This document shows positions 1 to 61,176 of a DNA stretch of 61,176 nt, piece after piece. The DNA comes from Candidatus Hodarchaeota archaeon (GTDB taxonomy: Archaea; Asgardarchaeota; Lokiarchaeia; Sigyniarchaeales; SOKP01), in the NCBI GenBank assembly GCA_048887145.1, contig JBHLKA010000002.1, forward strand, positions 1 to 61,176, in the 5' to 3' direction. The notes beneath the pieces are model-generated. The model was not told where the DNA came from. It saw nothing but the letters and a program-made list of their open reading frames with translations, and searched no databases. The translations under genes were made by a program, and so were the position numbers. Numbering within the stretch: position 1 is the stretch's first letter; the number at the start of each line of letters is the position of its first letter.

Positions 1-100
1 TGACCTATTCAGCCCGCCACTCTCAACCGCGCGAGTGTGTGGCATTCGAAAGAGGATTTAAGGATTCAGGCTTAGAGCGCTATAGGCTTGTGTGAAAAGA
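1..100. ncRNA. Partial GC-rich structured-RNA candidate cut by the window edge (identity unresolved)
   Basis: The first ~100 nt are much more G+C-rich than the AT-rich surroundings and carry no tracked ORF. There is local self-complementarity (ccactc...gagtg(tg)tgg) and a palindromic agcgct flanked by two aggctt copies. No rRNA, tRNA, RNase P or SRP signature could be assigned by eye. Confidence 0.25.
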
Positions 101-343
101 TGGTAATGAGATGTTTTTTAGTAAGAGAAGGAGTGTGTTCCTGTTAGTAATTATTTTTAAAATTCTTATTCAATAGAATTGAATTTATTAATTCTAAAGC
201 TACAATATTTATGAAGGATAGCTGTTTGTCAGGATTTAAATATTTCCCAGAATGCGGGAAAGAATTGGAATCTTACGCTAAATATTGTGATATAGAATTT
301 GGTTTTAAAAACCAAAGAAAAAAATCATAGAAAAATAAATAAA

Positions 344-631
344 TTACAAATAGAATGAAGGTTTAGTGCTCTTTTTGAACATTTTACGTTTAAATAAGAT
401 GTCTTTTTCTGCTATCAACCAGCAGAGAACATCATAAGGAGGCTTAGAAAAAAATATTCTTGCAGCTCTTTTTCTTACTTTTTCTTTTTGAGGCCTTATA
501 AAGTTGAATTGAATAAATAATTCCCTTTCAGCAAGCATCCAACACAAAGTATCATAAGGATGATTTTTTTGGGAAAGAAAATAGGCAGCAGTGTTAATTT
601 GGTTCTTTAAATCATTGGGTACTTCACTCAT
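344..631 (-). CDS. Hypothetical protein with an internal duplication
   Basis: 95-aa ORF. Two copies of a motif occur about 40 aa apart: HPYDTLCWMLAERELF and PPYDVLCWLIAEKDILF. No family was recognised. Confidence 0.4.
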   Translation of the reverse strand: MSEVPNDLKNQINTAAYFLSQKNHPYDTLCWMLAERELFIQFNFIRPQKEKVRKRAARIFFSKPPYDVLCWLIAEKDILFKRKMFKKSTKPSFYL

Positions 632-783
632 TTTTTCAATAAGAAATATGGTAAACCAGCTTAAAAAATTTATTTATCATGAAAAATCTAATTATCAAAG
701 AAAAGATTATTGAATAATATCAAAAATTGAAAAATAGAAAAACCACTCTAATCTTAAATTAGTTATATTCAATTAATAATGGA

Positions 784-1002
784 ATGAAGTATAAAAGTTT
801 AAATCTTCTGAATTTATCTTCGAAAGAGGATATTAGGGAAAGAAATTGTTTTAGGTGTGGAAAGAAGTTAATTTTTGAAGACTTTTTGAAGAATAAAGGA
901 GTAACTGATAAAGAGGAATTTATTAAAATATGGAATAGCAAATATATAGAATTGTTTTGTTGTCGCTGTTACAATCTAAAAATGAAATATAATTCATTTT
1001 AA
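784..1002 (+). CDS. Small Cys-rich hypothetical protein (possible zinc ribbon)
   Basis: 72-aa ORF with CFRCG...CCRC cysteine pairs. It competes with the antisense ORF 759..941, and neither has strong support. Confidence 0.25.
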   Translation: MKYKSLNLLNLSSKEDIRERNCFRCGKKLIFEDFLKNKGVTDKEEFIKIWNSKYIELFCCRCYNLKMKYNSF

Positions 1003-1110
1003 GATATTTTTTTATTCTCAATTGTCTGATATTAATAAAATAGAAAAATAACATTTAATAACACTCGAAAATAAATTATTGATAAATTCTTATAAAAATA
1101 GTGGGTAATA

Positions 1111-1545
1111 ATGCCAAAGTTAGAAAGAAAAATCGAAATAAAAGCTCCTGTTGAAAAGATTTATGGAATATTAGATAATTATATGGGTTTACCAATATGG
1201 AATATTGTAGTAAAAGATATAGAACAACTTGAGCCAAAGAAGTATTTCATTAAATCAAATGTAGGAGATATAATGAATATAGAGATAGAAAATATTCCAA
1301 ATGAGAGAATGACATCTATCCAAGAAGGAAGTCCTATGGAAAAAATTGGATATATCTTTAAACCTATAGGCGATAAGACTGAGGTTACAATATGGACTGA
1401 ATTTGAATTAGAAAATCAAAGAAGCGTTCTTGATATTGCTGCTGACTTATTTTTGAAGAGTTTAAAGGTGTATGTTGATTATATCATGACAGGCGGAAAT
1501 CCTGAAGATTACAAAAAGGATTTTGAAGAGATTAAGAAAGCATGA
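1111..1545 (+). CDS. SRPBCC (START/polyketide cyclase-like) family protein
   Basis: 144 aa. The N-terminus, KIEIKAPVEKIYGILDNYMGLPIWN, and the overall size are typical of SRPBCC ligand-binding domains. Confidence 0.6.
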   Translation: MPKLERKIEIKAPVEKIYGILDNYMGLPIWNIVVKDIEQLEPKKYFIKSNVGDIMNIEIENIPNERMTSIQEGSPMEKIGYIFKPIGDKTEVTIWTEFELENQRSVLDIAADLFLKSLKVYVDYIMTGGNPEDYKKDFEEIKKA

Positions 1546-1984
1546 AGACATCTCCATAAAAAGTTATATTTTAAAACTCTCTTTTATCCAATAAATATTG
1601 GACTCTAAAACTCTAAAATATTAAAAATTTCTTTTTTATTTTAAGAGATAATTTTTAAATTTTTTTAAGATTAAAATGAGGAGCAAAGTAATTATAATAA
1701 AAAGGGAAGATTGGGAAAATTTAAGAGAATTTAGAAAAACACCGTTTAAGAAAAGGTATTTAGAAATAGTAGAGATGTATAAAATTCTAGAAAATGAACT
1801 CAAAACAGCAATTAAAAATTAAATTCTCAAAATAAAAACTGTTTAGATAAATATTTTAATAAAATTTTTATATATAAAAATTTAAAAATTTTAAATTTAC
1901 TATAAAAGCAGTAAAACAATTTTGATAGAGTAATTTTTCTATTCAAAACAGTAATATTCATTTAAGATTTTACGGGGTTGAGTG

Positions 1985-3364
1985 ATGCCGTATTTCCACA
2001 TTAATGGTATAGGATTTAATTGTGGTTATAATAAATTAAACTGTCCTAAAATTCTTAATTCATGTTATGAATGTATTGAAAAGCGCTTATTAACTATGGG
2101 ATTTGAAATTAATCAAGAATTCAAAATCTTTGAAATTGAATCTGATGAAAAGCGCTTAAAAATAGAAAGAGAACAAATATGGCAGAAATTCTTAGATGTT
2201 TTAAATATTAAACACATTATAATTATGGATAAAGACTCGGGCTTACCTATTTTAAATTATACAGTTTCAGGTGTAGAATTAGATCCTGGATTATTAAGTG
2301 GATTTATTCAAGCAAATATAACTTTTTCCGAATCAGAACAAGTATCTCCTAATAACACTAGTTCGTTTGTAGAACAACCTTTTTATGAATTTCAGTATAA
2401 GAGTTTTAATATTTTATTAAGAAATGGAGAATATATTAGGCTCTGTTTAATCCTTGACCATAAAGCCAGTGATAGTATGAGATATCAATTACTTCAATTC
2501 TTAGATGAATTTGAAAGTATTTTTCAAGAAGATTTATTAACTTTTCAAGAGACAGGAACAATTGATTTTGATGAGATGATCGAGTATATTGTTAAATCAT
2601 TCAATGTAAATTTAGTCTTTCCAATGACTCTAGCTCATTCAATTCCGCCCCATGAAATTAATAAGATTAATAGAATTTCGATCCAAAAAGCTATTTATAA
2701 TTTAGCAAAGGAACTTTTGATTTCAAAACCGTTCTTCTTTATAAACAAATTGCTAAATCAAGTAAAAAGCATTGTAAATATTGATGCAGAGATAATTCTT
2801 TTTGAAATAAATAAAATCTTAGAACGAAAAATAATAGTCCCTACTAAGCTTGAAGCAGTATTAGATAAAATTGAAACCAAGCAAGAAGCTAACCATAAAA
2901 AAATTAACGCAATTAAACCCATTTCTTCAATTATCATCACAGATAGCGATCTTGAGCATTTAAAATCAAAGGTGGAATCTATAGATGAATTAACTGCAAA
3001 AAAGTTAATAAAGGAATATATGAAAAAAGGTAAAACTGCAGAAAAGGATCGCGCTTACCAAGTTGCCAATAAAGAATATAATAAAGCACTTTTTATTGCT
3101 AAAGAACTCAAGTTGAAGGATCATATCTATAAGATTTCAAATACAATTTTCGAACTTGATAACACTACGAAAAAAGTCGAATTAGATTTTGCTCTGGAAA
3201 AAGCAGAGAATTACGAAAAAAATAAAGATTTTATCAATAGCATTCATTTCTATCAAAAATCAGTAAAACTACTTGAAAACTTTCTAATTTACAATATAGC
3301 AGATGCAGATTCTCAACTCAAGAAATTAAAAAAGAAAATTATTAAATTAAGAGAAGAAATTTAA
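1985..3364 (+). CDS. Longin/roadblock-like domain protein with an N-terminal Cys cluster and a helical (TPR/MIT-like) C-terminus
   Basis: ORF 1982..3364, with an ATG at 1985 directly after the GTG. The motif IIIMDKDSGLPILNY...DPGLLSGFIQANITF is shared with ORFs 7253..7720 and 48109..48843. The C-terminus has helical repeats, including KAENYEKNKDFINSIHFYQKSVKLLE. Confidence 0.6.
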   Translation: MPYFHINGIGFNCGYNKLNCPKILNSCYECIEKRLLTMGFEINQEFKIFEIESDEKRLKIEREQIWQKFLDVLNIKHIIIMDKDSGLPILNYTVSGVELDPGLLSGFIQANITFSESEQVSPNNTSSFVEQPFYEFQYKSFNILLRNGEYIRLCLILDHKASDSMRYQLLQFLDEFESIFQEDLLTFQETGTIDFDEMIEYIVKSFNVNLVFPMTLAHSIPPHEINKINRISIQKAIYNLAKELLISKPFFFINKLLNQVKSIVNIDAEIILFEINKILERKIIVPTKLEAVLDKIETKQEANHKKINAIKPISSIIITDSDLEHLKSKVESIDELTAKKLIKEYMKKGKTAEKDRAYQVANKEYNKALFIAKELKLKDHIYKISNTIFELDNTTKKVELDFALEKAENYEKNKDFINSIHFYQKSVKLLENFLIYNIADADSQLKKLKKKIIKLREEI

Positions 3365-3438
3365 ATATCTCTCAATACCTATTAACTTGAAAATTTAGTT
3401 ATTATAATAATTTCACTAGTTAAGAAAATGATCTTAAA

Positions 3439-3873
3439 ATGAGTGAAAATTTAGCACAATTTCCAGTAGTTATAAAAATCCCTATCTTATGGGGTTATAT
3501 GGATTCATATCAACATGTAAACAATGTAATTTTTTTTAGATTTTTTGAAAGTGTTAGAATTGCCTATTTTGATAGAATTGGCTTTACCACTTTAAAAAAT
3601 ACTATAGGAATTGGGCCAATATTAGCATCTACAGAATGCAAATATAAAATTCCCTTAAAATATCCAGATAATGTCTCAATAGGAGCAAAAATTACAGAAT
3701 TAGAAGAAGATCGATTTACAATGAAATATATCCTTATAAGCCATCAATTAAATAAATTAGCAGCTGAAGCAAAAGCCATTGTTGTAAGTTATGATTACAA
3801 AAATGACCAGAAAGTATCAATCCCACAGCCGATAAGAAATAAGATTATTGAATTAGAAAAAATTTTTAAATAA
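3439..3873 (+). CDS. Acyl-CoA thioesterase, hotdog fold (YbgC/4HBT-like)
   Basis: 144 aa. The N-terminal pattern ILWGYMDSYQHVNNVIFFRFFESVRIAYF is typical of the 4HBT thioesterase family. Confidence 0.75.
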   Translation: MSENLAQFPVVIKIPILWGYMDSYQHVNNVIFFRFFESVRIAYFDRIGFTTLKNTIGIGPILASTECKYKIPLKYPDNVSIGAKITELEEDRFTMKYILISHQLNKLAAEAKAIVVSYDYKNDQKVSIPQPIRNKIIELEKIFK

Positions 3874-3875
3874 CT

Positions 3876-4661
3876 TTATAATTCATAATAATCGACTCTT
3901 CTATCATTAAATAAATCGTTATATTCATTTAACTTTTTATTTCTTGCATTTTTGACGTCAATTTCTATGAAATCAATGTATTTTTTATCACTTGGAGCTT
4001 GAGAAAGCACTTCGCCATTATATGAGGTAATCTGGCTTGCTCCAGTAAATTTAAAGTTGTCAGACCCTCTCTTTTCTTCACCAATCCTGTTGGATGTAAT
4101 TGCATAGACTCTATTCTCTAAACAACGGATCGTCATAGCTCTCTGGCAATATGGAAGTACTAAATTTGTAGGATGAGTTATTATATCTGCTCCAAGAAGA
4201 GAGAGAGATCGCATAGTTTCTGGAAAAAACCAATCAAAACAAATCATCATACCAATTTTAAATCCTTTAACTTCAAAAATATTTAAAGCCTTATTTCCTG
4301 GTTTAAACCATAATTTTTCTTTATAATAAAGATGTAATTTCCGATAAATTCCAATTATATTTTTATTTAATATCATCAATGCGGAATTATAAATATCATC
4401 TCCAGCTTTTTCTATAAAACCACCAATAATTATCGCACCAGTTCTTTTAGAGATATCTTTTAGAAAGTTAGCAGTTTCCCCATTTTTACCTTCTGCTAAG
4501 TTTTTAGCTTCTCTTCTAGAGATAAATGTATAACCCGTGGCAAAAAGTTCAGGTAAAACAATCAAATCTGCCTTCTTATTAGCTAATAATTCCTCTACTT
4601 GTTCAAAATTTTTACTTTTATTTCCAAATATTGGAGAACTTTGAATATAGCCAATTTTCAT
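3876..4661 (-). CDS. Carbon-nitrogen hydrolase (nitrilase superfamily)
   Basis: 261 aa. Contains LIVLPELFATGY (catalytic Glu), a YRKLHL region (Lys) and MMICFDWFFPE (Cys), which together form the E-K-C triad context. Confidence 0.85.
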   Translation of the reverse strand: MKIGYIQSSPIFGNKSKNFEQVEELLANKKADLIVLPELFATGYTFISRREAKNLAEGKNGETANFLKDISKRTGAIIIGGFIEKAGDDIYNSALMILNKNIIGIYRKLHLYYKEKLWFKPGNKALNIFEVKGFKIGMMICFDWFFPETMRSLSLLGADIITHPTNLVLPYCQRAMTIRCLENRVYAITSNRIGEEKRGSDNFKFTGASQITSYNGEVLSQAPSDKKYIDFIEIDVKNARNKKLNEYNDLFNDRRVDYYEL

Positions 4662-4740
4662 AGGTTTAGTTTATTCATCTTTCGAAATTAATATTATTAT
4701 TAATGTGACCAATTTCATAAATTGCTGTTATAGGGAGACC

Positions 4741-4841
4741 CCTGCCAAAAGGCCAAATAAGTGGCCATAAGCATATAGAAATAAGAATTATAGTGAATTT
4801 TTATTCACCATCAAAAGACAAAAATCCAGTGTATTGGCAGG
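4741..4841. ncRNA. Candidate structured RNA or miniature insertion (three-helix fold)
   Basis: An outer 8-bp helix pairs cctgccaa (4741-4748) with ttggcagg (4834-4841). It encloses the hairpins ggcca-aataag-tggcc (4751-4766) and gtgaat-tttt-attcac (4793-4808). The element sits in a 344-bp intergenic gap, is relatively GC-rich, and is flanked by the direct repeat tataggga (4729-4736 and 4847-4854). Confidence 0.3.
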
Positions 4842-5005
4842 AGCCATATAGGGATTATTATATTAATATATTCTATTTAAAGGATATTAACTCATCGTTT
4901 TATTTAAATAAGAATTTAACGTTATGATCTTGTATTTTTAAATATCTTAACTTTTTTTGGAGTATTGAGAAAAAAAATATCTAAAATAAAATAAGGCAAA
5001 TTATA

Positions 5006-5494
5006 TTGACAAAATGTTTTTTTTGTAAATCGATTATTAATGGAATACCTTATAGATGTAAATATTGTGGTCTAATATTTTGTAGCGAACACAGAATTCC
5101 AGAAAACCATTCATGTTCTTATGACTTAAGAATAGAATTGAATGAGGTTATTTATGAGGATGCCTTAGAATTTATGGACCAAAAATTAACAGTAGCTAAA
5201 ATCTATGAATATGCAACAAAAAATGAGTTGAATAAAGCAGAAGTCATCAAATTATTAAATTATTTTTTAGAAAAAAGTGAAGAAGTGGATGATAGAATAA
5301 ATAGTTTAAGGGCTTTTGAATTGCTTAATCTTAATAATAAGGAAGCTTTTGGAATTCTTGAAAATTGTGTACTCTCAGATGAAAATCCTGAAGTCAGGAA
5401 AACAGCAGTAAAAGTTTTAATTAAAATTTTTCCAATAAAGAGTAAAAAATTATTGAGATGGGCAATTAATCACGATAACCAATTAAACTCATGA
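5006..5494 (+). CDS. AN1-type zinc-finger protein with a HEAT-like C-terminal repeat
   Basis: TTG start. CFFCKS..YRCKYCGLIFCSEHRIPENHSC matches the AN1 C/H pattern. The C-terminal DENPEVRKTAVKVL resembles a HEAT/PBS-lyase repeat. Confidence 0.75.
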   Translation: MTKCFFCKSIINGIPYRCKYCGLIFCSEHRIPENHSCSYDLRIELNEVIYEDALEFMDQKLTVAKIYEYATKNELNKAEVIKLLNYFLEKSEEVDDRINSLRAFELLNLNNKEAFGILENCVLSDENPEVRKTAVKVLIKIFPIKSKKLLRWAINHDNQLNS

Positions 5495-5536
5495 AAAAAT
5501 ATCAAAAAGTAAATAATAAGAGAGGTCAAATCATTT

Positions 5537-6589
5537 ATGGATGAAATGCCATCAGTTTTTTGTAATATGGTAAAACAAGGATACAAAAAAGGTGCATGCG
5601 AGACAAATCTCAAAAATGGTACTAAAGAAGTGGCATGTAGAGGAACTTTAAAATTTGAAAATAATCAGTACTGGAGAGTAATAAAATCAATGCATTTATC
5701 AAGACCAGAAGATTATTTTTCAATTTATCAATCTGGTTGTAATCAAAATTGTCTTAAATGTCATTCATGGGAATTTTCAAAGTATTTCAATGGTGTATGG
5801 TACTCAACAGAACAAATAGCTGAAATTTGTAGAAAATATGAAAAACAGGTCACTCTTCATGAACCTAGAGAGCGGGCTTTGATGTATTATGCCACAGATA
5901 TGTGTAAACACTGTGGTTCATGTATCTTATACAACAAAAAAAGTCCAATATGTCCAAATAAACTATCAAAGGATAAAATTGTTTTAAGTCCTCAAGGATT
6001 TGGACCAGCAAGAAACATTATAGCATTCACAGGTGGAGACATTGCGTGTCAAGCGAAATTTTACGCAGAAGTTTCTCAAAAGATTAAAGAAAAAACTGAA
6101 AATATGTGGATACTTTTAGAAACCAATGGGTATGGACTTACTCCTAAGAATCTTGATATATTTTGCAAATCTGGTTTAGATTCTTATTGGCTTGATATTA
6201 AAGCTTACGATGAGGATATCTATAAAAAATTATGTGGAACTTCAAACAAAACCGTACTTAATAGTCCCAGAGAAATATTAAAAAGAAATTTTATTTTAGA
6301 AATTCTTACAGTATTTATTCCTAACTTGGTGGAAGTCGAACAGTTTGAAAAAATTGCCAGATTAATTGTTGAATTAGATGAAAGGATTCCTTTTCATATT
6401 TTAGCATTTTTTCCACAGTATAAATTAAAAAATTATCGTGAACCTAGATTGTCAGAAATTTTAGAAACTTTCAAGAGAGTAAAGGATATAGGTTTAAAGA
6501 AGGTAAAAATTGGAAATATTGGAGTTATTACAAAAACTGAACAGGAAAAGAAAAAATTAATAGAAGTTGTAGGTCCAGAATCGATTTAG
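5537..6589 (+). CDS. Radical SAM protein (PflA/AmmeMemoRadiSam-like)
   Basis: 350 aa. CNQNCLKCHSW is a CxxxCxxC motif, FTGGDIA is a GGE-like motif, and CKHCGSC is an additional Cys cluster. Confidence 0.7.
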   Translation: MDEMPSVFCNMVKQGYKKGACETNLKNGTKEVACRGTLKFENNQYWRVIKSMHLSRPEDYFSIYQSGCNQNCLKCHSWEFSKYFNGVWYSTEQIAEICRKYEKQVTLHEPRERALMYYATDMCKHCGSCILYNKKSPICPNKLSKDKIVLSPQGFGPARNIIAFTGGDIACQAKFYAEVSQKIKEKTENMWILLETNGYGLTPKNLDIFCKSGLDSYWLDIKAYDEDIYKKLCGTSNKTVLNSPREILKRNFILEILTVFIPNLVEVEQFEKIARLIVELDERIPFHILAFFPQYKLKNYREPRLSEILETFKRVKDIGLKKVKIGNIGVITKTEQEKKKLIEVVGPESI

Positions 6590-6665
6590 TTTACATAATA
6601 AAAATGGGAAAAATGGCGTTTATAAAAAAAATTGATTTAATTATCTTTCTTAGTTTTAATCTCTT

Positions 6666-7097
6666 TCATTGTCCTAAATCTCTCGATATTTCCATTGCTA
6701 AACTAAGAAACTCTCCATAAGTTATTGCATCTTGAAGATTACCCACTATAGAAAGATCTCCAGCCATATAAGCATTAGTAGAGTTAATCTCGCCTTGCAT
6801 CATACCTCCCATGATTTCTTGTTTACAGGATAGAGTGTATGAAGGATCTTCAACTTCTCCTTCCCCATATTCGAATTTCCCGCCACCTAATTTAACCCAG
6901 CATTTAAAATCAGGTTCACTAATTGCAATTTGTGCTGAAAATTCATCGATATCTTCTAATTCATCTCGTAATTCTTCATTTTCCATAGACAATTGTTTGA
7001 CGAATTCATAAATTTTAAGTAAATTCTCAGGTTTTTCAACAACTTTTTTATTGTCATACATATCTTTTATTTCAAGTGCTAATTTTACATCAACCAT
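6666..7097 (-). CDS. SCP2 sterol/lipid-carrier domain protein
   Basis: 143 aa. The C-terminal pattern MGGMMQGEINSTNAYMAGDLSIVGNLQDA is typical of SCP2 domains. Confidence 0.65.
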   Translation of the reverse strand: MVDVKLALEIKDMYDNKKVVEKPENLLKIYEFVKQLSMENEELRDELEDIDEFSAQIAISEPDFKCWVKLGGGKFEYGEGEVEDPSYTLSCKQEIMGGMMQGEINSTNAYMAGDLSIVGNLQDAITYGEFLSLAMEISRDLGQ

Positions 7098-7252
7098 CTA
7101 TTATCTCATCTTTCTTATCAATTTTTTCAATTTTGAATCAAATCTTAAAGATATTAATTAATACTCTTCATGATATATAAAATTATTTTTATACTTGCTT
7201 TAAAAATCACAAATATTGTACTCTCTTATTTTTATTATTTTATTAAAATATA

Positions 7253-7720
7253 TTGGATATAAAATTTACAGATTACAAAGAAATGACTATTGAAATTTTT
7301 AAGTCGGCAGATAAAAGAAGGGAAAATAGATTTTTTGAGAATTTGTGGATAATTGAGAGAAAATCTGGTATTTGTCTTTTTCATAAAAGTTTTAGATATC
7401 TTAAAAATAAAAGCCTCTCTGTTGATTTAATATGTGGATTCCTCTCAGCAATTGCTATGCTTGCTTCTGAGGCTTTTGCAGAAGATATTAGGTATATTAA
7501 ATTATCAAATAGCAAATTATACTTTCAATATACCGCCAATTTCTTATTTATATTATCCGTCCAAAATGAAACTCTATTAAATCCTTATAAAATTAAAACT
7601 CTAATCAATAATATTTCAGATTTGTTCGTATTTTATTATGATAAAGATTTCGAAAGTTGGGACAGAGACATTCATAAATTTAAAGCTTTTACTAAATATT
7701 TAGAAAATTTAAATTATTAA
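7253..7720 (+). CDS. Longin/roadblock-like domain protein (putative small-GTPase partner)
   Basis: 155 aa, TTG start. LWIIERKSGICLFHKSF...DLICGFLSAIAMLASEAF is the same motif seen in ORFs 1985..3364 and 48109..48843. The gene lies 120 bp upstream of, and co-oriented with, a small GTPase gene. Confidence 0.55.
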   Translation: MDIKFTDYKEMTIEIFKSADKRRENRFFENLWIIERKSGICLFHKSFRYLKNKSLSVDLICGFLSAIAMLASEAFAEDIRYIKLSNSKLYFQYTANFLFILSVQNETLLNPYKIKTLINNISDLFVFYYDKDFESWDRDIHKFKAFTKYLENLNY

Positions 7721-7840
7721 ATTTTATTTTGTTCTAATATTACAAAAACTATACTTTAATCGAATTTTTTATATCTAAAATTACATAGATAACATTATTA
7801 ATTGAACATTAAATAAACTAGTTGTAGTTGTGTTTAAATT

Positions 7841-8359
7841 ATGTCCAAGCCAAAAGTTTGGAAAACAATAATCGCGGGAGATGGAGGGGTAGGAAAGACC
7901 TCATTTTTGAATCGATTAGTCTATGATTTTTTTAGTGATGGTAGTGAATTGACGCGAGGCGTTGATTTTTATTCAAAAATAACACAAATCAATGGTACAG
8001 AATTTAATTTTATTATGTGGGATTTTGCTGGTCAACACCAATTTAAAAAAATACTGGATGATTTCGTTGATGGTTCAATAGCAGCGTTTATCCTATTTGA
8101 TCTTACTCGAATTAATACTCTAGAAAGTGTTTATGAATGGATAAATAAGTTAAAAGCTTTTGGAAGAATTCCAATTATAATATTAGGAACAAAGTATGAT
8201 TTAATAGATCCTAATACCTGTTTTTCATTGGATGATTACATTTCAGATATTATTGCTTGTTATGAAAATGTAATTGAATATTTGAAGATCTCATCTAAGA
8301 CAGGATTCAATGTAGATCAAGCATTTGATTTGTTGATTAAGAAATTAAGTAATTTTTAA
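7841..8359 (+). CDS. Ras/Rab-like small GTPase
   Basis: 172 aa. G1 is GDGGVGKTS, G3 is WDFAGQ, G4 is GTKYD and G5 is SSKTG. Confidence 0.85.
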   Translation: MSKPKVWKTIIAGDGGVGKTSFLNRLVYDFFSDGSELTRGVDFYSKITQINGTEFNFIMWDFAGQHQFKKILDDFVDGSIAAFILFDLTRINTLESVYEWINKLKAFGRIPIIILGTKYDLIDPNTCFSLDDYISDIIACYENVIEYLKISSKTGFNVDQAFDLLIKKLSNF

Positions 8360-8562
8360 AAAAAAAAGAATTATTTGAAAATTTATATCAAAACGGGTTT
8401 ACATCAAAGCAAATTGTAAGAAAGATATTTAGAAAAGAAAGTATATTTAAAATAATGACGGTGGAGATATATCAAGAGAAAATTTAGTAAGATCCTTATT
8501 AAAATTACCCCCTCTCAAAAAAAGGAAATATCGGAAAATAGAAAAAAAAGACTTAGTCTAAA

Positions 8563-9597
8563 TTAAACTTTTACGATCCATTCAAAAGAATCTTCGATAT
8601 CCAATCTCTGTATTCCAATTAATAATTCATAAAGCTTTCTTGTTATCTCACCCGGCTTTCCCTCACTAAAAATTCTTTTTTTATCCTCTATTACAACAGA
8701 CTTAATTGGGGTGATAACAGCAGCAGTACCTGCGCAAAATGCTTCTGAGCAAGTATCTTCAAACAATTCTTTATATGAAATATCTCTTTCTTCGACTTTC
8801 ATTCCCAATTTCATTGTAGCAAGTTCTAGAATTGACTTACGTGTAATACCCGGTAATATTGTGCCACTTAATTCAGGTGTAACTAATGTTCCATTGATAA
8901 CAGCAAAAAAATTTGCTGTACCAACTTCATCAATATATTCCTTATGAACTGCATCAAGAAATATTACTTGTGCATACCCTCTCTCCTTAGTTTCTTTTGC
9001 TGGAAGCATAGATCCTGCATAATTACAACAAGTTTTAGCAGCACCAGTTCCCCCAGGAGCCGATCGAGTATATTCTTTAGTGATTTCTAGATCAATCCCC
9101 TTAAATCCCTCGGGGAAATAAGGCCCAACAGGAGTAACAAAAATTATTACTTTATACTCCAATGCTGGTTTTACACCTACTATCGGCCCACTACCAATCA
9201 TTATTGGACGGATATATAATGCTCCACCGCTATCATATGGAGGAATATACTCTTCATTAGCTCTTACAACTTCTTTGATTGCTTCAACAAATTTCTTTGG
9301 AATATAATTTGGCATTAACATTCTATCTGCACTATTATTGAATCTTTGTGCATTTAATTCTGGTCTAAATAAGGTAATTTCTCCATTTTTAGTTCTCAAA
9401 GCTTTCATCCCTTCAAAAATTCCTTGACCATAATTTAATATACAAGCTGCTGGTGAGATTTCAAAATTAGCGAAAGGAACCAGTTTTCCTTCATCCCATT
9501 TGCCGTTTTTATAATCAGAGACAAACATTATCTTAGTTTCGATAAAATTAAAACCTAATGAATAAAAATCAATATCTTTAGGCTCCATAGTCATCAA
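8563..9597 (-). CDS. ilvE: Branched-chain amino acid aminotransferase (class IV PLP enzyme)
   Basis: 344 aa. YGQGIFEGMKALRTKNGEITLFRPELNAQRF and GTGAAKTCCNYA match BCAT signatures. Confidence 0.9.
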   Translation of the reverse strand: MMTMEPKDIDFYSLGFNFIETKIMFVSDYKNGKWDEGKLVPFANFEISPAACILNYGQGIFEGMKALRTKNGEITLFRPELNAQRFNNSADRMLMPNYIPKKFVEAIKEVVRANEEYIPPYDSGGALYIRPIMIGSGPIVGVKPALEYKVIIFVTPVGPYFPEGFKGIDLEITKEYTRSAPGGTGAAKTCCNYAGSMLPAKETKERGYAQVIFLDAVHKEYIDEVGTANFFAVINGTLVTPELSGTILPGITRKSILELATMKLGMKVEERDISYKELFEDTCSEAFCAGTAAVITPIKSVVIEDKKRIFSEGKPGEITRKLYELLIGIQRLDIEDSFEWIVKV

Positions 9598-9765
9598 TTT
9601 CCTTTATTTTATATCAGAGTTATTTAATGAACAGTTTATTAAAAAATGTTATTGATATCAAATGAATTTTATAATAATTATCTCCTAGTGATTTAAAACA
9701 AAAATTAAAATTTCTAATCTACTATATATTATTAAAGTTAAAAACATGGATATTCGATTAGTTTT

Positions 9766-9838
9766 GCCAGAGTCGCTTAGACTGGTCGAGCGACAGCCTG
9801 CAGAGTTGTTAACGGGAGTTCAAATCTCCCCTCTGGCT
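9766..9838 (+). tRNA. tRNA-Cys(GCA)
   Basis: 73-nt cloverleaf. The acceptor is GCCAGAG/CTCTGGC, the anticodon arm is ACAGC-CTGCAGA-GTTGT, the T arm is GGGAG-TTCAAAT-CTCCC, and the discriminator is U. No CCA is encoded. Confidence 0.9.
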
Positions 9839-9929
9839 CTTAATTCTACTATTTAAAAATCTAACGTTATGAATTATTAGTATAATTTTTTTCAAAAAAT
9901 TTATCAAAACTTCTTAGTTATTTGAATAT

Positions 9930-10826
9930 ATGTCATTACAGAAAGTAACTGCAAAAAAATTAATTGAGAAAAAGGAAAAAAGGGAAAAAATTGTAACTAT
10001 AACTTCATATGATTATTCTTTTGCTAAATTAGCGGATGAATCTGGTATGGATTTAATATTAGTTGGAGATTCACTAGCAATGGTGGTTTTGGGTTATAAA
10101 AATACACTTTTAGTAACTATGGATGAAATGATTCATCATACAAAAGCAGTTAGTAAAGCAGTTACCAACGCTTTAGTTGTTGGAGATATGCCTTTTCTTT
10201 CTTACAAAGTGAACAAAACCGAAGCTGTGAAAAATGCAGGTAGGTTTATCCAAGAGGGAGGGGCAGAAGCAGTAAAAGTAGAAGGTGGTACAGAAATATG
10301 TCCAATAATAAAGGCAATGATAGATGCAGATATTCAAGTAATGGGCCACATTGGTCTTACGCCTCAATCAATATATCAGTTTGGGGGCTTTTTAGTTCAA
10401 GGGAAAACTTTTGATGCTGCAAAGAAATTGATTTTAGATGCCAGAAATCTAGAAAAAGCCGGAGTATTTTCTATTGTGCTAGAAAGCATACCATGGCAAT
10501 TAGCAAAACTAATAACAAGCGTAGTAAAAGTTCCTACTATTGGTATTGGTGCTGGCCCTTATTGTGATGGTCAAATATTAGTAATTCACGACATGTTAGG
10601 TTTATTTACTGATATTAAACCAAAATTCGTAAAATATTATGGAAATATCGGGATGTCAATTAGAAAAGCATTAGAAACCTATAAAAATGAAGTAAATCAA
10701 AATATATATCCTGATCAAGAACATTCTTATGAATTTCCTCAGGATACCCTTAATGATATTAATAAGTGGTTTAATAGTGTAGATATTGATGAACAATCAC
10801 AGAAATTAATGAAAAACTTGTTTTAA
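9930..10826 (+). CDS. panB: 3-methyl-2-oxobutanoate hydroxymethyltransferase (ketopantoate hydroxymethyltransferase)
   Basis: 298 aa. ITSYDYSFAKLADESGMDLILVGDSLAMVVLGY..TL.VTMDEMIHHTKAV is a classic PanB signature. Confidence 0.9.
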   Translation: MSLQKVTAKKLIEKKEKREKIVTITSYDYSFAKLADESGMDLILVGDSLAMVVLGYKNTLLVTMDEMIHHTKAVSKAVTNALVVGDMPFLSYKVNKTEAVKNAGRFIQEGGAEAVKVEGGTEICPIIKAMIDADIQVMGHIGLTPQSIYQFGGFLVQGKTFDAAKKLILDARNLEKAGVFSIVLESIPWQLAKLITSVVKVPTIGIGAGPYCDGQILVIHDMLGLFTDIKPKFVKYYGNIGMSIRKALETYKNEVNQNIYPDQEHSYEFPQDTLNDINKWFNSVDIDEQSQKLMKNLF

Positions 10827-10990
10827 ATTTAAAATTTCGATTTTTAAACCATATTATCTGCCTTAGACAAATAGCTTATCTTAAAAATTCTCATTAACCA
10901 AAGATATAATTAATAAAATTTATATTAATTATTATAATAGTAAGGATTTTCATAAAAACTTATCTTAATAATATTAATGGTAGAGCTGAA

Positions 10991-12748
10991 ATGGCTGAAG
11001 AATATGATTATCTTTTTAAATCAATTGTCGTAGGAGATGGAGGCGTTGGTAAGACAGCATTAACACTCCGATTTTCTAAAGGGTTCTTTACTGAGGATTA
11101 TAAAATGACTATAGGTGTTGATTTCCATGTTAAAACTATTTCTATAGATACCTCAGAAGGAACAATTAAATGTAAATTACAACTCTGGGATACCGGTGGA
11201 CAAGAAAGATTTAGCTCAATCAGGCCTATGTATTATAGAGGTTCTTTAGGTGCTGTTTTAGTATTTGATCTTACAAATTACGCCAGCTTTGAACATCTTC
11301 CTCAATGGATTGAAGAAGTTCGTGCCAATATAAAATCCGAAATTCCCCTCTTACTTGTAGGTAATAAAAATGATTTAACCGATCAAAGAACTGTTTCTAT
11401 TGAAGAAATCAATAAATTCACAAGAGATTTCAATCTTTATTATATGGAAACCTCAGCAAAGACAGGTGATGGAGTAGGTGATTGTTTTTATATACTAGCT
11501 TGCCTCATGATTGGATCTGGAGTACCTGAACAGTTAATTAAAAATCAAACTGTCTTTAGTCCTGGACGAATTACTTTAGAGGTAAGTCCAGTATTATTGA
11601 AAGATGTATCTCCACCAGAACCAGAAATTGATTATGCTGCACCACCTGTTCCAGAGCCACCCTCTATAAAGTCACCTGAACCCTCACCTATATTTGAATC
11701 AGAACCAGAAATTGATTATGCTGCGCCACCTGTTCCAGAGCCACCCTCTATAAAATCACCTGAACCCTCACCTATATTTGAATCAGAACCAGAAATTGAC
11801 TATACTGCGCCACCTGTTCCGGAACGACCTTCTGAAAAATCAATTGAACCCGCACCCAAGTATGAATTAGAACCTGAGATAGAAACACCAGAGCTAAGTG
11901 AAATTGAATTTAAAACTCCCGAAGAAATCTTAGCGGAGAAATCTAATGAAACTCAACAGGTTTCTGCTTTTGATAAAATTCTTGAAATAACAGAACCGGA
12001 TTCATACAAACCAAAAGTTGTTCCTTTTTCGGATGCTACCCCTACACCTGCTCCCCGACCAGAAGGATTTCCTGCTATTGAAGGATCAACAGCTCAAAAG
12101 AAGGAAACAAATGTCATTCCACCTTTTCGAGTTACTAAGCAAGAAGAACCCCCAAAACCTAAACCAGCTTCGATGACATTTGAACAACCTCCCGAAAAAA
12201 TTCCAATCACCCCAATGGAAAGTCCAATTTTTCCCTCATCACTACAATCATCTCAAAAATCGAGTAGTCAATCTCTCGTCGATTACATGCCGCAAACAAT
12301 TTTATCAAAGAAAGAAAAGAAAAAACTAGCTAAAGAAAAGAAGAAAAAAGAAAAGGAGAAAAAATTACAAATGGAACGTGAGAAACAAGAAAAATTAATA
12401 GAAGGAATGAAGAAAACAAAGAAAGAGAAGAAAGAGAAAAAGCCAGAAGTATCAGAAACCGCTTCATTATTTCAGACATTAACTCGAAGGACTGAAGGAA
12501 TTACTGGAGAAACAAGTACCACTGTTCTTCCTTTTGTTGCAACAAAAAAAATTGAAGCAGAAGAAACATCGAAATTAAGAATTATTCCAAATGTTGATGA
12601 TATTGAACCAAGTGGTTTTATGCAAATTACTCCACCTGCAAGTAAACAAAAAAAAGAAACTACGCAGGAGTTATTAATCTGTAGGCAATGTGGCGCTACA
12701 TTGTCAGCTGATTATGCTTATTGTAACAAATGTGGTGCTAAACTCTAA
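10991..12748 (+). CDS. Rab-like small GTPase with a ~400-aa repeat/proline-rich/K-E-rich tail and a C-terminal zinc ribbon
   Basis: 585 aa. G1 is GDGGVGKTA, switch I is YKMTIGVDF, G3 is WDTGGQERF, followed by YYRGS..VLVFD, G4 GNKNDL and G5 ETSAKTG. The tail has EPEIDYAAPPVPEPPSIKSPEPSPIFES repeats and a KKEKKK coiled-coil-like stretch. It ends in CRQCG..(11)..CNKCG (12680-12745). Confidence 0.9.
   Translation: MAEEYDYLFKSIVVGDGGVGKTALTLRFSKGFFTEDYKMTIGVDFHVKTISIDTSEGTIKCKLQLWDTGGQERFSSIRPMYYRGSLGAVLVFDLTNYASFEHLPQWIEEVRANIKSEIPLLLVGNKNDLTDQRTVSIEEINKFTRDFNLYYMETSAKTGDGVGDCFYILACLMIGSGVPEQLIKNQTVFSPGRITLEVSPVLLKDVSPPEPEIDYAAPPVPEPPSIKSPEPSPIFESEPEIDYAAPPVPEPPSIKSPEPSPIFESEPEIDYTAPPVPERPSEKSIEPAPKYELEPEIETPELSEIEFKTPEEILAEKSNETQQVSAFDKILEITEPDSYKPKVVPFSDATPTPAPRPEGFPAIEGSTAQKKETNVIPPFRVTKQEEPPKPKPASMTFEQPPEKIPITPMESPIFPSSLQSSQKSSSQSLVDYMPQTILSKKEKKKLAKEKKKKEKEKKLQMEREKQEKLIEGMKKTKKEKKEKKPEVSETASLFQTLTRRTEGITGETSTTVLPFVATKKIEAEETSKLRIIPNVDDIEPSGFMQITPPASKQKKETTQELLICRQCGATLSADYAYCNKCGAKL
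11618..11869 (+). repeat. 84-bp in-frame tandem repeat (two near-identical copies plus one diverged copy) inside the GTPase tail
   Basis: Copies start at 11618, 11702 and 11786 (gaaccagaaattga(t/c)tat(g/a)ctgc...). Copies 1 and 2 differ at only a few positions, and copy 3 diverges after about 40 bp. Confidence 0.85.
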
Positions 12749-12759
12749 TTGAGTTAAAC

Positions 12760-13578
12760 TTAGATTGTTTTTCCACAAATTGGACAAGTACTCCACATTT
12801 TTTTAATTTTAGATTTACAATGGGGACATATTTTTAATTCAGGGTCAATTTGAGTTTGTGGTTTTCCAAATATAGTAGTACTATCCTCAATCTTATATTC
12901 GATTGGCTTATTAGGAGGTTTAACCGTTGAAACTTGGTTATCTGAAGTTTTTATAATTTGACGAGATTTTTGAGGAATCTTTGTACTCTTTACAAACATC
13001 TGTTTAGTTAATTTTCCAGTAGAATCAACTTTCTTTTCTTTAGATATAGAATCTTCTTGAATGTTTTGCGGAACTTGGCGAATTTGGGCTTTTTTCGTCT
13101 CGATTTCGCTTTTAATTGGCTTCTTCTCTGTTTGCTTTAGAGAGATGCCCACTTTATAGAGATAATACTTCCCGTCATTATTTTCAATTACGCTTTCACC
13201 ATTTACTAACATAACTTCAATATAATAAATAATTAAAGAACCAATAGGTACCTCGACTATCTCAGCAATAAAATAATCCATTTTATTTTCCATTTTCATT
13301 TGGAACCATGTTTTCCCATGATCAGCACTAAAGATAAGTTTTACAGCATCTAATTTATTATCAAAATCCTCTTCGGTGATTTTCACAACAATCTTTATTG
13401 TTTTCTTTTTTGGTTCTCCGGATTCTTCAAATTCTTCAATTTCTGCCTCATCCCATGCTACACCACATTTTGGACAGTTGGTAAACCAATTTGGATATTC
13501 AAAGTTACATTTAGAACAAGTTTTCGTAAAATAACGAGTTGTTTTTATTCCAATCGTTTTCTTTTTATCCTTTGCCAT
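12760..13578 (-). CDS. Double zinc-ribbon protein with a central beta-rich domain
   Basis: 272 aa. The N-terminal ribbon is CSKCNFEYPNWFTNCPKCG and the C-terminal ribbon is CPHCKSKIKKMWSTCPICG. The central part, VKLIFSADHGKTWFQMKME..YYIEVMLVNGESV, looks like a beta-sandwich. Confidence 0.6.
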   Translation of the reverse strand: MAKDKKKTIGIKTTRYFTKTCSKCNFEYPNWFTNCPKCGVAWDEAEIEEFEESGEPKKKTIKIVVKITEEDFDNKLDAVKLIFSADHGKTWFQMKMENKMDYFIAEIVEVPIGSLIIYYIEVMLVNGESVIENNDGKYYLYKVGISLKQTEKKPIKSEIETKKAQIRQVPQNIQEDSISKEKKVDSTGKLTKQMFVKSTKIPQKSRQIIKTSDNQVSTVKPPNKPIEYKIEDSTTIFGKPQTQIDPELKICPHCKSKIKKMWSTCPICGKTI

Positions 13579-13721
13579 TCTCTATTTCATTTATGATGAG
13601 AAATTTAACCCTAATAAATAATTTAATTACTTTTTAGTTTATAAATATATTTCTGTATCATACTATTAAAATTCTTATTATATAATTGTTATTATAATTA
13701 TTATTAAAATAGAAAAAATTA

Positions 13722-14348
13722 GTGAAACAAAAAATAAATTCTGAAGAAGTAAAAGCAATTTTAGCTGCACTTAATGATTTAATTGAAATAAAAGTTTTAA
13801 TACGCGGAGTTGCTCCAAATTATAATTTAGATGATGATTTTAATAATGAATTAATACAATTATTAAAAGCACTTCGATTAAAACTTCAGCCAATCTTTTC
13901 TAAATATTTAGATATTGGATATTTTAAAGAGAACAGCATAAATCAAAAAGAAATTGATATGCAATATATAATTGAATTAATTAAAAAGAAAAAACATATT
14001 ATCGTTTCCGCAAGCAATTCAAAAAAAAAATTAAAAAATTTTGGAATTGATCCCCGAATTATAATTGTTACTGGTGGCCCTTTATTCGTTGAAAACTACA
14101 AGAAAGTTAATCCTACTTTGACTAATAATGCACTATTAGGTATTAAAAAGAAATGTGAAAGCCTAATAAATCAAATTAAAAAATTAGCTAAGAAAGCAAA
14201 AGAATTAATTTTTATTTATGAGAAAGATAATTTAACTGACCAAATAATATTAAAAGAATTAGATCTCTTAGAAAACACAACTGACATAAAAATAAAAAGT
14301 TATAATATAAAATCTTGGAAAAATTTCGAATTTCAATCAAAACCTTAA
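13722..14348 (+). CDS. Hypothetical protein
   Basis: 208-aa ORF with a GTG start. No family was recognised. Its 3' end overlaps the convergent mfnA stop by 4 nt. Confidence 0.45.
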   Translation: MKQKINSEEVKAILAALNDLIEIKVLIRGVAPNYNLDDDFNNELIQLLKALRLKLQPIFSKYLDIGYFKENSINQKEIDMQYIIELIKKKKHIIVSASNSKKKLKNFGIDPRIIIVTGGPLFVENYKKVNPTLTNNALLGIKKKCESLINQIKKLAKKAKELIFIYEKDNLTDQIILKELDLLENTTDIKIKSYNIKSWKNFEFQSKP

Positions 14349-15523
14349 CATAATTTCAATTTTTTCACGATTAATTCCAAATCATTTAAAAAGTGATATA
14401 AATGTTCTCTTTCTACATGAGGCATAACAACGACTCTAATTAGATTAAAGTTTTTGAATTTTCCTAACATCCAATCTTTCTTACGTAATTCCTCATCTAT
14501 TTCGCATATACTTTCTCCATTTTTTGTTGTGATTCCTACTACGTTCATAACTGGTTTTGTTGCTAACTTAATTCCCTTAATCTCAGTTATTCTTTTAACT
14601 AGATAATCAGTATTATCCATACACTTTTCTACAACTTTTGTAAAACCTTTCAATCCTAATAGTTTCATAATTGCCCAAAAAGCAATTATCGTACCCCCTG
14701 GCCTAGTACCTACAATATGGAAATGTTTAAAATTTCCTCCCGCTAAATAAGGAATCTGAAAGCCAGTTTTTTGTAATATTGAAGAATCTCTTACAAAATA
14801 ACCTCCAGAAGGAATTAAACCTAAACCCATTTTATGTGGATCTGCTGTAATTGAATCAACAGATGCAACTGAAAAATCCCAAGATGGAATGTTATAATTT
14901 AATCTCTTTAAAAAAGGGAGTACAAAACCTCCAAAAGCAGCATCAACATGGAAAAATATATCTTTTTTTTCAATGAATTCTCCTATCATTTCAATAGGAT
15001 CAATTAAACCTAAAGAAGTTGTACCTGCAACTCCAACTACGCCACATGTATTATTATTAATTAAGGACTCAAAATGATTTAAATCTAGTGTGAAATCAGG
15101 TTTCAATCTCGCTTTTCGAAGCTTAAGATCTAATAAATCAGCAGCTTTATCAAAAGAAATATGAGCAGAAATTGGAAGAACTACTTCAGGATTTTTAATA
15201 TCTGGTCTTAACTTTTTGGCAATTCTCATAGCAATTAGATTTGCCTCAGATCCTCCAGTAGTGAAAGTTCCAATAGTATCTTTACCCCCAAATAAGTCAC
15301 TAATTTCTTTTACTAATTCCTCTTCCAATTTTGCAGTCCCTAAAAACAATCCTGGATCTCCTAAATTCTTTGATACAAAATTACTATATACTTCTTTACC
15401 AAAATCAAGAGGCTCTGTACACATCGAACCTAGAATGGAACCAGATTCATAAGTATAATCTTTTTGCAATTCTTTTTCCAGTAATTTAAGTATTTCCCGC
15501 TTCTTAAGTCCTTCTTCTTGCAT
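14345..15523 (-). CDS. mfnA: PLP-dependent L-tyrosine/L-aspartate decarboxylase (MfnA family)
   Basis: 392 aa. Contains SILGSMCTEP, TTGGSEANLIAMR, HVDAAFGGFVLPF and SITADPHKMG, which carries the PLP lysine. Confidence 0.85.
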   Translation of the reverse strand: MQEEGLKKREILKLLEKELQKDYTYESGSILGSMCTEPLDFGKEVYSNFVSKNLGDPGLFLGTAKLEEELVKEISDLFGGKDTIGTFTTGGSEANLIAMRIAKKLRPDIKNPEVVLPISAHISFDKAADLLDLKLRKARLKPDFTLDLNHFESLINNNTCGVVGVAGTTSLGLIDPIEMIGEFIEKKDIFFHVDAAFGGFVLPFLKRLNYNIPSWDFSVASVDSITADPHKMGLGLIPSGGYFVRDSSILQKTGFQIPYLAGGNFKHFHIVGTRPGGTIIAFWAIMKLLGLKGFTKVVEKCMDNTDYLVKRITEIKGIKLATKPVMNVVGITTKNGESICEIDEELRKKDWMLGKFKNFNLIRVVVMPHVEREHLYHFLNDLELIVKKLKLC

Positions 15524-15654
15524 TTTTTTCTTTATTAATTATTTTTATGATTGTATCGTTAATACCTATCATAGAGAAATATTTAATCAATTAAAATTTT
15601 ACAAAAAATATACTAAGTTTTAATATAAATCCTTATAATTGATTGTAGTTTAGA

Positions 15655-15978
15655 CTACAGAAATCGTTTTGAATCCCTTTCTACATATTTAGCTAACGTT
15701 CTATCAAATTTGGTACTTAAATTAATTTTGTAATAGTTGGCAATACAGATTAAAGAAAAAAGGAGATCAGCAAGTTCTTCTCCTAATTTTACTTGTTTTT
15801 CTTTATTTTTTTTTGGTTTAAACCCTTCATAATAATTAATTTCTCTAGCTACCTCCCCAATTTCTTCCACTATAGCACTTAACATAGCTAATGGAGGCCA
15901 ATATCCACCATGCCTCAAAATCCAATCATCTACTTTTTGCTGAAGTTCCTCTAGAGAATTATTGGTTGACATATGCAT
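15655..15978 (-). CDS. MazG-like nucleotide pyrophosphohydrolase
   Basis: 107 aa. Contains the EEIGEVAREI...LGEELADLLFSLICIANYYKINL EExxE/D motifs. Confidence 0.75.
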   Translation of the reverse strand: MHMSTNNSLEELQQKVDDWILRHGGYWPPLAMLSAIVEEIGEVAREINYYEGFKPKKNKEKQVKLGEELADLLFSLICIANYYKINLSTKFDRTLAKYVERDSKRFL

Positions 15979-16058
15979 ATAATTACCTCTTTATATTTAA
16001 AAATTGGAGAAATCGAAGATATCTTATCTAAAATTCATTATAAAAAAGACATAAAAAA

Positions 16059-18194
16059 TTAATTAATTAAGTTATATCTTTTACGTGCTTCCCATTCTGC
16101 TCTCTTTCCAGAATTATACCTGTTAACGGCACTATAATAACCCGTAATTCTTGAATAGACATTCACGTCAAAAGAATTACAACTAGGGCAAGTAAATTTT
16201 CCACCGCGAAACATCTTTTTACAATGTGGACAAAATGTAAAATCTATGGTATATGAAAAATAAGCAGTATTAGTTTTTAAACAAATATTTTTTGTGAGCT
16301 CCCATAAACCATGGATATCAGGCTTCTGCTCTCCAAGCCAAATATGTGTGATCACTCCACCATTCACAATTGGATGATAATCTCCTTGTAACTTAATTCG
16401 TTTAGACAGGGGAATATCAGCATCGTACCGAATATGACTTGAATTTGTATAATAAGCAGAATTTCCAGAAGATTGAACTATTGCCTTTTTTGAAAAGTGT
16501 TTTAAATCTAGCTTAGCTAAGCGCCCTGCAGCCTGTTCCGCAGGTTGTTCCCATAATGAATAAGAATATCCATCCCTTTCTGTCATTGAGTTACATTTTG
16601 CCACCATATAACTTAAAATATTTTTTCCTAATGTATAAGCACTCTCACTTTCATGTAATTCTTCATTAGTTAAACTTTTAATTGCTTCATTTAATCCAGT
16701 TAATCCAATAGAAACGTTCTGGTCCTCTAACTTAAAAATTGATCTATCATTAATTTTACCACTGCAAAGTGGTAGATGCCCTGATTTTAATCTTCTTTCC
16801 ATTAAATGCCATTTTTTTATTAAAATTCTGGAACATAATTCCATCTTTTCATCCAGTATCTTAAAATAATCATCCTCATTATTTGATAAATACGCATACC
16901 TAGGTAAATTGAGACTAACGCTCTGAAGTGAACCAATAGTTACATAATTTTCCCAGACATTAACATTTTTTCTTTCTTCCGGATCAAAAATGCATTTACT
17001 TATTATTTCATTACCACTTAGAAATTTCCTGCAACATTGGCTATGTATTTCATCAGGCATCCAGCCTGGACACATATTTAGGAAATAAGGAGTTCCCATT
17101 TTAGCAGTTTCTTCCATAATTTTTAGATATGAAGGCTCAAACTCTTTTATCCATTTCTTTTTAATTTTTACTTCGTGTTTTGGAAATGCAAACAACTTAC
17201 CATTATGATCTCCTTGAATATAAACGTCTGTGAGAGCATCAAATAACCTTAAACACTCCTCTTTATAATCTCCATATTTTCCAACAGCTATACCATGAGG
17301 TCCCACAGCAGGTATGCTCAATAAACCATCCGGAATAGTTGGAGTGCAGGAAATGGAAGTAAATGGAACCTGACCTCCCCTTGCAGCAAAAATCTGATTT
17401 GTTTCAAAAATTAGACACTGCATCGATTGCTCAATTTCCCTATTAGAGAGGCCTTTAGCATAAGGAGCTAAAAATGTAGTTATATAATCATAACCTTGTC
17501 CACCACTAAATTCACCTTGAATGATCCCTAACCATTTAGCGAGGTGAGTTACTGCCACTCTTAGACTTCCAGCAGGACCAGATCTACTACAATGCACCCA
17601 ACTATCAACGGGGGGCAAGCCATGTTCAAGAATCATCCGAGGATCCCATTCTTGGCAAAATGGCCTTAAGTCAAAATATCTAAGCATATGAACATGAATA
17701 TCACCATATAAATGAGCATGAGCTTCTTCAGAATCTAAAATTCTTAATAAAGCATACTCATCAGAAATTCTATTTGCTGCCCAGTGATGAATGCTCTCTG
17801 GATTCATATCTTGATTAGCATTTTCATTAATTCCTTTTTCTAATATAGCTTCATAGTCCATTAATGGCATACCAATTCGGGTATACAGTTTACGTTCTTC
17901 TTCAAAATGCTGTTCTGATAAAATAGAGCATACTATTTCTCTAATATGTGGCCCAGAAAGAAATTTAATCCCTGAAGATATAATTCTCCGAACTACTAAT
18001 TTTGTTATTTTATCAGCAAATTTCTTATCTAATCCAGTCTCTCTCATTAAGCTCTGTTCAATTTTAACAGGATCAAAGGATACAACATCGCCTTCAGTCC
18101 TAAAAACTCTAGGTAACAAGTTTTTTAAAATCCCACTAGATAATTTTTGATCCCTTTTTTCTTTAATAGTGTGAGAATCTGGCACTAAAACCAT
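16059..18194 (-). CDS. nrdD: Anaerobic ribonucleoside-triphosphate reductase (class III)
   Basis: 711 aa. The N-terminus is ATP-cone-like (VVSFDPVKIEQSLMRETGL). The C-terminus has the Zn site CPHC..(10)..CPSC followed by the glycyl-radical motif SRITGYYS. Confidence 0.92.
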   Translation of the reverse strand: MVLVPDSHTIKEKRDQKLSSGILKNLLPRVFRTEGDVVSFDPVKIEQSLMRETGLDKKFADKITKLVVRRIISSGIKFLSGPHIREIVCSILSEQHFEEERKLYTRIGMPLMDYEAILEKGINENANQDMNPESIHHWAANRISDEYALLRILDSEEAHAHLYGDIHVHMLRYFDLRPFCQEWDPRMILEHGLPPVDSWVHCSRSGPAGSLRVAVTHLAKWLGIIQGEFSGGQGYDYITTFLAPYAKGLSNREIEQSMQCLIFETNQIFAARGGQVPFTSISCTPTIPDGLLSIPAVGPHGIAVGKYGDYKEECLRLFDALTDVYIQGDHNGKLFAFPKHEVKIKKKWIKEFEPSYLKIMEETAKMGTPYFLNMCPGWMPDEIHSQCCRKFLSGNEIISKCIFDPEERKNVNVWENYVTIGSLQSVSLNLPRYAYLSNNEDDYFKILDEKMELCSRILIKKWHLMERRLKSGHLPLCSGKINDRSIFKLEDQNVSIGLTGLNEAIKSLTNEELHESESAYTLGKNILSYMVAKCNSMTERDGYSYSLWEQPAEQAAGRLAKLDLKHFSKKAIVQSSGNSAYYTNSSHIRYDADIPLSKRIKLQGDYHPIVNGGVITHIWLGEQKPDIHGLWELTKNICLKTNTAYFSYTIDFTFCPHCKKMFRGGKFTCPSCNSFDVNVYSRITGYYSAVNRYNSGKRAEWEARKRYNLIN

Positions 18195-18609
18195 AACAAT
18201 CTATCACATTTTTCAAATTTTAATATTCTTATAGCTAAAAAAGGCATAATATCTGATTAATAATCAAATAATTTTGTCGGCATCAATACTCGAGACAAAA
18301 GATTTATTAGTTACATATTAACGTTAATATTTTACCTCTTCTGATATAAAAATTTATTTATCTTTCCAATTTAAACTTAATTTATTAAGCTAATATTTCA
18401 AATTTTCAATATGGTTCTTATCAATTACGAAATATTTCAATCTTTTTCTAACTAAATCGGGGATAATATCTACTTTTTCATTAATAGCATCGAAAATAAA
18501 AAAATGTCGTCCTTAACGATTTTTTAATTTTTTATGAAATTTAAAAAGCAGTAATTATGAATATATTTAAATAAAAAAATATTCAAATCTCTCAAAAAGA
18601 GGATTCTAA

Positions 18610-18939
18610 ATGAAAAATAAATTAGTTAATAAGGATAATATTGAAGCTGTTAAAATTTTAGATGGAGTTTACAGAAAAACTCTTAGTTATAGTGATGATC
18701 TTATGTTGTGTCATTTTTTTCTTCAGAAGGGTTCAGATATACCAATCCATTCTCATAAGGAATATCAAATTGGATATATAATAAGAGGAAAATTAAAGTT
18801 TTTTACAGAAAATGATAATTTTATTGCGAGAGAAGGAGATAGTTATCTATTTAACTCTAATGAAAAACATGGAGCCATTATATTAGAAGATTCAGAAGTT
18901 ATTGATGTTTTTAATCCGTCAAGAGATGATTATAAATAA
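18610..18939 (+). CDS. Cupin domain protein
   Basis: 109 aa. Contains the cupin motifs HSHKEYQIGYIIRGKL and GDSYLFNSNEKHGA. Confidence 0.7.
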   Translation: MKNKLVNKDNIEAVKILDGVYRKTLSYSDDLMLCHFFLQKGSDIPIHSHKEYQIGYIIRGKLKFFTENDNFIAREGDSYLFNSNEKHGAIILEDSEVIDVFNPSRDDYK

Positions 18940-18980
18940 GTTTATTTAAATTTATAAAATAAGAACAGAAAAAGTTTAAT

Positions 18981-19334
18981 TTACCATTGATATACCGCCA
19001 CAACAAAAATAGCAAAGATACTAAATAAGAGTTCTGCGATTACCCAATCAAGGTATAACTTCTTTTTCTGATCTCTATTTTCTTTAATTTTTGATGCTAA
19101 TCCAAAACTAAAGGCTGAGTTAATCCCAGTAAAAATTGTAATTGTGATAGTTGGAGCGTTATATTCTAATTCAATTAAATCTAATATTGAATCCAGTAAA
19201 AACCAACCTCCTAAAAATAGGATTAAAGCAAATAAAAATATCCAACCTGAAAATTGAATGATCTTTTCGAATATTATATCTTCCTTTAATGAGCTATCTA
19301 TAGGTTTTTTTGCTTTTTTCTCAACTTTTGACAT
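18981..19334 (-). CDS. Small membrane protein (hypothetical)
   Basis: 117 aa with three hydrophobic stretches (WIFLFALILFLGGWFLL, ITIFTGINSAFSFGLA, LLFSIFAIFVVAVY). Confidence 0.45.
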   Translation of the reverse strand: MSKVEKKAKKPIDSSLKEDIIFEKIIQFSGWIFLFALILFLGGWFLLDSILDLIELEYNAPTITITIFTGINSAFSFGLASKIKENRDQKKKLYLDWVIAELLFSIFAIFVVAVYQW

Positions 19335-19411
19335 CGTTTCTTACCTATCTCAATATAATTGACTTTAATAATGAATGCTTCTTAATTTTTATTTTTTTCA
19401 ATTAATAATTG

Positions 19412-19900
19412 TTATGGTCTATTTTTAAGTTGTAAAATTGCCTTTGCAATATCTCCGTCACATTCAATCAAGACAGCTTTAGCTTCTTCTTTATCTACAT
19501 TCGTTTGCGCAGCAACAAGCATTATATCATTTTCTGTTATGGTTTCTTTCGCTTCAACTTCATCTGAAGATTCAAGCTGTTCTATTTCTTCCTTTTCTTC
19601 AACCACTAGTTCATCTGGAAGGTATTCTCTTGCTTCCCCTAATACCTGGTAAATTTGTTGACCCATTTGTTTCATAAGAATTACTTCTGGTTGTTCTATT
19701 ACGAGAGTTTTTTCTGTACCTTCAATAATTACTCTAGTAGCTTCAATTTGATCCATATCAATACCTTGTTGCTGCATTCGACGGCGCATTTGTCGTGAAC
19801 CTAATTGACTTCCTTCTCTCTTTTTAACTGGTTGTGGTCTTTTTGGTTTAGTTTTTTCTTTTTTTTGCATTTCTTTAGGTAATTTTACCATTTTAAACAC
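19412..19900 (-). CDS. nac: Nascent polypeptide-associated complex protein (NAC domain plus C-terminal UBA)
   Basis: 162 aa. The NAC core is ATRVIIEGTEKTLVIEQPEVILMKQMGQQIYQVLG. The UBA-like C-terminus is NDIMLVAAQTNVDKEEAKAVLIECDGDIAKAIL. There is a basic N-terminal extension. Confidence 0.85.
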   Translation of the reverse strand: MFKMVKLPKEMQKKEKTKPKRPQPVKKREGSQLGSRQMRRRMQQQGIDMDQIEATRVIIEGTEKTLVIEQPEVILMKQMGQQIYQVLGEAREYLPDELVVEEKEEIEQLESSDEVEAKETITENDIMLVAAQTNVDKEEAKAVLIECDGDIAKAILQLKNRP

Positions 19901-19941
19901 AGCTTCTACTTTTTATTTAATAATATATAATTAAAAGAACT

Positions 19942-20433
19942 TTAATTTTTTGATTTATCAATTCCTCTTCTAACATTTACACCAATTCCTCTCTTAAAAC
20001 TTCTTAAATAGGGAACAGGAAACATTAGTTTACCTATTGCTAATAACTCATCCTTTTGATTTACAACAATAACTTCATCTAAGGCTCTTAAATTATCATC
20101 AATATCTATAATGTGCTTACAAAACACATTCCTACCCTTTTTTATGAAATCTGATATTTCATCCTCAACAATAACACGTAATATTGGTTTAGGGACACTT
20201 TTAATAATCTTTTTTGCGGAAAATAAGCTTAAGGTAAAGAAACCATTAGTAGGTCTAAAATTCAATAACAAATTCTCTTGATAATAAATATGTCTCATAC
20301 GCCCAGTATTTTTGGAAAATTCAATATGTATATCTTTATCACTATCAAATAAAACATCAGTTATTAGAGGTCCAAATTGGTAATCACAAATGGCTTTTAT
20401 TTTTCTTAATGTTAATAACAATCCTTGTTCCAT
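19942..20433 (-). CDS. PUA-domain RNA-binding protein (ArcTGT C-terminal-like)
   Basis: 163 aa. Contains an AICDYQFG pre-PUA motif and the C-terminal PUA-like sequence DEVIVVNQKDELLAIGKL...GIGVNVRRG. Confidence 0.6.
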   Translation of the reverse strand: MEQGLLLTLRKIKAICDYQFGPLITDVLFDSDKDIHIEFSKNTGRMRHIYYQENLLLNFRPTNGFFTLSLFSAKKIIKSVPKPILRVIVEDEISDFIKKGRNVFCKHIIDIDDNLRALDEVIVVNQKDELLAIGKLMFPVPYLRSFKRGIGVNVRRGIDKSKN

Positions 20434-20524
20434 GATGATTTAAAAAAAATCTTCGATTTAAAAATAATCTGATAAATTATTTATTATTACATAATAGAAG
20501 TCTGCAAAGAATAAGATATTTTCT

Positions 20525-21733
20525 TTAGGAATAAAGTCTAGATTCAATTGCCTTTTCCTTAACTTTATGCATTACTTTTTCAATTGCTTTAATAAAATCA
20601 TCCTGTATTATAATCTCTGCGTCTTTTCTGATTGCGAACATTCCTGCTTCAGTACAAATAGCTTTTATATCTGCTCCAGTTGTACCCACTGTTAATTCTA
20701 CTAATTTTCTTATATTAATCTTTTCTTCAGTGTTTAAGGTTCTCATATGAATTTGGAATATTGCTTTCCTTGCTACCTCATCGGGTATAGGAAATTCAAT
20801 CATTCGGTCAAATCTGCCTGGTCTTAACAGAGCAGGATCTAAAATGTCAACTCTATTCGTTGCTCCGATTATTTTTACATCTCCTCTTTGCTCAAAGCCA
20901 TCCAACTCACTCAATAACTGCATTAAGGTTCTTTGAACCTCTCTATCACCGGAAGTTGCTATTTTCAGTCTTTGAGATCCTATAGCATCCAATTCATCAA
21001 TGAACAATATTGTTGGGGATTTACTTTTTGCTAAATTGAATATTTCTCTTACTAATCTAGCTCCTTCACCAATAAATTTTTGTACCAATTCAGATCCGAT
21101 AATCCTAATAAAAGTTGCTTCTGTTTCATGAGCAACTGCTTTTGCAACTAAGGTTTTACCGGTACCAGGAGGACCATATAATAATACACCTTTAGGAGGC
21201 TCTATTCCAACTTTCTTAAATAGATCAGGTTTAAGGAGTGGTAATTCAACGGTTTCTCTTACTTCTTGTAATTGTTGATCTAAACCACCTACATCTTGAT
21301 AAGAAATATCAGGAATAGAATCAACAACTTCCATACCTTTAACAAACGGATCTAATTTTGTAGGTAATACTTCCATAATTGCGAAAGTCCTTTGATTTAA
21401 AGCTACTCTCATTCCTGGATTTAATTTTTCATTTTTTACTTTCCTACTCATATTGACTACAAAACTAGGTCCTGTTGAACTCTTTACTATTGCTCGTCCT
21501 TTCTCATCTAATAAATCTATAATAGTTGCAGATACTAAAGGGGGTTCTCTTAAGCGATCAATCTCGTTTCTTAAACTATGCAATTCTTGTTCTAATCGTA
21601 TTCTTTCAGCGTCTAATAATTGCTTTTCAGTCTCTAAATTACGAAGTCTTTTTTCTAAATGCCTAGTATAAGTTATTAAATATTCTCCATCTTTAGTTTC
21701 TTCTTTTTTTCTTCTTTCTTTAGTTGTGGTCAA
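20525..21733 (-). CDS. pan: Proteasome-activating nucleotidase (AAA+ ATPase, Rpt homolog)
   Basis: 402 aa. Has an N-terminal coiled coil, an OB region, Walker A GPPGTGKT and Walker B ILFIDELD. The C-terminal LYS fits the HbYX-type proteasome-docking tail. Confidence 0.92.
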
Positions 21734-21975
21734 AAAGCAAAATACCCCTTTATGATTGTTTTAATTTTATAGATGATTAGTTAATTTTATTATAACCATT
21801 TATTCATTTAAATTTAAGGTAATACCGATATATCATAAAAATGTCGTTTTCTAAAAAATTTATGGGTTATATTTTATAATGAATTACACTTTAAAACCAA
21901 AAATTATAAGAGGTCTGAAACCAATTTTATTCATATAAAAATCTCCTCAATTAAATAAGAGGCTAAATTGATAAT

Positions 21976-22503
21976 ATGACAAAAAAAGGATTTAACAATC
22001 TCGATAAAGAATGCCCTATTTGCGGAAGTATAATTTGGGGGAAGGGAGTCAAAGTTTTAATAGAAGGAGCTAAAATTACTGTATGTCAAGCATGCGCAAA
22101 ACATGGAGAAAAAATATTTATCCCTCAAATAAGTAAACCTAAACAAACAAAATCTTTGCAAACAAAAAGGACTTTTAAAAAGTTAGAGTTCGACGACGGT
22201 TTAGAAATCATTAGCGATTATTCCCATAAAATAAGGAAAGTAAGGCAATCTTTAAGCTTGAATCAAGATCAATTTGCACAAAAACTTAATGAAAAACCTT
22301 CATTACTAAGGAGGATTGAAGCTGGTAAAGTTGAACCCACAATAAAATTAGCAAAGAAAATTGAAAGGTTTTACAACATTAAACTATTAAAAAAAATAGA
22401 CGAATCAGAAGCAAATGTGCCGACTGATAGATTTATAAAAAGATCAACAGGTACATCCTTAGGTGATATAGCCTTTATTAAAAAAAAAGATAAAAAATCA
22501 TAA
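21976..22503 (+). CDS. mbf1: Multiprotein bridging factor 1 (zinc ribbon plus HTH-XRE)
   Basis: 175 aa. The zinc ribbon is CPICG...CQAC. The HTH is IRKVRQSLSLNQDQFAQKLNEKPSLLRRIEAGKVEPT. Confidence 0.85.
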   Translation: MTKKGFNNLDKECPICGSIIWGKGVKVLIEGAKITVCQACAKHGEKIFIPQISKPKQTKSLQTKRTFKKLEFDDGLEIISDYSHKIRKVRQSLSLNQDQFAQKLNEKPSLLRRIEAGKVEPTIKLAKKIERFYNIKLLKKIDESEANVPTDRFIKRSTGTSLGDIAFIKKKDKKS

Positions 22504-22526
22504 TCTTCTGTGTTTAATTCTTTAAT

Positions 22527-24581
22527 TTATTCCTTTTTCGATATCAAAATCTTTGCAGAATTATATGCACCTGAAAATCCCAATTCTTCTGGTCTATTAG
22601 AAGTAAAGATATTAACATTTACACTTTTTTCCAAACCTAATGGTGATCCAGAATATATTAAGGCGACACCTGAATTTAAGGTATTATTTTCTTCTAAAAA
22701 ATAAGTAGCAGATCCAAGATCATTTGAGACTAAAACTTTTTCACCTATTTTAAATCCTAATTTCTCAATATCCAAAGAGCATAAAAAAATTTTTTTAAAA
22801 ACGTCCAAGTATTCTCGATGCAGTTGACCAAATTGAGAATGAATATAGTATTTATGAGATGGTGTTATTAGTAAAAATTCATTTTTTTTACATTTTAAAC
22901 GATCTTCTAATCTTTCTTTTCCAAAATCAAACTTGATACTATGGATTTGTATTCGACCATTAGGTGTAGGAAAATGGAGTGTCTTAAAAGGAACAGTATT
23001 TTGATCAAATAGTAGATAATAACCTTTATCCTCAACCCTTTTTTGTATTTCGAGAGGTAATAGTGCTAAACATTTATTATAGAGAGAATTTTCATCCTCA
23101 TAAAAAATCGGGTCATTCTTAAATCCGATTTTAGATGAAAGGCGTCGGAAAAATTCATAATTAGATACACAATCCTGATAAGGACAGGGTCCTCCCTGAT
23201 TAATGGATATTCCAGGAATATAATAAGGAGTAATTAAATCATTTGTCTCGAGATCGAATTTTGAAGGAATAACTATATTTGCATACTTAGTTGTTTCATT
23301 TAAAAAGCATTCTAATACAACGACGAATAGATCCTTTCTCATTAACGCATTAATAATCAGCTTTTGATGAGGAAGTGAACTTGCTGGATTAAAATTGTAT
23401 ATAAAAACCATTTTATATTTATCAGAAGATAAAGTGGTACCTAATTTAATTAAATCAGTTTCAACTATATTTGAATCTGGAGTTTTTTGTGTAATATAAT
23501 CCAATAGATGGACTATCAATTGATTATTAAAATCGCTTTGTGAGTAAATCAAACCCGAGCCAGGAATCCCAAAATTTCCAAGGATAATTTGAATTAAAGC
23601 AATTGACTGGACTATTCTACCACCATAAAAATCTTTTTGAACTCCATAACCTACATTAAAAATAGTATGATGTTTAAACTCTATTAATAATTTTATAATA
23701 CTATTAATGCTATCATGATTTATTTCTAACAATTCTCTAATTTTTTCTTCATTTAGTTTCAAAGCTTGCGATAAAATCTGTTCATATCCATCAACATAAT
23801 TAGATAAAAACTCATTATCTATGCACCTTGCCTGTATTAAACCCTTAACAATTAGATTAGCCAACATGTGATCTGTACCAGGTTTAGTATAAATAAAAAG
23901 ATCAGCTTTCTGTCCAATCTCAGTTTTACGAGAATCAACTACAATTAACTTTACTCCTCTTTTTTGAGCTTGTTTTATTAAGTGATATGCATGAACATTT
24001 CTATTGGAAAGATCACTTCCCCATACAAAAATTAATTTTAAAGCGGGATTATTTAATTGAAAAGGATTAGTCGTAGAATAGGTACCAAAAAGTTGAGTCA
24101 AGCCTGCGCATCCTCCTTCATTACAAATACCACCAGTGGTGATTGAACTTCCTAATTTTACAGCAAATCTTAATGGAGCAAATCTTGAGATCAAACCGTA
24201 ATTTCCAGAATTAAAGGCTAAAAGGATAGATTTCGGTCCAAATCTATGATTAATATGTAATATCTTTTCTGCGATTATCTCTAGTGCGTTCTCGAGATCA
24301 ATAACGCTGAATCGATTAATACCTTTACTATCATCACGAATTAAAGGTTTCTTAATTCTCTGCGGATGATAAATCATTCTTTCTCTTTGATTATATTTAG
24401 CACAGAAAAAACCTTTCGTAAATTGATGCTGTTTTAAAGGTTTCGCTGATTTAAATTTAAATTCCGAAGCTTCATCTTCCCAATACCCCAAAAACACACA
24501 TGAACCATAACAATCTTTTGAACAAGTCCCAAATCTTACTTTTTTCGATCTTTCTCCATTTAATATCATAAGAACACCCAA
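22527..24581 (-). CDS. Molybdopterin oxidoreductase family protein (MopB), cytoplasmic, stand-alone
   Basis: 684 aa. Has the N-terminal FeS motif CSKDCYGSCVF. Length and conserved blocks are typical of bis-MGD enzymes. No Tat signal and no adjacent ferredoxin subunit were seen. Confidence 0.8.
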   Translation of the reverse strand: MGVLMILNGERSKKVRFGTCSKDCYGSCVFLGYWEDEASEFKFKSAKPLKQHQFTKGFFCAKYNQRERMIYHPQRIKKPLIRDDSKGINRFSVIDLENALEIIAEKILHINHRFGPKSILLAFNSGNYGLISRFAPLRFAVKLGSSITTGGICNEGGCAGLTQLFGTYSTTNPFQLNNPALKLIFVWGSDLSNRNVHAYHLIKQAQKRGVKLIVVDSRKTEIGQKADLFIYTKPGTDHMLANLIVKGLIQARCIDNEFLSNYVDGYEQILSQALKLNEEKIRELLEINHDSINSIIKLLIEFKHHTIFNVGYGVQKDFYGGRIVQSIALIQIILGNFGIPGSGLIYSQSDFNNQLIVHLLDYITQKTPDSNIVETDLIKLGTTLSSDKYKMVFIYNFNPASSLPHQKLIINALMRKDLFVVVLECFLNETTKYANIVIPSKFDLETNDLITPYYIPGISINQGGPCPYQDCVSNYEFFRRLSSKIGFKNDPIFYEDENSLYNKCLALLPLEIQKRVEDKGYYLLFDQNTVPFKTLHFPTPNGRIQIHSIKFDFGKERLEDRLKCKKNEFLLITPSHKYYIHSQFGQLHREYLDVFKKIFLCSLDIEKLGFKIGEKVLVSNDLGSATYFLEENNTLNSGVALIYSGSPLGLEKSVNVNIFTSNRPEELGFSGAYNSAKILISKKE

Positions 24582-24655
24582 ATTATTTTAAGTTTCAATT
24601 TGAATAGTGTATTTTTAAAAAATTTTTGAAAAAATAAATCTTAAGATATGATTTA

Positions 24656-25285
24656 TTACTTTTTTTCAGTAATTTTGAAATGACTTTTTCCAATACGAAC
24701 GATTTTTTCTCTCAAAAACTGAATTAATTTCTCATTTTCTTGAGCTTCTAGGGGTTCACCGCAATCTGGGCAACGAAAATTATGCTCAAAAGCGTCTTCA
24801 AAATTATATTTCGTACGAGGCACTTGACAATTATTACAAATAAAAAAATAATTATTTTCTTCAAACTGTAATCTATCTCTTAATTTTCTCTCCAACAATT
24901 TCTTTTTTTCCATTAAAATTTCATCAAGCAAATCAAATTCGTGCCACCAATAATATATAAACCAACCAGTAGATTTATCCCTAATCCTTCTAAATTGAGC
25001 TAGTTTTTCACTGTATAATTTATAGAGAGTTTTCCGCACAGTATTTAATTTTAAAATTTCAGTATCATCTGGTTCAAAATCTACATCTCTCTCTTCTTTT
25101 TGTATCCTTTCTTTGATATTTTCTGTAATATCTTCATCTGTAATATCTTGATTTTCTGAATTTAATAATTCAATTCCAACTTCAATTGCTATATCGCCCC
25201 CAATGATGTATAAAAAGGATCTTAATAGTGAATTTAGTTCTTTCAAGGCTTTTCCTTCTAATAGATTTTTCTTTTTTTGATTCAA
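24656..25285 (-). CDS. tfe: Transcription factor E (TFE alpha / TFIIE-alpha homolog)
   Basis: 209 aa. Winged-helix region: VRKTLYKLYSEKLAQFRRIRDKSTGWFIYYW. Zinc ribbon: CNNC...CPDCG. An acidic insertion lies within the winged-helix region. Confidence 0.75.
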   Translation of the reverse strand: MNQKKKNLLEGKALKELNSLLRSFLYIIGGDIAIEVGIELLNSENQDITDEDITENIKERIQKEERDVDFEPDDTEILKLNTVRKTLYKLYSEKLAQFRRIRDKSTGWFIYYWWHEFDLLDEILMEKKKLLERKLRDRLQFEENNYFFICNNCQVPRTKYNFEDAFEHNFRCPDCGEPLEAQENEKLIQFLREKIVRIGKSHFKITEKK

Positions 25286-25340
25286 ATAAATCTAATATAA
25301 AAATTAAATTTTTTTAAAATAATATTGAATAAGATCAATC

Positions 25341-26129
25341 TTAAACAACAATATCATACTGATTTTCAATTATTTCACCATCTATATCCACAGAACGTAA
25401 AAGTTTTCCACTTCTTATAGCCATAATCCTCATTAATTTCGAATCTTTTATATCTTTTGGAAGTTCTATATCTTTAATTTTGTAGTTGTTTGAAATTATA
25501 ATTGCTTTCCATTTTTCAGGTAGCACAGACTTAAAGTCTGGGATAACATGTTCTATAACTGTATTTAAATTTTGATTAGTATTATTTATATAACCTGTAC
25601 TAAATTGAATTCTTTTATTAACGTCATCCTCTTCTACTTTTTTCTTTGAGGGTTGGGGAATGTTATTTTTGGTCGTAACTTTACAATTAGGATTAATATT
25701 AAACGATATTAAAAAATAACTATTCATTCTAAGAGCTTCAATAATCTCTAACAAAGATTCTTTTTTTATTATATCATTAACTTCGGTAGTATAATTTTTT
25801 ATTTGCCCAGTCGACCTTTTTAAATCCCAATTTAATCCCAAATTAGATAACAATTCACTAATATCGCTACCTGTAATTAGTTTACCTTTTATTTCAATAT
25901 CTTGATTTAACTTAGATATTGATCTAGTAACAAGTTCTAAAATCAAATCCTCATATTCATGAGATCCTTTTAGGGTAATTTTTGCGCTAGTTTTTGAAAT
26001 CTTTAATGCTGGACCTATAAAGGAACCTCTAGAATACCTATAAAAATGACGGTGAACATTCATGTAATTCTTAGCAGGATCGGATAAAATAGGTGTACCA
26101 ATTAATTGTTTTAGAAAATGCATTTTCAA
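25341..26129 (-). CDS. Hypothetical protein, directly upstream of and co-oriented with tfe
   Basis: 262-aa ORF ending 55 bp upstream of the tfe start. No family was recognised. Confidence 0.5.
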   Translation of the reverse strand: MKMHFLKQLIGTPILSDPAKNYMNVHRHFYRYSRGSFIGPALKISKTSAKITLKGSHEYEDLILELVTRSISKLNQDIEIKGKLITGSDISELLSNLGLNWDLKRSTGQIKNYTTEVNDIIKKESLLEIIEALRMNSYFLISFNINPNCKVTTKNNIPQPSKKKVEEDDVNKRIQFSTGYINNTNQNLNTVIEHVIPDFKSVLPEKWKAIIISNNYKIKDIELPKDIKDSKLMRIMAIRSGKLLRSVDIDGEIIENQYDIVV

Positions 26130-26298
26130 TCCTTATTATGGGATAGATTATCTAATATTAATTATATAAAGAGATTATATCTTTAAATTTTAAGGTTAAT
26201 ATTTAAAATCTTCTTAAGTTAGAGAAATTTAATTCGAAATCTTGAAAAAATTAAAAAAAAATAAAAAATTTGATATAACAAATTTATAAATATTTTTA

Positions 26299-26535
26299 TT
26301 GATACTAATGCTTTTTACAATTTTTCTAGCCAATCAATTTGAAGTGCCTTCATTACCATTATGGATTTTAGCATGGGTTTTTCTTATAATCGGATTAATT
26401 GCTTTAACGATCTTAATAGTATACACTAAATATGGCAGAGAAATATCAATTAAGCTTTCAGTACTCGCAATTATTATCACAGCTGTTTTTTTAGGTTTTG
26501 CCACTCATTTCTTCCTCCTCAATTTCGGAATCTAA
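26299..26535 (+). CDS. Small membrane protein (hypothetical)
   Basis: 78 aa, TTG start, with two to three hydrophobic helices. Confidence 0.35.
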   Translation: MILMLFTIFLANQFEVPSLPLWILAWVFLIIGLIALTILIVYTKYGREISIKLSVLAIIITAVFLGFATHFFLLNFGI

Positions 26536-26701
26536 AAATCTGTAAATAGTTTTTTCCTTATAGATTTTGAAAAATCTGCCTATTTTTTGAAAAAATTTTT
26601 TAAATAAGATCTCTAAAATAATTTGTTAATATTTAAAAAAGAAGAAAGCTATTCTTCTTTTAATCTATCTATAACTTAAACTATATTTGTGAGAAAACAA
26701 A

Positions 26702-27145
26702 ATGTTATTTCAAGGAAATGAAACATTAATTTTTATACTAGGGTTGATTTTAGGTACAATAGTTGTCGCATTAATAATGTTTATTTCAGTTCTTATCGTT
26801 GTTTCTAAAACTAAGGCCTCTGATAAGAAATTTTTAATTCTACTTCTAGCCTTCATCGGGGTTTTAGTTATACCGATAATAGTCAATGCAATAATGTATG
26901 TTTTAAATATTATTGGAGATGGTCTAGCACAGATTAGAAATGCAATCTCCGGTACAGGAGGACAAAACTTCCTAACCAATTTTGGTCCGATTATTTTCTT
27001 CTTACTACTTTTAGTATTAACAAAATTTTTACTTGATGTAACCTGGGATCAATCGTTATGGATTTCATTGTTAACATTATTTATACTGTATATTATTTTC
27101 TCTTTAGTACCAGAATTATACAATCTTGTTCCATTCGGGGCTTAA
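26702..27145 (+). CDS. Membrane protein (hypothetical)
   Basis: 147 aa with four hydrophobic segments. Confidence 0.5.
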   Translation: MLFQGNETLIFILGLILGTIVVALIMFISVLIVVSKTKASDKKFLILLLAFIGVLVIPIIVNAIMYVLNIIGDGLAQIRNAISGTGGQNFLTNFGPIIFFLLLLVLTKFLLDVTWDQSLWISLLTLFILYIIFSLVPELYNLVPFGA

Positions 27146-27200
27146 GTAAAATAAGATATTAAAAATTAATTACAATTTTTTTTAATTTTTTAAAAATAAA

Positions 27201-30200
27201 TTATATTTTTTCCTTTAATTTAAGTCTAGGAGCTAACCCTAAACTCATCATTTCTTGGAGAAGTAATTTAAAAGCATATGAGCAAACAACTTTCGAAATG
27301 ATAGTCCCTTCACCACATACAGGGCAATAACGTTTATCCCTATTTCTATCATAAACTGCTAACAAGCCACACTTTTCACATACTAAAATAACTGTTTTAT
27401 CCGATTCATCTAACAATCTTTCTTTCAATAATAAGGCTGATCCATGACCGACTAAACAATCACGTTCCATCTCTCCAAAACGAAGTCCCCCCTCACGTGC
27501 ACGTCCTTCTGTCGGTTGTCTTGTCAAAATCTGTACTGGGCCTCTTGCTCTTGCATGTAATTTATCTGCAACCAGATGATATAGCTTTTGATAATATATA
27601 GGTGCACAATAAATACCCGCCTCATACTTTTCACCGGTAATTCCGTTATACATAACTTCTCTCCCGTTAAATTCAAATCCTGCCTCAACTAACTGCTCTT
27701 GGAGTTCAGTGATATCTTTCCATTCAAATGCGGTTGCATCACCGAGTTTACCAGTAGTACAAGCTATTTTTCCACTAATTCCTTCAAATAATTGTCCTAA
27801 AGTCATTCTGGAGGGCATAGCATGAGGATTTACAATTATATCTGGTATTACCCCAGATGAGGTAAATGGCATATCCTCTTGAGGTTGAATTAATCCCAGA
27901 ACTCCTTTTTGACCATGACGGGAAGAAAATTTATCTCCTAATTCCGGAATACGTAAATCTCTAACTTTTATCTTAACTAATTTATTACCATCTACAGTTT
28001 CTGAAATTATAACGGTATCTACAATACCTTTCTCGTTGTGTCTCATATTTTTGGAAGTCTCTCGTCTATTAGGTTGCATTAATTCAAATTCTTCATATGA
28101 TTTTATAAATCTTGGTGGAGAAGTCCTCCCGATTAAAACATCTCCTCCATTAACGGCAGTTTCAGGCTCTATAATACCATCATCTTCTGATAGCAATCTA
28201 TAGGACTCAGCTGATTTAAATCCCCTTACTCCTCTTTCTGGGATCTCAAATTTATCAATTTCTCCTCCAGGATATTTTCTTTCTTCTGCATCATAAGTTC
28301 TAAAAAAGTGACTTCTAGCAAGCCCACGATTTATTGAAGCTTTATTAATAATTATTGCATCCTCAATATTGAAACCTTCATAACTCATCATTGCAATGAT
28401 GAAATTTTGTCCTGCAGGTCGTTTATTAATTCCAATAATTTCCATTGGACTTGTTTTTACTAAAGGTTGCTGTGGATAATGTAGAGTATGACCTCTCGTA
28501 TCAAGTCTTAGATGCATATTTGCTGCAAACAACCCTAATGCTTGTTTTACCATTCCAGCCTCATACGTGTTTCTAGGAGATTGATTGTGTTCAGGAAATG
28601 GAATTATTGAAGCACATATTCCTAAAATTGCTGCTGGCGAAATCTCCATATGAGTATGTTCAGCACTTACATCCTTTTCAAACATTGCTATATAGGCATT
28701 TTCCTCTTCTTCAGCATCTAAATATTCTATTACCCCTTTCTGGATTAAATCTGACCATGAAAATTTATTTTGCTTTAATTTCTCAATATCTTCTTTTGAA
28801 ATAAGCAGTTGTTTATTTTTAATTACAAATAATGGTCTAGTTGCTCTTCCAGCATCACAGTTTATTTGTATTTCTCTTGAATCATGATAATATCCAATAT
28901 TTACATGCTGACCAATTTCTCCCTTTCTCCTTTTTTCTCTAAGTTGATGGATAAAAGGATTATGTTTTTGGTGGAAGCCGACTAATTTTCCATTTAAAAA
29001 AACTTTTGTTTTCACACCTTTAACATTTTTAACTTCACTTATAGGAATTACACCTAAATCAATTAGAATATTTTCAATTATTCGTTCATCAGCTCCAACT
29101 GAAATAATAGATGCTAACCCAAGATTTTTTACTAAACCACAATTTGGTCCTTCTGGGGTTTCTGCAGGACAAATTTTTCCCCATTGCGTAGGATGTAAAT
29201 CTCTAGCTTCAAAATGAGGTTGGCTTCTACTTAATGGAGATATTACTCTTCTTAAATGACTTAATGTCCCAACATGATTTGTTCTATTTAATAACTGACT
29301 AACTCCTGCCTTACCTCCAACCCAATTCCCTGTTGCTAAAGCATGTCTTATTCTTTCTGTGATAACATCAGCTCTTACAGCAGTTTTTATATTGGGTGCT
29401 CTTCCTCTAACGGCGGTTCTTTCTAATTGATATTTAATATCTTTTACTAGATTTAAAAAAGCAACTCTAAATAAGGAAGTGAATAGTTCTCCGGCCAATT
29501 TTAATCTCTTGTTGGCATAATGATCCTTATCATCTGGTTCTCTTAATCCTAAAGCAAGTTCCATAACCTTTTGCGCCATTTGCCCCAAATAATAAGCTTT
29601 CTTTATTCTATCATCCTCTGAGTTACCAATATGGGGTAAAAGATATCTGTCTAATACTTGAAGTGCTCGGCGAATACGATAATCTTTTGTTTGACCTATT
29701 GCGACTCTTTTTCCAATATAATCAAGAGCATTTTGTTGTGATTTTTCAGCATCCTTTAATACTTGTATTTCAGATGCTACATCTATTACAGGGATTAATT
29801 CTTTTTGAATCTCTTCATTTTCAGAAATGGCTTCAAATATTTCTCTATCAGAATGCAATCCCAATGAACGCATGAGAATTGCTAAAGGGATTTTACCTGG
29901 AACAGAAGGAAACGATACTCTTAAATTACCATCTTTTTTCCTTTCTATTGTTACCGGAGCTCGGAAACCACTTCTAGTTGAAAATACCTTTGCTTGATGA
30001 GTTGCGCTTGAACTCCTACTAGCTTCCTCTGCAAGAATTCTATTTGGAGCTAAATCTTCTTGTGTAACAAGAACGCGCTCAGTTCCATTTATTATGAAGT
30101 AGCCTCCTGGATCTAAAGGATCTTCACCTCGATTTATTAATTCCTGCTCGGATAAATTTTCTAAAGGGCATCGACTGCTTTTTAACATAATAGGGATTTT

Positions 30201-30572
30201 CCCTATATAAATTTCTAATGTCTCTTCAGCCTCCTCCCTTTGAGTACGCTCATCAATAGTAATTGGTGTCATTTCTAATGTAATGTCAGCAGCATAACTC
30301 AATTCTCTGATTCTAGCTTCGATTGGAGTTATTTCCATTGTTGCCCCATCAGCCTCCCGCACCTTCGGTACACCTACTTTAATTTTACCGAATTTAATCT
30401 TGAATCCTGGGATATCAGGTATTACTTCTCCCGACTCATCAACGATTTCTTGCATCTCAAGTTCAATAAAATTATTATATGAATCGAGGTGCTGACGAAC
30501 TAAACCTTTTTCATCAAATAGGCTCTTTAAAACAACCCATTTATCGTTATTAGATAAATTTTCAGAACTCAA
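27201..30572 (-). CDS. rpoB: DNA-directed RNA polymerase subunit B (unsplit Rpo2)
   Basis: 1123 aa. Contains GYFIINGTERV, PFPEHNQSPRNTY, SRHGQKGV and GEMERDCL motifs, plus the C-terminal Zn site CEKCG..CPVCG. Confidence 0.97.
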   Translation of the reverse strand: MSSENLSNNDKWVVLKSLFDEKGLVRQHLDSYNNFIELEMQEIVDESGEVIPDIPGFKIKFGKIKVGVPKVREADGATMEITPIEARIRELSYAADITLEMTPITIDERTQREEAEETLEIYIGKIPIMLKSSRCPLENLSEQELINRGEDPLDPGGYFIINGTERVLVTQEDLAPNRILAEEASRSSSATHQAKVFSTRSGFRAPVTIERKKDGNLRVSFPSVPGKIPLAILMRSLGLHSDREIFEAISENEEIQKELIPVIDVASEIQVLKDAEKSQQNALDYIGKRVAIGQTKDYRIRRALQVLDRYLLPHIGNSEDDRIKKAYYLGQMAQKVMELALGLREPDDKDHYANKRLKLAGELFTSLFRVAFLNLVKDIKYQLERTAVRGRAPNIKTAVRADVITERIRHALATGNWVGGKAGVSQLLNRTNHVGTLSHLRRVISPLSRSQPHFEARDLHPTQWGKICPAETPEGPNCGLVKNLGLASIISVGADERIIENILIDLGVIPISEVKNVKGVKTKVFLNGKLVGFHQKHNPFIHQLREKRRKGEIGQHVNIGYYHDSREIQINCDAGRATRPLFVIKNKQLLISKEDIEKLKQNKFSWSDLIQKGVIEYLDAEEEENAYIAMFEKDVSAEHTHMEISPAAILGICASIIPFPEHNQSPRNTYEAGMVKQALGLFAANMHLRLDTRGHTLHYPQQPLVKTSPMEIIGINKRPAGQNFIIAMMSYEGFNIEDAIIINKASINRGLARSHFFRTYDAEERKYPGGEIDKFEIPERGVRGFKSAESYRLLSEDDGIIEPETAVNGGDVLIGRTSPPRFIKSYEEFELMQPNRRETSKNMRHNEKGIVDTVIISETVDGNKLVKIKVRDLRIPELGDKFSSRHGQKGVLGLIQPQEDMPFTSSGVIPDIIVNPHAMPSRMTLGQLFEGISGKIACTTGKLGDATAFEWKDITELQEQLVEAGFEFNGREVMYNGITGEKYEAGIYCAPIYYQKLYHLVADKLHARARGPVQILTRQPTEGRAREGGLRFGEMERDCLVGHGSALLLKERLLDESDKTVILVCEKCGLLAVYDRNRDKRYCPVCGEGTIISKVVCSYAFKLLLQEMMSLGLAPRLKLKEKI

Positions 30573-30612
30573 TTTTATTTAAACCTATAAAATGTCTTTA
30601 TTAAGAAGGTAA

Positions 30613-30870
30613 TTAGACTTTTTCTTTTGTAACATACCTGTAATAATTTACGAATTTTACAGTTGTATGAGAATCTCTTATAATTTTGACGATATCTCCT
30701 TCTTTTGCTCCAACAGCAATGGCGACTGGATCCTTTTCAGACATTTGAGGTAAATCAATTAAGCTGATCTGATACTTTTCTAATAATTTTTGTGACTCCT
30801 CTTTAGTTAAAAGGTGGTGCTTAGGTACCAACTCATGAAGTAAGACATCTATTTTACGTTTTTTTGTCAA
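30613..30870 (-). CDS. rpoH: DNA-directed RNA polymerase subunit H (Rpo5)
   Basis: 85 aa. HELVPKHHLLTKEESQKLLEKYQISLIDLPQMSEKDPVA...GDIVKIIR is the RpoH signature. The gene lies immediately upstream of rpoB. Confidence 0.88.
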   Translation of the reverse strand: MTKKRKIDVLLHELVPKHHLLTKEESQKLLEKYQISLIDLPQMSEKDPVAIAVGAKEGDIVKIIRDSHTTVKFVNYYRYVTKEKV

Positions 30871-30958
30871 GAAAAAATCCTCTTATCTAATAAATTATTA
30901 TTAATAAAGTGTAAGATTTCTAAAAAATTTTACTATTTACATCTCTATCATTTTAAGA

Positions 30959-31609
30959 TTAATTTTTTTGGGTTATTTTTTGTTTATACTTGAAAATCCA
31001 ATATCCGCTTTTTTTGCATATAATTTCGATATTTTCCTCTGAGAATTTATTTTTTAAATAGTTTGAAATAAATTCTGCTCCCATTTTTCTTTTAATTACG
31101 AATTGAAATAGTCCATTTGGCTTTAAATATAAAACAATTTCATCAAAAAGATCTAAAAATTCTTTTCTTCCTTTTCTTAAAGGGGGATTCATAAAAATTC
31201 CATCAAAAACTATGTTTTTATTCTTTATTGGCTCAAAATAATTACCAATCAAAGCAAAAACCCGATTTTTACTTTCTGGTAAATTTATTTTAATATTTTC
31301 TTTTGCACACCAAATTGCTCTTTTATTTATATCAATTAAATAGACTGTACTCTTTGGAGATTCGTAGGCTAATACTATTCCAATGACGCCATACCCACAA
31401 CCCAGATCTATAATAGTACTTGATTTTGTAGGTATTAACATATTTTCTACTAAAATTTTTGTACCTAAATCCAATTTTTTATAAGCAAATACTCCCGTAA
31501 CTGTTTTAAAGATGAATAAATGACGCCTTAAACTTACTGAGAGAGATTGAAATTTAACTCTAGCATCGGGGAATGCGCTATAATAATGCTTTTTATTATT
31601 CTTGTACAT
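30959..31609 (-). CDS. Class I SAM-dependent methyltransferase (RsmC/small-MTase-domain type)
   Basis: 216 aa. Contains IIDLGCGYGVIG (motif I) and IFMNPPLRKG (NPPxxxG). Confidence 0.75.
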   Translation of the reverse strand: MYKNNKKHYYSAFPDARVKFQSLSVSLRRHLFIFKTVTGVFAYKKLDLGTKILVENMLIPTKSSTIIDLGCGYGVIGIVLAYESPKSTVYLIDINKRAIWCAKENIKINLPESKNRVFALIGNYFEPIKNKNIVFDGIFMNPPLRKGRKEFLDLFDEIVLYLKPNGLFQFVIKRKMGAEFISNYLKNKFSEENIEIICKKSGYWIFKYKQKITQKN

Positions 31610-31623
31610 AATTTAATAAAATC

Positions 31624-32637
31624 TCATTTTTTAGTTTTTGATTCACTCCAGTGAGGATAAATACCACGTTCCATAAACACTTTATTTATTTTTACCATTA
31701 TTCCTGATTTTGATTTGTAAATCTTCATAGCGTTCATTTTAGCAATACCAAAACCAATTAATTCCTTCTTGAGAGTCATTAAAGCTACTAATGCGCCTAA
31801 AATTATTTTAGCATCAATATAGCATACTCCTGCGGCAGCAAGATCGGCACCATGACATATTGCATCAACAGCTGTGTCTCTAACATATATCTTAGGAAGG
31901 TGAGATACCATTCTTTCCATTGGAGAAATAATACCCCTTAAATAATACTCATCTCCCTCTTTTTTATATAAAGTAAAAGCATCCTTTATGTTTTGTAAGG
32001 TAACAAGACTATTATCCTCATTAAAATTACCCACTCTTGTTCTTCTTAATTCAAGCATATGAGCTCCTGAACATAAGGCTTCACCTATGTCAAAACATAA
32101 TTTACGTATATAAGTCCCCGCTTCACAGCCAACTCTGAATAGAACATGATTTTTATTAACTTCAAGAACTTTATTGTAATATATCTCTCTTATTCTTAAT
32201 TTTCTTATAACTGAAGATTTTAAAGGAGGAGTTTGATAAATCTTTCCCGTAAAAATTTTAAATATTTTTTCAATTTTTTTCTTTGGTTCTGGATTATGCA
32301 AATACATGACTCCTATGTATTCTTTACCTGCATCGAGTAATGCTGATAAAACTCGCGTTGCTTTTCCAAGAGCACAGGGTAATACTCCTGTAACTTTAGG
32401 ATCTAAAGTCCCACCATGTCCAGCGTTAGGTACGTCCAAAATTTTACGTACCCAAGAAACTATCTCATGACTTGTTGGTCCTTTAGGTTTATCTAAATTT
32501 ATTACCCCATATTGAAGTAAATCTTCAATTTTCCGTTTTTCTGGGTCACAACCGTAATTATAATTAGTAGTATCTTGAGATTTTATTAATAACTGCTCAG
32601 GTTCATCAGATGGTAACTTTAATTCAGAATATTTCAT
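31624..32637 (-). CDS. cbf5: H/ACA RNP pseudouridine synthase Cbf5 (TruB family plus PUA)
   Basis: 337 aa. Contains GVINLDKPKGPTSHEIVSWVRKIL and HGGTLDPKVTGVLP (catalytic Asp), plus a C-terminal PUA domain. Confidence 0.92.
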   Translation of the reverse strand: MKYSELKLPSDEPEQLLIKSQDTTNYNYGCDPEKRKIEDLLQYGVINLDKPKGPTSHEIVSWVRKILDVPNAGHGGTLDPKVTGVLPCALGKATRVLSALLDAGKEYIGVMYLHNPEPKKKIEKIFKIFTGKIYQTPPLKSSVIRKLRIREIYYNKVLEVNKNHVLFRVGCEAGTYIRKLCFDIGEALCSGAHMLELRRTRVGNFNEDNSLVTLQNIKDAFTLYKKEGDEYYLRGIISPMERMVSHLPKIYVRDTAVDAICHGADLAAAGVCYIDAKIILGALVALMTLKKELIGFGIAKMNAMKIYKSKSGIMVKINKVFMERGIYPHWSESKTKK

Positions 32638-32790
32638 CTTAAAGTTGTTGAAGAGAATTTTATATAAGTAAATTAGGGTAGATTTAAATTTTATTTTTAT
32701 TAATTTAATTTCTGTTATAAATGATAAAATGTGAAAAGAGGCTCTCTAAACATTATAAATATTTGATAAAAAAAAAATCATTAGATAGAA

Positions 32791-32864
32791 CGGGCTATGG
32801 GGGATTCGAACCCCCGACCTTCAGGTTAAAAGCCTGCTGCGCTACCTGTCTGCGCTAATAGCCC
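32791..32864 (-). tRNA. tRNA-Lys(UUU)
   Basis: 74-nt cloverleaf on the minus strand. The acceptor is GGGCTAT/ATAGCCC, the anticodon arm is GCAGG-CTTTTAA-CCTGA (27:43 is G.A), the T arm is GGGGG-TTCGAAT-CCCCC, and the discriminator is G. Confidence 0.9.
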
Positions 32865-32985
32865 TAACAATAATCATACTAACGATTAGTTATTAAATTT
32901 TAAGTAAAATTGCAATATAACAAATCTATAATGATATAAAATTTTTTCTGTATTTTTTTGGATATTATTTATAATTAAATTTAAT

Positions 32986-34002
32986 CTACTTAAAATGCTT
33001 AAATCCTTGACTCTTTATTTCCAATTTGGTGTTATTCTTTTTAAAATATACTTTTTCTTCTGAAATTACTTTTCCTATTTTAAACAACTGTCCACCTCTT
33101 TCTTTAGCCTTAATTTGAGCAGTTTCAACGTTGTTTGAGCTAATTGTAAATATTTGAATAAATTCTTCGCCACCTTCAAATATAAGTTTTTCTAAAGGAA
33201 AGTTATATTCTAGTGAGTATAAGAGAGCTTCCTTATGAAATAAATTATCATCAAAGTCAATTTCAAAACCAATGTGAGGATTAGCTATCATAAGATCTTT
33301 TAAGGATTTTACTAAACCATCTGATGAGTCGATACTTGAAGTTGCTAACCTGTTATTAGCTAAAATGTAGGCTTCCTCACCAGGATCTTCTGGTTCCAAT
33401 ACACTTAGAATTGATCTTTTATATTTTGGATATTTTTTTAGATTACCTTTCTTTCTTACGAGAATATCAAAACCCACACCATTTAAACCAAATTTATTAT
33501 TTACAACCAAATTATCCCCTATATGTATTCCACTTCTAAATATTATCATTGAAGGGTCTTTAAAACCAAATACAGTAGGGTTGATAATTAATTCTTTGGT
33601 TTCATTGATGTCGCCTCCTATATAATCAAGATTCCACTTCTTACAATAATCGATTATACCATTCATTAACTCTTCAAATAAATTTGTACTCAAATTGTTT
33701 GGTATGCCTAATGAAATGATGATTCCCCTTGGCCTTACGCCTTTAACCATTAGATCACTAATATTCATAAGAACAGATTTTCGCCCAATCTGACGAAAAG
33801 TCATTTGTTTTGGTGCATCGGTTGTGGATACAAACATATCTGAATTAAGAATTAAATTATTTTGAAAATCCCGCTTGTTAAGCGAAAAAAAGAAACTATC
33901 ATCTTGAATTAATTCCTTACCAGTTTTCTTAAAAATTAAGTTATCAATAATTTTGATAATTTTTAATTCTCCAAGATCTCTTATATATTTTTTATGACTC
34001 AT
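32986..34002 (-). CDS. thiL: Thiamine-monophosphate kinase (AIR-synthase-related fold)
   Basis: 338 aa. IGRKSVLMNISDLMVKGVRPRGIIISLGIP and GGDINET are typical ThiL/PurM-like motifs. Confidence 0.7.
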   Translation of the reverse strand: MSHKKYIRDLGELKIIKIIDNLIFKKTGKELIQDDSFFFSLNKRDFQNNLILNSDMFVSTTDAPKQMTFRQIGRKSVLMNISDLMVKGVRPRGIIISLGIPNNLSTNLFEELMNGIIDYCKKWNLDYIGGDINETKELIINPTVFGFKDPSMIIFRSGIHIGDNLVVNNKFGLNGVGFDILVRKKGNLKKYPKYKRSILSVLEPEDPGEEAYILANNRLATSSIDSSDGLVKSLKDLMIANPHIGFEIDFDDNLFHKEALLYSLEYNFPLEKLIFEGGEEFIQIFTISSNNVETAQIKAKERGGQLFKIGKVISEEKVYFKKNNTKLEIKSQGFKHFK

Positions 34003-34053
34003 TAGAAAAATTTTATAATTTTTAAAATTTATATTTAATTAGATTAATATCTT

Positions 34054-34184
34054 GCCTCTGTGGCTTAGCGGTATAGCGATTATCTTGTTATTATTGATAA
34101 GATTGCTAAAGATTCGTAATCTGTAGGTCGGGGGTTCAAATCCAGAGAAAATCCTTCTCTAAAGAATAATTCCCCCCAGAGGCT
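34054..34184 (+). tRNA. tRNA-Thr(CGU) interrupted by two non-canonical introns (anticodon-stem ~28/29 and T-arm)
   Basis: 131-nt locus. The acceptor is GCCTCTG (34054-34060) paired with CAGAGGC (34177-34183), and the discriminator is U. The D arm is GCTT-AGCGGTA-TAGC. A contiguous block reads AGA-TTCGTAA-TCTGT-AGGTC-GGGGG-TTCAAAT-CC. Removing 29 nt (34081-34109) gives the anticodon stem ATAGA/TCTGT. Removing 30 nt (about 34144-34173) restores the T stem GGGGG/CCCCC. Confidence 0.7.
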
Positions 34185-34188
34185 ATAT

Positions 34189-35202
34189 CTATATATCTTC
34201 AGCGGTTAAATATTTCTTTATCATTTGTAATGCTAGCATTTTAAAAGCATCATCTATATTTTCTCCTGTTTTTGCTGATGTCTCAACATATGATAATTTA
34301 AGTTTTTGGGAAAGGGTTTCGCCTTCTTTAGTTGAAACTAATCTATCATCTTTTAAATCAATTTTATTTCCTACTAATATCAGTGAAATTCTTGGTGAAA
34401 CTTTATTTATCTCATTAAACCAATTTTCAATATTTACAAAAGAAGTTTTATTAGTTACATCAAAAACAAGAATTCCTGCTTCTGCATTGGCTAAGTAAGA
34501 TTGTCTAACTCGCTTAAATTGTGCTTGACCTGCTAGATCCCAAATCACAAAACGTACAGCACTCTGTAACCCTTCAAATCTACATTCTTTTTTCATGATT
34601 GAAGTTCCAATTGTTGATTTGTAATCTTGTGCAAATGTGTTTTCTACGAACCTATGTACCATACTGGTTTTACCCACATTACCATCTCCACCTAATATTA
34701 ATTTAAATGCATACTCTCCAGATTGTATTTTAACTTTTTGGAGTTTATCCACTTTTCTTTGAATATTCTTAGTATCTTTTTTGGTTATTAGTTTTGGGAT
34801 AACTGGACTAACCGATCTTCCGTCAAATATTCTGGCGATTTTTTCAGCGGCTAAATATGCATAAGGAAATATAGGATCAACTCCAGCAATCGCATCTAAT
34901 ATAGTTACAAATACTGCTTCTGGTCCAGCTTCACAAAAAATTAATCTATATTCTTCAGTATCAAAAGTACCTGTTCCAAAAGAACCAGAACTAAACTCTT
35001 CAGTAATTCTTGTTAATACAGGTTCAACTAACGCACTAACGCCTCCCACAATTTCCTCATCTAAAGTTTTTTCAGATGATTTAGCTAAAGCATCAATCAC
35101 TAACCCTTCTCTATTTACAACAAGTACAGCAACTAAATAATCTCCAACATTTTGCGAATACCATTCTAGTAGTGCCTTCAATTTCTTTGTATCAATTGAC
35201 AA
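34189..35202 (-). CDS. Roadblock/LC7 (MglB-like) domain fused to a Rab-like small GTPase
   Basis: 337 aa. The N-terminal ~130 aa, YLVAVLVVNREGLVIDAL...GGVSALVEPV...YRLIFCEAGPEAVFVTILD, is Roadblock-like. In the C-terminal part G1 is GDGNVGKTS, switch I is YKSTIGTSI, G3 is WDLAGQ, G4 is GNKIDL and G5 is ETSAKTG. Confidence 0.85.
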   Translation of the reverse strand: MSIDTKKLKALLEWYSQNVGDYLVAVLVVNREGLVIDALAKSSEKTLDEEIVGGVSALVEPVLTRITEEFSSGSFGTGTFDTEEYRLIFCEAGPEAVFVTILDAIAGVDPIFPYAYLAAEKIARIFDGRSVSPVIPKLITKKDTKNIQRKVDKLQKVKIQSGEYAFKLILGGDGNVGKTSMVHRFVENTFAQDYKSTIGTSIMKKECRFEGLQSAVRFVIWDLAGQAQFKRVRQSYLANAEAGILVFDVTNKTSFVNIENWFNEINKVSPRISLILVGNKIDLKDDRLVSTKEGETLSQKLKLSYVETSAKTGENIDDAFKMLALQMIKKYLTAEDI

Positions 35203-35411
35203 TATCTACAACTCTTCAAGCAATTAGAGAATGTTGAAATAAGAACCTTATAAATTATATAACTAGTTAAATATATTCTAATAAAAATTTTTTTAAAGAA
35301 AGAGAGAATGATAAAATAAATTTTTAAAATTTATAGTATTTAATTTCATTAACTTTTAATGGAAAATAATCTTAATTCATCGTATTGGCGTGTTTTTTAA
35401 ATTTAATTCCA

Positions 35412-35496
35412 GCAGGAGTAGCCAAGCCTGGTCAACGGTGCTAGACCGAGGCTCTAGTCTCATAGGAGTTCGAGGGTTCAAATCCCTCCTCCTGCA
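35412..35496 (+). tRNA. tRNA-Leu(GAG), class II with a long variable arm
   Basis: 85 nt. The acceptor is GCAGGAG/CTCCTGC, and the D arm is GCC-AAGCCTGGTCAAC-GGT. The anticodon arm is CTAGA-CCGAGGC-TCTAG. The variable arm is 14 nt, the T arm is GAGGG-TTCAAAT-CCCTC, and the discriminator is A. Position 33 reads C rather than U. Confidence 0.85.
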
Positions 35497-35567
35497 TTAT
35501 ATTATGTGATCGTTGTTTATAAAGATTTTATGATTCTTTAAGGAATACAAATTGAAAAATTGAAGAA

Positions 35568-38500
35568 TTAGAAGAAATCAGATAACTTCTGTTGTTTTAT
35601 TCTGGGATTATTTGTTAAACTCTCTACATATTCCTCAATTAATTCCATTCGTTGAATAGTATACTCATCTAATTTAAATTCTTTACATAACCTAATAGCA
35701 CGAGGAATATATTTTTCAATTCCACCTCTATTAACTGTTAATATAACTCTATTTCCACATATAGGACAATTACCTGCATTAGAGAGAGGGGGTCTTCTGA
35801 ATTTCTCATTACATTTCACACACCTAAATTCTTGTATAGAAAACTTCCTTAAATTGCCTAAAATATCTGGATTGAAGTGACTAGTTAAAATCTTTTCCGC
35901 AACCTTTTTAGCATTTACGGATTTAATGATTTCAGCTAGATGTAATTGAGCATCTACTTTTTTATCCATAGATTCATATGTTTTATATGCTGTAACTTTA
36001 GGTCCATCGTTAATATTTTTAGTAGGTATGTTGAATCCAATGTTTTCAAATCGTTCAGGAGTACCTAATCGGCTTTCTACAAGGCTCATCAATTTTTCAA
36101 TTTTTGATGGAGAGATATATTTCTCGCTTTCTTCATAAAACTCTAAAGGGTATTTATATAGCGTATCTACATTATGGACCTCAACATCTATTTCATTTGG
36201 ATCTAAAGATGTACCAATAACCAATGTAGCATCCATCCTTCCACCAATTTTACTTGGTAAATAATGCCTAGAAAAATTCAAAAGAGGATCTAAAAGGAGC
36301 ATTATCCCATCTTCATCTCCATCACAGTTCCTTCTTTTTGCAGCATGCCAATAAGGATGAGCATAAATTGATCTAGCAGGAGTGAATCCAATGATACGAC
36401 CAATAATTCCCGCACTTGTATGAGGGGCTAATCCCACTAATAAATGTCCAACCAAATCCGCTTTTTCAGAAATATTATAAAATCTATCCATTTCATAAAA
36501 ATACTCTAATTCATCATCTAAAAACCGAGAAACTTTAATTAAATAATCGGCACAATCGTTTGAGATGACAATATCTTGTACTTTTAATTCAATAATTTGT
36601 TTTTTATCATTTAATGGGTCACCCTTAAAATCATGTGTATATCCCAAATCTCTTAATTTTTCAATAGAGATTCCAATTTCTTCTGCTTTAAAATGAGTAA
36701 GAGGAATATCGGTAGCATCGTACCTTATTTCAGCAGTTTTGTATACTAAAACATCATTTTTTGCTCGTAAAATGCCTTTTTCTATAGGTTCTGGTATCTT
36801 GAATGTATTTGTTAAACCAAAAATACCTTTTAATTTTTTTGGAAAAGTTATTTGAAGAGAATTTAAAACTGAATCGATATGAGATTTAATATTAAATATA
36901 GCTTCACTTGAAGATTTCAGAGTTTCTCCACATTTAGGGCATTTTTCTTTTTCATTAGGATCTGATGCAGGAAATAAATTTTTACATTTTATGCAAATTG
37001 ATTTTAACTCAGTATGAGCTTTACACTTCGGACATAAATTAAATATGCTTACTGTACCACATTTAGGGCACATTCTCCTGCATACATCTATCTGTACTTT
37101 TTGTAATTCTCTTGCCTTTTCTACAGATCTAGAATTACCAACTTTATCACTTAGAGGGAATAATGAATGGACTCCCTTCATACTCTTTCTTTCGGATTTT
37201 TCAGGACGCCCCATTCGCGTACCCATAAAATAAGGTGCTTTATTCTTCACTCTAATAGAAGATACCTTGAAAAAATAACTGAATACATCATCTTCCTTAC
37301 TATATTTAACTAATTTTTTATCTTTAAGATTAAATAACGCCTTATAGACACTATTCATGGCTTTTTTAAAAAAAATTTTATTATCTTTAACTTTATGTAA
37401 AATAAATGCTTTTTCAAGAATCTCTTTAATTTTGTTAGTATTTTCTAAGATAATTTTCTCATTTTGTACCGAAAAATTAGATATAAATGCCTTTCTTAAA
37501 AGATCTAATTCTTCTACTGAGATATTGCCCCAAAAATCAGTATATGAGGGGTGTAGAGGTATATTGTAATTTAAAGATATTTCTATTGCTTCATCAGCTG
37601 TAGGTTTACATTCAAAGGGATTAGTTATATAATCACGTATTTTTTGATCTATATTTTGTAGGTTCCCAATGGCGTTTTCTAATTCTAAAGCCCACCACTC
37701 TTCTACATAACCAGAAGCTACTAAGATATGATTATTTTCTGCGAATTCTCCAAAACCAAAAAGTATATCACCTAGAAATAAAACATTTTCTATTTGAGGA
37801 AAATAATGTTTTGCCATTTTATAACTATTTACTTTAATTACATTCCCATTTTTCAATTTAACAATAGGAGGTTCAATGGAATTAACAGGACAAATACTCG
37901 TACTTTTACCAGGCCTTTCAATTCTTAACTGTGTACCTATTGAGATAAAATCATCCAAAATCCCCATAGTCGCAGGATGGATTCCCGCTGCCGCTAAACC
38001 AGTATTTCTAGATCTTCCATACCTTATTCTATGACCGCCTATTTCAGATGGGTGACTGAAAACTGGTCTTCCTGCTATAATATCAGCAACAAATTTTGAA
38101 TTAGGGAGAATTTTCTTCTTTTTTTCTTCTTTTACTTCTTCTACTCCTACCTTACTTACAACAGTGTTTTTATCTTCTCCTTTATTAGCTACTTTTTTTA
38201 AATCAGCTAACCAATTCCAACTTTCTAATTTCATTGTTTTTGCGATTTTTAAAAGTTTTGGCGCTTTAAGAAGAATTCCATCATTTAATACTAAGCAGGC
38301 ACCCCCGCGGATTTTATTTGTTTCAATTCTTGGTAAATTTCGAAACGCTGAGACTTCTTCTTCTTCTGTTGAATCCCCATTTATTTCTACAGGTAAGTGT
38401 TTTACTGCGAATCTTATCTCGTCATTGGAGGATGGATATTGTAAATGAACTCTTCTATCATATAATTTTACTTCTTCGACATATCTTCCAATTTCAGCTT

Positions 38501-39032
38501 CTGTGGCTTCATATTTAGGTATTTTTGTTTTTTCTCTTACATAATCAGCTATTAGAACACATAATGCCTGTGTCGTTCCTCCAGCGGCTCTTATCGGTCC
38601 TGCAAAATATAAGGATAAATATTTATTTCCTTGCTTGTCATTTCTTATGAGAATCTTTGAAATTCCTTCTAAGGGAGCACTGACAACACCCATAGTTTTT
38701 ATTGCTAAACCTACTCTAATAGATCTTTCCACTCTTTCTTCTAATGATTGAATATCTCCAATTTTTTGATCCAAAATATCTGAAACTACTTGAAATACTA
38801 TTTCATCATCACTTTTTCCCTTAATCTTAAGTTCTCTTATGATATCTGCGACTCCTTCTGGTCCAACAAGTTTTTCTACCCTTCCAGCTAAATCTCTTGC
38901 TTGTGGAGACTCTACATACAATTCTGGGTCTAATCCTTTTTTACGGGCTCTTTCTGCGAGATCATAACAAATATCTACTTGTTTTTGAATTCTTAAAAAA
39001 TAATCTTCCATTTCCTTGCTCATATCGACCAT
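35568..39032 (-). CDS. polD2: DNA polymerase II (PolD) large subunit DP2
   Basis: The ORF runs to 39083. The likely start is the MVDM/MSKEMEDYF region, by comparison with known DP2 N-termini (MEEYF...ARKKG.DP). Several CxxC zinc modules are present (CPKCG, CPKCK, CIKC, CPKCG, CVKC..CPICG). The length is consistent with an intein-free protein. Confidence 0.93.
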   Translation of the reverse strand: MVDMSKEMEDYFLRIQKQVDICYDLAERARKKGLDPELYVESPQARDLAGRVEKLVGPEGVADIIRELKIKGKSDDEIVFQVVSDILDQKIGDIQSLEERVERSIRVGLAIKTMGVVSAPLEGISKILIRNDKQGNKYLSLYFAGPIRAAGGTTQALCVLIADYVREKTKIPKYEATEAEIGRYVEEVKLYDRRVHLQYPSSNDEIRFAVKHLPVEINGDSTEEEEVSAFRNLPRIETNKIRGGACLVLNDGILLKAPKLLKIAKTMKLESWNWLADLKKVANKGEDKNTVVSKVGVEEVKEEKKKKILPNSKFVADIIAGRPVFSHPSEIGGHRIRYGRSRNTGLAAAGIHPATMGILDDFISIGTQLRIERPGKSTSICPVNSIEPPIVKLKNGNVIKVNSYKMAKHYFPQIENVLFLGDILFGFGEFAENNHILVASGYVEEWWALELENAIGNLQNIDQKIRDYITNPFECKPTADEAIEISLNYNIPLHPSYTDFWGNISVEELDLLRKAFISNFSVQNEKIILENTNKIKEILEKAFILHKVKDNKIFFKKAMNSVYKALFNLKDKKLVKYSKEDDVFSYFFKVSSIRVKNKAPYFMGTRMGRPEKSERKSMKGVHSLFPLSDKVGNSRSVEKARELQKVQIDVCRRMCPKCGTVSIFNLCPKCKAHTELKSICIKCKNLFPASDPNEKEKCPKCGETLKSSSEAIFNIKSHIDSVLNSLQITFPKKLKGIFGLTNTFKIPEPIEKGILRAKNDVLVYKTAEIRYDATDIPLTHFKAEEIGISIEKLRDLGYTHDFKGDPLNDKKQIIELKVQDIVISNDCADYLIKVSRFLDDELEYFYEMDRFYNISEKADLVGHLLVGLAPHTSAGIIGRIIGFTPARSIYAHPYWHAAKRRNCDGDEDGIMLLLDPLLNFSRHYLPSKIGGRMDATLVIGTSLDPNEIDVEVHNVDTLYKYPLEFYEESEKYISPSKIEKLMSLVESRLGTPERFENIGFNIPTKNINDGPKVTAYKTYESMDKKVDAQLHLAEIIKSVNAKKVAEKILTSHFNPDILGNLRKFSIQEFRCVKCNEKFRRPPLSNAGNCPICGNRVILTVNRGGIEKYIPRAIRLCKEFKLDEYTIQRMELIEEYVESLTNNPRIKQQKLSDFF

Positions 39033-39293
39033 TGATAGCCAACTTAAAATGTGTATTTTTAGGGTTTCTAAGAAATTTAACAATCTTAAACCAATAAATT
39101 GATTTATTAATAGGCTAATTGAACCATAATTTTTTAATAAATAGGGATAAAGAATTTTTAGTTGTTTTAATAATATTGATATTTAAAACACTCCCTAATT
39201 ATAAAAAGTAAAAATTTGTTCTTTGCTTAATAATAAATCATTAAATTTTGTCTCAACATTAATACAATAATTAATATTCTGGTAGAGAAAAAA

Positions 39294-41054
39294 TTGGATA
39301 AGGATTTGGCAGAGCAAAAGAGGATAATAATTAATGCACTCGTTAATTCGGGTATAAATATTACTCCTCAAAGTATGAAATCAATATTAGATCTAAAAAA
39401 TCTACAAAAAGGTTTGAGTAATCTAATAAAAGAACTAAGCTTTATTCCAAATTTTAATAGTCATTTAACAGAAAGCATTTTAAAAAAAATTTCAAATGAA
39501 GAATTACAAAAAGCACTGAAAAGGACAATCGAAAAGTCAAAGGATTTACAAAATGAAAAAGAATCTACTGTGGATGATATTAGATTGAAACAGCCTAAAA
39601 GTTCTAACCTTGAGATAAAAACTCAAGAATCAAAAGTACAAATGGAGGAATTACCCATCGAATTGCCTACTAAATTAGAAGATATAAACTTTACTTCTAC
39701 TGAAAGCTTTTTAATAAAAGAAAAATCAAAGATTCAACAATTTGGAACAACAAAATCTAAAATAAAAGTCAGTCCTATCGCTAAAGACTATGAATTTGAT
39801 TATACAATTTTAAAAGATCCAACAGGAAAATTATATACAAATGGAGAGTATTCTGATTTTTATCAGTTGACACTAGATAAGTTCAAAAAACTACACATAT
39901 TAATGAGAAAAAGACCCGAGGTACTTTCTGCAGTTTCCATAAAAAATATTCTTAGATTATCTAGAGACGTGGAAATATCCACTATTGGATTAGTTAAAAA
40001 TATTCGTCAAACCAAAAATGGGAATTATTTCTTAGAATTGGAAGATTTAACAGGTAATATTAATGTACTTGTTAGAAAAGATTCTGAAGATAAAGAATCT
40101 ATAAAAATCGTCAAAAGAATTGTTTTTGATCAGATGCTATATGTAAAAGGAATGTATAACTCAGGTGAAAAGTTTAAAAATGGAATAATTTTTGCAGATT
40201 ACATCTCAAAAATAGATATACCCACAGACTATCAACCTAATCGATCTACATTACCAATTTCTCTTGCTTTAATTTCAGATACTCATATTGGTAGCAAAGA
40301 ATTTGAAGAACCTTTATTTAAAAGATTTTTAAATTTTTTAAATGGTAAAGTTGGTAATAAGAAATTAAGAGAAATTGCTGGAAGAATAAAATATATTATA
40401 ATAAATGGTGATCTAGTTGATGGGATTGGAGTCTATCCGAATCAACAAGATGATTTAATAATTTCTGATATTTACATGCAATTTAAAAAAGCTTCAGAGT
40501 TACTGACTGAAATTCCAGATTACATTAAAGTTTTTTATGTATCTGGTAATCATGAACCAGTTAGGAATGCTCTACCTAGACCCGCAGTCCCAAAAAAATA
40601 TAGCAAGGCTTTAATTGATTTAAATGTAACATGTTTGGGAAATCCTTCTTTAATCAAAACTAATAATGTGAGCACACTCATTTATCATGGAGAAAGTATT
40701 CATGATATGAATTTGTTAATTCATGATTTAGATATAAATAAACCTATTGATGCTATGAAAGAATTTCTTATTTGTAGACATTTAGCGCCAATTTTTGGTG
40801 AAAAAACACAAATTGCGCCAGCAGAAAAAGATTTTCTTGTGATAGATCGAATTCCTGATATTTTTCATACCGGTCATATTCATATAAATGGAAGTGGGAA
40901 ATATAATAATGTTACCTTGATTAATTCTGGATGTTTTCAGTCCCAAACAGATTTTATGAAAAGTTTTGGAATAGATCCAACCCCCGGAATTGTTCCGATT
41001 ATTGAATTAGATACATTAAAGGCATTTGAATTAGATTTAAAAAGTAATAATTAA
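39294..41054 (+). CDS. polD1: DNA polymerase II (PolD) small subunit DP1 (OB fold plus calcineurin-like phosphoesterase)
   Basis: 586 aa, TTG start. Phosphoesterase motifs are ISDTHIGS, INGDLVDG, SGNHE and GHIH. The gene is divergent from DP2. Confidence 0.9.
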   Translation: MDKDLAEQKRIIINALVNSGINITPQSMKSILDLKNLQKGLSNLIKELSFIPNFNSHLTESILKKISNEELQKALKRTIEKSKDLQNEKESTVDDIRLKQPKSSNLEIKTQESKVQMEELPIELPTKLEDINFTSTESFLIKEKSKIQQFGTTKSKIKVSPIAKDYEFDYTILKDPTGKLYTNGEYSDFYQLTLDKFKKLHILMRKRPEVLSAVSIKNILRLSRDVEISTIGLVKNIRQTKNGNYFLELEDLTGNINVLVRKDSEDKESIKIVKRIVFDQMLYVKGMYNSGEKFKNGIIFADYISKIDIPTDYQPNRSTLPISLALISDTHIGSKEFEEPLFKRFLNFLNGKVGNKKLREIAGRIKYIIINGDLVDGIGVYPNQQDDLIISDIYMQFKKASELLTEIPDYIKVFYVSGNHEPVRNALPRPAVPKKYSKALIDLNVTCLGNPSLIKTNNVSTLIYHGESIHDMNLLIHDLDINKPIDAMKEFLICRHLAPIFGEKTQIAPAEKDFLVIDRIPDIFHTGHIHINGSGKYNNVTLINSGCFQSQTDFMKSFGIDPTPGIVPIIELDTLKAFELDLKSNN

Positions 41055-41065
41055 TAAATTTAAAT

Positions 41066-41749
41066 ATGTCTTTTTCAATTCCTCGACAAAAAATATCAGA
41101 AATGGTATTATATATATGGAAAATCATCAACTTTCCCGAGATTCCATATGAAAATCTTTTATTTAAAATTTCCTTTGATTTATTTCTTTACCCCCCGGAT
41201 GAAGCAAAGATCTTCATTGAAAATGCAATTAAAAATAAATTTCTTATTCAGGATGATGATAAAAATCTTAAATTATCCGAGAATTTGAATTCTAAACTTC
41301 AAGCTTGGCAAAGAAATCGTAAGAATGAAATTTTACGTAAAATGGAATTTTATCAAAAGGAAAGTGAACTTAGAAATACTCTCGAACTAAAAAATAAAGA
41401 TGAATTTAATATTCTTTTAAAGAGTTTCACAGACAAGACAACTCTTAATCGCGCGGTAAGTGTTTCAGAATCTGCGTTTAATATAAAAAAAGTCGATTTA
41501 AATGAAGGATTAATACTAGGCAACGTCGTAGGATCGAAAGAAGAACCTTATCTGTTTAAAATAGATTTAAATGAAAAAGAGTTAAAACACAACTGCCATG
41601 ATTTTCAAACAAGAAGAGCCAAAGAAAAAAAATTCTGTAAACACTTAATTAGATTATTCCTGATATTAAGAGAAAAAGATCAAAAAATAGCAGTTTCTTT
41701 TCTTAGGAAAATTAGTGATAATATTGAAAAATGGGAATTTTCAGATTAA
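41066..41749 (+). CDS. Hypothetical protein with a degenerate SWIM-like C/H motif, wedged between DP1 and orc1
   Basis: 227 aa, starting 11 bp after the DP1 stop. The C-terminus, HNCHDFQTRRAKEKKFCKH, resembles a SWIM zinc finger but lacks the canonical CxC. Confidence 0.5.
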   Translation: MSFSIPRQKISEMVLYIWKIINFPEIPYENLLFKISFDLFLYPPDEAKIFIENAIKNKFLIQDDDKNLKLSENLNSKLQAWQRNRKNEILRKMEFYQKESELRNTLELKNKDEFNILLKSFTDKTTLNRAVSVSESAFNIKKVDLNEGLILGNVVGSKEEPYLFKIDLNEKELKHNCHDFQTRRAKEKKFCKHLIRLFLILREKDQKIAVSFLRKISDNIEKWEFSD

Positions 41750-43068
41750 ATTAGCTTTCTAAAAACATTATTCTTTATTTTAACCTTATCAGTCAATAAA
41801 ACTATTGGTTTATGGTTTAAAATGCCGCTAATTTGAAATTTTTCTATTTGAGATAAAGCACGCTCAACTAAATCTTTTTCAATATCAAAATTAACTAACT
41901 TTGTCCTTCCATAGTGTCCCATGGATTTAGTACTAGCAGTTATTATTCCTGCTAGAGATAATTCATTTATGTAATCACTTATCCTTCTTTGGGTTAATTT
42001 TTTTATACCAGGCACTTTCTCAGCTAATTCTGAATGCGTTTCATATATATCTCCAGAGGTGATAATATGACCTTTTCCATACTTCTTAAGAAGATGAATT
42101 GCGGTTAATGTCAATTGTGCTTGAAGCGGCATCGATAATATATATTCAATTATGTGATTTTTTTCGAGGTCTTTTTGAGCCTTAATTATATCTGATTCTG
42201 AAATTATCTTGTGCTGTTTTCTTTCAGCGAGCTCTCCTGCTTTTCTTAATAATTGAAGTGCTTTTCTAGCATCCCCGTGTTCTTTTGCAGCTAAACCAGC
42301 ACAGAGCTTTATAACACCCTGATCTAACACCTTTTCATTAAAAGCAATTTTTGAGCGTTGGATTAGTATGTCAGCTAATTCATTAGCATTATAAGGATGA
42401 AATACTATTGGTTCTTGCCCTGACAATCCAGAAGTGACTCTTGAATCCAAATATTCCATGAACCTTAATTTATTTGATATGCCTATTATACATGCTCTGC
42501 ATGAATCTAAGTTCTCATTTAATCTTGTTAAATCATATAAAATTTCATTTCCTTCTGTTTTTTCAATAAGAATATCAATCTCATCTAAAACAAGAAAACA
42601 AACGCTATTTTTGATGCGTATGTCTAATAACCCTAATAACTTTTTAAAAATTATATCTTTTGGCAATCCAGTAGGTGGTATTTTTTCTTTTCCTTCTATC
42701 GTATTATAAATGTGAGCTAGAATACGATAAGGAGTAGAAACGATGTTACAATTTATATAAATCCACCATGGAAGATTTTTTTCACAATGCTGAGCTAATT
42801 TTTGGCTGATATACCTAATGGTGGCAGTCTTACCTGTACCAGTCATACCATAGCATAAGAAACTAGGAGGGACATCTCCTTCTAGCGCACATGCTGTTAT
42901 TCCTGCAATTTTCTTTATTTCTTTATCCCGATGTGGTAATTCTTCAGGAATATACGAAGGTTCTAAAGCTTCACGCATTTTAAATATTTTTGGGCCTTTC
43001 AAATATTTCTTATAAAATCTGTCAATATTAAAAGAGTGATTATCATTATTCTTTGGATTAGTCAACAA
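41746..43068 (-). CDS. cdc6: Orc1/Cdc6 replication initiator (AAA+ plus winged helix)
   Basis: 440 aa. Contains the EELPHRDKEI motif, Walker A GMTGTGKT and Walker B LVLDEID, plus a C-terminal winged-helix region (ISDYINELSLAGII). Confidence 0.92.
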   Translation of the reverse strand: MLTNPKNNDNHSFNIDRFYKKYLKGPKIFKMREALEPSYIPEELPHRDKEIKKIAGITACALEGDVPPSFLCYGMTGTGKTATIRYISQKLAQHCEKNLPWWIYINCNIVSTPYRILAHIYNTIEGKEKIPPTGLPKDIIFKKLLGLLDIRIKNSVCFLVLDEIDILIEKTEGNEILYDLTRLNENLDSCRACIIGISNKLRFMEYLDSRVTSGLSGQEPIVFHPYNANELADILIQRSKIAFNEKVLDQGVIKLCAGLAAKEHGDARKALQLLRKAGELAERKQHKIISESDIIKAQKDLEKNHIIEYILSMPLQAQLTLTAIHLLKKYGKGHIITSGDIYETHSELAEKVPGIKKLTQRRISDYINELSLAGIITASTKSMGHYGRTKLVNFDIEKDLVERALSQIEKFQISGILNHKPIVLLTDKVKIKNNVFRKLI

Positions 43069-43331
43069 ATAATTACACCTACTTTATAATTATTGATAAT
43101 AAACATTTAAAAATATCATGTTAACCGACAAATTAATTGAGAGCAATCAAGCCCTTAATATATATTGATTTGCCTTATCCGTAATTTTTAATATTACAGT
43201 CTCACTTTTAAAAGATAATTATTTATCGAATAATATTATTAATGATTTATTATTTAGCTTTAAATTTAACAATATTTAATTTAAATAAATTATTATTTTA
43301 TGTAATTTCTCTTACAGCTCACTAAATAAAT

Positions 43332-44105
43332 ATGTCAAAAACGGATTATGATGAGATTCTCATAAAGAGAAATACAAAAATAGCAAAAATTTTAGCGCTA
43401 AGTTTTGCCTGTTTATTTATTATGAATTTTATCATAATTTCTCTCATATTTACATGGACAGATTGGGTAGCTCTTCTAATTTTTAGTTTGTTGTTTATAA
43501 CACCAGGTTATATATCAAATGCAGGAATGGTAATAGTTGGTAAAGGCAAACCGATAGATGGAGGCAAATTTTGTAAAGATGGGAGAAGAATACTAGGAGA
43601 TCATAAGACATGGAGGGGATTAATTTTTGGCCCACTCTATATAGGTATACCGATCTCCTTTGGAATCTTTCTATTATTCCTGGCATTATGGCCCGCAATT
43701 GAGATAATCCCTGTTTCTGGAGCAGCAAATGGAATTTATAAAATCTATTCCGATCTATTCCATTACAAATTCTATTTTATTGGAGGAGAATTCCCAATTG
43801 GGGTATTAATGATATTAATTAGAATAATTCTTTGTTCTTATGGAGCTGCTATTGGAGATTTAATTGGGTCTTTTTTTAAAAGAAGATTAAACATTCAAAG
43901 TGGAGCACCGTTTTGGATAATTGATCAACTTGATTTTGTATTAATAGCAATTCTTTTTGCATCTATACCAACATTAATTTTCCCGGAAATTTATTTAGCA
44001 CCTGATCTTTTCATAATAATCTTTTTATTGATTTTAACCCCTTCAGTGAGTATTATTGCGAATACTGTAGCCTACGTTGTAGGTTTAAAAGACGTTCCTT
44101 GGTAA
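43332..44105 (+). CDS. carS: CDP-archaeol synthase (CarS, DUF46 family)
   Basis: 257-aa polytopic membrane protein. Contains PIDGGKFCKDGRRILGDHKTWRGLIFG and GDLIGSFFKRRL...PFWIIDQLDF motifs. Confidence 0.8.
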   Translation: MSKTDYDEILIKRNTKIAKILALSFACLFIMNFIIISLIFTWTDWVALLIFSLLFITPGYISNAGMVIVGKGKPIDGGKFCKDGRRILGDHKTWRGLIFGPLYIGIPISFGIFLLFLALWPAIEIIPVSGAANGIYKIYSDLFHYKFYFIGGEFPIGVLMILIRIILCSYGAAIGDLIGSFFKRRLNIQSGAPFWIIDQLDFVLIAILFASIPTLIFPEIYLAPDLFIIIFLLILTPSVSIIANTVAYVVGLKDVPW

Positions 44106-44106
44106 T

Positions 44107-44658
44107 TTAATGGTTTAATTTCATAACTTTACACGAAATTTTTATTGGAGTCCCTCTATTTTGGAAAATGATAAATCTCTCAAGTAATTTATTGACAGCT
44201 TTTATATAATCTCCATTTCTTCCTATAGCTATTCCTCTATCTTCAAAAGTAAGAAAATTTACTGATATTTCCCGTTTCCCAGAATAAATGTTGAATTCAA
44301 CTTTAATATCATGAATATAAATATCTGGAAAGAAACTATGTATTAAATTAATAAGAGTATTTTCCGAACGAATCAATGCTACTTTTCTACAGAATTTAAA
44401 CCTTATGGAATTCAAGTGCATTTTTGCTTCAAAATAATACTCATTATCCACAAAATAAAAAACAAATTGATTAATTACTATAATATTTTTAGGATAAATT
44501 TTAGTCTTACTGTAGAAATAATCATATAATTTGAGTTCAAAGTTAGAATATTTTCTGATAAAAGTTAAAGTTTGATAAAAAATTAAATCGTCTAAAATTG
44601 TATAAAGCATATAAAAGAATTTTATCAAAAAGAGATTTAAAGTCCTAAGAAAATTCAT
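44107..44658 (-). CDS. Hypothetical protein with a KH-like GxxG C-terminal region
   Basis: 183 aa. IAIGRNGDYIKAVNKLLERF resembles a KH-domain GXXG loop. The remainder was not recognised. Confidence 0.4.
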   Translation of the reverse strand: MNFLRTLNLFLIKFFYMLYTILDDLIFYQTLTFIRKYSNFELKLYDYFYSKTKIYPKNIIVINQFVFYFVDNEYYFEAKMHLNSIRFKFCRKVALIRSENTLINLIHSFFPDIYIHDIKVEFNIYSGKREISVNFLTFEDRGIAIGRNGDYIKAVNKLLERFIIFQNRGTPIKISCKVMKLNH

Positions 44659-44720
44659 TATATAGCCAAAAAGTTTAATAATTTAAGGTATTGAATTAAT
44701 TGTATCTAAATGGTTTTCAG

Positions 44721-45161
44721 ATGATGAAAAAGGCTGGATTTGAATTTAAAGATCATACTGCAGATGTACAAGTAAGAAGTTGGGGTAGAACATTAGAAGA
44801 AGCTTTCTCGCAGACGGCTTTAGGTTTAATGTCTACAATCACGCCTAATTTAAAAAAAATTTCCCCTCTTATTACAAAAATTATCGAAATAAATTCTGAA
44901 GATTTATATGCTTTATGTTTTGATTTCCTTTCTGAATTTCTTTATATATTTGATGTAGACGGATTAGTATTTAAAGAAATAACTGTGCAGTTCATTAAAA
45001 AAAAAAATGATGGATATAAACTAAAAGCAACAGCAATAGGAGACAAATTTGACCTAAATAAGCATGAAGTAGGAACAGAAGTAAAAGCAATAACCTATTC
45101 ATTTATGAACATTGAACAAAAAAAAGATAAAATTGAAATTGATATTACTTTCGATATTTAG
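44721..45161 (+). CDS. Archease (RtcB cofactor)
   Basis: FEFKDHTADVQVRSWGRTLEEAFSQTALGLM is the archease signature. The tracked ORF starts at a TTG at 44700, and the ATG at 44721 is the more likely start. Confidence 0.9.
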   Translation: MMKKAGFEFKDHTADVQVRSWGRTLEEAFSQTALGLMSTITPNLKKISPLITKIIEINSEDLYALCFDFLSEFLYIFDVDGLVFKEITVQFIKKKNDGYKLKATAIGDKFDLNKHEVGTEVKAITYSFMNIEQKKDKIEIDITFDI

Positions 45162-45176
45162 AGTCTTAATCATATT

Positions 45177-46649
45177 TTAACCTTTTACAACACCAATCGG
45201 AACTAGTCTAACTACTTTTTCGACTATATTTAAATCATGACTTACCTGAACGACTTGATCAATATCTTTATAAGCACCTGGTGCTTCTTCAGCAATTACT
45301 TTCATAGAGGCCGCTTTAACTAAAATTCCTCTATTACTTAAATCCTCCTTTACTTTAGACCCCCAGTATTTTTTCGTTGCCTTAGATCTAGACATAACTC
45401 TACCAGATCCATGAGCCGTAGATCCAAAAGAAAGTTCCATCGCTTTAGGTTTTCCTACACATAAGTATGATGCACTTCCCATTGTACCCGGAATTAATGC
45501 TGGTTGTCCAATTTCTTTATATTCTTGGGGAAGTACTGGATGTCCAGGCGGAAATGCTCGAGTAGCACCTTTGCGATGCACATTTAATCTCATTTTTTTA
45601 CCATTTACTTCATGCTCTTCTATTTTTAAAATATTATGACAAACTCCATAAATTAAATGTAAACCCAACTCATCAAAACTCTTATTAAAATGATGTTGGA
45701 AAGACTCTCTTATCCAATGAGTTATCAATTGACGATTTGTAAAACCAAAATTAGCAGCGCAAGCCATTTGACTAAGATAATTTTGTGCTTCTGGAGTATC
45801 TGCTGGAACACAAGCTAATTCCCTATCTGGTACCGTGATATTATATTTTTTCATTGCACGTTCTATGCTACGTAGTGAATCGCTGCAAACTTGATGACCA
45901 ATTGCTCGAGAACCAGTGTGAACCATGACTGTGATTTGATTTTTTTCATTGATGCCAAGTCTCTTTGCAATTGACTCGTTATATATCGCATCAACTTTCT
46001 GAATTTCAAGGAAATGATTACCACTTCCTAATGATCCAAGTTGTTTAATTCCTCTTTCTTTCGCTTTTTGAGAAATAAGACTTGCATCAGCATCTTTTAA
46101 ACAACCCTTTTCCTCACAATATTGAAGATCTTCTTCAATCGCAAAATCATTCTCTAAAGCCCAATTCATTCCTGTATTTAAAACCTTGTCTAGATCTGAA
46201 TAAGTTATGTTTAGTTTACCCTTTGAACCCAAACCTGAAGGTATATTTTTAAAAATTGTATTTAATAGGGTTGGAATGGTATTTTTTATATCTTTAAGCA
46301 TTAAATTCGTTCTCAATAACCTAACTCCACAGTTAATATCGTACCCTACACCTCCTGGTGATATCATTCCCTTATCTGCATCTGTACCAGCAACTCCACC
46401 AATACAAAAACCATATCCTTGATGAGCATCCGAAAGTGCAATTACATGTTTTTCAACTCCTTGCAAACAAGCCACATTTGCTATCTGATCAAGCGTTCTA
46501 TCTAATTTTATTTTCTCAAGAATGTACTCATTAGCATAGATATGTACCGGTACTTTCATTTGAAACTTCTCAATTCGTCCTTCTACTCGTGCCATCAATG
46601 TCTTAGGCGGTATCTCGTATACATTGTCATCAATTTTATTCACATTCAT
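45177..46649 (-). CDS. rtcB: RtcB RNA-splicing (tRNA) ligase
   Basis: Contains GYDINCGVR, GSGNHFLEIQ, HTGSRAIGHQV and GSTAHGSGR motifs. The ORF extends to 46667, and the ATG at 46649 (MNVNKID) is the likely start. The length is consistent with an intein-free protein. Confidence 0.95.
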   Translation of the reverse strand: MNVNKIDDNVYEIPPKTLMARVEGRIEKFQMKVPVHIYANEYILEKIKLDRTLDQIANVACLQGVEKHVIALSDAHQGYGFCIGGVAGTDADKGMISPGGVGYDINCGVRLLRTNLMLKDIKNTIPTLLNTIFKNIPSGLGSKGKLNITYSDLDKVLNTGMNWALENDFAIEEDLQYCEEKGCLKDADASLISQKAKERGIKQLGSLGSGNHFLEIQKVDAIYNESIAKRLGINEKNQITVMVHTGSRAIGHQVCSDSLRSIERAMKKYNITVPDRELACVPADTPEAQNYLSQMACAANFGFTNRQLITHWIRESFQHHFNKSFDELGLHLIYGVCHNILKIEEHEVNGKKMRLNVHRKGATRAFPPGHPVLPQEYKEIGQPALIPGTMGSASYLCVGKPKAMELSFGSTAHGSGRVMSRSKATKKYWGSKVKEDLSNRGILVKAASMKVIAEEAPGAYKDIDQVVQVSHDLNIVEKVVRLVPIGVVKG

Positions 46650-46765
46650 AATACAATAACTAATCAAAGAATTTTCATAAATTTTTTCATTTACTTTAAA
46701 AATAATATTTCTTTAAATCCCTTTTGAAAAATTATTAAACAAATTACTAACAAACAGAAGATAAT

Positions 46766-47851
46766 CTATTGAAGAGAAGATTGGTCATCTCTTTTAGTAA
46801 TTTTTGTATTATTTAAAAGAGTTTTAATTAAGAATTCTCTCTCAAGCTGAAATTTCTTTTCATCTAATCGAATTCGAAAAGTAAGTTTCTTATTGTCGAT
46901 TATCTCAATCCAATGAAGTTTTTCAAATAATTTCAATACTTTAAAATCAAACTTTTCTTTTTCACTATATCTTTTTATATCATCTATTATAGAATCTAAT
47001 TTTTTTCTAAAATTCTTCTCATTGTTAAAGTTAATAAGAAACTCTTTTTCCTCAGCTAAATTCATCCATAAAAAATAATCATCATCCTCCAAAATCCTAC
47101 TGTAATTTGTAAAGTATCTCAAATTTTCATTCATTAACTCTATTCTTTTACTTTTCATTAATTTTTCCTCAAAATACAAATCTGTTGGTTTAAAATCCAT
47201 TCTGCAATAATTGTCATGTTCTGAATAAATAGCATTAATTAGTTTTATTCCAATAAAGCCAAACGTTCCGACAAAGAATTTATAACTTTCATAACTTATA
47301 TTCCTGTAAATACCCACAATCTCCCAAATTAAAGTTGGATATTTACTATCCTTTCCTGTAACGACCTCAAATCTATAATCTCTTGCTGTTTTATTCGCTA
47401 AAGCATAATTTTTAAATCGCTCAAGAAGATTTGTAATGGTTGAAATATCTCTGATATCAATATTTTTTAAAAGATACTTTCTGAAGGCAAATAAGTAACT
47501 AGTTATCTTCTCATAAGATAATCCACTATATCTATTCTTCTCTAACGATGGTTCGTGTTGGGGTATTGTAGCTCTAAAGGAAAAGTCCCTATAAAAACCA
47601 CTTATACCAATATCAACGAATCTCTCAAAATCGTCTAAACCCTTTCCCTTTTGGAAGATATTCATAACCTTCTCCATTACATAATTATAAAAGGCAGATA
47701 CACTTCTAAATCTATCATCCTCAGGAAATTTTTGCTGATTTACACTTACATATCTCTCAATCCAATCCTTAAGTGCTGGAGATATCGAAATTGACTGGTG
47801 TGTTGTTCTCTTTTCAGATAAAAATCTTTTTGATGTCATTTTTCTGAACAT
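46766..47851 (-). CDS. Hypothetical protein
   Basis: 361-aa ORF. The N-terminus (SISISPALKDWIERYV) could be a ribbon-helix-helix-like strand and helix. No family was recognised. Confidence 0.5.
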   Translation of the reverse strand: MFRKMTSKRFLSEKRTTHQSISISPALKDWIERYVSVNQQKFPEDDRFRSVSAFYNYVMEKVMNIFQKGKGLDDFERFVDIGISGFYRDFSFRATIPQHEPSLEKNRYSGLSYEKITSYLFAFRKYLLKNIDIRDISTITNLLERFKNYALANKTARDYRFEVVTGKDSKYPTLIWEIVGIYRNISYESYKFFVGTFGFIGIKLINAIYSEHDNYCRMDFKPTDLYFEEKLMKSKRIELMNENLRYFTNYSRILEDDDYFLWMNLAEEKEFLINFNNEKNFRKKLDSIIDDIKRYSEKEKFDFKVLKLFEKLHWIEIIDNKKLTFRIRLDEKKFQLEREFLIKTLLNNTKITKRDDQSSLQ

Positions 47852-48108
47852 TTTGTCTATTGTCCTATTTTTCTAGTAATCACGATTCTATAAAAACATG
47901 CTGGGATTTTTTTGATCTGTTAAATAAGTTTATGTTTTCTATTAATAGAAGATTCAATTCAATTGAAATAGACAAAAAATTCAATCTTACATTATACAGC
48001 AAATTGAAATTATAATATAGTTATTTTCAGATTTGTAGCCCTTAAAACTTGAACTTTTTGAAGGAAGTAGTCATAAAATAAGAGGATGAGTAAATTAAAT
48101 TAAAAATA

Positions 48109-48666
48109 TTACTTAATTTCAATAAATTTTAAAAGACCAAGATCATCCAAATCATCTATCATAACCTGGATCTCTGCCTCTGGTTTGCCAGTCTTCTCTG
48201 CTATCTCTTCTATTGTATGAAATCCATCAGCTAAATGCGCTATTTTGTACATCTCCCTATCTAAAAAACCCTGTGTAATTACTTGTTTTGGCAACCGCTT
48301 TGATGTCCACGCTGGCTTCTGATCCCTCGACTGTCGTAAATCTTCCTCAGTAAGAACTAAACCCCTCTTCGCAATTTGCTTCCGGGACTTTACAAAATCC
48401 TTCTCAAAAATTTTTAAAATCGGAATCTTTAACTCAACCTCTGCAACTTTTCCATTTTGCAACATGTCGTCAATAACAGGCTCAAAACCCCTAAAAAGAC
48501 GGACATCTCCGCCCCAATTCTGAAGTTTCTCCTCATATCCAGCAAGAAATTTATCAATAATGTCGCTTAACGCCTTATGCGTTATCTTGGCATCATCATT
48601 CTTATCAGCAGCAGCCGTGCATAACACTCCCCCCTTAAAGACTAACAATAGATAAAATATCTGCAT
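48109..48666 (-). CDS. Longin/roadblock-like plus winged-HTH protein (minimal ATG-initiated ORF; the conserved N-terminus lies upstream without a canonical start)
   Basis: The 185-aa ORF has a C-terminal wHTH-like region, HTIEEIAEKTGKPEAEIQVMIDDLDDLGLLKFIE. The same frame stays open upstream to 48843. That extension encodes NVFIIDQYTGICLIHRKYG..DLVSGFLTALKDFSVEF, the family motif. Confidence 0.5.
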   Translation of the reverse strand: MQIFYLLLVFKGGVLCTAAADKNDDAKITHKALSDIIDKFLAGYEEKLQNWGGDVRLFRGFEPVIDDMLQNGKVAEVELKIPILKIFEKDFVKSRKQIAKRGLVLTEEDLRQSRDQKPAWTSKRLPKQVITQGFLDREMYKIAHLADGFHTIEEIAEKTGKPEAEIQVMIDDLDDLGLLKFIEIK

Positions 48667-49110
48667 ATCAATAACTTTTAATTCACCACTACCTTTTGAG
48701 AATTCAACGCTAAAATCCTTTAAGGCTGTTAAAAACCCTGAAACTAAATCTTGATTAAACTCTATCGTTCCATATTTACGATGGATTAAACAGATGCCCG
48801 TATATTGGTCTATAATGAATACATTATGAAGGATAGTACTTTCTCAACTCCGATTATGATTTTTCTAAAAACGATTTTAATTGTATATTAAATAAAATAA
48901 TTCTAATATAAATTTCTTTATAACTACAAAAATTCTAGAAAATATATCTTGCTTAATTATGATTCAAATCCAATCAGTGATTTTAGAGCCATCTCCTACA
49001 TAATTTAATAGATCTTGCTTCTTATTTTTCTTTAAGAAGGCTTTAAAGTCATCATGCGAGAAATTTAGGCTTGTTTTTATATCGTTAAGGCTTTTAGCAG
49101 CCAGATCTTC

Positions 49111-49470
49111 TTACTTTTCAAATGCGTTTTTATGGATGGGCGCGATTCGTGCTAGGTTCACGGCGTTCATAAACATAGTATAGGTTTGGTCTCTATATCC
49201 CATAAACTCGGCGAACTCTTCTGGCTTTAAAATCATGACATTGTGTTTATATGGTATATTATCGGGAACTTTTTGAGATTTTAATGCATTGACAGGTGTG
49301 AGGATTAATAATTTATTTTGAGCTTGAAATCCTCTTGAGCTATGATCAATTGCTTTGATTGTATTGACACCCAGGTAATAATCGACAGAGATTAATTCTA
49401 TATTAGATTTATTAGATAAGATTTTTTTCGCATTTTCTGACATATTTAGCATCTTTTCATCGACATACAC
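49111..49470 (-). pseudogene. Hypothetical gene fragment (frame is open on both sides of its start and stop)
   Basis: 119 aa, GTG start. The frame is open for 35 more codons upstream without a start codon. It continues for 48 codons past the TAA at 49111-49113, ending at the TGA at 48964. Confidence 0.35.
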
Positions 49471-49588
49471 ACAGTTATCAACGCAATTAAGTTTGTATTG
49501 GGGATTTTTTTCACTTGGTCTAATTTCGAACCACGAGTGGCATTCATTATCTCGTGTATGTTTAAGGAAGATTTGCTAAATTGATTTC

Positions 49589-49768
49589 TCAAGAATATTT
49601 ATAATAGCTTATGTACTGTTTAATCGCGGGATTATACCGTAGACCTTGTTCATAACGGTAATAACACTTAGGGCAGGTAAAAGTAGTAGCTGTTCCACCT
49701 TTTAATTCTTTACGCGTTTCGCAATTCATTAAGGTTCCACATCTATCGCAATAGGAACGTTTTTCCAT
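49589..49768 (-). CDS. Small zinc-ribbon protein (59 aa, below the ORF-track cutoff)
   Basis: Hand translation gives MEKRSYCDRCGTLMNCETRKELKGGTATTFTCPKCYYRYEQGLRYNPAIKQYISYYKYS, with CxxC...CxxC cysteine pairs. The segment is relatively GC-rich. Confidence 0.4.
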   Translation of the reverse strand: MEKRSYCDRCGTLMNCETRKELKGGTATTFTCPKCYYRYEQGLRYNPAIKQYISYYKYS

Positions 49769-49948
49769 ATTTATTTTTTTACTTTTAAGAATTTAAACTA
49801 CTTTTAATTAAGTATTTAACAGAAATAAGGTAAAAAAGTCAAATTCTTTACATAATTCTTTTCAATCTTTCTATTAAAAAATCGTAATAAGATATTAATG
49901 ATTGTAAATAATGTTAAATTATTTAGATTCAAATAGTAAAATTTAAAG

Positions 49949-50491
49949 GTGTTTAAAAAAATCACAGAAAGACGTGAAGGTTTTACGAATGATGATTTGA
50001 TGGAGGTACTCAATGGTCAGACAGAAGTTGGCTCTAGATACAAAAGCCATTTCTTTGCGATGTTTGCCCAATTATTCTGTACAATAGCAGAGATTATCAT
50101 TTCTGAGTTTGCAGATAAGGGGAGAGAAGCAATGGTGAATGCAGTGAAGAAATATGGAGAAGAACGAGGTAGGAGAATAGCTGAGATTGTTAAATCACAA
50201 GGTAAGGAATTAAATTTAAAAAATTTATTTATTTATGGCGATTTAGATGCCAAAAATACATTAAAATATACACCAAAAATAATTGATGGGAATCTAGAGA
50301 TCGTGGGAAGGGATTGTATGTTCTGTAATGGATGTAAAGAGTGGGATAAAGTAGAATACGGCCAGATTTACTGCGAATATATTGATATCTCCATATTGAA
50401 AGGTTATAACCCGAATCTCAAGATTAAAGTTCTTTCAACGCTGACTAAGGGAAATAAAAGGTGCATATTAAGATATATAGTAAAAGAATAA
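49949..50491 (+). CDS. Cys-containing hypothetical protein (possibly L-2-amino-thiazoline-4-carboxylate hydrolase-like)
   Basis: 180 aa, GTG start. The C-terminal CMFCNGCKEW...YCEYID...KRCILRY is reminiscent of the ATC-hydrolase family. The assignment is weak. Confidence 0.4.
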   Translation: MFKKITERREGFTNDDLMEVLNGQTEVGSRYKSHFFAMFAQLFCTIAEIIISEFADKGREAMVNAVKKYGEERGRRIAEIVKSQGKELNLKNLFIYGDLDAKNTLKYTPKIIDGNLEIVGRDCMFCNGCKEWDKVEYGQIYCEYIDISILKGYNPNLKIKVLSTLTKGNKRCILRYIVKE

Positions 50492-50528
50492 AAGCGGAAT
50501 TTATTTAGGTAAAATAAATAATGAGGAC

Positions 50529-50717
50529 TTAAATTTGAAATGATTCATAAATACTCTTAACATCAATAGCAAATTCTTTACAAATAACATATAATACGTT
50601 CAATTTAGAGATTTCTTTGAGGTCCTGTTGTTTTTTAACAATAAGATGCTCAATTTCTCTCCGTGATAAACCAGTTTTTTTGATTATGTTAAAAATATAA
50701 TTATCCGTAAGATTCAT
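50529..50717 (-). CDS. Small hypothetical protein
   Basis: 62-aa ORF. The GLSRREIEHLIVKKQQDLKE..VLYVICKEFAIDV pattern resembles small helical N-terminal modules seen on some archaeal RPA-like proteins. The assignment is weak. Confidence 0.3.
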   Translation of the reverse strand: MNLTDNYIFNIIKKTGLSRREIEHLIVKKQQDLKEISKLNVLYVICKEFAIDVKSIYESFQI

Positions 50718-50824
50718 TTTCTCGTAATTTAATCAGAGTTTTAATATTTATTCTAGAATAGTACCTAAATAGTACACATTTTCATCAATGAATTTAAAAA
50801 AACCTAATTAAATACAATTTTAAT

Positions 50825-51118
50825 CTAAATTACTAAAGTATCTCTCAAAAGTTCTTTCAACTTCTCTCTCTCATTTTTGGAGAGAAATCTTGAGTCCTTC
50901 CCTGCTTTTTCAAATCTATCCAGTGGAAGGTCCCCAATAAGATTAAGTAAAATGATTAAACTATTTTTCACCAGGCTTATATCATTCGTAGTATCTAACA
51001 AGAACATGAGCTTCCTGAGGGTTTTACATAGCCACAGAGTTTCATAACGTTTATTTCGCGCTTTAGCATACCCTCTTAAGATTTTATTGTACCACCAATC
51101 TTCATAATTACTAATCAT
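50825..51118 (-). CDS. Hypothetical protein
   Basis: 97-aa ORF. No family was recognised. Confidence 0.35.
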   Translation of the reverse strand: MISNYEDWWYNKILRGYAKARNKRYETLWLCKTLRKLMFLLDTTNDISLVKNSLIILLNLIGDLPLDRFEKAGKDSRFLSKNEREKLKELLRDTLVI

Positions 51119-51248
51119 TATCTTTATTCTATAGCTATCTTATTATTATCCACTATATTTTTTGAGTAAAGAATCTATCATAAATCTTAAAAGACTTGTA
51201 AATCAGTATAACATTATTAGATAATTGGATATAAACCAAGGGATTAAA

Positions 51249-51563
51249 ATGAGTCATTATATCTTTTTAGTTACCGTTCCTAATTTAGAGGAAGGCAAAA
51301 AAATTGCGAAGACATTAGTAGAAAACAAAATTGTGGCATGCGTGAACATTATTCAAGATATTATTTCTATCTACAGATGGAAGGGAAGAATTGAAGAGAA
51401 TGGGGAACATCTGCTCGTAATTAAAACGAATGAAAAAAATAGTAAGGATTTAATTGACAAGATTAATGAAATTCATAGCTATGATACTCCAGAATGTATA
51501 GGATTCAAGATAGATAAAGGATTGGAAAAATATTTGAACTGGATAAATCAAGTTGTAAAATAA
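51249..51563 (+). CDS. cutA: Divalent-cation tolerance protein CutA
   Basis: VACVNIIQDIISIYRWKGRIEENGEHLLVIKT...IHSYDTPECIGF is the CutA1 signature. The tracked ORF starts at a TTG at 51225, and the ATG at 51249 is the more likely start. Confidence 0.85.
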   Translation: MSHYIFLVTVPNLEEGKKIAKTLVENKIVACVNIIQDIISIYRWKGRIEENGEHLLVIKTNEKNSKDLIDKINEIHSYDTPECIGFKIDKGLEKYLNWINQVVK

Positions 51564-51580
51564 AAAAATTTCTCTAATGA

Positions 51581-52402
51581 GTGCTTATGGCTTTTGATAT
51601 CTTCCAAGTAGATTGGATTTTAGTAGATAGTATAATAATTATTATATTGATTTTATTACTTATAGGTGTTAGAATATTTAAATCGGTAAATAGATGGAGA
51701 TTCTCATTATCTAATGAAAGATTATCCAGAATAGTATTTAAAGGCTCTGCCATTAAAACTCAGAATAAAAATATTATAATTAAACAATTTGAATTAACAA
51801 AGTATCCTAATGAAAACAAAAACGTTAATTCTAAACCCACAATAATATTAATTAAATCTAGGAACAGGCGAAAGCTATCTAGCGCTTTAGCTGAAGGTAT
51901 AAGCAGCTATGGAATGGATGTAATTAATTTAACGTGCAAAATCCTTAAAAACCCAAAAGATAATAATAGGATTGAAATTCAAAAAGATATTATAAAATTA
52001 ATCAATTCGTTATATGAATTTTTCAAACAAAATAGAATTAAAATAAGTATAAAGTATTATCTTGTGAACTTTATTCAAACAAATCTTATTTATAGTCCAT
52101 TCATCAACGATATTAACAATAATAAACTTATTTTAATTAATCCGAAACTAAATAGATTTAATAAAACACAAATTCTTGAAATTTTAAATTCAGGTAATTT
52201 AAGATCACGTATGTGTTTAGTTTATAGTGGCAAGGTAAATAGATTTTTAAAAAAACATTCATTGAAAAGATTTATTTTAAAAATTACTTCGAATGATACA
52301 TCCGATTGGAAATTATTTATGTTTAAAAAAGCTTCAAATTCTTTCAAGTATTATGAAACTATACTCTTAGGCACTATAATTAACATTGTAGAAAATAAAT
52401 AA
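51581..52402 (+). CDS. Hypothetical N-terminally membrane-anchored protein
   Basis: 273 aa, GTG start, with a single N-terminal hydrophobic helix (WILVDSIIIIILILLLIGV). No family was recognised. Confidence 0.45.
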   Translation: MLMAFDIFQVDWILVDSIIIIILILLLIGVRIFKSVNRWRFSLSNERLSRIVFKGSAIKTQNKNIIIKQFELTKYPNENKNVNSKPTIILIKSRNRRKLSSALAEGISSYGMDVINLTCKILKNPKDNNRIEIQKDIIKLINSLYEFFKQNRIKISIKYYLVNFIQTNLIYSPFINDINNNKLILINPKLNRFNKTQILEILNSGNLRSRMCLVYSGKVNRFLKKHSLKRFILKITSNDTSDWKLFMFKKASNSFKYYETILLGTIINIVENK

Positions 52403-52431
52403 AATAAACTGCAAAAAGTAAGTCCCTACAA

Positions 52432-53139
52432 ATGAAAAAAGCAAAAATTTTGAAAGAACATTACCAAACATCTATTTACTCAGAAGAGAATTGGAAACTT
52501 CTTAAATCAAAAAGAGCCCGAGCGATTGAATTAATATCTATTTTCGTAAAGGAAGGATTGAAACCATTTATTTATGGGAGCGTTGCTCGTGGTGATGTTC
52601 ATATTGATAGCGATATTGATATTATTTTCACGCAATTAATTCCTTCTTTTCAAGTTGAATATATTTTAAATAAGCATGGATTTGATCCTTATCTTCGAGA
52701 AATTCTTATGGCAACTCCAAATGATTCACTGAAGCTATATATTTATTTAAGTGAATTAGAAAGTATAACGGTTCCTCTTTCTAAATTAGAGGCTAATACC
52801 TTAGAATTTTATGATTTTGGTGGTAAGGTAAATCTAAATGATTTAGAAAATAACATTAGGGTGCCTGGGGTAGATAAGAGATTATTATTAATCAAACCAA
52901 ATGAACAAGGCCATGAAGAATACTCAATTATTGGAAATGAGCATTTAGCAGCAAAAGAGTTAAAAATCAGTTTGAATACCATAAATGAAAGAATAAGTGT
53001 TTTATTAAAAAGAGAAAAATATGGAAGAACTGGGGTATTTTTAAAAAGAACTTTAAATATTCAAGAAACAACGGAAAGTGTGTTAAAAGAGCTCGCCAAT
53101 AAGAAATCTATTGTTAGAAAAAAACTCTATCAAAAATAA
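52432..53139 (+). CDS. Pol-beta-superfamily nucleotidyltransferase domain protein
   Basis: 235 aa. FIYGSVARGDVHIDSDIDIIF is the GS-x(n)-DxD NTase motif. Confidence 0.7.
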   Translation: MKKAKILKEHYQTSIYSEENWKLLKSKRARAIELISIFVKEGLKPFIYGSVARGDVHIDSDIDIIFTQLIPSFQVEYILNKHGFDPYLREILMATPNDSLKLYIYLSELESITVPLSKLEANTLEFYDFGGKVNLNDLENNIRVPGVDKRLLLIKPNEQGHEEYSIIGNEHLAAKELKISLNTINERISVLLKREKYGRTGVFLKRTLNIQETTESVLKELANKKSIVRKKLYQK

Positions 53140-53144
53140 AAATA

Positions 53145-54287
53145 TTGAACGTTTCAAAATCAAAAGCAGGAACATTTTTTATTAAAGGCAGAGGTATCCC
53201 GAAGGGATGCCAGCTGTGTTTAAATGGGACAAAAACGGTTTTATTTATAAATGGATTATGCCAAAATCCTAAACATTGCTATTGGTATTGTCCCATTTCA
53301 AATGAAAGAAAAGGAAAGGATTTTACTTATGCTAATGAAATTAAAATTAAATCTAAGGAAGAATTAATTGATGAGATCAATCTAATGAATGCAAAAGGGA
53401 TGAGTTTAACCGGGGGGGATCCTCTCTTTGGTAATAACTTTGAAAAGACACTAGAATTTATTAAATATGTCAAAATGAGAAAAGGCAAAAAGTTTCACAT
53501 TCATCTCTATACCAATGGTTTAAATTTTAGTGAAGAAATCGCTATTAAGTTGGCTGAAGCTGGTTTAGACGAAATAAGATTTAATCCCCCTAAAGAAAAT
53601 TGGAATGTGATTCAATCCGCATTAAATAAAGGATTTATTGTTGGAGCAGAAGTACCAGTCATTCCCAATAAAAAATATTTGAAGGAACTTGAAGACTTCA
53701 TAATTTATTTAGATAAAATTGGAGCAGAATTCATAAATCTAAATGAATTTGAGTTTTCTTTTCCAAATAGTCAACATCTTAAGGAAAGGGGTTTTATTTT
53801 AAAGAAAGGATCAATTGCCTCTGTAGAAAAGAGTAAAGAAAAAGCTCTTGAATTATTACGAAAAATTCACAATAAAGTTAATCTTCAAATTCACTTCTGC
53901 CCAATAAGAACTAAGGATTATTGGCAGCTAAAAGAAAGATATATAAGACGAGCAAAATCAATTAAAATGCCTTATGAAGATCTATCAGAAGAAGGACTAT
54001 TGCTATTTGCTCAAATTGAAGGTAATGTAAATGCTTTGAAAGAATTTAAAGATTTTTTAATTAATGAGATAAAAATTCCTCAAAAGTATGTAAATTTTAA
54101 CAAAATGCATATAAAAATGCCATTAACTTTTGCTTTAGAAGACAAATTCATAGAATTACTTGAAGAACGTGAATTAAATGGATTTATTGTAGAAATAACT
54201 CCGTTTAGGGAAGAAGAATATTGCCAAACAACAGAAAAAACCCCCATTAAGGTATTTAAAGAAGAGATGAGTATTGATGGAGATTAA
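53145..54287 (+). CDS. Radical-SAM-like protein with a non-canonical Cys cluster
   Basis: 380 aa, TTG start. Contains CQNPKHCYWYCP (C-x5-C-x3-C), MSLTGGDPLF (GGE-like) and a TIM-barrel-like repeat pattern. It starts 5 bp after the NTase gene and overlaps the GNAT gene. Confidence 0.6.
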   Translation: MNVSKSKAGTFFIKGRGIPKGCQLCLNGTKTVLFINGLCQNPKHCYWYCPISNERKGKDFTYANEIKIKSKEELIDEINLMNAKGMSLTGGDPLFGNNFEKTLEFIKYVKMRKGKKFHIHLYTNGLNFSEEIAIKLAEAGLDEIRFNPPKENWNVIQSALNKGFIVGAEVPVIPNKKYLKELEDFIIYLDKIGAEFINLNEFEFSFPNSQHLKERGFILKKGSIASVEKSKEKALELLRKIHNKVNLQIHFCPIRTKDYWQLKERYIRRAKSIKMPYEDLSEEGLLLFAQIEGNVNALKEFKDFLINEIKIPQKYVNFNKMHIKMPLTFALEDKFIELLEERELNGFIVEITPFREEEYCQTTEKTPIKVFKEEMSIDGD

Positions 54288-54723
54288 CAAGGTTAATTTA
54301 GATGATTTGGATACCATTATGAAAATGGAAAAAGAAGCCTTCAAAAGCGATGCTTTTTCGAAAGAAACTATGAAAAAATTGATCTTACAAAGCCCCTTAT
54401 TTTTAAAATTAATTAAAAAGCAAGATAAGCAGAAAATATTAGGCTTCATAATCATTATTCAAGATTACCTTAATAGGCTGAATATTATTAATTTTTTAAT
54501 TAATAAAAAAAATCAAAATAAGGGTTATGGTTCTTATTTGTTAACGAAAACACTAGAAATTGTTAGAAAAATGGATGGAATAAAAAAGATCGTTTTAAAT
54601 GTTAAAACAAAAAATAGAACTGCAATAAAGTTATATGAAGAATTTAATTTTCGCATTGTAAGAGAAATAGAGAATTATTATAGAAATCAAGAAAATGCTT
54701 ATTTAATGGAATTGGATCTCTAA
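54277..54723 (+). CDS. rimI: GNAT N-acetyltransferase (RimI / Nat-type protein N-terminal acetyltransferase)
   Basis: Contains the acetyl-CoA motif QNKGYGSYLL and the C-terminal block AIKLYEEFNFRIVREIENYYRNQENAYLMEL. The ATG at 54277 overlaps the upstream gene end by 11 nt. Confidence 0.8.
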   Translation: MEINKVNLDDLDTIMKMEKEAFKSDAFSKETMKKLILQSPLFLKLIKKQDKQKILGFIIIIQDYLNRLNIINFLINKKNQNKGYGSYLLTKTLEIVRKMDGIKKIVLNVKTKNRTAIKLYEEFNFRIVREIENYYRNQENAYLMELDL

Positions 54724-54849
54724 TTTTTATCGATTTTTAAATATTTTTCTATAAACTTAAACTTATAAATAAAAACTATTATAATATCTGTAAATTAAAT
54801 TTTATAATTTCCTCACAGAAATTATTAACTGTAAAGGAGATAGGGAATA

Positions 54850-54999
54850 TTGCCGATTGATAAAGAATTACAAGAAGAAATTAAGAAAGGGGTTTCTCTC
54901 CAAAAGGTTGATGAGGAAGAAATAAGAAAACGAGAAGAAGAAAAAAAGAAACGCATGGCAGAACTTGAAAAGATTAAAGCAGCCTTAGGAGAAAAATAA
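54850..54999 (+). CDS. Unannotated 49-codon ORF encoding a WH2/beta-thymosin-like peptide
   Basis: Hand translation gives (M)PIDKELQEEIKKGVSLQKVDEEEIRKREEEKKKRMAELEKIKAALGEK. The TTG start follows an in-frame TAG, and AGGAG lies 10 nt upstream (54835-54839). A T-rich tract follows the TAA stop. The pattern L-x3-I-x2-G-x2-L-x-K-V matches the WH2 core spacing. Confidence 0.4.
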   Translation: MPIDKELQEEIKKGVSLQKVDEEEIRKREEEKKKRMAELEKIKAALGEK

Positions 55000-55012
55000 T
55001 ATAAATTTAATA

Positions 55013-55039
55013 TTTTTGTTTCCTTTTCCTTTTTTTTAT
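55013..55039 (+). terminator. Oligo-T tract (putative archaeal intrinsic terminator) after the micro-ORF
   Basis: The sequence tttttgtttccttttccttttttttat begins 14 nt after the stop codon. Archaeal RNAP terminates at oligo-T runs. Confidence 0.25.
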
Positions 55040-55128
55040 TTACTCTTCATCTGAAAAATTAAGCTTTTCTACGATCTATTACTTAATTAACTTAGGAAAA
55101 ATGTTAATTAGGTAAGTTGATTTAATAT

Positions 55129-56202
55129 TTGAAGATTCTTGAGATAGATAATAAAAACCAAGAAATTATTGTTAAAACTGAGAATTTAAATGATTTATGG
55201 ACGCTCTATAATGTTATCTCTAAAAATGATAATGTTTCTACTCGTACCTCTAGAAGAGTGGTATTAAGGGAAGGTACTAAAGGAGACCGAAAACCTATGT
55301 GGTTAAAATTAAACGTAGAATCAGTCTCATTCCATGAATTTTCAAACAGATTACGAATTAAAGGTACTATTATTGAAGGTCCTGAGGATTTCGTTAGCTT
55401 TGGAACGTATCATACGTTTAACATTGAAATAGGTCAGAAATTAGCAATCAAAAAGGAAAAGTGGTTAAAAAATGAAATAAAGAGGTTAAAAGCATCTTCA
55501 AAATTTGAAGTAAATTTTGTTTTGTTAATAATTGCTATTGAAACAGGATTAGCAACAGCATCTCTTATAACTAATTTCAGCCATAATAGAATTGCAACAA
55601 TTAAAAAAACGATTCCTGGAAAAAGATATGAACAAACTTATCGAAATAAGGCATATGAGGAATTTTTTGACGATATCAAAAAAATCATTGATGAGAATAT
55701 CAAAAACATTAATATTAATGTAATAATTTTATGTGGACCAGGAAATACTAAAGATAATTTCATTAAATACCTGAAGGAAAAGAAAAATCCAGAATATCTT
55801 TCAAAAATCAATAGCATCCATGCTAGTTCTGGTACTGAAAGCGCGATTTTAGAGACGCTAAAATCTGCCAAATTAAAAAAATTAAAGAGGAATGTAAAAA
55901 TATTACAAGAAGCAGAAAATATCGAAAAAATTCTAAAACTATTCGCCACTGATGCAGATTTAATTTCAATTGGTGTGAATGAAGTCTCCAAAGCTTCAAA
56001 AATGGGAGCAGTAGAAGAATTATTCTTGGCTGATATTTTGATAAGAGGCACATCAAAAGAAAAAAAACTTCAAATCGAAGAAATTTTAACTAATGTTGAA
56101 AATTCTGGTGGAATATTTCACATTTTAAGTAGTGAGCATCCCACCGGCCAACAAATTATTGATTTGGGGGAAATTGTTGCTATTCTAAGATATAAAATTT
56201 AA
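55129..56202 (+). CDS. pelA: Pelota (Dom34 homolog), mRNA surveillance / ribosome rescue factor
   Basis: 357 aa, TTG start. Contains N-terminal LNDLWTLYNVI, a central eRF1-like domain and C-terminal GAVEELFLAD. Confidence 0.9.
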   Translation: MKILEIDNKNQEIIVKTENLNDLWTLYNVISKNDNVSTRTSRRVVLREGTKGDRKPMWLKLNVESVSFHEFSNRLRIKGTIIEGPEDFVSFGTYHTFNIEIGQKLAIKKEKWLKNEIKRLKASSKFEVNFVLLIIAIETGLATASLITNFSHNRIATIKKTIPGKRYEQTYRNKAYEEFFDDIKKIIDENIKNININVIILCGPGNTKDNFIKYLKEKKNPEYLSKINSIHASSGTESAILETLKSAKLKKLKRNVKILQEAENIEKILKLFATDADLISIGVNEVSKASKMGAVEELFLADILIRGTSKEKKLQIEEILTNVENSGGIFHILSSEHPTGQQIIDLGEIVAILRYKI

Positions 56203-56215
56203 ATGTAAAAGGAAA

Positions 56216-57268
56216 TTGTTAACCTCATTTAAGATGACAAATAATTTAATATATATAGATAAAAGTTCGCAAATACCTCTAAAGGGTGTGGATTTTATTG
56301 GAGTGGTAGATCGAGGTACAAATGTTATCGAAATAAAACCACTAACCTTATGTAATTTGAAATGCAAATATTGTTTTGTTAGTGCAGGAGACTATGAAAC
56401 TAACTTCTTAATAAATTCTGATTATTTAGTTGAAGAAATTAGAAAAGCTATAGTTATTAAAGGGAATTATGATATTGAAATTCATTTTGCCCCTTATGGT
56501 GAAATTTTATTATATTCAGAATTGTATAAATTAATATATCGACTTTGGGAAATTGAAGGAATAAAAACTATTTCAATGCAGACTAATGGGTTATTATTAT
56601 CAGAAAAAATTATTAAGAAACTGAGCAATCTTAAACTTACACGCATAAATATAAGTTTAAACTCTTTAGATAAGGAAAAAGCGAATTATTTATGCGCATG
56701 TAACCAATACAATGTTAAAAAACTTGTTGAAAGCATTCACATATTATTAAATTCTGAAGTTAATGTACTAATCGCTCCTGTCTGGTTCCCAAAACAAAAT
56801 GATAAGGATATTGAAGATATCATAAGATTCGTTATTAACCTAAGAAAGATGGGATTTTCTGAAAAAAAAGTTCAAATTGGAATCCAAAAGTATCTAATTT
56901 ATAAAACTGGGAGAAAATTAAAAAAAATTCGACCAAAATCATGGGATTATTTTTATAATCAATTAACTAGATTAGAAAATAAATATAAAATCAAATTAAA
57001 ACTTGGACCTGCAGATTTTGGAATTCATCAGCGCTTAGGAATTTCAAATATTAATTTAAAAAAGCATGATACTATTGAATTAGAAATAGTATCAAAAGGA
57101 CGTTGGAATCGTGAATGCATTGGTAGAATTGATGAAAATTATGGAATAAAAGTCTTATTGAAAAAACCATTCATATATTCAGATGAGTTATTGAATAAAA
57201 CAATTAAAGCAAAAATTATAAAGGCAAATTATAAAGATAACATTTTTACAGCTTCATTTCCAATATGA
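56216..57268 (+). CDS. Radical SAM protein with a beta-rich (TRAM/PUA-like?) C-terminal domain
   Basis: 350 aa. Contains the canonical CNLKCKYC motif. A plausible alternative start is the ATG at 56234 (MTNNLIY). The gene lies 13 bp downstream of pelota. Confidence 0.75.
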   Translation: MLTSFKMTNNLIYIDKSSQIPLKGVDFIGVVDRGTNVIEIKPLTLCNLKCKYCFVSAGDYETNFLINSDYLVEEIRKAIVIKGNYDIEIHFAPYGEILLYSELYKLIYRLWEIEGIKTISMQTNGLLLSEKIIKKLSNLKLTRINISLNSLDKEKANYLCACNQYNVKKLVESIHILLNSEVNVLIAPVWFPKQNDKDIEDIIRFVINLRKMGFSEKKVQIGIQKYLIYKTGRKLKKIRPKSWDYFYNQLTRLENKYKIKLKLGPADFGIHQRLGISNINLKKHDTIELEIVSKGRWNRECIGRIDENYGIKVLLKKPFIYSDELLNKTIKAKIIKANYKDNIFTASFPI

Positions 57269-57355
57269 TATAAAAAACTAAAAAATATAATTATGTAATA
57301 CCATAAAAAACATACTAGCAATTAATATAAATTATATTTTTATAAATTGATTAAA

Positions 57356-57979
57356 ATGAGTCCTATTATTACACATGAAGATGAGCTTGAATTAGCAAAA
57401 ACCGAAAAAGAGGTAGTAAGTCAGTTAAAGCGATTAGCAAAAGCACAAAATGACCTCATAAATTCTCAAAAAAAATATGCTGAGAACCTTGCTAAAGCAA
57501 ATCTAGTAAGAGAAATGTTAAATAGATCGTTTAGAGACGTCATAAAGCAGATGCAAACCTTACTTAGAGAGAAGAAATCAAATGTTCAAGATGAAGAAGT
57601 AAATTTATATCAAGATATTATTCATAAAAATGATGGCTACATCGAAGTAAACAATAAATATATTGATGCCATAAAAAATCTTACTTTAAAAAAAGAATAT
57701 TTTGTTGAGAAAAAAAATGAATTCGCGGATGCTTTAAGTGATGTAGCAGATAAAAGAAGCTCTGTTATTAAAAAAGCTTTAAGTGTTGAAAAAGTGAAGA
57801 ATAAATTAGTTGAGGGCGAAAAGTTAAAAAAATTAGACGCAGAATTCAATGATTATCAAAGAGATTTTGATATAGCTAGGGATGTACTAATAAAAAAAAT
57901 TCATCAATTTTTAGAGGTAAGAAGCGAGTTAGACGATTTATGGATGATTTTAAAAGATTCAGTATCTAAATCAAGCTAA
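57356..57979 (+). CDS. All-helical ~207-aa coiled-coil protein (BAR-domain-like by size and pattern; unverified)
   Basis: The ORF runs from a TTG at 57347, with an ATG at 57356. The sequence is continuous K/E/L/A-rich heptad-like with no Pro or Gly breaks except at a few predicted turns. The C-terminal block KKLDAEFNDYQRDFDIARDVLIKKIHQFLEVRSELDDLW resembles BAR helix 2-3 patterns. Confidence 0.55.
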   Translation: MSPIITHEDELELAKTEKEVVSQLKRLAKAQNDLINSQKKYAENLAKANLVREMLNRSFRDVIKQMQTLLREKKSNVQDEEVNLYQDIIHKNDGYIEVNNKYIDAIKNLTLKKEYFVEKKNEFADALSDVADKRSSVIKKALSVEKVKNKLVEGEKLKKLDAEFNDYQRDFDIARDVLIKKIHQFLEVRSELDDLWMILKDSVSKSS

Positions 57980-58121
57980 TTTAATCTTTTTATATTTTTT
58001 TATACTTTTTATTTCGAAGAGTTTTAATTCTTACGGACTTAAATTTATTAAACATTTCAAATATATAATTATTAGAAAAATTATTGGATAATTCTTTAAT
58101 TATAAAAATTGAGAATGAAAA

Positions 58122-58586
58122 ATGGCAGAAGAATTTGCAAATTTCATGCAAGAAACTAGAAGGGCTCCTCTTGAAGAAAAGTTAAATGCATTTGGAGATA
58201 TAGTTGAAAGAATGATGTCAATGATTCTTAGAATCCCTGATTTAGTTGATCAATCGTTATTAACTCTGAACCAAAAAATATCAACTTTGGAATCCCGAAT
58301 TAATACATTGAATAATGATATGTCATCAATTAAATCAACTGGAGGAACTGTAACTCCTATGGTATCCGCACCGACTACTCCTAGCAGCATACCCCCACCA
58401 CCTGGCGGTCCCCCTAGCAATTCATCTTTAGGAAGCGCAAGACCACCCCCTGGCGGTCCTCCCCCGCCTCCCGGCGGTCCACCAGGAGGAACTGGAGCTA
58501 ATCGCCCTGCCAGCCCAATTAGTTTAAGAGGCGCTATAATGAGCGAACTTAAACAACTTTTTAATAAACGCAAAACCCAAGATTAA
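58122..58586 (+). CDS. Coiled-coil / proline-glycine-rich / C-terminal amphipathic-helix protein (WASP/MIM-like layout)
   Basis: 154 aa. Residues 1-70 are helical (LNQKISTLESRINTLNNDMSSIK). Residues 83-129 are P/G-rich, with three PPGGPP units (IPPPPGGPP, RPPPGGPPPPPGGPPGG). The C-terminus is LRGAIMSELKQLFNKRKT. The local GC spike creates a mirror ORF on the opposite strand. Confidence 0.65.
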   Translation: MAEEFANFMQETRRAPLEEKLNAFGDIVERMMSMILRIPDLVDQSLLTLNQKISTLESRINTLNNDMSSIKSTGGTVTPMVSAPTTPSSIPPPPGGPPSNSSLGSARPPPGGPPPPPGGPPGGTGANRPASPISLRGAIMSELKQLFNKRKTQD

Positions 58587-58750
58587 AAATTTAAAATCTT
58601 TTTTCTCAAAATTATTACCCAAAAAGCATTTCTCAATATTGCATGGGAGATTTTCTTTCTAATTTTCTAATGGGAATTTTAATTAAAATTATAATGGATT
58701 AAAGATGTAACAATATAAGGATAAATTAGGATTTTTGCTGGTTAAGTACA

Positions 58751-60478
58751 TTGGAAAGATCTAGTAGTAAAAAAGCTACAAATGATACTGTTAAAGTTGT
58801 CCATGACCTCAAAAGACAAATTTTAGAGATACCCTCTTTAATCAGAGTAATGAACAACTATTACTATAAAAAAAATCAAGTTCAAAATCAAATTAAACCG
58901 ATACTTCTTAAAAGATTTAAAGAAAATTTAAAGATTTTAAAAGATAAGAGAGATTGGCTTCATTCAATACCAACCGCTTTAGATGCATTAAGCGATGATC
59001 TCATTAGCAGAAAAGATTCATTTAAGTTTCCTGATAGTATCATTTTATTCGAAGCTTGGATGAATTTAGGCTATAATGCTCTTTATCCTAAACTTGTCTT
59101 ACATTATAAGTTTCCAGGATTTTTAAAAGGAGAAAAAACAAGACATTTGTTTCAATTTATCTTTTCTACATCTCGTGGTTTTGGATTTCCCATCTATTTT
59201 GGTCCCAAATTTTATGGATATATACTAACATATGGTAAAGTGCTAGAACCAATTTTAAAATGGAGTCATACAGTATGTCATAGAGCAAACCAAGCAATTT
59301 ACCTAGTAGGTAAAAGGTATAATGTTAAAAGACACCATCCGGGAGAATTTGAATCAATAATAATTTCTGAGTATAAAGATAATCTCTATAAAGGTATTGA
59401 TACGCTTTTACATGGTTATTTCACGAAGGATCCAAAAAATTTAGGAAAATTTTCCTCGTTAAAAGAAGTTCTGCAGAATATAACATTTTCTTACTCAATA
59501 GGAGATCACGCTATGAGCATAGAATTAAAACCTACAAACAAAATTTTGAATGTTAATTTAATTACATATGATAAAATAATGGAAAAATATAATGTGGATT
59601 TTTATACCTACATTAAAGAACTAATATCTTTTAAAAAAATACTGATAAACAAAATTTTGTTCTATAAAGATCAAAAAGCATTCCTTAAAAATCAATTAAG
59701 TAAATTAGATAAGCTAAACTTATTTTTAAGTAGATCTAAAAGATTTAAAGTTTCAGCACTTAAATCTTCTAAAAATATTTTTGAAATAGAGAAACTAAAT
59801 CTTTATATTCATGTTATGGAGAAAATTATGGAATTAATCTGGTCAACACCTCTCTATACTCATACTTTACATGCTTTAACGAATAAGGAAAAGAAGTTTT
59901 TGATTCAAAATAAGAAAAGTAAAGAGAATTTGGAACATATGCCTATAGATTCGATTTTTTTATTATGTTTGAAATATTATGAAGAAAAATATAACTTTAA
60001 TTTTGAAGAAGAATATATACTTAAAAAAGTGGATGATTTAAGGGATTTAATGGCAAAAATGTGGTTATATTTCAAAGAACGTCAATTTAACCTTGCAATA
60101 AAAGAATTGAGTGAACTTTCTAAATTATCGATCGAAGATCAAAATTATGATTCAAAAGTAAATGAAATCTTGAATAAACTTATACCAATATTTTCAATTT
60201 ATGAAATATTTAATAGATCTCTATCTGAATCCGTCTATCCTGAATCTATTCCCCACACAGAAAGATTAGGTGCATATATAGCAAGTTTTTTAACCTCAAG
60301 ATATAATATATTTGGTATTAACTTAATGCATCTCTTTAATAGATTAGCATTTTATAATTGGAGCTATTACCTTTCTAAAAATAAATTAAATAGAAAAAAA
60401 TTTTATAATTTCATTTTGAAACTACCAATCTGGAAAAATATTCCCCAAAATATTAAATTAAAGATTTTAAAAAGTTAA
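58751..60478 (+). CDS. Large hypothetical protein (mostly helical)
   Basis: 575-aa ORF with a TTG start. No family was recognised. It is co-oriented with the two preceding genes. Confidence 0.55.
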   Translation: MERSSSKKATNDTVKVVHDLKRQILEIPSLIRVMNNYYYKKNQVQNQIKPILLKRFKENLKILKDKRDWLHSIPTALDALSDDLISRKDSFKFPDSIILFEAWMNLGYNALYPKLVLHYKFPGFLKGEKTRHLFQFIFSTSRGFGFPIYFGPKFYGYILTYGKVLEPILKWSHTVCHRANQAIYLVGKRYNVKRHHPGEFESIIISEYKDNLYKGIDTLLHGYFTKDPKNLGKFSSLKEVLQNITFSYSIGDHAMSIELKPTNKILNVNLITYDKIMEKYNVDFYTYIKELISFKKILINKILFYKDQKAFLKNQLSKLDKLNLFLSRSKRFKVSALKSSKNIFEIEKLNLYIHVMEKIMELIWSTPLYTHTLHALTNKEKKFLIQNKKSKENLEHMPIDSIFLLCLKYYEEKYNFNFEEEYILKKVDDLRDLMAKMWLYFKERQFNLAIKELSELSKLSIEDQNYDSKVNEILNKLIPIFSIYEIFNRSLSESVYPESIPHTERLGAYIASFLTSRYNIFGINLMHLFNRLAFYNWSYYLSKNKLNRKKFYNFILKLPIWKNIPQNIKLKILKS

Positions 60479-61056
60479 AATTCTAAAAATCCAGGATCAT
60501 CAAATATATCTTCAATTTTCTTTTCCTTTTTTATACTACTTTCATCGTGTTCAGCAAATAATGAGTCTTCATCAGTTTTTATCCCTTTTTCTATTTCCAG
60601 CGTTTCTAAATGAAGCAAAGCATCTTTTTCCATTTTTTTAAATTCTTCAGCCTTCAATTTCCATTTATTGACATCATCTATATTTACATTTTCTTCATCT
60701 TCTAATAATTCTGCTGCTTTAACTCTACAAAGATCAGATAAAATCGAATAACACAGCACCAATTCTCCCCATTCATTTTCTTTTTTCAATTTCTTAACTC
60801 TTCGTTCTAATCTTTGCATTTCTTGGTCAGCATAATAAATATCAATGAAATCTCCAAAAGCATCAACAGGTTCAGATATAGAATTAACTAATACTTCTTT
60901 TGTTAAACCACAATAACCACATTTCACAGTTGCAATAGGACCTTTTCTAATGCCCTCAACCTTTACAGATTTCTCGCCACATGAAGGGCATGTAAATATC
61001 TTTGGTACTTTCTTCACTCTTTTGTATGTCTGTTGCTTTCTTTTTCTTCTACCCAT
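60475..61056 (-). CDS. elf1: Transcription elongation factor Elf1 homolog with a long acidic/coiled-coil C-terminal extension
   Basis: MGRRKRKQ..KIFTCPSCGEKSVKV...VKCGYCGL...SEPVDAFGDFIDIYY matches the Elf1 basic N-terminus, zinc ribbon and PVDVY-type motif. The ORF extends to a TTG at 61071, and the ATG at 61056 is preferred. Confidence 0.85.
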   Translation of the reverse strand: MGRRKRKQQTYKRVKKVPKIFTCPSCGEKSVKVEGIRKGPIATVKCGYCGLTKEVLVNSISEPVDAFGDFIDIYYADQEMQRLERRVKKLKKENEWGELVLCYSILSDLCRVKAAELLEDEENVNIDDVNKWKLKAEEFKKMEKDALLHLETLEIEKGIKTDEDSLFAEHDESSIKKEKKIEDIFDDPGFLEF

Positions 61057-61176
61057 GGAAAACCACTTCAATTTAAAATTTCTTAATATATTATCTTAAT
61101 CAATAAGTAATTAGGAATTAAAACTAAAAAATTTTCGCTTTTTCAATTGTAAGTTAGAGGAAATCGTAAGATTTTT

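Follow-up and report, generated by a model that had tools for sequence, protein, structure and literature searches.

A Rab-like GTPase of Asgard archaea with a long tail of conserved motifs and a terminal zinc ribbon

The small GTPases of Asgard archaea figure prominently in the debate on the origin of eukaryotic membrane trafficking; they lack lipid anchors, and how they are targeted is an open problem. In the published view, archaeal Rab-like proteins have short C-termini, no polybasic region, no signal for membrane association, and nothing that extends past the G domain (PMC4915359, PMC10933270). An open reading frame at 10991–12748 (+ strand) of the DNA analysed here (61,176 nt, referred to as the window) encodes a Rab-like G domain followed by some 400 residues, raising the questions of whether this is a genuine gene and what such a tail could do.

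The ORF specifies 585 aa plus a stop, as the sequence-only reading had described, and forms a complete gene for a Rab-like G domain, a disordered tail and a zinc ribbon (all features of this gene are on the + strand). That reading had itself pointed to two ways in which the protein could be an artefact: its 84-bp repeats could have been mis-assembled, or a GTPase gene and a downstream gene could have been joined into a chimera by a sequencing error. The source is a metagenome-assembled genome, and short-read assemblers can miscount near-identical 84-bp repeats, but independent projects have yielded the same single ORF in 74 other genomes and in >110 protein clusters. A protein with the identical sequence (P0001) is encoded on a separate 18-kb NCBI contig, under the record name 'MAG: GTP-binding protein [Candidatus Hermodarchaeota archaeon]'. 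The first two repeat units are separable at two synonymous positions, the 28-aa register is common to close, independently assembled relatives (2 or 3 units), and the only stand-alone tail proteins are fragments at contig ends. With G domain, tail and ribbon in one ORF at 74 related loci as well as in the window, an artefact of either kind is extremely improbable, and this explanation is effectively refuted.

Searches for the same layout of G domain and zinc ribbon returned >110 full-length homologues at 53–89% identity, with the same uninterrupted architecture in >110 protein clusters, and relatives in 131 species-representative genomes, the best 80 of which are all Asgard archaea. The homologue records are named as Promethearchaeota, Lokiarchaeota, Hermod- or Thorarchaeota. 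This is a real and widely conserved Asgard (Loki-type) gene, combining a Rab-like switch, a long tail and a terminal zinc ribbon, and the family contrasts with the published generalisations of short tails and absent polybasic regions for archaeal Rab-likes.

The Ras-superfamily G domain (aa 1–178, 10991–11524) is Rab-like, as had been proposed. Pfam Ras matches aa 10–170 (E = 7e-53), and NCBIfam small_GTP matches the domain at 2.6e-25. All five G motifs are present, i.e., GDGGVGKT (G1, the P-loop), T40 (G2), DTGGQ with the catalytic Gln71 (G3), NKND (G4) and SAK (G5), and the longer stretches YKMTIGVDF (switch I, RabF1), WDTGGQERF (switch II), YYRGS, GNKNDL (NKxD) and ETSAK can be read directly from the sequence. 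With its catalytic and nucleotide-binding motifs intact, the domain is predicted to be catalytically complete. The best 60 matches of a PDB sequence search consist of 59 eukaryotic Rabs and a Thorarchaeota Rab; E values are ~1e-44 for Rab30, Rab8A and Ypt1/Rab1 and 4e-41 for Thor-Rab 7EZB, and the top 50 Foldseek matches are of the same kind. The RabF1–F5 motifs reportedly follow a consensus drawn up by Pereira-Leal and Seabra in 2000; compared with this consensus, 21/27 positions are identical, RabF1 (IGVDF) fully so, and RabF2–5 carry one or two differences each (KLQLW for KLQIW, RFSSIR for RFRSIT, YYRGS for YYRGA, and LVFDLT for LVYDIT). The presence of RabF motifs in Loki Rab-likes has been confirmed by a published paper. 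Among 75 orthologues the mean majority-residue frequency of the G domain is 0.92, and the domain is near-invariant across the family, divergent members included, while the tail diverges.

In its Asgard origin, G-domain fold, G-domain motifs, RabF-like motifs and lack of prenylation cysteines or any other lipidation signal, the protein resembles known Asgard RasL proteins (Thor-Rab 7EZB; the Lokiarchaeum Rab-likes of Surkont & Pereira-Leal 2016). Published phylogenies recover no Asgard sequence as the specific sister of eukaryotic Rabs (bioRxiv 10.1101/2024.02.28.582541), so the protein is filed as Rab-like/RasL rather than as a Rab. It differs from the published Asgard RasL proteins in its tail of 407 residues, in a polybasic helix with a net charge of +14, and in the four cysteines of a terminal ribbon.

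This predicted C4 zinc ribbon, LLICRQCGATLSADYAYCNKCGAKL (aa 561–585, 12671–12745; Cys564, Cys567, Cys578 and Cys581), is the most conserved part of the tail. Pfam Zn_Ribbon_1 (PF13240) matches the window protein at aa 564–585 (E = 1.7e-5; at 24.9 bits, just under the curated cut-off of 25), and is matched by 27/27 aligned members at E ≤ 1e-3. The spacing initially read as CRQCG-x11-CNKCG is in fact CRQCG-x9-CNKCG, and the resulting pattern, C564-x2-C567-x10-C578-x2-C581, is invariant, as are G568, L571, S572, D574, Y575, N579, K580 and G582. Most of the invariant residues are those of the generic PF13240 consensus, and therefore do not prove a surface for a specific partner. Structure prediction by AF2 gives two short strands (pLDDT ~77). 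The ribbon stands at the end of 74/74 complete orthologous ORFs from related loci; the one sequence without it (L067) is cut by a contig end.

The protein ends in ...CNKCGAKL; its final Cys lies at position −5, inside one of the ribbon's CxxC pairs, and this is the same in 74/74 complete orthologues. A CAAX-like reading of CGAKL was rejected, given the position of the Cys at −5 and the presence of one extra residue in some orthologues. Eukaryotic Rabs (Rab1/Ypt1, Rab8, Rab30) provide the best sequence and structure matches to the G domain and also have a flexible C-terminal region, but CC, CXC, CCXX and CAAX motifs are all absent here, as the sequence-only reading had noticed, and the tail is about ten times as long as the Rab hypervariable region and unrelated to it in sequence. 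No membrane-binding element of the amphipathic- or transmembrane-helix kind was found, which is a point against the localisation model preferred below. In the published work, BLAST detected no homologues of REP or Rab geranylgeranyl transferase, and no small GTPase of strain MK-D1 has terminal cysteines (PMC10933270).

The tail (aa 179–585) is composed of 15% P, 14% E, 12% K and 9% S, and the part preceding the basic segment (aa 179–437) carries a net charge of −24. Far from being random filler, it has about ten short conserved islands between unconserved linkers. Majority-residue frequency is highest in the ribbon (0.83), followed by the LRIIPN island (0.78), the K/E helix (0.74) and the EFKTP, YKPK-PEGF, SLxDYMP and SLFQTL islands (0.68–0.74), with linkers at 0.16–0.54. 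The first island, PEIxxPE...EIEFKTP(D/E)EIL (aa 295–316, 11873–11938), lies in a segment (294–318) with a mean of 0.70 and includes a short AF2 helix (310–316). The conservation profile then picks out YKPKxxPF(S/T)xxxPxPAPxPEGF (aa 339–360, 12005–12070), whose Y339, P341, P345, F346, P357 and F360 show no change across 116 sequences, and which is kept even in the most divergent members (P0263, P0272, P0279 and P0293). The third, (T/P)PFRVxKxEEPxKPKPASMTF (aa 377–397, 12119–12181), is conserved in A1 and A2 and limited to the nearer family members, with an occupancy of 0.57 in 75 genome orthologues. Directly preceding the basic helix is SxSLxDYMPQ (aa 426–437, 12266–12301; segment 424–438 mean 0.68), with L429, D431 and P434 invariant. 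Two further islands, SLFQTLTx (aa 492–499, 12464–12487; L493, F494, Q495 and L497 invariant; AF2 helix 493–496) and SKLRIIPNVxDIE (aa 527–539, 12569–12607; L529, R530, I531, I532 and P533 invariant; segment 526–540 mean 0.78), lie closer to the C-terminus. Even where tail identity has fallen to 35–45%, in divergent members, the core motifs are still present.

Such an island-like profile is the signature of short linear motifs within a disordered chain, and the motifs may represent binding sites. In the AF2 model the tail is disordered save for a helix at 440–480, two short helices and the ribbon, and this model and the conservation profile bear out the idea of a length-variable, mostly disordered tail ending in an invariant ribbon. 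A tail-only phmmer search of 1.84 billion representatives gave 56 matches, of which the strong ones are family members or their fragments and the weak ones match by the generic ribbon alone. The tail is found in no other protein family among these 1.84 billion representatives, and the idea that it is a module common to other families was discarded on this result.

Near its start, the tail carries three in-frame 84-bp (28-aa) tandem units (aa 210–293, 11618–11869), at 11618–11701, 11702–11785 and 11786–11869. Tandem Repeats Finder reports 11616–11874, with a period of 84, 3.1 copies, 89% matches, no indels and a score of 392. Units 1 and 2 differ at 2/84 bases, both synonymous, and unit 3 differs from them at 15–17 bases, so the description of two near-identical copies plus one diverged copy stands. 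The unit itself (EPEIDY-x-APPVPE-x-P, then a variable P/S/E spacer) is better defined by the core [DE]-[YF]-x-A-P-P-V-P-E-P; APPVPE is 80–95% conserved and the spacers show no conservation. Unit number is 2 or 3 in relatives at 84–89% identity and ranges from 0 to 4 further out in the family, and the copies have been homogenised separately in each lineage. This supports recent expansion or homogenisation and a variable copy number, where the sequence-only reading had proposed recent expansion or contraction. The repeats account for just one of the variable stretches of a tail that is, as a whole, a conserved feature of the family.

Proline-rich repeats of this kind, multivalent and adjoining a GTPase domain, could point to a linker or regulator of the cytoskeleton, in which the APPVPEP array and motifs close to it recruit actin regulators such as profilin- or gelsolin-like proteins, or the ribbon binds an FtsZ, tubulin-like or Lokiactin filament, and the GTPase, acting much like a formin or WASP, makes filament assembly at a particular site depend on the nucleotide that it carries. 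The sequence-only reading had named the PPVPEPP units as potential SH3, WW or profilin ligands. The actin cytoskeleton of Asgard archaea is regulated, and profilins of Heimdall and Thor have a weak affinity for polyproline, but the Loki profilins tested (profilin-1 and -2) did not bind a VASP polyproline peptide (PMC8410842). The motif is also not universal, since family members L073, L080 and L084 have an APPVPEP count of 0, and Pfam detects no FH2, WH2 or other actin-binding domain. A precedent by analogy is CdpC of Haloferax volcanii, the membrane anchor of FtsZ1, in which terminal zinc ribbons flank a long disordered linker and mediate membrane and partner binding; its C-terminal ribbon binds FtsZ1, the linker joins this ribbon to the membrane-binding end, and the protein evolves fast while keeping its domain layout (bioRxiv 10.64898/2026.07.16.738847). 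CdpC has ribbons at both ends and no GTPase domain, however, and its likeness to the present family serves purely as an analogy of function. A role of this type is considered unlikely. Neither the window nor ~1 Mb of related loci has another ORF, down to a length of 80 aa, that contains an APPVPE motif, which led us to drop the idea that it is a ligand motif common to neighbouring proteins.

The K/E-rich segment (aa 438–484, 12302–12442) is predicted by AF2 to form a single long helix (440–480, block pLDDT 82–90). It is 49% K, with 24 K+R against 10 D+E and a net charge of +14. ER/K single alpha-helices are long, isolated helices in which E alternates with K/R at roughly balanced charge; the segment here is predicted as one helix, with a K-biased composition. 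In one member (P0248) the helix is enlarged into balanced ER/K repeats, EKERKAREEKEEKE; in another (P0279) it adjoins the ribbon, and P0293 has no basic helix at all. These changes in the helix's place and length, up to outright loss, agree with an electrostatic or spacer role that does not depend on position, and its absence from P0293 means that it is not essential to any universal anchoring mechanism.

A segment of this charge upstream of a C4 ribbon might instead bind RNA, DNA or the ribosome, like many ribosomal and transcription proteins with zinc ribbons, so that the GTPase would act on a ribonucleoprotein or on chromatin and not in trafficking. Annotations as nucleic-acid binding are frequent for generic ribbons in this Pfam clan, the JGI names within the family of the neighbouring gene ('predicted nucleic-acid-binding Zn-ribbon protein', 'RPABC4/Spt4') are of the same type, and the gene lies in a region of the window with archaeal core housekeeping genes (RpoB, PolD, Cdc6, RtcB and PAN). 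A separate Rfam scan of the window gave three tRNAs and nothing else. The zinc-ribbon annotations are generic, however, and the G domain is Rab/Ras-like and not of the translation-factor or ribosome-assembly GTPase class. The acidity of aa 179–437 would repel nucleic acid, and the basic helix is dispensable in P0293, leaving nucleic-acid or ribosome binding a rather remote prospect.

Polybasic C-terminal targeting regions occur in K-Ras4B and Rit/Rin. The lysine-rich cluster near the C-terminus could, by analogy, bind anionic lipids electrostatically, but it differs from these regions in being a helix of ~45 residues with ~80 more residues behind it, in having a zinc ribbon and not a lipid after it, and in being absent or relocated in some members. 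The proposal that the ribbon acts as an anchor replacing lipidation would draw on these polybasic regions and on the CdpC tether as models.

The reading we prefer, with a probability of roughly 50%, is that the protein would work as a nucleotide-dependent switch held by a long and flexible leash, the motifs of which would dock partners while the ribbon and basic helix would localise it, or mediate interactions, without lipid. The G domain, the proposed GTP/GDP switch, is joined to a tail made up of an acidic, proline-rich spacer with 0–4 [DE][YF]xAPPVPEP motifs, a series of linear motifs between linkers (EFKTPxEIL, YKPKxxPF...PxPAPxPEGF, SLxDYMP, SLFQTL, xPF and LRIIPN), the lysine-rich helix of varying length and position, and the invariant C-terminal C4 ribbon. 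Partner proteins would dock on the short motifs, and the ribbon, aided electrostatically by the basic helix, would hold the distal end on some partner structure, for example the membrane surface, a filament or a further protein, thereby doing the job that falls to the prenylated hypervariable region in eukaryotic Rabs.

Zinc modules that bind Rabs are known in eukaryotes (Rabphilin, EEA1, Mss4). In the present family, conservation is extreme both on the G-domain surface and in the ribbon, and the oppositely charged basic helix and acidic spacer could compact the chain, so the tail motifs or ribbon might fold onto the switch regions of the same or a second molecule, giving nucleotide-dependent autoinhibition or head-to-tail oligomers. 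The conserved islands are more numerous than a single intramolecular contact needs, and the low-confidence AF2 output (pLDDT only) indicates no docking. The full-length model scores badly, with a mean pLDDT of 52.7 and low values already where the G domain begins, probably because the G-domain alignment is too uniform, and for this reason contacts between tail and G domain are not readable from it. Autoregulation of this kind seems improbable.

Taking the switch on a flexible leash further, it may tentatively be viewed as a lipid-free, pre-eukaryotic means of positioning a GTPase, with the ribbon and electrostatic helix tethering the G domain to a membrane or filament, and the multivalent motifs assembling effectors. 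In function it would be a forerunner, or else an analogue, of what the hypervariable region and prenyl anchor are to a Rab. This extension is doubtful as yet. The leash would then have an estimated contour length of ~100 nm if fully extended, and the GTP state would possibly be coupled to remodelling of the cytoskeleton or of membranes in the protrusions of Asgard archaea. As a widespread family with a strongly conserved G domain and a motif-rich tail, it is a testable candidate for lipid-independent targeting and effector assembly, and the set of motifs supplies precise peptides and mutants for such tests.

A related layout has been drawn before. In Supplementary Figs 4–5, Tran et al. 2024 mark two GTPases of MK-D1 (Prometheoarchaeum syntrophicum) as 'GXzn' (WP_147661765.1) and 'Gzn' (WP_147662073.1), and these have the domain order of the present family, with a Rab-clade G domain, an unknown region and a zinc module. 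The last G-domain helix of GXzn, GVGxxFxILxxLM, resembles that of the family, GVGDCFYILACLM. On visual inspection of a noisy, machine-read alignment, similarity between the G domain from MK-D1 and that of the family is no more than roughly 60%, whereas G domains inside the family are near-invariant even among divergent members. GXzn may be a relative of the family and is a candidate ortholog; if it is orthologous, a relative exists in a cultured strain, where pull-downs and localisation would be feasible. The MK-D1 publication gives a G-domain alignment and a cartoon label alone and leaves the tail undescribed, and a literature search for a description of the tail found none beyond the 'GXzn' and 'Gzn' supplementary-figure labels. 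The G + X + zinc layout was thus already drawn for MK-D1 in 2024 and never analysed.

Immediately downstream, and convergent with the GTPase gene, is a gene for a 272-aa protein (12760–13578, − strand), which AF2 models as an N-terminal zinc ribbon, a beta-sandwich, a linker that is disordered, and a zinc ribbon at the C-terminus. The two genes are arranged tail-to-tail in 78/78 related loci with room for both, with gaps of 6–228 bp. The neighbour is a possible functional partner of the GTPase, but the adjacency is weak evidence for this because the genes are convergent and lie inside a larger block that is also syntenic, and it may reflect mere conservation of the genome. Foldseek matches the neighbour only to generic CBM/Ig-like sandwiches, none at E ≤ 1e-3, and with a generic beta-sandwich as its core it was rejected as a candidate GAP or GEF (roadblock, longin or TBC). 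Compared by layout only, this neighbour, with ribbons at both ends, is nearer to CdpC in architecture than is the GTPase.

The GTPase gene (10991..12748, + strand) encodes a protein of 585 aa that begins with a complete Ras-superfamily G domain (aa 1-178). This domain matches Pfam Ras over aa 10-170 (7e-53) and NCBIfam small_GTP (2.6e-25), has all five G motifs intact and carries the switch-II glutamine. P, E, S and K are abundant in the tail that follows, with aa 438-484 reaching 49% lysine and a net charge of +14, and the C-terminus (LLICRQCGATLSADYAYCNKCGAKL) is a ribbon of pattern C-x2-C-x10-C-x2-C (Pfam Zn_Ribbon_1, 1.7e-5; 24.9 bits with a cut-off of 25). The sequence-only reading had described the protein accurately apart from the ribbon spacing, which it gave as x11 and which is CRQCG-x9-CNKCG. 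The finding is real: this is a small Rab-like GTPase whose disordered tail is rich in motifs and ends in a zinc ribbon where a lipid anchor would be.

That reading had allowed that the repeats might be an assembly artefact, or that the G domain and tail might be separate genes joined by a sequencing error. Neither holds, because in the window and at 74 loci of related genomes a single ORF of 528-660 aa covers the whole length from MxEEYD(Y/F)LFK to the zinc ribbon, and the tail-only 'proteins' of the large representative library are fragments starting within the G domain (e.g., the homologue P0241). The sole further ORF, in locus L067, is truncated at a contig end.

The architecture belongs to a conserved Asgard family rather than being a peculiarity of one gene, and reaches wider than was first realised. 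The identical protein at NCBI is named 'MAG: GTP-binding protein [Candidatus Hermodarchaeota archaeon]', and alignments over 100% of the query, at 53-89% identity, extend to more than 110 other protein clusters. Names among the listed clusters are of Asgard archaea, except for one 'Zixibacteria' MAG label (P0111) that is probably a binning error. One homologue (P0119; 898 aa, JGI) is extended at the N-terminus by 340 residues, which do not start with Met and look like gene-calling read-through of an upstream ORF, not a true domain. When one genome per prokaryotic species was scanned, relatives turned up in 131 genomes, the best 80 of which are all Asgard MAGs, labelled mostly Promethearchaeota, Promethearchaeia or Loki, with a few Hermod-, Thor-, Hod-, Odin- or Heimdallarchaeota. 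Common synteny suggests a single lineage, the exact class of which is not fixed by the labels since 'Promethearchaeota' is the current NCBI name for the entire Asgard phylum. Ten loci with Hermod-, Thor-, Hod-, Odin- and Heimdallarchaeota labels (L008, L019, L041, L046-L048, L060, L061, L066 and L068) carry the gene (50-63% identity) within the syntenic block seen in Loki-labelled genomes; either the family extends across several Asgard classes with an unusually stable synteny, or some of the submitter labels are unreliable.

Tandem Repeats Finder reports a period of 84 bp at 11616-11874 (3.1 copies, 89% matches, no indels, score 392), corresponding to three in-frame units on the + strand (11618-11701, 11702-11785 and 11786-11869). 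The DNA of units 1 and 2 is 98% identical, the two differences both being synonymous; unit 3 has 15-17 differences from them. Close relatives (84-89% identity) have two or three units, P0006 and P0010 being short by one 28-aa unit; in more distant members the APPVPE motif occurs 0-4 times, and P0094 has four nearly identical units of 29 aa. The two nearest genomes are 94% identical to the window in G-domain DNA, but none of their units exceeds 90% identity to window units 1 and 2, and in one of them (L006) units 1 and 3 are 99% identical. The array has therefore undergone repeated homogenisation or re-duplication inside lineages. The APPVPE core is conserved, and the spacer within each unit varies freely.

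In family alignments of 27, 116 and 75 members, the G domain is almost invariant (mean majority-residue frequency 0.92) and the ribbon scores 0.83; between them, linkers at 0.16-0.54 alternate with conserved islands at 0.68-0.78. The tail elements are [DE][YF]xAPPVPEP; PEIxxPE...EFKTP(D/E)EIL; YKPKxxPF(S/T)..PxPAPxPEGF; an island PFRV...KPKPASMTF, whose conservation is limited to closer relatives; SxSLxDYMP; the K/E segment, a variable helix and not a fixed motif; SLFQTL; an additional xPF; and SKLRIIPN. AF2 predicts disorder throughout the tail except for two short helices (310-316 and 493-496), a single long one at 440-480 (block pLDDT 82-90) and the ribbon (pLDDT about 77). Five divergent members (P0263, P0272, P0275, P0279 and P0293), with a tail identity of 35-45%, retain the G domain, the ribbon and most core motifs (YxPKxxPF, SLxDY(M/L)P, LFxTL, xPF, IIPN), some of which are lost in P0263 and P0293. 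With the tail alone as query, phmmer returned only 56 matches among 1.84 billion representative proteins; the strong ones come from the family itself or are fragments, and the weak ones are confined to the generic ribbon. The tail is therefore an invention of this lineage, with purifying selection acting at discrete sites. Short linear interaction motifs within a disordered chain would be expected to give such a pattern; that the tail instead acts on its own G domain as an intramolecular autoregulator is unlikely. The lysine-rich helix is an expanded ER/K repeat in P0248, lies beside the ribbon in P0279 and is absent from P0293, and a nucleic-acid- or ribosome-binding role for the tail is unlikely.

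AF2 scored aa 1-45 (window 10991-11125; N-terminal strands and P-loop) at a pLDDT of about 34 despite the canonical G domain. The near-invariant 116-sequence alignment is the likely cause, a caution against family-only alignments in structure prediction.

The best 60 PDB sequence matches of the G domain are eukaryotic Rabs (Rab30, Rab8A, Ypt1/Rab1, Rab2, Rab11, Rab35, Rab43 and Sec4; 4e-44 to 1.5e-38) and a Thorarchaeota Rab (7EZB, 4e-41), and the top 50 Foldseek matches are likewise Rabs and Thor-Rab. RabF1 is identical to the motif consensus, and RabF2-5 are close to it. We class the protein with the Asgard 'RasL' GTPases, as Rab-like and not as a Rab, because a published phylogeny has no Asgard sequence specifically sister to eukaryotic Rabs (bioRxiv 10.1101/2024.02.28.582541) and the prenylation motif is missing. 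Archaeal Rab-likes have been described as having shorter C-termini with nothing extended past the G domain, and no polybasic region or membrane-association signal (PMC4915359); those of Thor and MK-D1 are said to 'lack the C-terminal extension', and terminal cysteines are reported to be absent from all MK-D1 small GTPases (PMC10933270). The family is an exception to every one of these generalisations. Two MK-D1 sequences are labelled 'WP_147661765.1-GXzn' and 'WP_147662073.1-Gzn' in the Rab clade of a 2024 supplementary alignment and tree, in a paper that discusses neither tail nor zinc module (PMC10933270); the WP_147661765.1 G domain is like that of the family, yet clearly more divergent. 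A literature search found no paper on the tail motifs, repeats or basic helix. For MK-D1 the GTPase-zinc architecture has been listed in passing, but never analysed.

The protein combines a switch domain, catalytically complete as judged by its motifs and under very strong constraint, with a long tail of predicted disorder bearing conserved docking-type islands, and an invariant terminal module predicted to bind metal. The islands would bind partner proteins and the ribbon, aided by the basic helix where present, would fix or target the C-terminal end, leaving the G domain to work from the end of a flexible leash; the ribbon-ended tail would thereby do the work that a prenylated hypervariable region does in eukaryotic Rabs. 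The family bears directly on the targeting of pre-eukaryotic small GTPases, although its function is inferred. The nearest mechanistic precedent is Haloferax CdpC, in which a long disordered linker separates terminal zinc ribbons, one end binding the membrane (via an adjacent amphipathic helix) and the other FtsZ1, with both zinc sites essential (bioRxiv 10.64898/2026.07.16.738847). The GTPase is unlikely to be itself a cytoskeletal linker or nucleation-promoting factor. Profilin binding by its PPVPEP units is made less likely by two findings: a polyproline peptide was not bound by the Loki profilins tested (PMC8410842), and some members have no such motif.

The window (G+C about 29%) carries archaeal core genes for RNA polymerase subunit B, PolD DP2 and DP1, Cdc6/Orc1, RtcB and PAN. 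The GTPase gene, with PanB upstream, lies in a syntenic block of aminotransferase, PanB, GTPase, double-ribbon protein, MfnA-like decarboxylase, MazG and NrdD. The convergent double-ribbon gene (12760-13578, - strand; 272 aa, a C4 zinc ribbon at either end) lies 11 bp downstream and is tail-to-tail with the GTPase gene in all 78 related loci having room. A functional link is only suggestive, because the whole block is syntenic and the pair is not an operon. The AF2 model of the neighbour has an N-terminal ribbon, a beta-sandwich (aa 58-142), disorder (152-245) and a C-terminal ribbon, a layout recalling CdpC, the FtsZ1 anchor, for which distant multi-ribbon relatives have been reported from Lokiarchaeia (bioRxiv 10.64898/2026.07.16.738847). 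Foldseek returned generic CBM-/Ig-like sandwiches only, none at E <= 1e-3, and the neighbour is not recognisable as a GAP or GEF. Its family has about 360 clusters, the named ones from Asgard MAGs or a marine-sediment metagenome (LCGC14).

A DUF2100 gene ('uncharacterized protein conserved in archaea'; 13722-14348, + strand) between the double-ribbon and decarboxylase genes looks like a local insertion in the otherwise conserved block, since a homologue is within reach in only 10 of 80 related loci. In related genomes a gene for a 314-aa Rag/Gtr1-like GTPase (L001 5675-6619, L003 5880-6824) separates the aminotransferase gene from PanB; the window has only tRNA-Cys(GCA) (9766-9839, + strand) in this slot, and the Rag-like gene has therefore been lost or moved. 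A second, stand-alone Ras-family GTPase of 172 aa (7841-8359, + strand; Pfam Ras 5e-30) is encoded some 2.6 kb upstream of the Rab-like gene, and L001 and L003 have a small GTPase gene at a comparable upstream position, hence regional clustering. Further along, genes for the PolD large subunit DP2 (35568-39083, - strand), a DP1-like small subunit (39294-41054, + strand) and Cdc6/Orc1 (41746-43068, - strand) mark what may be a replication-origin neighbourhood (35568-43068); the cumulative GC skew of the window falls steadily to about 40 kb and is irregular after.

Follow-up and report, generated by a model that had tools for sequence, protein, structure and literature searches.

Regulated actin dynamics are a hallmark common to eukaryotes and Asgard archaea. 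To our knowledge, the Asgard actin regulators published so far are essentially profilins and gelsolin/cofilin-like proteins, and the most widespread eukaryotic G-actin-binding element is WH2, which supplies the V of VCA in every Arp2/3 activator. WH2 also forms the core of thymosins and of tandem nucleators. The motif is defined by a short N-terminal amphipathic helix of ~2-3 turns with conserved hydrophobic residues (PMC5792643, PMC8102491) and has been described across eukaryotes, apart from the WH2-like helix of chlamydial Tarp (PMC5792643). In Asgard two-domain gelsolins, a 'WH2-like' LKKT motif has been reported in the D1-D2 linker (PMC7444086, PMC9433394, 10.1101/2025.11.30.690169), and crystallography placed the L-basic-basic-V/T stretch on actin subdomain 1, touching Asp25 (PMC9433394). 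A trypanosomatid profilin carries a WH2-like helical insertion that aids actin-monomer binding (PMC10907219). A preliminary description of the locus presented here held that WH2-type regulators had not been described in Asgard archaea; this holds for a standalone protein, none of which was described in the literature searched, but has to be qualified by the published gelsolin-linker motif.

The gene lies in a 405-nt gap between the genes for a GNAT acetyltransferase (rimI, 54274-54723) and pelota (55129-56202), within the analysed stretch of 61,176 nucleotides (the window), and encodes a protein of 49 amino acids (Table 1). Coordinates and translation of the TTG-initiated 49-codon ORF in the rimI-pelota gap were confirmed, as were an in-frame TAG (54841-54843, two codons before the TTG) and the AGGAG, tttataa and oligo-T signals that the preliminary description had placed around it. 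Across 77 loci, a Shine-Dalgarno-like motif occurs between positions -18 and -4 in 57 (consensus AAAAGGTGTT), a T5+ run lies at most 50 nt downstream of the gene in 74, and a conservation bump appears ~70-80 nt upstream of the start; locus L001 has ATTATAA at the same place as tttataa. Bacterial promoter and terminator scans of the intergenic region returned nothing, with no bacterial-type hairpin terminator, and an Rfam scan of the same region gave no match. The genomic neighbours are housekeeping genes (pelota, radical SAM, GNAT), and no actin genes were found in the genomic neighbourhood. Genes of the family are often GTG- or TTG-initiated. The GC content of the genome is ~29%, and an antisense 43-aa ORF overlaps the 49-aa gene.

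Table 1. Features of the 49-codon gene and its flanks (positions in the window).
Feature	Position	Strand	Remark
49-codon WH2-like gene	54850..54999	+	TTG start, TAA stop; product MPIDKELQEEIKKGVSLQKVDEEEIRKREEEKKKRMAELEKIKAALGEK
Shine-Dalgarno-like AGGAG	54835..54839	+	10 nt 5' of TTG
TATA-box-like tttataa	54801..54807	+	putative archaeal promoter; would give the gene its own transcription unit
T-rich tract, T5 ... T8	55013..55037	+	3' of stop; putative archaeal oligo-T terminator
Residues 3-13 (IDKELQEEIKK), short amphipathic helix	54856..54888	+	proposed actin-cleft helix of WH2 core
Residues 14-21 (GVSLQKVD), Gly linker and LKKV-type motif, extended	54889..54912	+	LQKV at 54898-54909
Residues 22-48, long charged helix EEEIRKREEEKKKRMAELEKIKAALGE	54913..54993	+	family-specific conserved extension

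The 49-aa ORF is a genuine gene under strong selection. Homologues of 42-51 aa number 111 and a broader profile gathers 375, all unnamed in databases; every family member with a named taxon is Asgard. Taxon labels given by submitters turned out to be unreliable. NCBIfam has no family covering any form of the protein, and database labels on its relatives are inconsistent, one reading 'DNA-binding protein H-NS' (JGI) and others 'multidrug resistance efflux pump'. A genome survey of the close, Loki-type subfamily revealed an open reading frame at all 80 species-representative Asgard loci, 77 of which hold a complete ORF of 48-53 aa, with pelota directly downstream in 76 of the 77; in the distant lineages L011 and L012 the small gene lies away from pelota. 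Differences fall mostly at third codon positions, giving a dN/dS of 0.07-0.19, and the median identity to the window's copy is 81% for the 49-aa protein, 67% for pelota and 52% for GNAT. With open frames at 80 of 80 loci and such dN/dS values, the conserved syntenic ORF under purifying selection that was to be sought in related genomes proved strongly apparent. As a practical lesson, the gene falls under common ORF-length cut-offs and all tryptic peptides of its product have 7 residues or fewer, so it is easily missed by ORF filters and shotgun proteomics.

AlphaFold2 (AF2) modelled the protein with a pLDDT of 83 as a helix (5-12), a loop (13-21) and a second helix (22-48; pLDDT 88-92). The first is an amphipathic helix of ~2-3 turns, as in WH2, in which L7 and I11 join I3 in a hydrophobic stripe within an 80-degree arc; its muH is 0.60, compared with 0.48-0.80 in the helices of WAVE2, N-WASP and MIM. 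I11, K12, G14, L17 and K19 are invariant in the family, and L7, K13, V15 and V20 are conserved in at least 90%. The most conserved residues (L7, I11, K12, G14, L17, K19, V20) are WH2 core positions, and the extended LKKT/LKKV-type motif keeps a fixed spacing. In the C-terminal helix, whose conservation extends through the broad family and the fusion proteins, R28 and R35 are invariant and E29-K34, E38 and L39 reach at least 90%; L17, R35 and E38 are invariant in the broad family. The charge of the 49-aa protein is balanced, with 14 K+R against 14 D+E. A Foldseek search of the model against the PDB gave zero matches, an uninformative result because the model is a very small helix-loop-helix.

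Of 213 small family proteins, 194 fit the regular expression [LIVMF]x3[ILVMF]x2Gx2LxK[VTIPLA]. In the subgroup P0140/P0144/P0147/P0160 the Lx3I helix pattern is missing, and these proteins have no score on the WH2 HMM. The warning that so short an ORF might resemble WH2 by chance was justified for the bare WH2-core pattern, which is not beyond chance because it also matches an unrelated 210-aa ORF in the window (57347-57979), a chance match in which the signature residues are not conserved. It did not hold for the conservation of the 49-aa gene, which exceeds chance.

Neither Pfam WH2 (PF02205) nor Thymosin (PF01290) matched the 49-aa protein at E<=10. The Pfam check that the preliminary description had proposed thus failed for the 49-aa protein and for Thymosin but succeeded for a distant full-length member, P0141, which passes WH2 at 23.7 bits (gathering score 23.1) and is represented by two sequences only, on contigs <1 kb without a taxon and beside a gene without a Pfam match. 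One of 44 close relatives matched Pfam WH2 (E=0.059), and P0128, P0167 and P0168 gave weak matches (E=0.007-0.09), WH2 being the best match for two of the three. The best sub-threshold Pfam matches of the 49-aa protein were DUF7067 and DUF3006; these, also the commonest among close members, lie far below their cut-offs and were set aside as compositional or short-helix noise.

A search of the family profile against 177,635 PDB sequences retrieved the tandem WH2 of N-WASP (3m3n_W, E=0.0017) and the WH2 of MIM (2d1k_C, E=0.43), both crystallised with actin and both aligned to the family without gaps; the GVSLQKV segment pairs directly with GIQLKKV in N-WASP and GVKLKKT in MIM. The top PDB match, the de novo designed TIM barrel 7osv, summed four weak 'LQEALKKG' repeats without LxKV and was judged a chance hit. 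Against 1.84 billion proteins, the profile gave 60 matches at E<=1e-3, and among the sequences read of those 60 the sole non-family proteins were the WH2 repeat proteins P0156, P0161 and P0170, which align to residues 4-22 of the query (E=2.7e-5 to 8.3e-4). Pfam certifies P0170 and P0161 as WH2 (45.8 and 25.8 bits; cut-off 23.1), and their library-wide E-values are 2.5e-4 to 8.3e-4. Alignment by hhalign to a canonical WH2 alignment assembled by hand gave P=1.2e-4 and a probability of 55% over 19 ungapped columns. On a WH2 HMM restricted to eukaryotes, the 49-aa protein beats 99.7% of its shuffles (p=0.003), and P0141, P0137, P0167, P0131 and P0128 beat 100% of theirs (<0.001); on the analysis's own WH2 HMM, the 49-aa protein scores 5.6 bits. 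All WH2 scores are modest because the similarity rests on ~19 residues. Profile similarity is nevertheless reciprocal and beyond chance, and different searches made with no prior assumption of WH2 agree in leading to it at the level of sequence. The reading of the motif as WH2, put forward in the preliminary description, is supported by a core spacing that aligns without gaps to N-WASP and MIM and by conserved columns that coincide with the WH2 core positions.

The module also occurs in multidomain and tandem contexts of the actin-regulatory kind. In P0132, P0133 and P0162, 1-4 modules come after an N-terminal domain. Promethearchaeota MAGs are the source of P0132 and of P0175, which falls in the same cluster; P0133 and P0162 derive from metagenome contigs. 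Both fold and sequence identify the N-terminal domain of P0132 and P0133 as profilin: PDB sequence matches are Odin, Loki and Thor profilins (E=6e-9 to 1e-4), the top five Foldseek matches are all Asgard profilins (5zza, 5zzb and 5yee included; TM up to 0.81), and Pfam Profilin (PF00235) aligns over near full length at 19.1 and 21.6 bits, under its 25-bit cut-off. The corresponding domain of P0162 is homologous to these by alignment. The profilin fusions comprise a complete profilin domain, 1-4 complete modules and a further ~55-aa domain; in the AF2 model of P0133 the module region has a pLDDT <50, too low to place the modules relative to profilin. One MAG carries both the standalone protein and a fusion. 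Fusion to Asgard profilin domains ties the module to actin independently of the motif. Tandem proteins encoded in Asgard genomes (P0119, P0148, P0157) contain 4-9 modules, and several of the 9 modules in P0119 have the canonical LL/LM doublet and LKKI. Other members, without a taxon, combine the module with LRR (P0152, P0158, P0169); RHH (CopG-like) segments are fused in P0151, P0158 and P0169, and Zn-ribbon fusions also occur. The helix-to-Gly spacing is longer in the LRR and RHH fusions.

On balance we favour, with moderate confidence, the view that the 49-aa protein is a putative Lokiactin monomer binder of the WH2 type and a small cytosolic regulator. We infer actin binding, the binding geometry and a sequestering or assembly-promoting activity as follows. 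Upon binding actin, residues 3-13 would fold into an amphipathic helix that G14 breaks, and the extended GVSLQKV, with its invariant L17 and K19, would climb subdomain 1 like the LKKT/V of eukaryotic WH2. The charged helix 22-48 could form a second contact further along the monomer or filament, or act as a spacer. In this scheme the free protein, which is probably abundant, would buffer or deliver G-actin in a role like that of beta-thymosin or ciboulot, and the profilin-fused and 4-9x tandem modules would be candidate monomer-delivery, nucleation or filament-lining factors. A receptor site plausibly exists in Asgard actin: on rabbit actin, Asgard gelsolin D1 and profilin occupy the same cleft, and Loki actins conserve the cleft as well as Asp25, the actin residue with which the LKKT-type motif pairs (PMC9433394, PMC5792643).

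Several other readings of the locus have to be weighed. That the ORF is spurious, in an AT-rich spacer, or marks a non-coding RNA has next to no chance: short length, simple composition, the TTG start, the low GC content and the antisense overlap would suit it, but third-position variation in the + frame with its low dN/dS, a frame open at every locus, an amino-acid identity above that of pelota and the absence of an Rfam match already refute it, as far as computation can. It is very improbable that the product is a mini-protein associated with translation or the ribosome, such as a TMA7-like K/E-rich factor, whose function is tied to the pelota gene downstream. The gene's position directly upstream of pelota in nearly all loci, weak PDB matches to aEF-1beta (E=0.24) and uL30, and a K/E-rich tail that we take to be superficially like that of eukaryotic TMA7 speak for such a role; against it, hhalign to TMA7 gave a probability of only 1.3% (P=0.039, over only 10 K/E columns), Pfam TMA7 matched none of 44+10 members, and the gene has its own Shine-Dalgarno motif, promoter-like element and terminator. 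The link to pelota is moreover lost in the distant lineages L011 and L012, the net positive charge of ribosomal proteins is absent, and no TMA7-like protein was found among the 60 representatives of the 1.84-billion-protein search. TMA7 or another translation factor was rejected on the hhalign result, the missing Pfam matches and the lost linkage. The H-NS label given automatically by JGI to one cluster member, the RHH fusions and a weak Alba match (E=0.75) would fit a small nucleic-acid-binding or chromatin protein, an idea that deserves even less credence, since the labels of relatives disagree, the net charge is zero, no known DNA-binding fold was detected, and in the RHH fusions RHH itself would provide DNA binding.

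It is unlikely, if far from negligible, that the family is a real Asgard module whose WH2 likeness is convergent or coincidental, serving as a general adaptor or single-alpha-helix spacer with another partner, for which the candidates are a GTPase or LRR-associated complex, profilin itself, and self-association via the C-terminal amphipathic stretch M36/L39/I42/L46. Conservation in the C-terminal helix equals that of the WH2-like part, with R35 and E38 beside L17 among the broad invariants, and canonical WH2 has no equivalent of this helix, so the main partner of the module could be something else. Fusions to LRR, RHH and Zn-ribbon are not obviously cytoskeletal, close members score higher on DUF3006/DUF7067 than on Pfam WH2, the bare regex recurs by chance in the window, and the subgroup without Lx3I does not score on the WH2 HMM. 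Chance does not explain, however, why the invariant residues coincide with WH2 contact positions, why, beyond the family itself, unbiased profile searches bring up WH2 proteins and nothing else, or why profilin, which binds actin monomers, is the recurrent fusion partner of clear function. LRR with WH2 is, furthermore, a known eukaryotic actin-nucleator layout (leiomodin).

If the protein is indeed a WH2-type regulator, then together with its profilin-fused and tandem versions it would extend the Asgard actin regulators by a third class and provide candidates for the missing Asgard monomer-buffering and nucleation activities, and a 49-residue synthetic peptide would allow a direct test of the origin of WH2-based actin control. 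Judged from sequence comparison, WH2-type actin regulators may predate eukaryotes as a class. A further step, which we advance only tentatively and hold to be possible rather than probable, is that Asgard archaea evolved the WH2 module before eukaryogenesis, that eukaryotic WASP/WAVE/WIP, thymosins and Spire/Cobl-type nucleators descend from it, and that an archaeal WH2 toolkit was already in use. Such a toolkit would comprise a free thymosin-like buffer, profilin-WH2 delivery factors, LRR-WH2 proteins, and 4-9x tandem nucleators or filament rulers.

Compared with the WH2 of WASP/N-WASP, WAVE, WIP/verprolin and MIM, the Asgard module has the same ~20-residue helix-Gly-LxKV/T unit, with LqeeIKKGVsLqKv aligning without gaps to LLDQIRQGIQLKKV; the conserved positions coincide, and the module likewise occurs in tandem arrays and beside profilin-related function. 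It differs in being archaeal, in having a polar residue (Q/K/E) as the second of the LL doublet in the standalone family (hydrophobic in the tandem proteins), and in usually having Gln as the first basic residue of LKKV. The 49-aa protein reads LQKV, whereas P0128, P0129, P0137, P0141, P0167 and P0168 have LKKV, and bona fide WH2 also varies at this position (WASP LNKT). C-terminal to this unit of the Asgard module there is always a conserved charged helix of 27 residues, REEEKKKRxEELxKxK, which canonical WH2 lacks.

Beta-thymosins (beta-4/beta-10, PF01290), ciboulot and actobindin resemble the Asgard protein in their ~45-50 aa, K/E-rich composition, single WH2-type element and C-terminal helix, in a plausible G-actin buffering role by analogy, and in having multi-repeat relatives (ciboulot, tetrathymosin). 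The size of 48-53 aa and the helix/extended/helix layout match those of free beta-thymosins in architecture, not in homology. The beta-thymosin likeness noted in the preliminary description is therefore retained for size and architecture but not for family membership: at E<=10 Pfam Thymosin matched neither the 49-aa protein nor the 44 close and 10 distant members, the spacing from I to L is 6, as in WH2, and not 8 as in thymosins, and the LKKTET hexapeptide is absent. The Asgard C-terminal helix is also much longer and begins right after the motif.

The linker motif of Asgard gelsolins occurs in the same organisms as the 49-aa protein; it is a 4-residue motif within gelsolin, without an amphipathic helix and not an independent module, whereas the 49-aa protein contains a complete WH2 core and is a protein in its own right. 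As in the trypanosomatid profilin, profilin and a WH2-like helix share one polypeptide in the Asgard fusions, but the former has a ~20-aa insertion inside the fold without LKKT, and the Asgard modules follow a complete profilin domain. The Asgard tandem proteins differ from tandem-WH2 nucleators in a repeat spacing of ~40-50 aa, including the charged helix, and in lacking KIND, FH2 and tropomodulin elements. Their 4-9 tandem modules and the LRR-module layout nonetheless mirror the eukaryotic and bacterial-effector architectures of Spire, Cordon-bleu, VopL/VopF and leiomodin.

The 405-nt spacer between a RimI-like GNAT acetyltransferase and pelota, both confirmed by Pfam, holds a small ORF whose position, TTG start and 49 codons agree with the preliminary description. 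The signals listed there are likewise found: an in-frame TAG two codons upstream of the TTG, AGGAG 10 nt and a TATA-like tttataa 43-49 nt upstream of the start, and an oligo-T tract (T5 and T8 runs) after the stop. No Rfam family matches the spacer, and the K/E codons account for an antisense ORF of 43 aa. The neighbourhood is a housekeeping one by Pfam (CutA1, a nucleotidyltransferase, two radical-SAM proteins, RtcB, Cdc6, PAN, Cbf5 and Elf1), and the Pfam scan of the window detected no actin gene in it. The window has a GC content of about 29% and shares 91-94% nucleotide identity with several Asgard (Promethearchaeota-type) MAGs.

Coordinates of the small ORF and of the other features discussed
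Feature	Sequence	Positions	Strand	Remarks
Small ORF	window	54850-54999	+	TTG start, TAA stop, 49 codons; product MPIDKELQEEIKKGVSLQKVDEEEIRKREEEKKKRMAELEKIKAALGEK
RimI-like GNAT	window	54274-54723	+	adjoins small ORF
273-aa ORF	window	51581-52402	+	no Pfam match; similar-length gene at same position in related Asgard loci examined
210-aa ORF	window	57347-57979	+	all-helical, conserved, no Pfam family; syntenic in at least 64 loci examined; very conserved N-terminus MSPIITHEDELELAK
154-aa ORF	window	58122-58586	+	as 273-aa ORF
575-aa ORF	window	58751-60478	+	as 273-aa ORF
GNAT	L011	6239-6712	-	adjoins distant family member P0127
P0132, profilin-module fusion	L010	6001-7164
P0119, tandem-module protein	L094	6001-7494		497 aa

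The small ORF is almost certainly a real gene. A search of 5.8 billion proteins returned 111 homologues of 42-51 aa with 67-100% identity, all labelled 'hypothetical', and a broader profile yielded 375. Conserved synteny and purifying selection, which the preliminary description had named as a check, are both seen: the frame is open in 80 of 80 species-representative genomes, a complete ORF of 48-53 aa was obtained from 77, and the order GNAT, small ORF, pelota is kept in 72 of these 77 loci. Nei-Gojobori dN/dS is 0.07-0.19 where dS is unsaturated, with differences gathering at third codon positions. No other gene of the block is as well conserved as the small one: its median identity to the window is 81%, versus 67% for pelota and 52% for the GNAT. 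An SD-like motif is present in 57 of the 77 loci and a run of at least five T within 50 nt downstream in 74; start codons are ATG (40), GTG (28) and TTG (9). Beyond Loki-type genomes the gene does not adjoin pelota, so this linkage reflects clade-level synteny rather than functional coupling. The GNAT beside P0127, in opposite orientation to it and in a lineage without the pelota/radical-SAM synteny, is 36% identical to the window GNAT (E=8e-25), its sole match within the window. This adjacency hints at a possible functional link with the small protein, for example N-terminal acetylation.

Such a gene is easily overlooked or mislabelled. It falls below 60 aa, GTG or TTG serves as the start codon in 37 of the 77 orthologues, and JGI auto-labels on relatives read 'multidrug resistance efflux pump' or 'DNA-binding protein H-NS'. 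All its tryptic peptides, as read from the sequence, have at most 7 residues, so it would probably go undetected in standard shotgun proteomics such as that of the published Lokiactin co-IP. A MAG labelled 'Candidatus Odinarchaeota' (L016) has 94% nucleotide identity to the window and to Promethearchaeota-labelled MAGs, and one labelled 'Nanopelagicaceae bacterium' (L082), probably mis-binned, carries a close homologue of the Asgard protein (75% amino acid identity). Submitter phylum labels of the JBHL… MAGs being unreliable, the taxon claim is kept to 'Asgard'.

Across 44 representative sequences, I11, K12, G14, L17, K19, R28 and R35 are invariant, and E6, L7, K13, V15, V20, E29-K34, E38, L39, K43 and L46 are conserved in at least 90%. 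The first group coincides with the WH2 core L-x3-I-x2-G-x2-L-x-K-V, whose spacing had been noticed at residues 7-20; a strict form of this pattern fits 194 of the 213 small family proteins. Given the family alignment, AlphaFold2 predicted (pLDDT 83) a helix at 5-12 and a long one at 22-48, with GVSLQKV in the non-helical stretch 13-21 between them. I3, L7 and I11 lie on one helix face, and the hydrophobic moment of residues 3-13 (0.60) lies within the values spanned by the WH2 helices of N-WASP, WAVE2 and MIM. The predicted architecture matches WH2 as defined in the literature, where an extended LKKT/V segment comes after a short amphipathic helix (PMC5792643, PMC8102491). Weaknesses of the WH2 reading are that the C-terminal helix is as conserved as the WH2-like part, that one hydrophobic position of canonical WH2 is polar in the standalone family, and that a P0140-like subgroup is without the WH2 helix pattern.

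The preliminary description had cautioned that the resemblance could be fortuitous. The bare pattern is indeed too common to mean much and also occurs in an unrelated ORF of the window, but selection falling on exactly the signature residues is unusual. The regular-expression match VKNKLVEGEKLKKL in the 210-aa ORF was dismissed as chance, its signature residues not being the conserved ones. TMA7 (translation machinery-associated 7), raised because of the pelota neighbour, was rejected by profile comparison with hhalign, and Pfam Thymosin (PF01290), also suggested earlier, never matched in searches of family members. The Pfam WH2 model (PF02205) gave a divided answer: it did not detect the window protein and touched only 1 of 44 close relatives, but the distant full-module member P0141, to which no taxon was assigned, passed the threshold at 23.7 bits. 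Three other distant members (P0128, P0167, P0168) matched weakly, WH2 being the best match for two.

Forward profile searches, which carried no prior WH2 hypothesis, point to WH2. Run on 177,635 PDB sequences, the family profile had as its second-ranked hit the tandem WH2 construct of N-WASP (3m3n_W, E=0.0017) and as its fourth the WH2 peptide of MIM (2d1k_C, E=0.43), and neither alignment has a gap in the core; first came a designed TIM barrel, which matches through four weak repeats and lacks LxKV. Among 1.84 billion representative proteins, 60 matched at E<=1e-3, and every sequence inspected was the family module or a WH2 repeat protein. The latter, P0170 (poly-Pro, then three NPLMDAIKKGVSLKRA; 45.8 bits on Pfam WH2, cut-off 23.1), P0161 (25.8 bits) and P0156, match query residues 4-22 and not the K/E tail; P0170 and P0161 are probably eukaryotic, the P0161 cluster sitting on a gene-sparse Tara Oceans contig. 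With an HMM of eleven canonical eukaryotic WH2 sequences, whose N-WASP and MIM cores agree with the PDB alignments, the window protein beat 99.7% of its shuffles and five relatives beat all 1000. Compared by hhalign with nine canonical WH2 domains, the broad family gave P=1.2e-4 and a probability of 55% over 19 ungapped columns. A specific WH2-type relationship, by homology or convergence, appears likely, on a signal of about 19 residues with modest scores.

Domain fusions link the module to actin independently. It follows an N-terminal domain in P0132 (four modules), P0133 (two) and P0162 (one); P0132 and its cluster-mate P0175 come from Promethearchaeota MAGs, P0133 and P0162 from metagenome contigs. 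In P0132 and P0133 this domain is a profilin: the Pfam Profilin model aligns over nearly its whole length (19-22 bits), PDB searches return Odin, Loki-1, Loki-2 and Thor profilins (E 6e-9 to 1e-4), and the top five Foldseek hits of the AlphaFold2 model are Asgard profilin-actin complexes (TM up to 0.81). The P0162 domain is homologous by alignment. Fusion modules keep the same invariant residues (with F in place of I11, followed by L-E-K-P-D, R, E, R and E-L), and the standalone form and a fusion occur together in one MAG. A conserved domain of roughly 55 aa closes all three proteins. It is predicted to be strand-strand-helix (…ITIKAKFxTDYIYDDFQLLxxKxxIExL…), has no Pfam match and is also found with the module but without profilin in P0149. 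P0119, from a Promethearchaeota MAG with thermosome and ribosomal-protein context, has nine tandem modules spaced about 40-50 aa apart, several with the canonical hydrophobic doublet and LKKI (e.g., TLLGEITSETPRLKKID); it and P0148 and P0157, with four copies each, are candidate multi-actin binders or nucleators.

Judged from sequence, the balance tilts towards the small protein binding actin as proposed. Its helix would occupy the barbed-face cleft of Lokiactin with the LxKV segment on subdomain 1, the charged helix 22-48 would add a second contact or serve as a spacer, and the free protein may buffer or deliver actin monomers. A receptor site plausibly exists in Asgard actin: on rabbit actin, that cleft is bound by gelsolin D1 and profilins of Asgards, and Loki actins conserve Asp25, which the LKKT-type motif contacts (PMC9433394, PMC5792643).

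Asgard actin regulators in a 2024 review and a December 2025 preprint comprise profilins and gelsolins only, and neither NCBIfam nor Pfam has a family for the small protein. Full-text searches of literature open without subscription, on WH2 in connection with archaea, Asgards or Lokiactin and on thymosin in Asgards, returned only a four-residue 'WH2-like LKKT' in Asgard gelsolin linkers. The earlier remark that WH2-type regulators were not known to be described in Asgards must be qualified for this published stretch, whereas these searches returned no account of a standalone Asgard WH2 protein; what appears new is a putative archaeal WH2-type module that carries an additional conserved helix. 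In P0152, P0158 (locus L096), P0164, P0169 and P0151, on short contigs without taxon assignment, the module follows LRRs and precedes Zn-ribbon/RING-like or ribbon-helix-helix segments, and its linker from helix to Gly is longer (…ELKEAIPSHKNGSYLEKPD…). This LRR and WH2-like layout recalls that of leiomodin.

Follow-up and report, generated by a model that had tools for sequence, protein, structure and literature searches.

A conserved, unannotated two-gene module of Loki-type Asgard archaea encodes a protein with a predicted BAR-like fold

Two neighbouring genes of a Candidatus Hodarchaeota archaeon (contig JBHLKA010000002.1, assembly GCA_048887145.1) constitute a new, conserved and unannotated two-gene module of Loki-type Asgard archaea. 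The product of the first is predicted to adopt a BAR-like fold, and that of the second combines a coiled coil, a disordered Pro/Gly-rich linker and a near-invariant C-terminal helix. Coupling of membranes to actin by the pair, as proposed in a preliminary description of the locus, is plausible but unproven. The window, i.e., the whole stretch of DNA analysed here, comprises 61,176 nucleotides; the ORF coordinates, the plus strand and the 142-bp gap between the two genes had been given correctly, and all features discussed below are collected in Table 1.

Table 1 Features of the two-gene module and its neighbours in the window
Feature	Positions	Strand	Description	Basis or location
Micro-protein	54850..54999	+	49 aa, putative WH2-like core ELQEEIKKGVSLQKVDE	2.4 kb upstream of gene 1
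Gene 1	57356..57979	+	207 aa, all-helical, predicted BAR-like three-helix bundle	ORF
Gene 1-gene 2 spacer	57980..58121	+	142 bp, AT-rich	Direct sequence reading
Gene 2	58122..58586	+	154 aa	ORF
Gene 2, aa 1-45	58122..58256	+	Conserved N-terminal helical region, MAEEFxxF..aPlEEKlnaFGDIvEkmm..LRIPDLVDqsl	Alignments
Gene 2, aa 46-72	58257..58337	+	Heptad coiled coil	Sequence reading; AF2 pLDDT above 90
Gene 2, aa 73-131	58338..58514	+	Disordered Pro/Gly-rich linker PPGGPPPPPGGPP	AF2 pLDDT below 50
Gene 2, aa 132-154 and stop	58515..58586	+	Near-invariant C-terminal helix, basic tail	AF2 helix 132-152
Gene 3	58751..60478	+	575 aa, basic (net +36)	ORF

Homologs of both genes are numerous (450 for gene 1 and 219 for gene 2 at E<=0.01) and all reside in Asgard assemblies (Promethearchaeota, Loki-type); judged by sequence, both are genuine genes. 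Scans of genes 1, 2 and 3 against Pfam and NCBIfam returned nothing significant. Gene 1 is more conserved than the gene for Pelota, with a mean divergence of 0.28 vs 0.34 across 49 genomes, and its homologs share an invariant Trp196 and the N-terminal peptide PI[IV]T.ED, which in close homologs reads PIITHEDELEL. Because all homologs begin with M[SCT]PIITHEDE, gene 1 probably starts at the ATG at 57356; the alternative start of this ORF is a TTG at 57347. Gene 2 homologs are 44-95% identical overall, and the 110 that were aligned retain the helical N-terminus, the Pro/Gly linker and the C-terminal helix, with residues L135, R136, G137, A138, I139, E142, L143, K144, L146 and F147 invariant. The layout that had been read from the single gene 2 sequence, in which a coiled coil is followed by a poly-Pro block and then a terminal helix, is present and conserved, the homologs keeping both the proline block and the helix.

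Wherever a species-level locus extends far enough (~80 cases), the two genes lie side by side, even if 2 kb has been inserted upstream of gene 1. The CR_4-type clade, with a gene 1 of only 29% identity and a genome of 45% GC, retains the adjacency on three contigs, here in a convergent (inverted) arrangement. Such adjacency, persisting even in inverted form in a diverged clade, argues that genes 1 and 2 act together and supports an evolutionary link between these members of the originally suggested module. More distant relatives of gene 1 stand alone, without gene 2. Rate co-variation of the two genes (partial r 0.38) is not distinctive, given that unrelated neighbour pairs reach similar or higher values, e.g., 0.59 for Pelota and the radical SAM gene and 0.50 for gene 1 and Elf1.

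The AlphaFold2 (AF2) monomer model of gene 1 has a pLDDT of 91 and a pTM of 0.77. It consists of three helices at residues 7-71, 79-149 and 154-206 (65, 71 and 53 residues, respectively) connected by two short loops, and corrects the preliminary description, in which the protein was taken for one uninterrupted helix. The BAR-like fold proposed at the same time is supported by this confident model and by the Foldseek comparison with the PDB, where 42 of the 50 best matches belong to the BAR superfamily (BAR, F-BAR, I-BAR, eisosome, arfaptin and SNX proteins), the top ones being arfaptin, ACAP4, SNX1/5, Pil1/Lsp1, FAM92A and amphiphysin. The highest TM-scores were those of arfaptin, aligned full-length (0.62-0.66 over ~200 residues), and ACAP4 (0.62). 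The E-values are marginal (best 3.2e-3, none <=1e-3), and the other eight of the 50 best matches are non-BAR long bundles, e.g., the HpHb receptor, PcsB and Borrelia BBH37. The suggested likeness to the I-BAR domain of MIM was not borne out, as IRSp53 (1wdz) and Dictyostelium IBARa (4nqi) reached TM-scores of only 0.42 and 0.32 vs 0.62-0.66 for arfaptin; according to the Foldseek comparison of the model, gene 1 is closer to classical BAR domains than to I-BAR.

Sequence searches with gene 1 found no match to the BAR-clan families of Pfam (BAR, Vps5, Arfaptin, IMD, FCH and others) at E<=1, and with 16 diverse members of the family the BAR clan was absent from the most frequent Pfam hits. Sequence and profile searches of the PDB, run with close and with diverse profiles, yielded only designed coiled coils and noise. 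A sequence resemblance to amphiphysin, mentioned in the preliminary description, was undetectable in the PDB profile search, where the corresponding structure (3sog) appeared at E=0.3 and on another segment. An exhaustive profile search of 1.84 billion representative proteins gave 40 clusters, almost all of ~207 aa or shorter fragments, and no bridge to a larger family. The alternative assignment to PspA/ESCRT-III was also considered: no Snf7 or PspA hit was found in Pfam, and the 50 best Foldseek matches include no ESCRT-III or PspA structure. A BAR-like fold in gene 1 would escape sequence-based surveys of eukaryotic signature proteins.

Like the classical BAR proteins (arfaptin-2, ACAP4, SNX1/SNX5, FAM92A and the eisosome proteins Pil1/Lsp1), gene 1 is predicted to fold ~200 residues into three long antiparallel helices. 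It differs from them in being a stand-alone archaeal protein with undetectable sequence or profile similarity, and in carrying the acidic invariant PIITHEDE in place of the amphipathic H0 helix, so that its N-terminus is unlike that of N-BAR proteins. The bulk of the protein is nearly neutral (net charge +1, pI 7.8) and has no strongly basic helix. BAR/IMD-like proteins of Lokiarchaeum were reportedly listed by Spang et al. in 2015. The Asgard 'Vps5-BAR' homologs are sparse and in Thorarchaeia often fused to Vps28 (Eme et al. 2023; PMC10307638). Like gene 1, they are helical proteins for which a BAR-type nature has been proposed in Asgard archaea, but gene 1 has neither a Pfam Vps5 match nor a Vps28 fusion, and it is conserved across the Loki-type loci examined.

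For gene 2, the AF2 model places helices at residues 2-14 and 17-72, with a pLDDT of 78-98 over the first 70 residues; Foldseek returned no match with this model. Residues 1-45 are possibly a docking surface, with gene 1 as the candidate partner, because the two genes are linked. The following segment, with L46, L49, I53, L56, I60, L63, M67 and I70 at the a/d positions of its heptads, likely serves for oligomerisation, and its matches in the PDB were generic coiled coils only. Of the 59 residues of the linker, 20 are Pro and 12 are Gly. Its description as a GC-rich block with three PPGGPP units is accurate: the units are at aa 93, 109 and 116, and positions 58338-58514 have 62% GC vs 29% in the window. 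Pro runs of 4, 3 and 5 residues occur, and the G-PPPPP-G unit, with its Gly-flanked PPPPP run at aa 113 (RPPPGGPPPPPGGPPGG), is kept in homologs including those of the CR_4-type clade. Across homologs the linker varies in sequence while its composition and a PPGGPP..PPPG..GP core are preserved; a search for a DNA tandem repeat in the proline block found none. The protein ends with LRGAIMSELKQLFNKRKT, as had been noted before, and the family consensus of this terminus reads P.SLRGAIM[GS]ELK.LF.[KR][RK] (or SLRGAIMGELKxLFxKR). Two further candidate relationships of gene 2 were rejected, namely CCDC53/WASH, since CCDC53 was hit by only 4/34 members at E>=0.018 and is not family-wide, and BimA, a weak hint that did not recur across the family.

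The C-terminus of gene 2 had initially been likened to a WH2 motif, and this interpretation failed in the Pfam, PDB profile, LKKV and GAB tests alike. None of 34 members matched Pfam WH2 (PF02205) at E<=10, although very weak matches may be lost to the filters of HMMER. When the motif was turned into a profile and compared with the whole PDB, it recovered no WH2 peptide and only a designed coiled coil (E=0.48), whereas the micro-protein profile, a positive control for this approach, ranked the WH2 peptides of N-WASP and MIM at the top. The family consensus ...ELKxLFxKRxx is without the LKKT/V-type element as defined in PMC9433394, i.e., it has no L-[KR]-[KR]-[VT], and its alignment with the WH2-like GAB of VASP was no better than that of shuffles. 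On these sequence criteria the terminal helix of gene 2 is not a WH2.

A possible counterpart is the F-actin-binding motif (FAB) of human VASP (sequence from PMC10340426). In an ungapped alignment, chosen post hoc, 5 positions are identical and 10 positive over 13-15 residues. The score of this post hoc comparison is 28-32 vs 15 +/- 3 for shuffles, of which <=0.3% reach it. When a fixed 15-residue FAB window, again selected post hoc, was run over 1,653 ORFs (359,000 residues), gene 2 homologs came first with scores of 26-35 (median 32), the best unrelated ORF scoring 26. The C-terminal peptide of gene 2 resembles the VASP FAB above chance in its sequence, under a post hoc choice of the comparison. 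For FAB itself, properties resembling those of WH2 have been proposed (PMC3034019).

Human VASP possesses a proline-rich region, GAB (223-239), FAB (259-278) and a C-terminal tetramerisation coiled coil (motifs from PMC10340426). Gene 2 is similar to Ena/VASP proteins in its probable oligomerising coiled coil, the Gly-flanked poly-Pro (G-PPPPP-G) and the short helix with a basic cluster; the likeness of GAIMGELKQLFAKRK to the 15-residue VASP FAB is at motif level only and post hoc. It differs by its size of 154 aa, by the lack of an EVH1 domain (no EVH1/WH1 Pfam hit and a helical N-terminus) and of a GAB or WH2, and by the position of its heptad-type coiled coil (aa 46-72), which is N-terminal to the prolines whereas that of VASP is C-terminal. 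By analogy, the pair may follow the logic of MIM/MTSS1 and IRSp53, in which a BAR-superfamily scaffold is combined with a proline-rich factor and a terminal actin-binding peptide; here, however, the functions would be split over two genes, I-BAR structures fit gene 1 worse (TM 0.32-0.42) and gene 2 does not end in a WH2. Coiled coil, proline-rich stretch and basic C-terminus are also features of baculovirus P10. The profiles NPV_P10 and Baculo_PEP_C (polyhedron envelope protein) gave weak recurrent hits to the gene 2 coiled coil (28/34 and 13/34 members), which were sub-threshold (17-24 bits vs a curated cut-off of 38) and covered residues ~20-71 only; homology to P10/PEP_C was rejected, and by sequence the likeness is a coiled-coil resemblance.

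Upstream of the pair, and separated from gene 1 by Pelota and the radical SAM gene, lies the micro-protein, with 61 distinct homologous products in related loci. Its earlier reading as WH2-like is credible at the profile level: the best match in the PDB is the actin-bound tandem WH2 of N-WASP, and the MIM WH2 peptide was matched too; Pfam WH2 was not reported for it. No actin, profilin, gelsolin or ESCRT gene is present in the window. The neighbours are information-processing genes, and the window also contains two Ras/Arf-type GTPases.

As a tentative proposal, the module may tether or organise Lokiactin filaments at membranes, with gene 1 as a BAR-like scaffold and gene 2 as an adaptor. Gene 1 would provide a rigid scaffold of ~200 residues with the BAR-type fold of three long helices and, by analogy with BAR proteins, would form dimers and attach to curved membrane or sense it. 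Gene 2 would act as an oligomeric adaptor, held in the complex, probably on gene 1, by its N-terminal helices and heptad coiled coil. Its Pro/Gly arm of ~60 residues, with an estimated reach of up to roughly 15-20 nm if extended, would project the invariant C-terminal helix with its basic tail, and this peptide would dock on a very conserved partner. Actin filaments would be the most likely one, because the peptide resembles the FAB of Ena/VASP, which in VASP is likewise downstream of GPPPPP. The module could operate, for example, in the actin-filled protrusions of Loki-type cells and would be functionally like IRSp53-VASP or MIM while built from unrelated sequences.

An extended version, in which the BAR-fold gene 1 and a VASP-like gene 2 catching actin filaments, and possibly profilin-actin, are joined by a thymosin-like WH2 micro-protein into a dedicated three-part membrane-actin coupling system, we regard as doubtful. 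Loki profilins are reportedly among the Asgard profilins that do not bind polyproline. The report of such non-binding for some Asgard profilins (PMC9433394) therefore weakens the profilin part of the idea. If true, the three-part system would be the first archaeal actin assembly or tethering machinery beyond profilin and gelsolin, and would parallel, in a prokaryote, the IRSp53-VASP/MIM logic behind the protrusions of eukaryotes. Asgard archaea form actin-filled protrusions, their known actin regulators are profilins and gelsolins only, and their actin-filament nucleation machineries are yet to be discovered (PMC9433394, PMC12050087). A BAR-type gene 1 tied to a gene 2 with a VASP-FAB-like peptide would offer concrete candidates for this missing actin link; even with a partner other than actin, the pair remains a new and strongly conserved module in the prokaryotes most closely related to eukaryotes.

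The same architecture can be read in other ways. The pair may be an adaptor for a hub other than actin, such as ESCRT-III/Vps4, an FtsZ/tubulin homolog, a small GTPase or gene 1 itself, a possibility that we entertain with reserve. Gene 2 would then work in a CdvA- or FtsZ-like manner, a folded or coiled-coil body being joined through a flexible linker to a conserved peptide that docks at the C-terminus. An invariant peptide after a variable disordered linker is indeed a general docking signature that leaves the partner unspecified, the gene 2 peptide is not a WH2, and the window has the two GTPases and no cytoskeletal genes. A GTPase hub would also fit the best structural match of gene 1, arfaptin, which binds Arf, Arl and Rac GTPases, and the location of one distant gene 1 relative (L087), divergent beside an Arf-family GTPase, although this neighbourhood is a single case. 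Yet the gene 2 motif, checked by eye, misfits the Vps4-binding MIM1 consensus ([DE]xxLxxRLxxL[KR]), and the comparisons turned up no docking peptide for a non-actin partner to which it is specifically similar, the VASP FAB being the sole above-chance motif similarity found. An actin-free membrane skeleton or lattice, with the C-terminal helix of gene 2 targeting the membrane as in FtsA or MinD and the arm as a mere spacer, would suit the BAR-like fold of gene 1 and the position of a helix with a basic tail after a flexible linker, but is improbable. The hydrophobic moment of this helix is low (0.09-0.17 vs 0.57 for the E. coli FtsA helix and 0.27 for MinD), and its reading as a membrane-targeting amphipathic helix is therefore downgraded; the near-invariant R, G, A, E and K of the motif fit a protein interface better than lipid binding.

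The gene neighbourhood points in yet another direction. Genes 1 and 2 are part of a syntenic block (RtcB ... Pelota, radical SAM, gene 1, gene 2, Elf1), in the CR_4-type clade they adjoin Archease, RtcB and TFIIB, and distant relatives of gene 1 are located immediately downstream of L37ae and Pcc1 in the same orientation. The two products might accordingly be housekeeping coiled-coil proteins with an information-processing or chaperone-like role away from the membrane, and the BAR likeness generic to long three-helix bundles, which agrees with the marginal Foldseek E-values, the non-BAR bundles among the matches and the lack of a BAR signal in the gene 1 sequence. We consider this rather unlikely. 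Within the housekeeping clusters of archaea, gene order says little about function, BAR-superfamily structures prevail among the best matches of gene 1 with arfaptin aligned over the full length, and we know of no translation or RNA-repair factor with a long Pro/Gly arm and an invariant terminal peptide.

In the spacer between the two genes, T-runs come right after the stop codon of gene 1, and ~15-25 nt ahead of the gene 2 ATG there is a TATA-like TTTAATTATAAAAA, although such strings are common by chance at 29% GC. A consensus scan, uninformative for an archaeon, detected in it no hairpin terminator and no sigma-70-type signal above background. From the spacer sequence we infer, as a possibility only, that gene 2 is transcribed separately from gene 1.

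Gene 3, which had been thought to belong to the same unit, has no sequence relative in the PDB and accompanies the pair only in some genomes. In its full length it is missing from 28 of the 69 loci that reach Elf1 (roughly 40%); there, Elf1 comes next to gene 2 or is separated from it by a short remnant. The module does not necessarily include gene 3. The products of genes 1 and 2 are both small and soluble-looking, and relatives in culture exist.

Both open reading frames put forward in the preliminary description are present on the forward strand, positioned and spaced as listed in the table, and gene 2 encodes the three PPGGPP units noted there, in a Pro/Gly segment of 62% GC set in an AT-rich, archaeal window with a background of 29% GC. 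Genes for Pelota and a radical SAM protein lie upstream of gene 1. No family in Pfam or NCBIfam matched gene 1, gene 2 or the 575-aa ORF. The remaining genes of the window are housekeeping ones (RNA polymerase B, PolD, Cdc6, PAN, Cbf5, NrdD, RtcB and CDP-archaeol synthase), and no actin, profilin, gelsolin or ESCRT genes are located within it. Two multidomain small GTPases are typical for Asgard genomes; their non-GTPase parts had no match in Pfam. The antisense ORF is no gene but an artefact of composition, being the reverse-strand image of the GC-rich DNA that encodes the gene 2 proline block.

Coordinates of the features discussed, in the window or, where an L number is given, in that locus of a related genome
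Feature	Position	Strand	Description
Gene 1	57356-57979	+	ORF, 207 aa
Gene 2	58122-58586	+	ORF, 154 aa; 142 bp from gene 1
575-aa ORF	58751-60478	+	after gene 2, then convergent Elf1 gene
Micro-ORF	54850-54999	+	49 aa; 61 distinct products in related loci
Multidomain small GTPase	10991-12748	+	585 aa; Ras/Roc/Arf-type domains
Multidomain small GTPase	34189-35202	-	337 aa; Ras/Roc/Arf-type domains
Antisense ORF (rejected)	58250-58573	-	107 aa, GGPPGG-rich
Zinc-ribbon protein, CR_4-type L094	6426-6845	+	adjoins gene 2
Zinc-ribbon protein, CR_4-type L091	1809-2219	-	adjoins gene 2
Pair of P0250 and a small GTPase, L087	475-1008; 1271-1897	-; +	divergent neighbours
P0256, L085	6001-7035	+	344 aa

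Genes 1 and 2 are real, conserved genes. A database search at E<=0.01 returned 450 homologs of gene 1 and 219 of gene 2; the named ones all come from Asgard metagenome-assembled genomes (MAGs), annotated just as hypothetical proteins and in the majority labelled Promethearchaeota, the NCBI phylum containing class Promethearchaeia. Gene 1 is constant in length (~207 aa), its identity is at least 71% in each of the best 120 of the 450 matches, PIITHEDELEL at its N-terminus is invariant in close homologs, and its divergence is lower than that of Pelota (49 genomes). Homologs of gene 2 are 44-95% identical and keep the N-terminal 45 residues, the heptad coiled coil, the composition of the Pro/Gly block and a nearly invariant C-terminus, RPASPxSLRGAIMGELKxLFxKR; the preliminary description named an absence of homologs with both proline block and terminal helix as counting against it, and homologs do retain the two together. 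The collinear Loki-type locus was also found on contigs deposited as 'Candidatus Nanopelagicaceae bacterium' (L023, DATKTW010000134.1) and 'Thermoplasmata archaeon' (L057, JAHWGK010000103.1) and, at 64-93% identity, on others with Odin-, Thor-, Hermod- or Hodarchaeota labels; mis-binning or loose MAG naming probably accounts for these odd labels.

Among 83 loci of related genomes (80 being from species representatives), every contig of sufficient length has gene 2 after gene 1, and the order survives where an insertion of ~2 kb separates gene 1 from the radical SAM gene. Such adjacency is weak evidence by itself, given that these loci share the gene order of the entire RtcB-Elf1 block. The decisive case for linkage is the deeply diverged CR_4-type clade (45% GC genome; 29% and ~40% identity to the gene 1 and gene 2 proteins of the window), where other genes flank the pair (AdoMet synthase, a radical SAM gene that is not the window's, a zinc-ribbon protein and Archease) and the two genes are adjacent but convergent on three independent contigs. 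The proposed pairing holds across related Asgard loci and in this clade. Rate co-variation between the genes is positive, not distinctive. A wider unit including the basic 575-aa protein (net charge +36) fared differently: its full-length gene is missing from 28 of the 69 loci reaching Elf1, where Elf1 follows gene 2 directly or after a short remnant, and it is therefore no obligate component. The protein has no relative among families or in the PDB, and its gene is a variable insertion among related genomes (L001-L083). In the CR_4-type clade, gene 2 is directly adjoined by a gene for a 136-139-aa protein whose N-terminus is disordered and rich in Lys and Pro and whose C-terminus carries a zinc ribbon (C..KKCNY..CPKCGN); a zinc-ribbon gene, Elf1, also lies near the pair in the window.

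AlphaFold2, supplied with an 88-sequence alignment, modelled gene 1 as three long helices, 7-71, 79-149 and 154-206 (pLDDT 91, pTM 0.77). BAR-superfamily domains make up 42 of the 50 best Foldseek matches of this model in the PDB, led by arfaptin (TM 0.62-0.66 over ~200 aligned columns) and ACAP4 (0.62) and followed by SNX1/SNX5, Pil1/Lsp1, FAM92A, endophilin, amphiphysin and F-BARs, with a best E-value of just 3.2e-3 and eight matches to other long helical bundles. The BAR-like fold suspected earlier thus stood for the predicted monomer; the I-BAR variant matched less well (TM 0.32-0.42), and the ESCRT-III or PspA structures considered as an alternative were absent from the 50 best matches. 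Pfam scans of 16 diverse members gave scattered coiled-coil noise and no BAR family among the most frequent hits, PDB profile searches gave noise (amphiphysin, E=0.3), and an exhaustive search with the profile, covering 1.84 billion representative proteins, retrieved 40 clusters only, comprising ~207-aa full-length proteins and shorter fragments, with no bridge to other families. Distant members (18-39% identical) keep PI[IV]T.ED, an RD..KQME.L.RE block, Y.DALKDL and EK.KNK, and Trp196 is invariant even among them. Since sequence searches bridge to no BAR family and the monomer model is BAR-like, gene 1 defines a new and narrow sequence family whose monomer fold is predicted to be BAR-like. 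In functional terms, BAR domains are marked by dimerisation, by curvature and by their surface charge and binding of lipids. Reports of BAR proteins in Asgard archaea have so far concerned Vps5-BAR homologs (PMC10307638), from which gene 1 differs in having no match to the Pfam Vps5 model; the searchable literature holds no description of the gene 1/gene 2 family or of a BAR-like protein of the gene 1 type in Asgard archaea.

In its AlphaFold2 model, gene 2 comprises helices 2-14 and 17-72 (pLDDT up to 98), disordered residues 73-131 (pLDDT <50) and a C-terminal helix, 132-152, with no fold match in Foldseek; the coiled coil has a regular heptad a/d pattern from L46 to I70. The WH2-like end originally proposed was ruled out: the Pfam WH2 model at E<=10 was reported for 0 of 34 members, an LKKT/V-type element is absent, a PDB search with the terminal-motif profile returned no WH2 peptide, and alignment with GAB, the WH2-like motif of VASP, was no better than shuffles. 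Judged from its sequence, the terminal helix would likewise make a poor membrane anchor of the amphipathic kind (hydrophobic moment 0.09-0.17; E. coli FtsA helix, 0.57).

The motif does resemble the F-actin-binding (FAB) motif of human VASP, residues 259-278 (PMC10340426), which has been proposed to be WH2-like itself (PMC3034019). Aligned without gaps, GAIMGELKQLFAKRK and the FAB stretch have 5 identical and 10 positive positions (score 28-32 versus 15 +/- 3 in shuffles). When a fixed 15-residue FAB window was scanned over 1,653 ORFs (359,000 residues) of Asgard loci, gene 2 homologs ranked at the top (scores 26-35, median 32), the best unrelated ORF reaching 26. FAB lies downstream of GPPPPP repeats in VASP, and the gene 2 motif lies within ~15 residues after a G-PPPPP-G block. 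The comparison was picked post hoc, with the motif already known, and the likeness is therefore a lead rather than a demonstration.

Best supported is a mechanism in which gene 1, as modelled, would form a BAR-fold scaffold working with gene 2, an oligomeric adaptor whose long flexible arm would present the invariant docking peptide. We favour actin filaments as the partner because the FAB-like motif adjoins a VASP-like proline block, because a peptide this extremely conserved points to a partner that is very conserved as well, and because published knowledge of the Asgard actin-assembly machinery has a gap (PMC9433394, PMC12050087). Taken in full, the mechanism is tentative. It is likewise possible, without being probable, that gene 2 docks onto another hub, for example ESCRT, a GTPase, or a homolog of tubulin or FtsZ. 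That the genes are a housekeeping coiled-coil pair of generic BAR likeness seems unlikely, and a membrane skeleton independent of actin very unlikely. Loki profilins are not known to bind polyproline. The profilin part of the preliminary proposal is weakened, because some Asgard profilins have been reported as polyproline non-binders (PMC9433394).

The micro-ORF is a real, conserved gene, with the product consensus MPxDKELQEEIKKGV[ST]LQKVDExELKKREEEKKKRMEELEKVKEALGxK. The best match of its profile in the whole PDB was the actin-bound N-WASP tandem WH2 (LqeeIkkGVsLqKvde versus LLDQIRQGIQLKKVEQ), at an E-value of 6.9e-4 for the whole chain, summed over three individually insignificant repeats; a MIM WH2 peptide was among only five matches, and Pfam WH2 was not reported. 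The micro-protein is a candidate for a thymosin-like Asgard WH2 protein; for Asgard archaea, the searchable literature describes no stand-alone WH2 micro-protein. Given these PDB matches, WH2-type peptides may exist in these archaea, in the micro-protein and not in gene 2.

More distant relatives of gene 1 are variously found alone, following L37ae-Pcc1, next to an Arf-family GTPase or fused to an N-terminal extension. Those of L088, L089, L092 and the contig of P0252 (22-32% identical) lie immediately after L37ae and Pcc1 (KEOPS), in the same orientation, and gene 2 is absent from their vicinity. In a single case (L087), the relative P0250 (34% identical) is divergent from an adjoining Arf/Ras-family small GTPase gene; the BAR domain of arfaptin binds Arf/Arl/Rac GTPases, and the neighbourhood is notable because arfaptin heads the structural matches to gene 1. 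The relative P0256 has a 148-residue N-terminal extension with a CxxC (CRTC), fused to the gene 1-like domain, and is flanked by unrelated genes (CxxCxxCC, CoA ligase).
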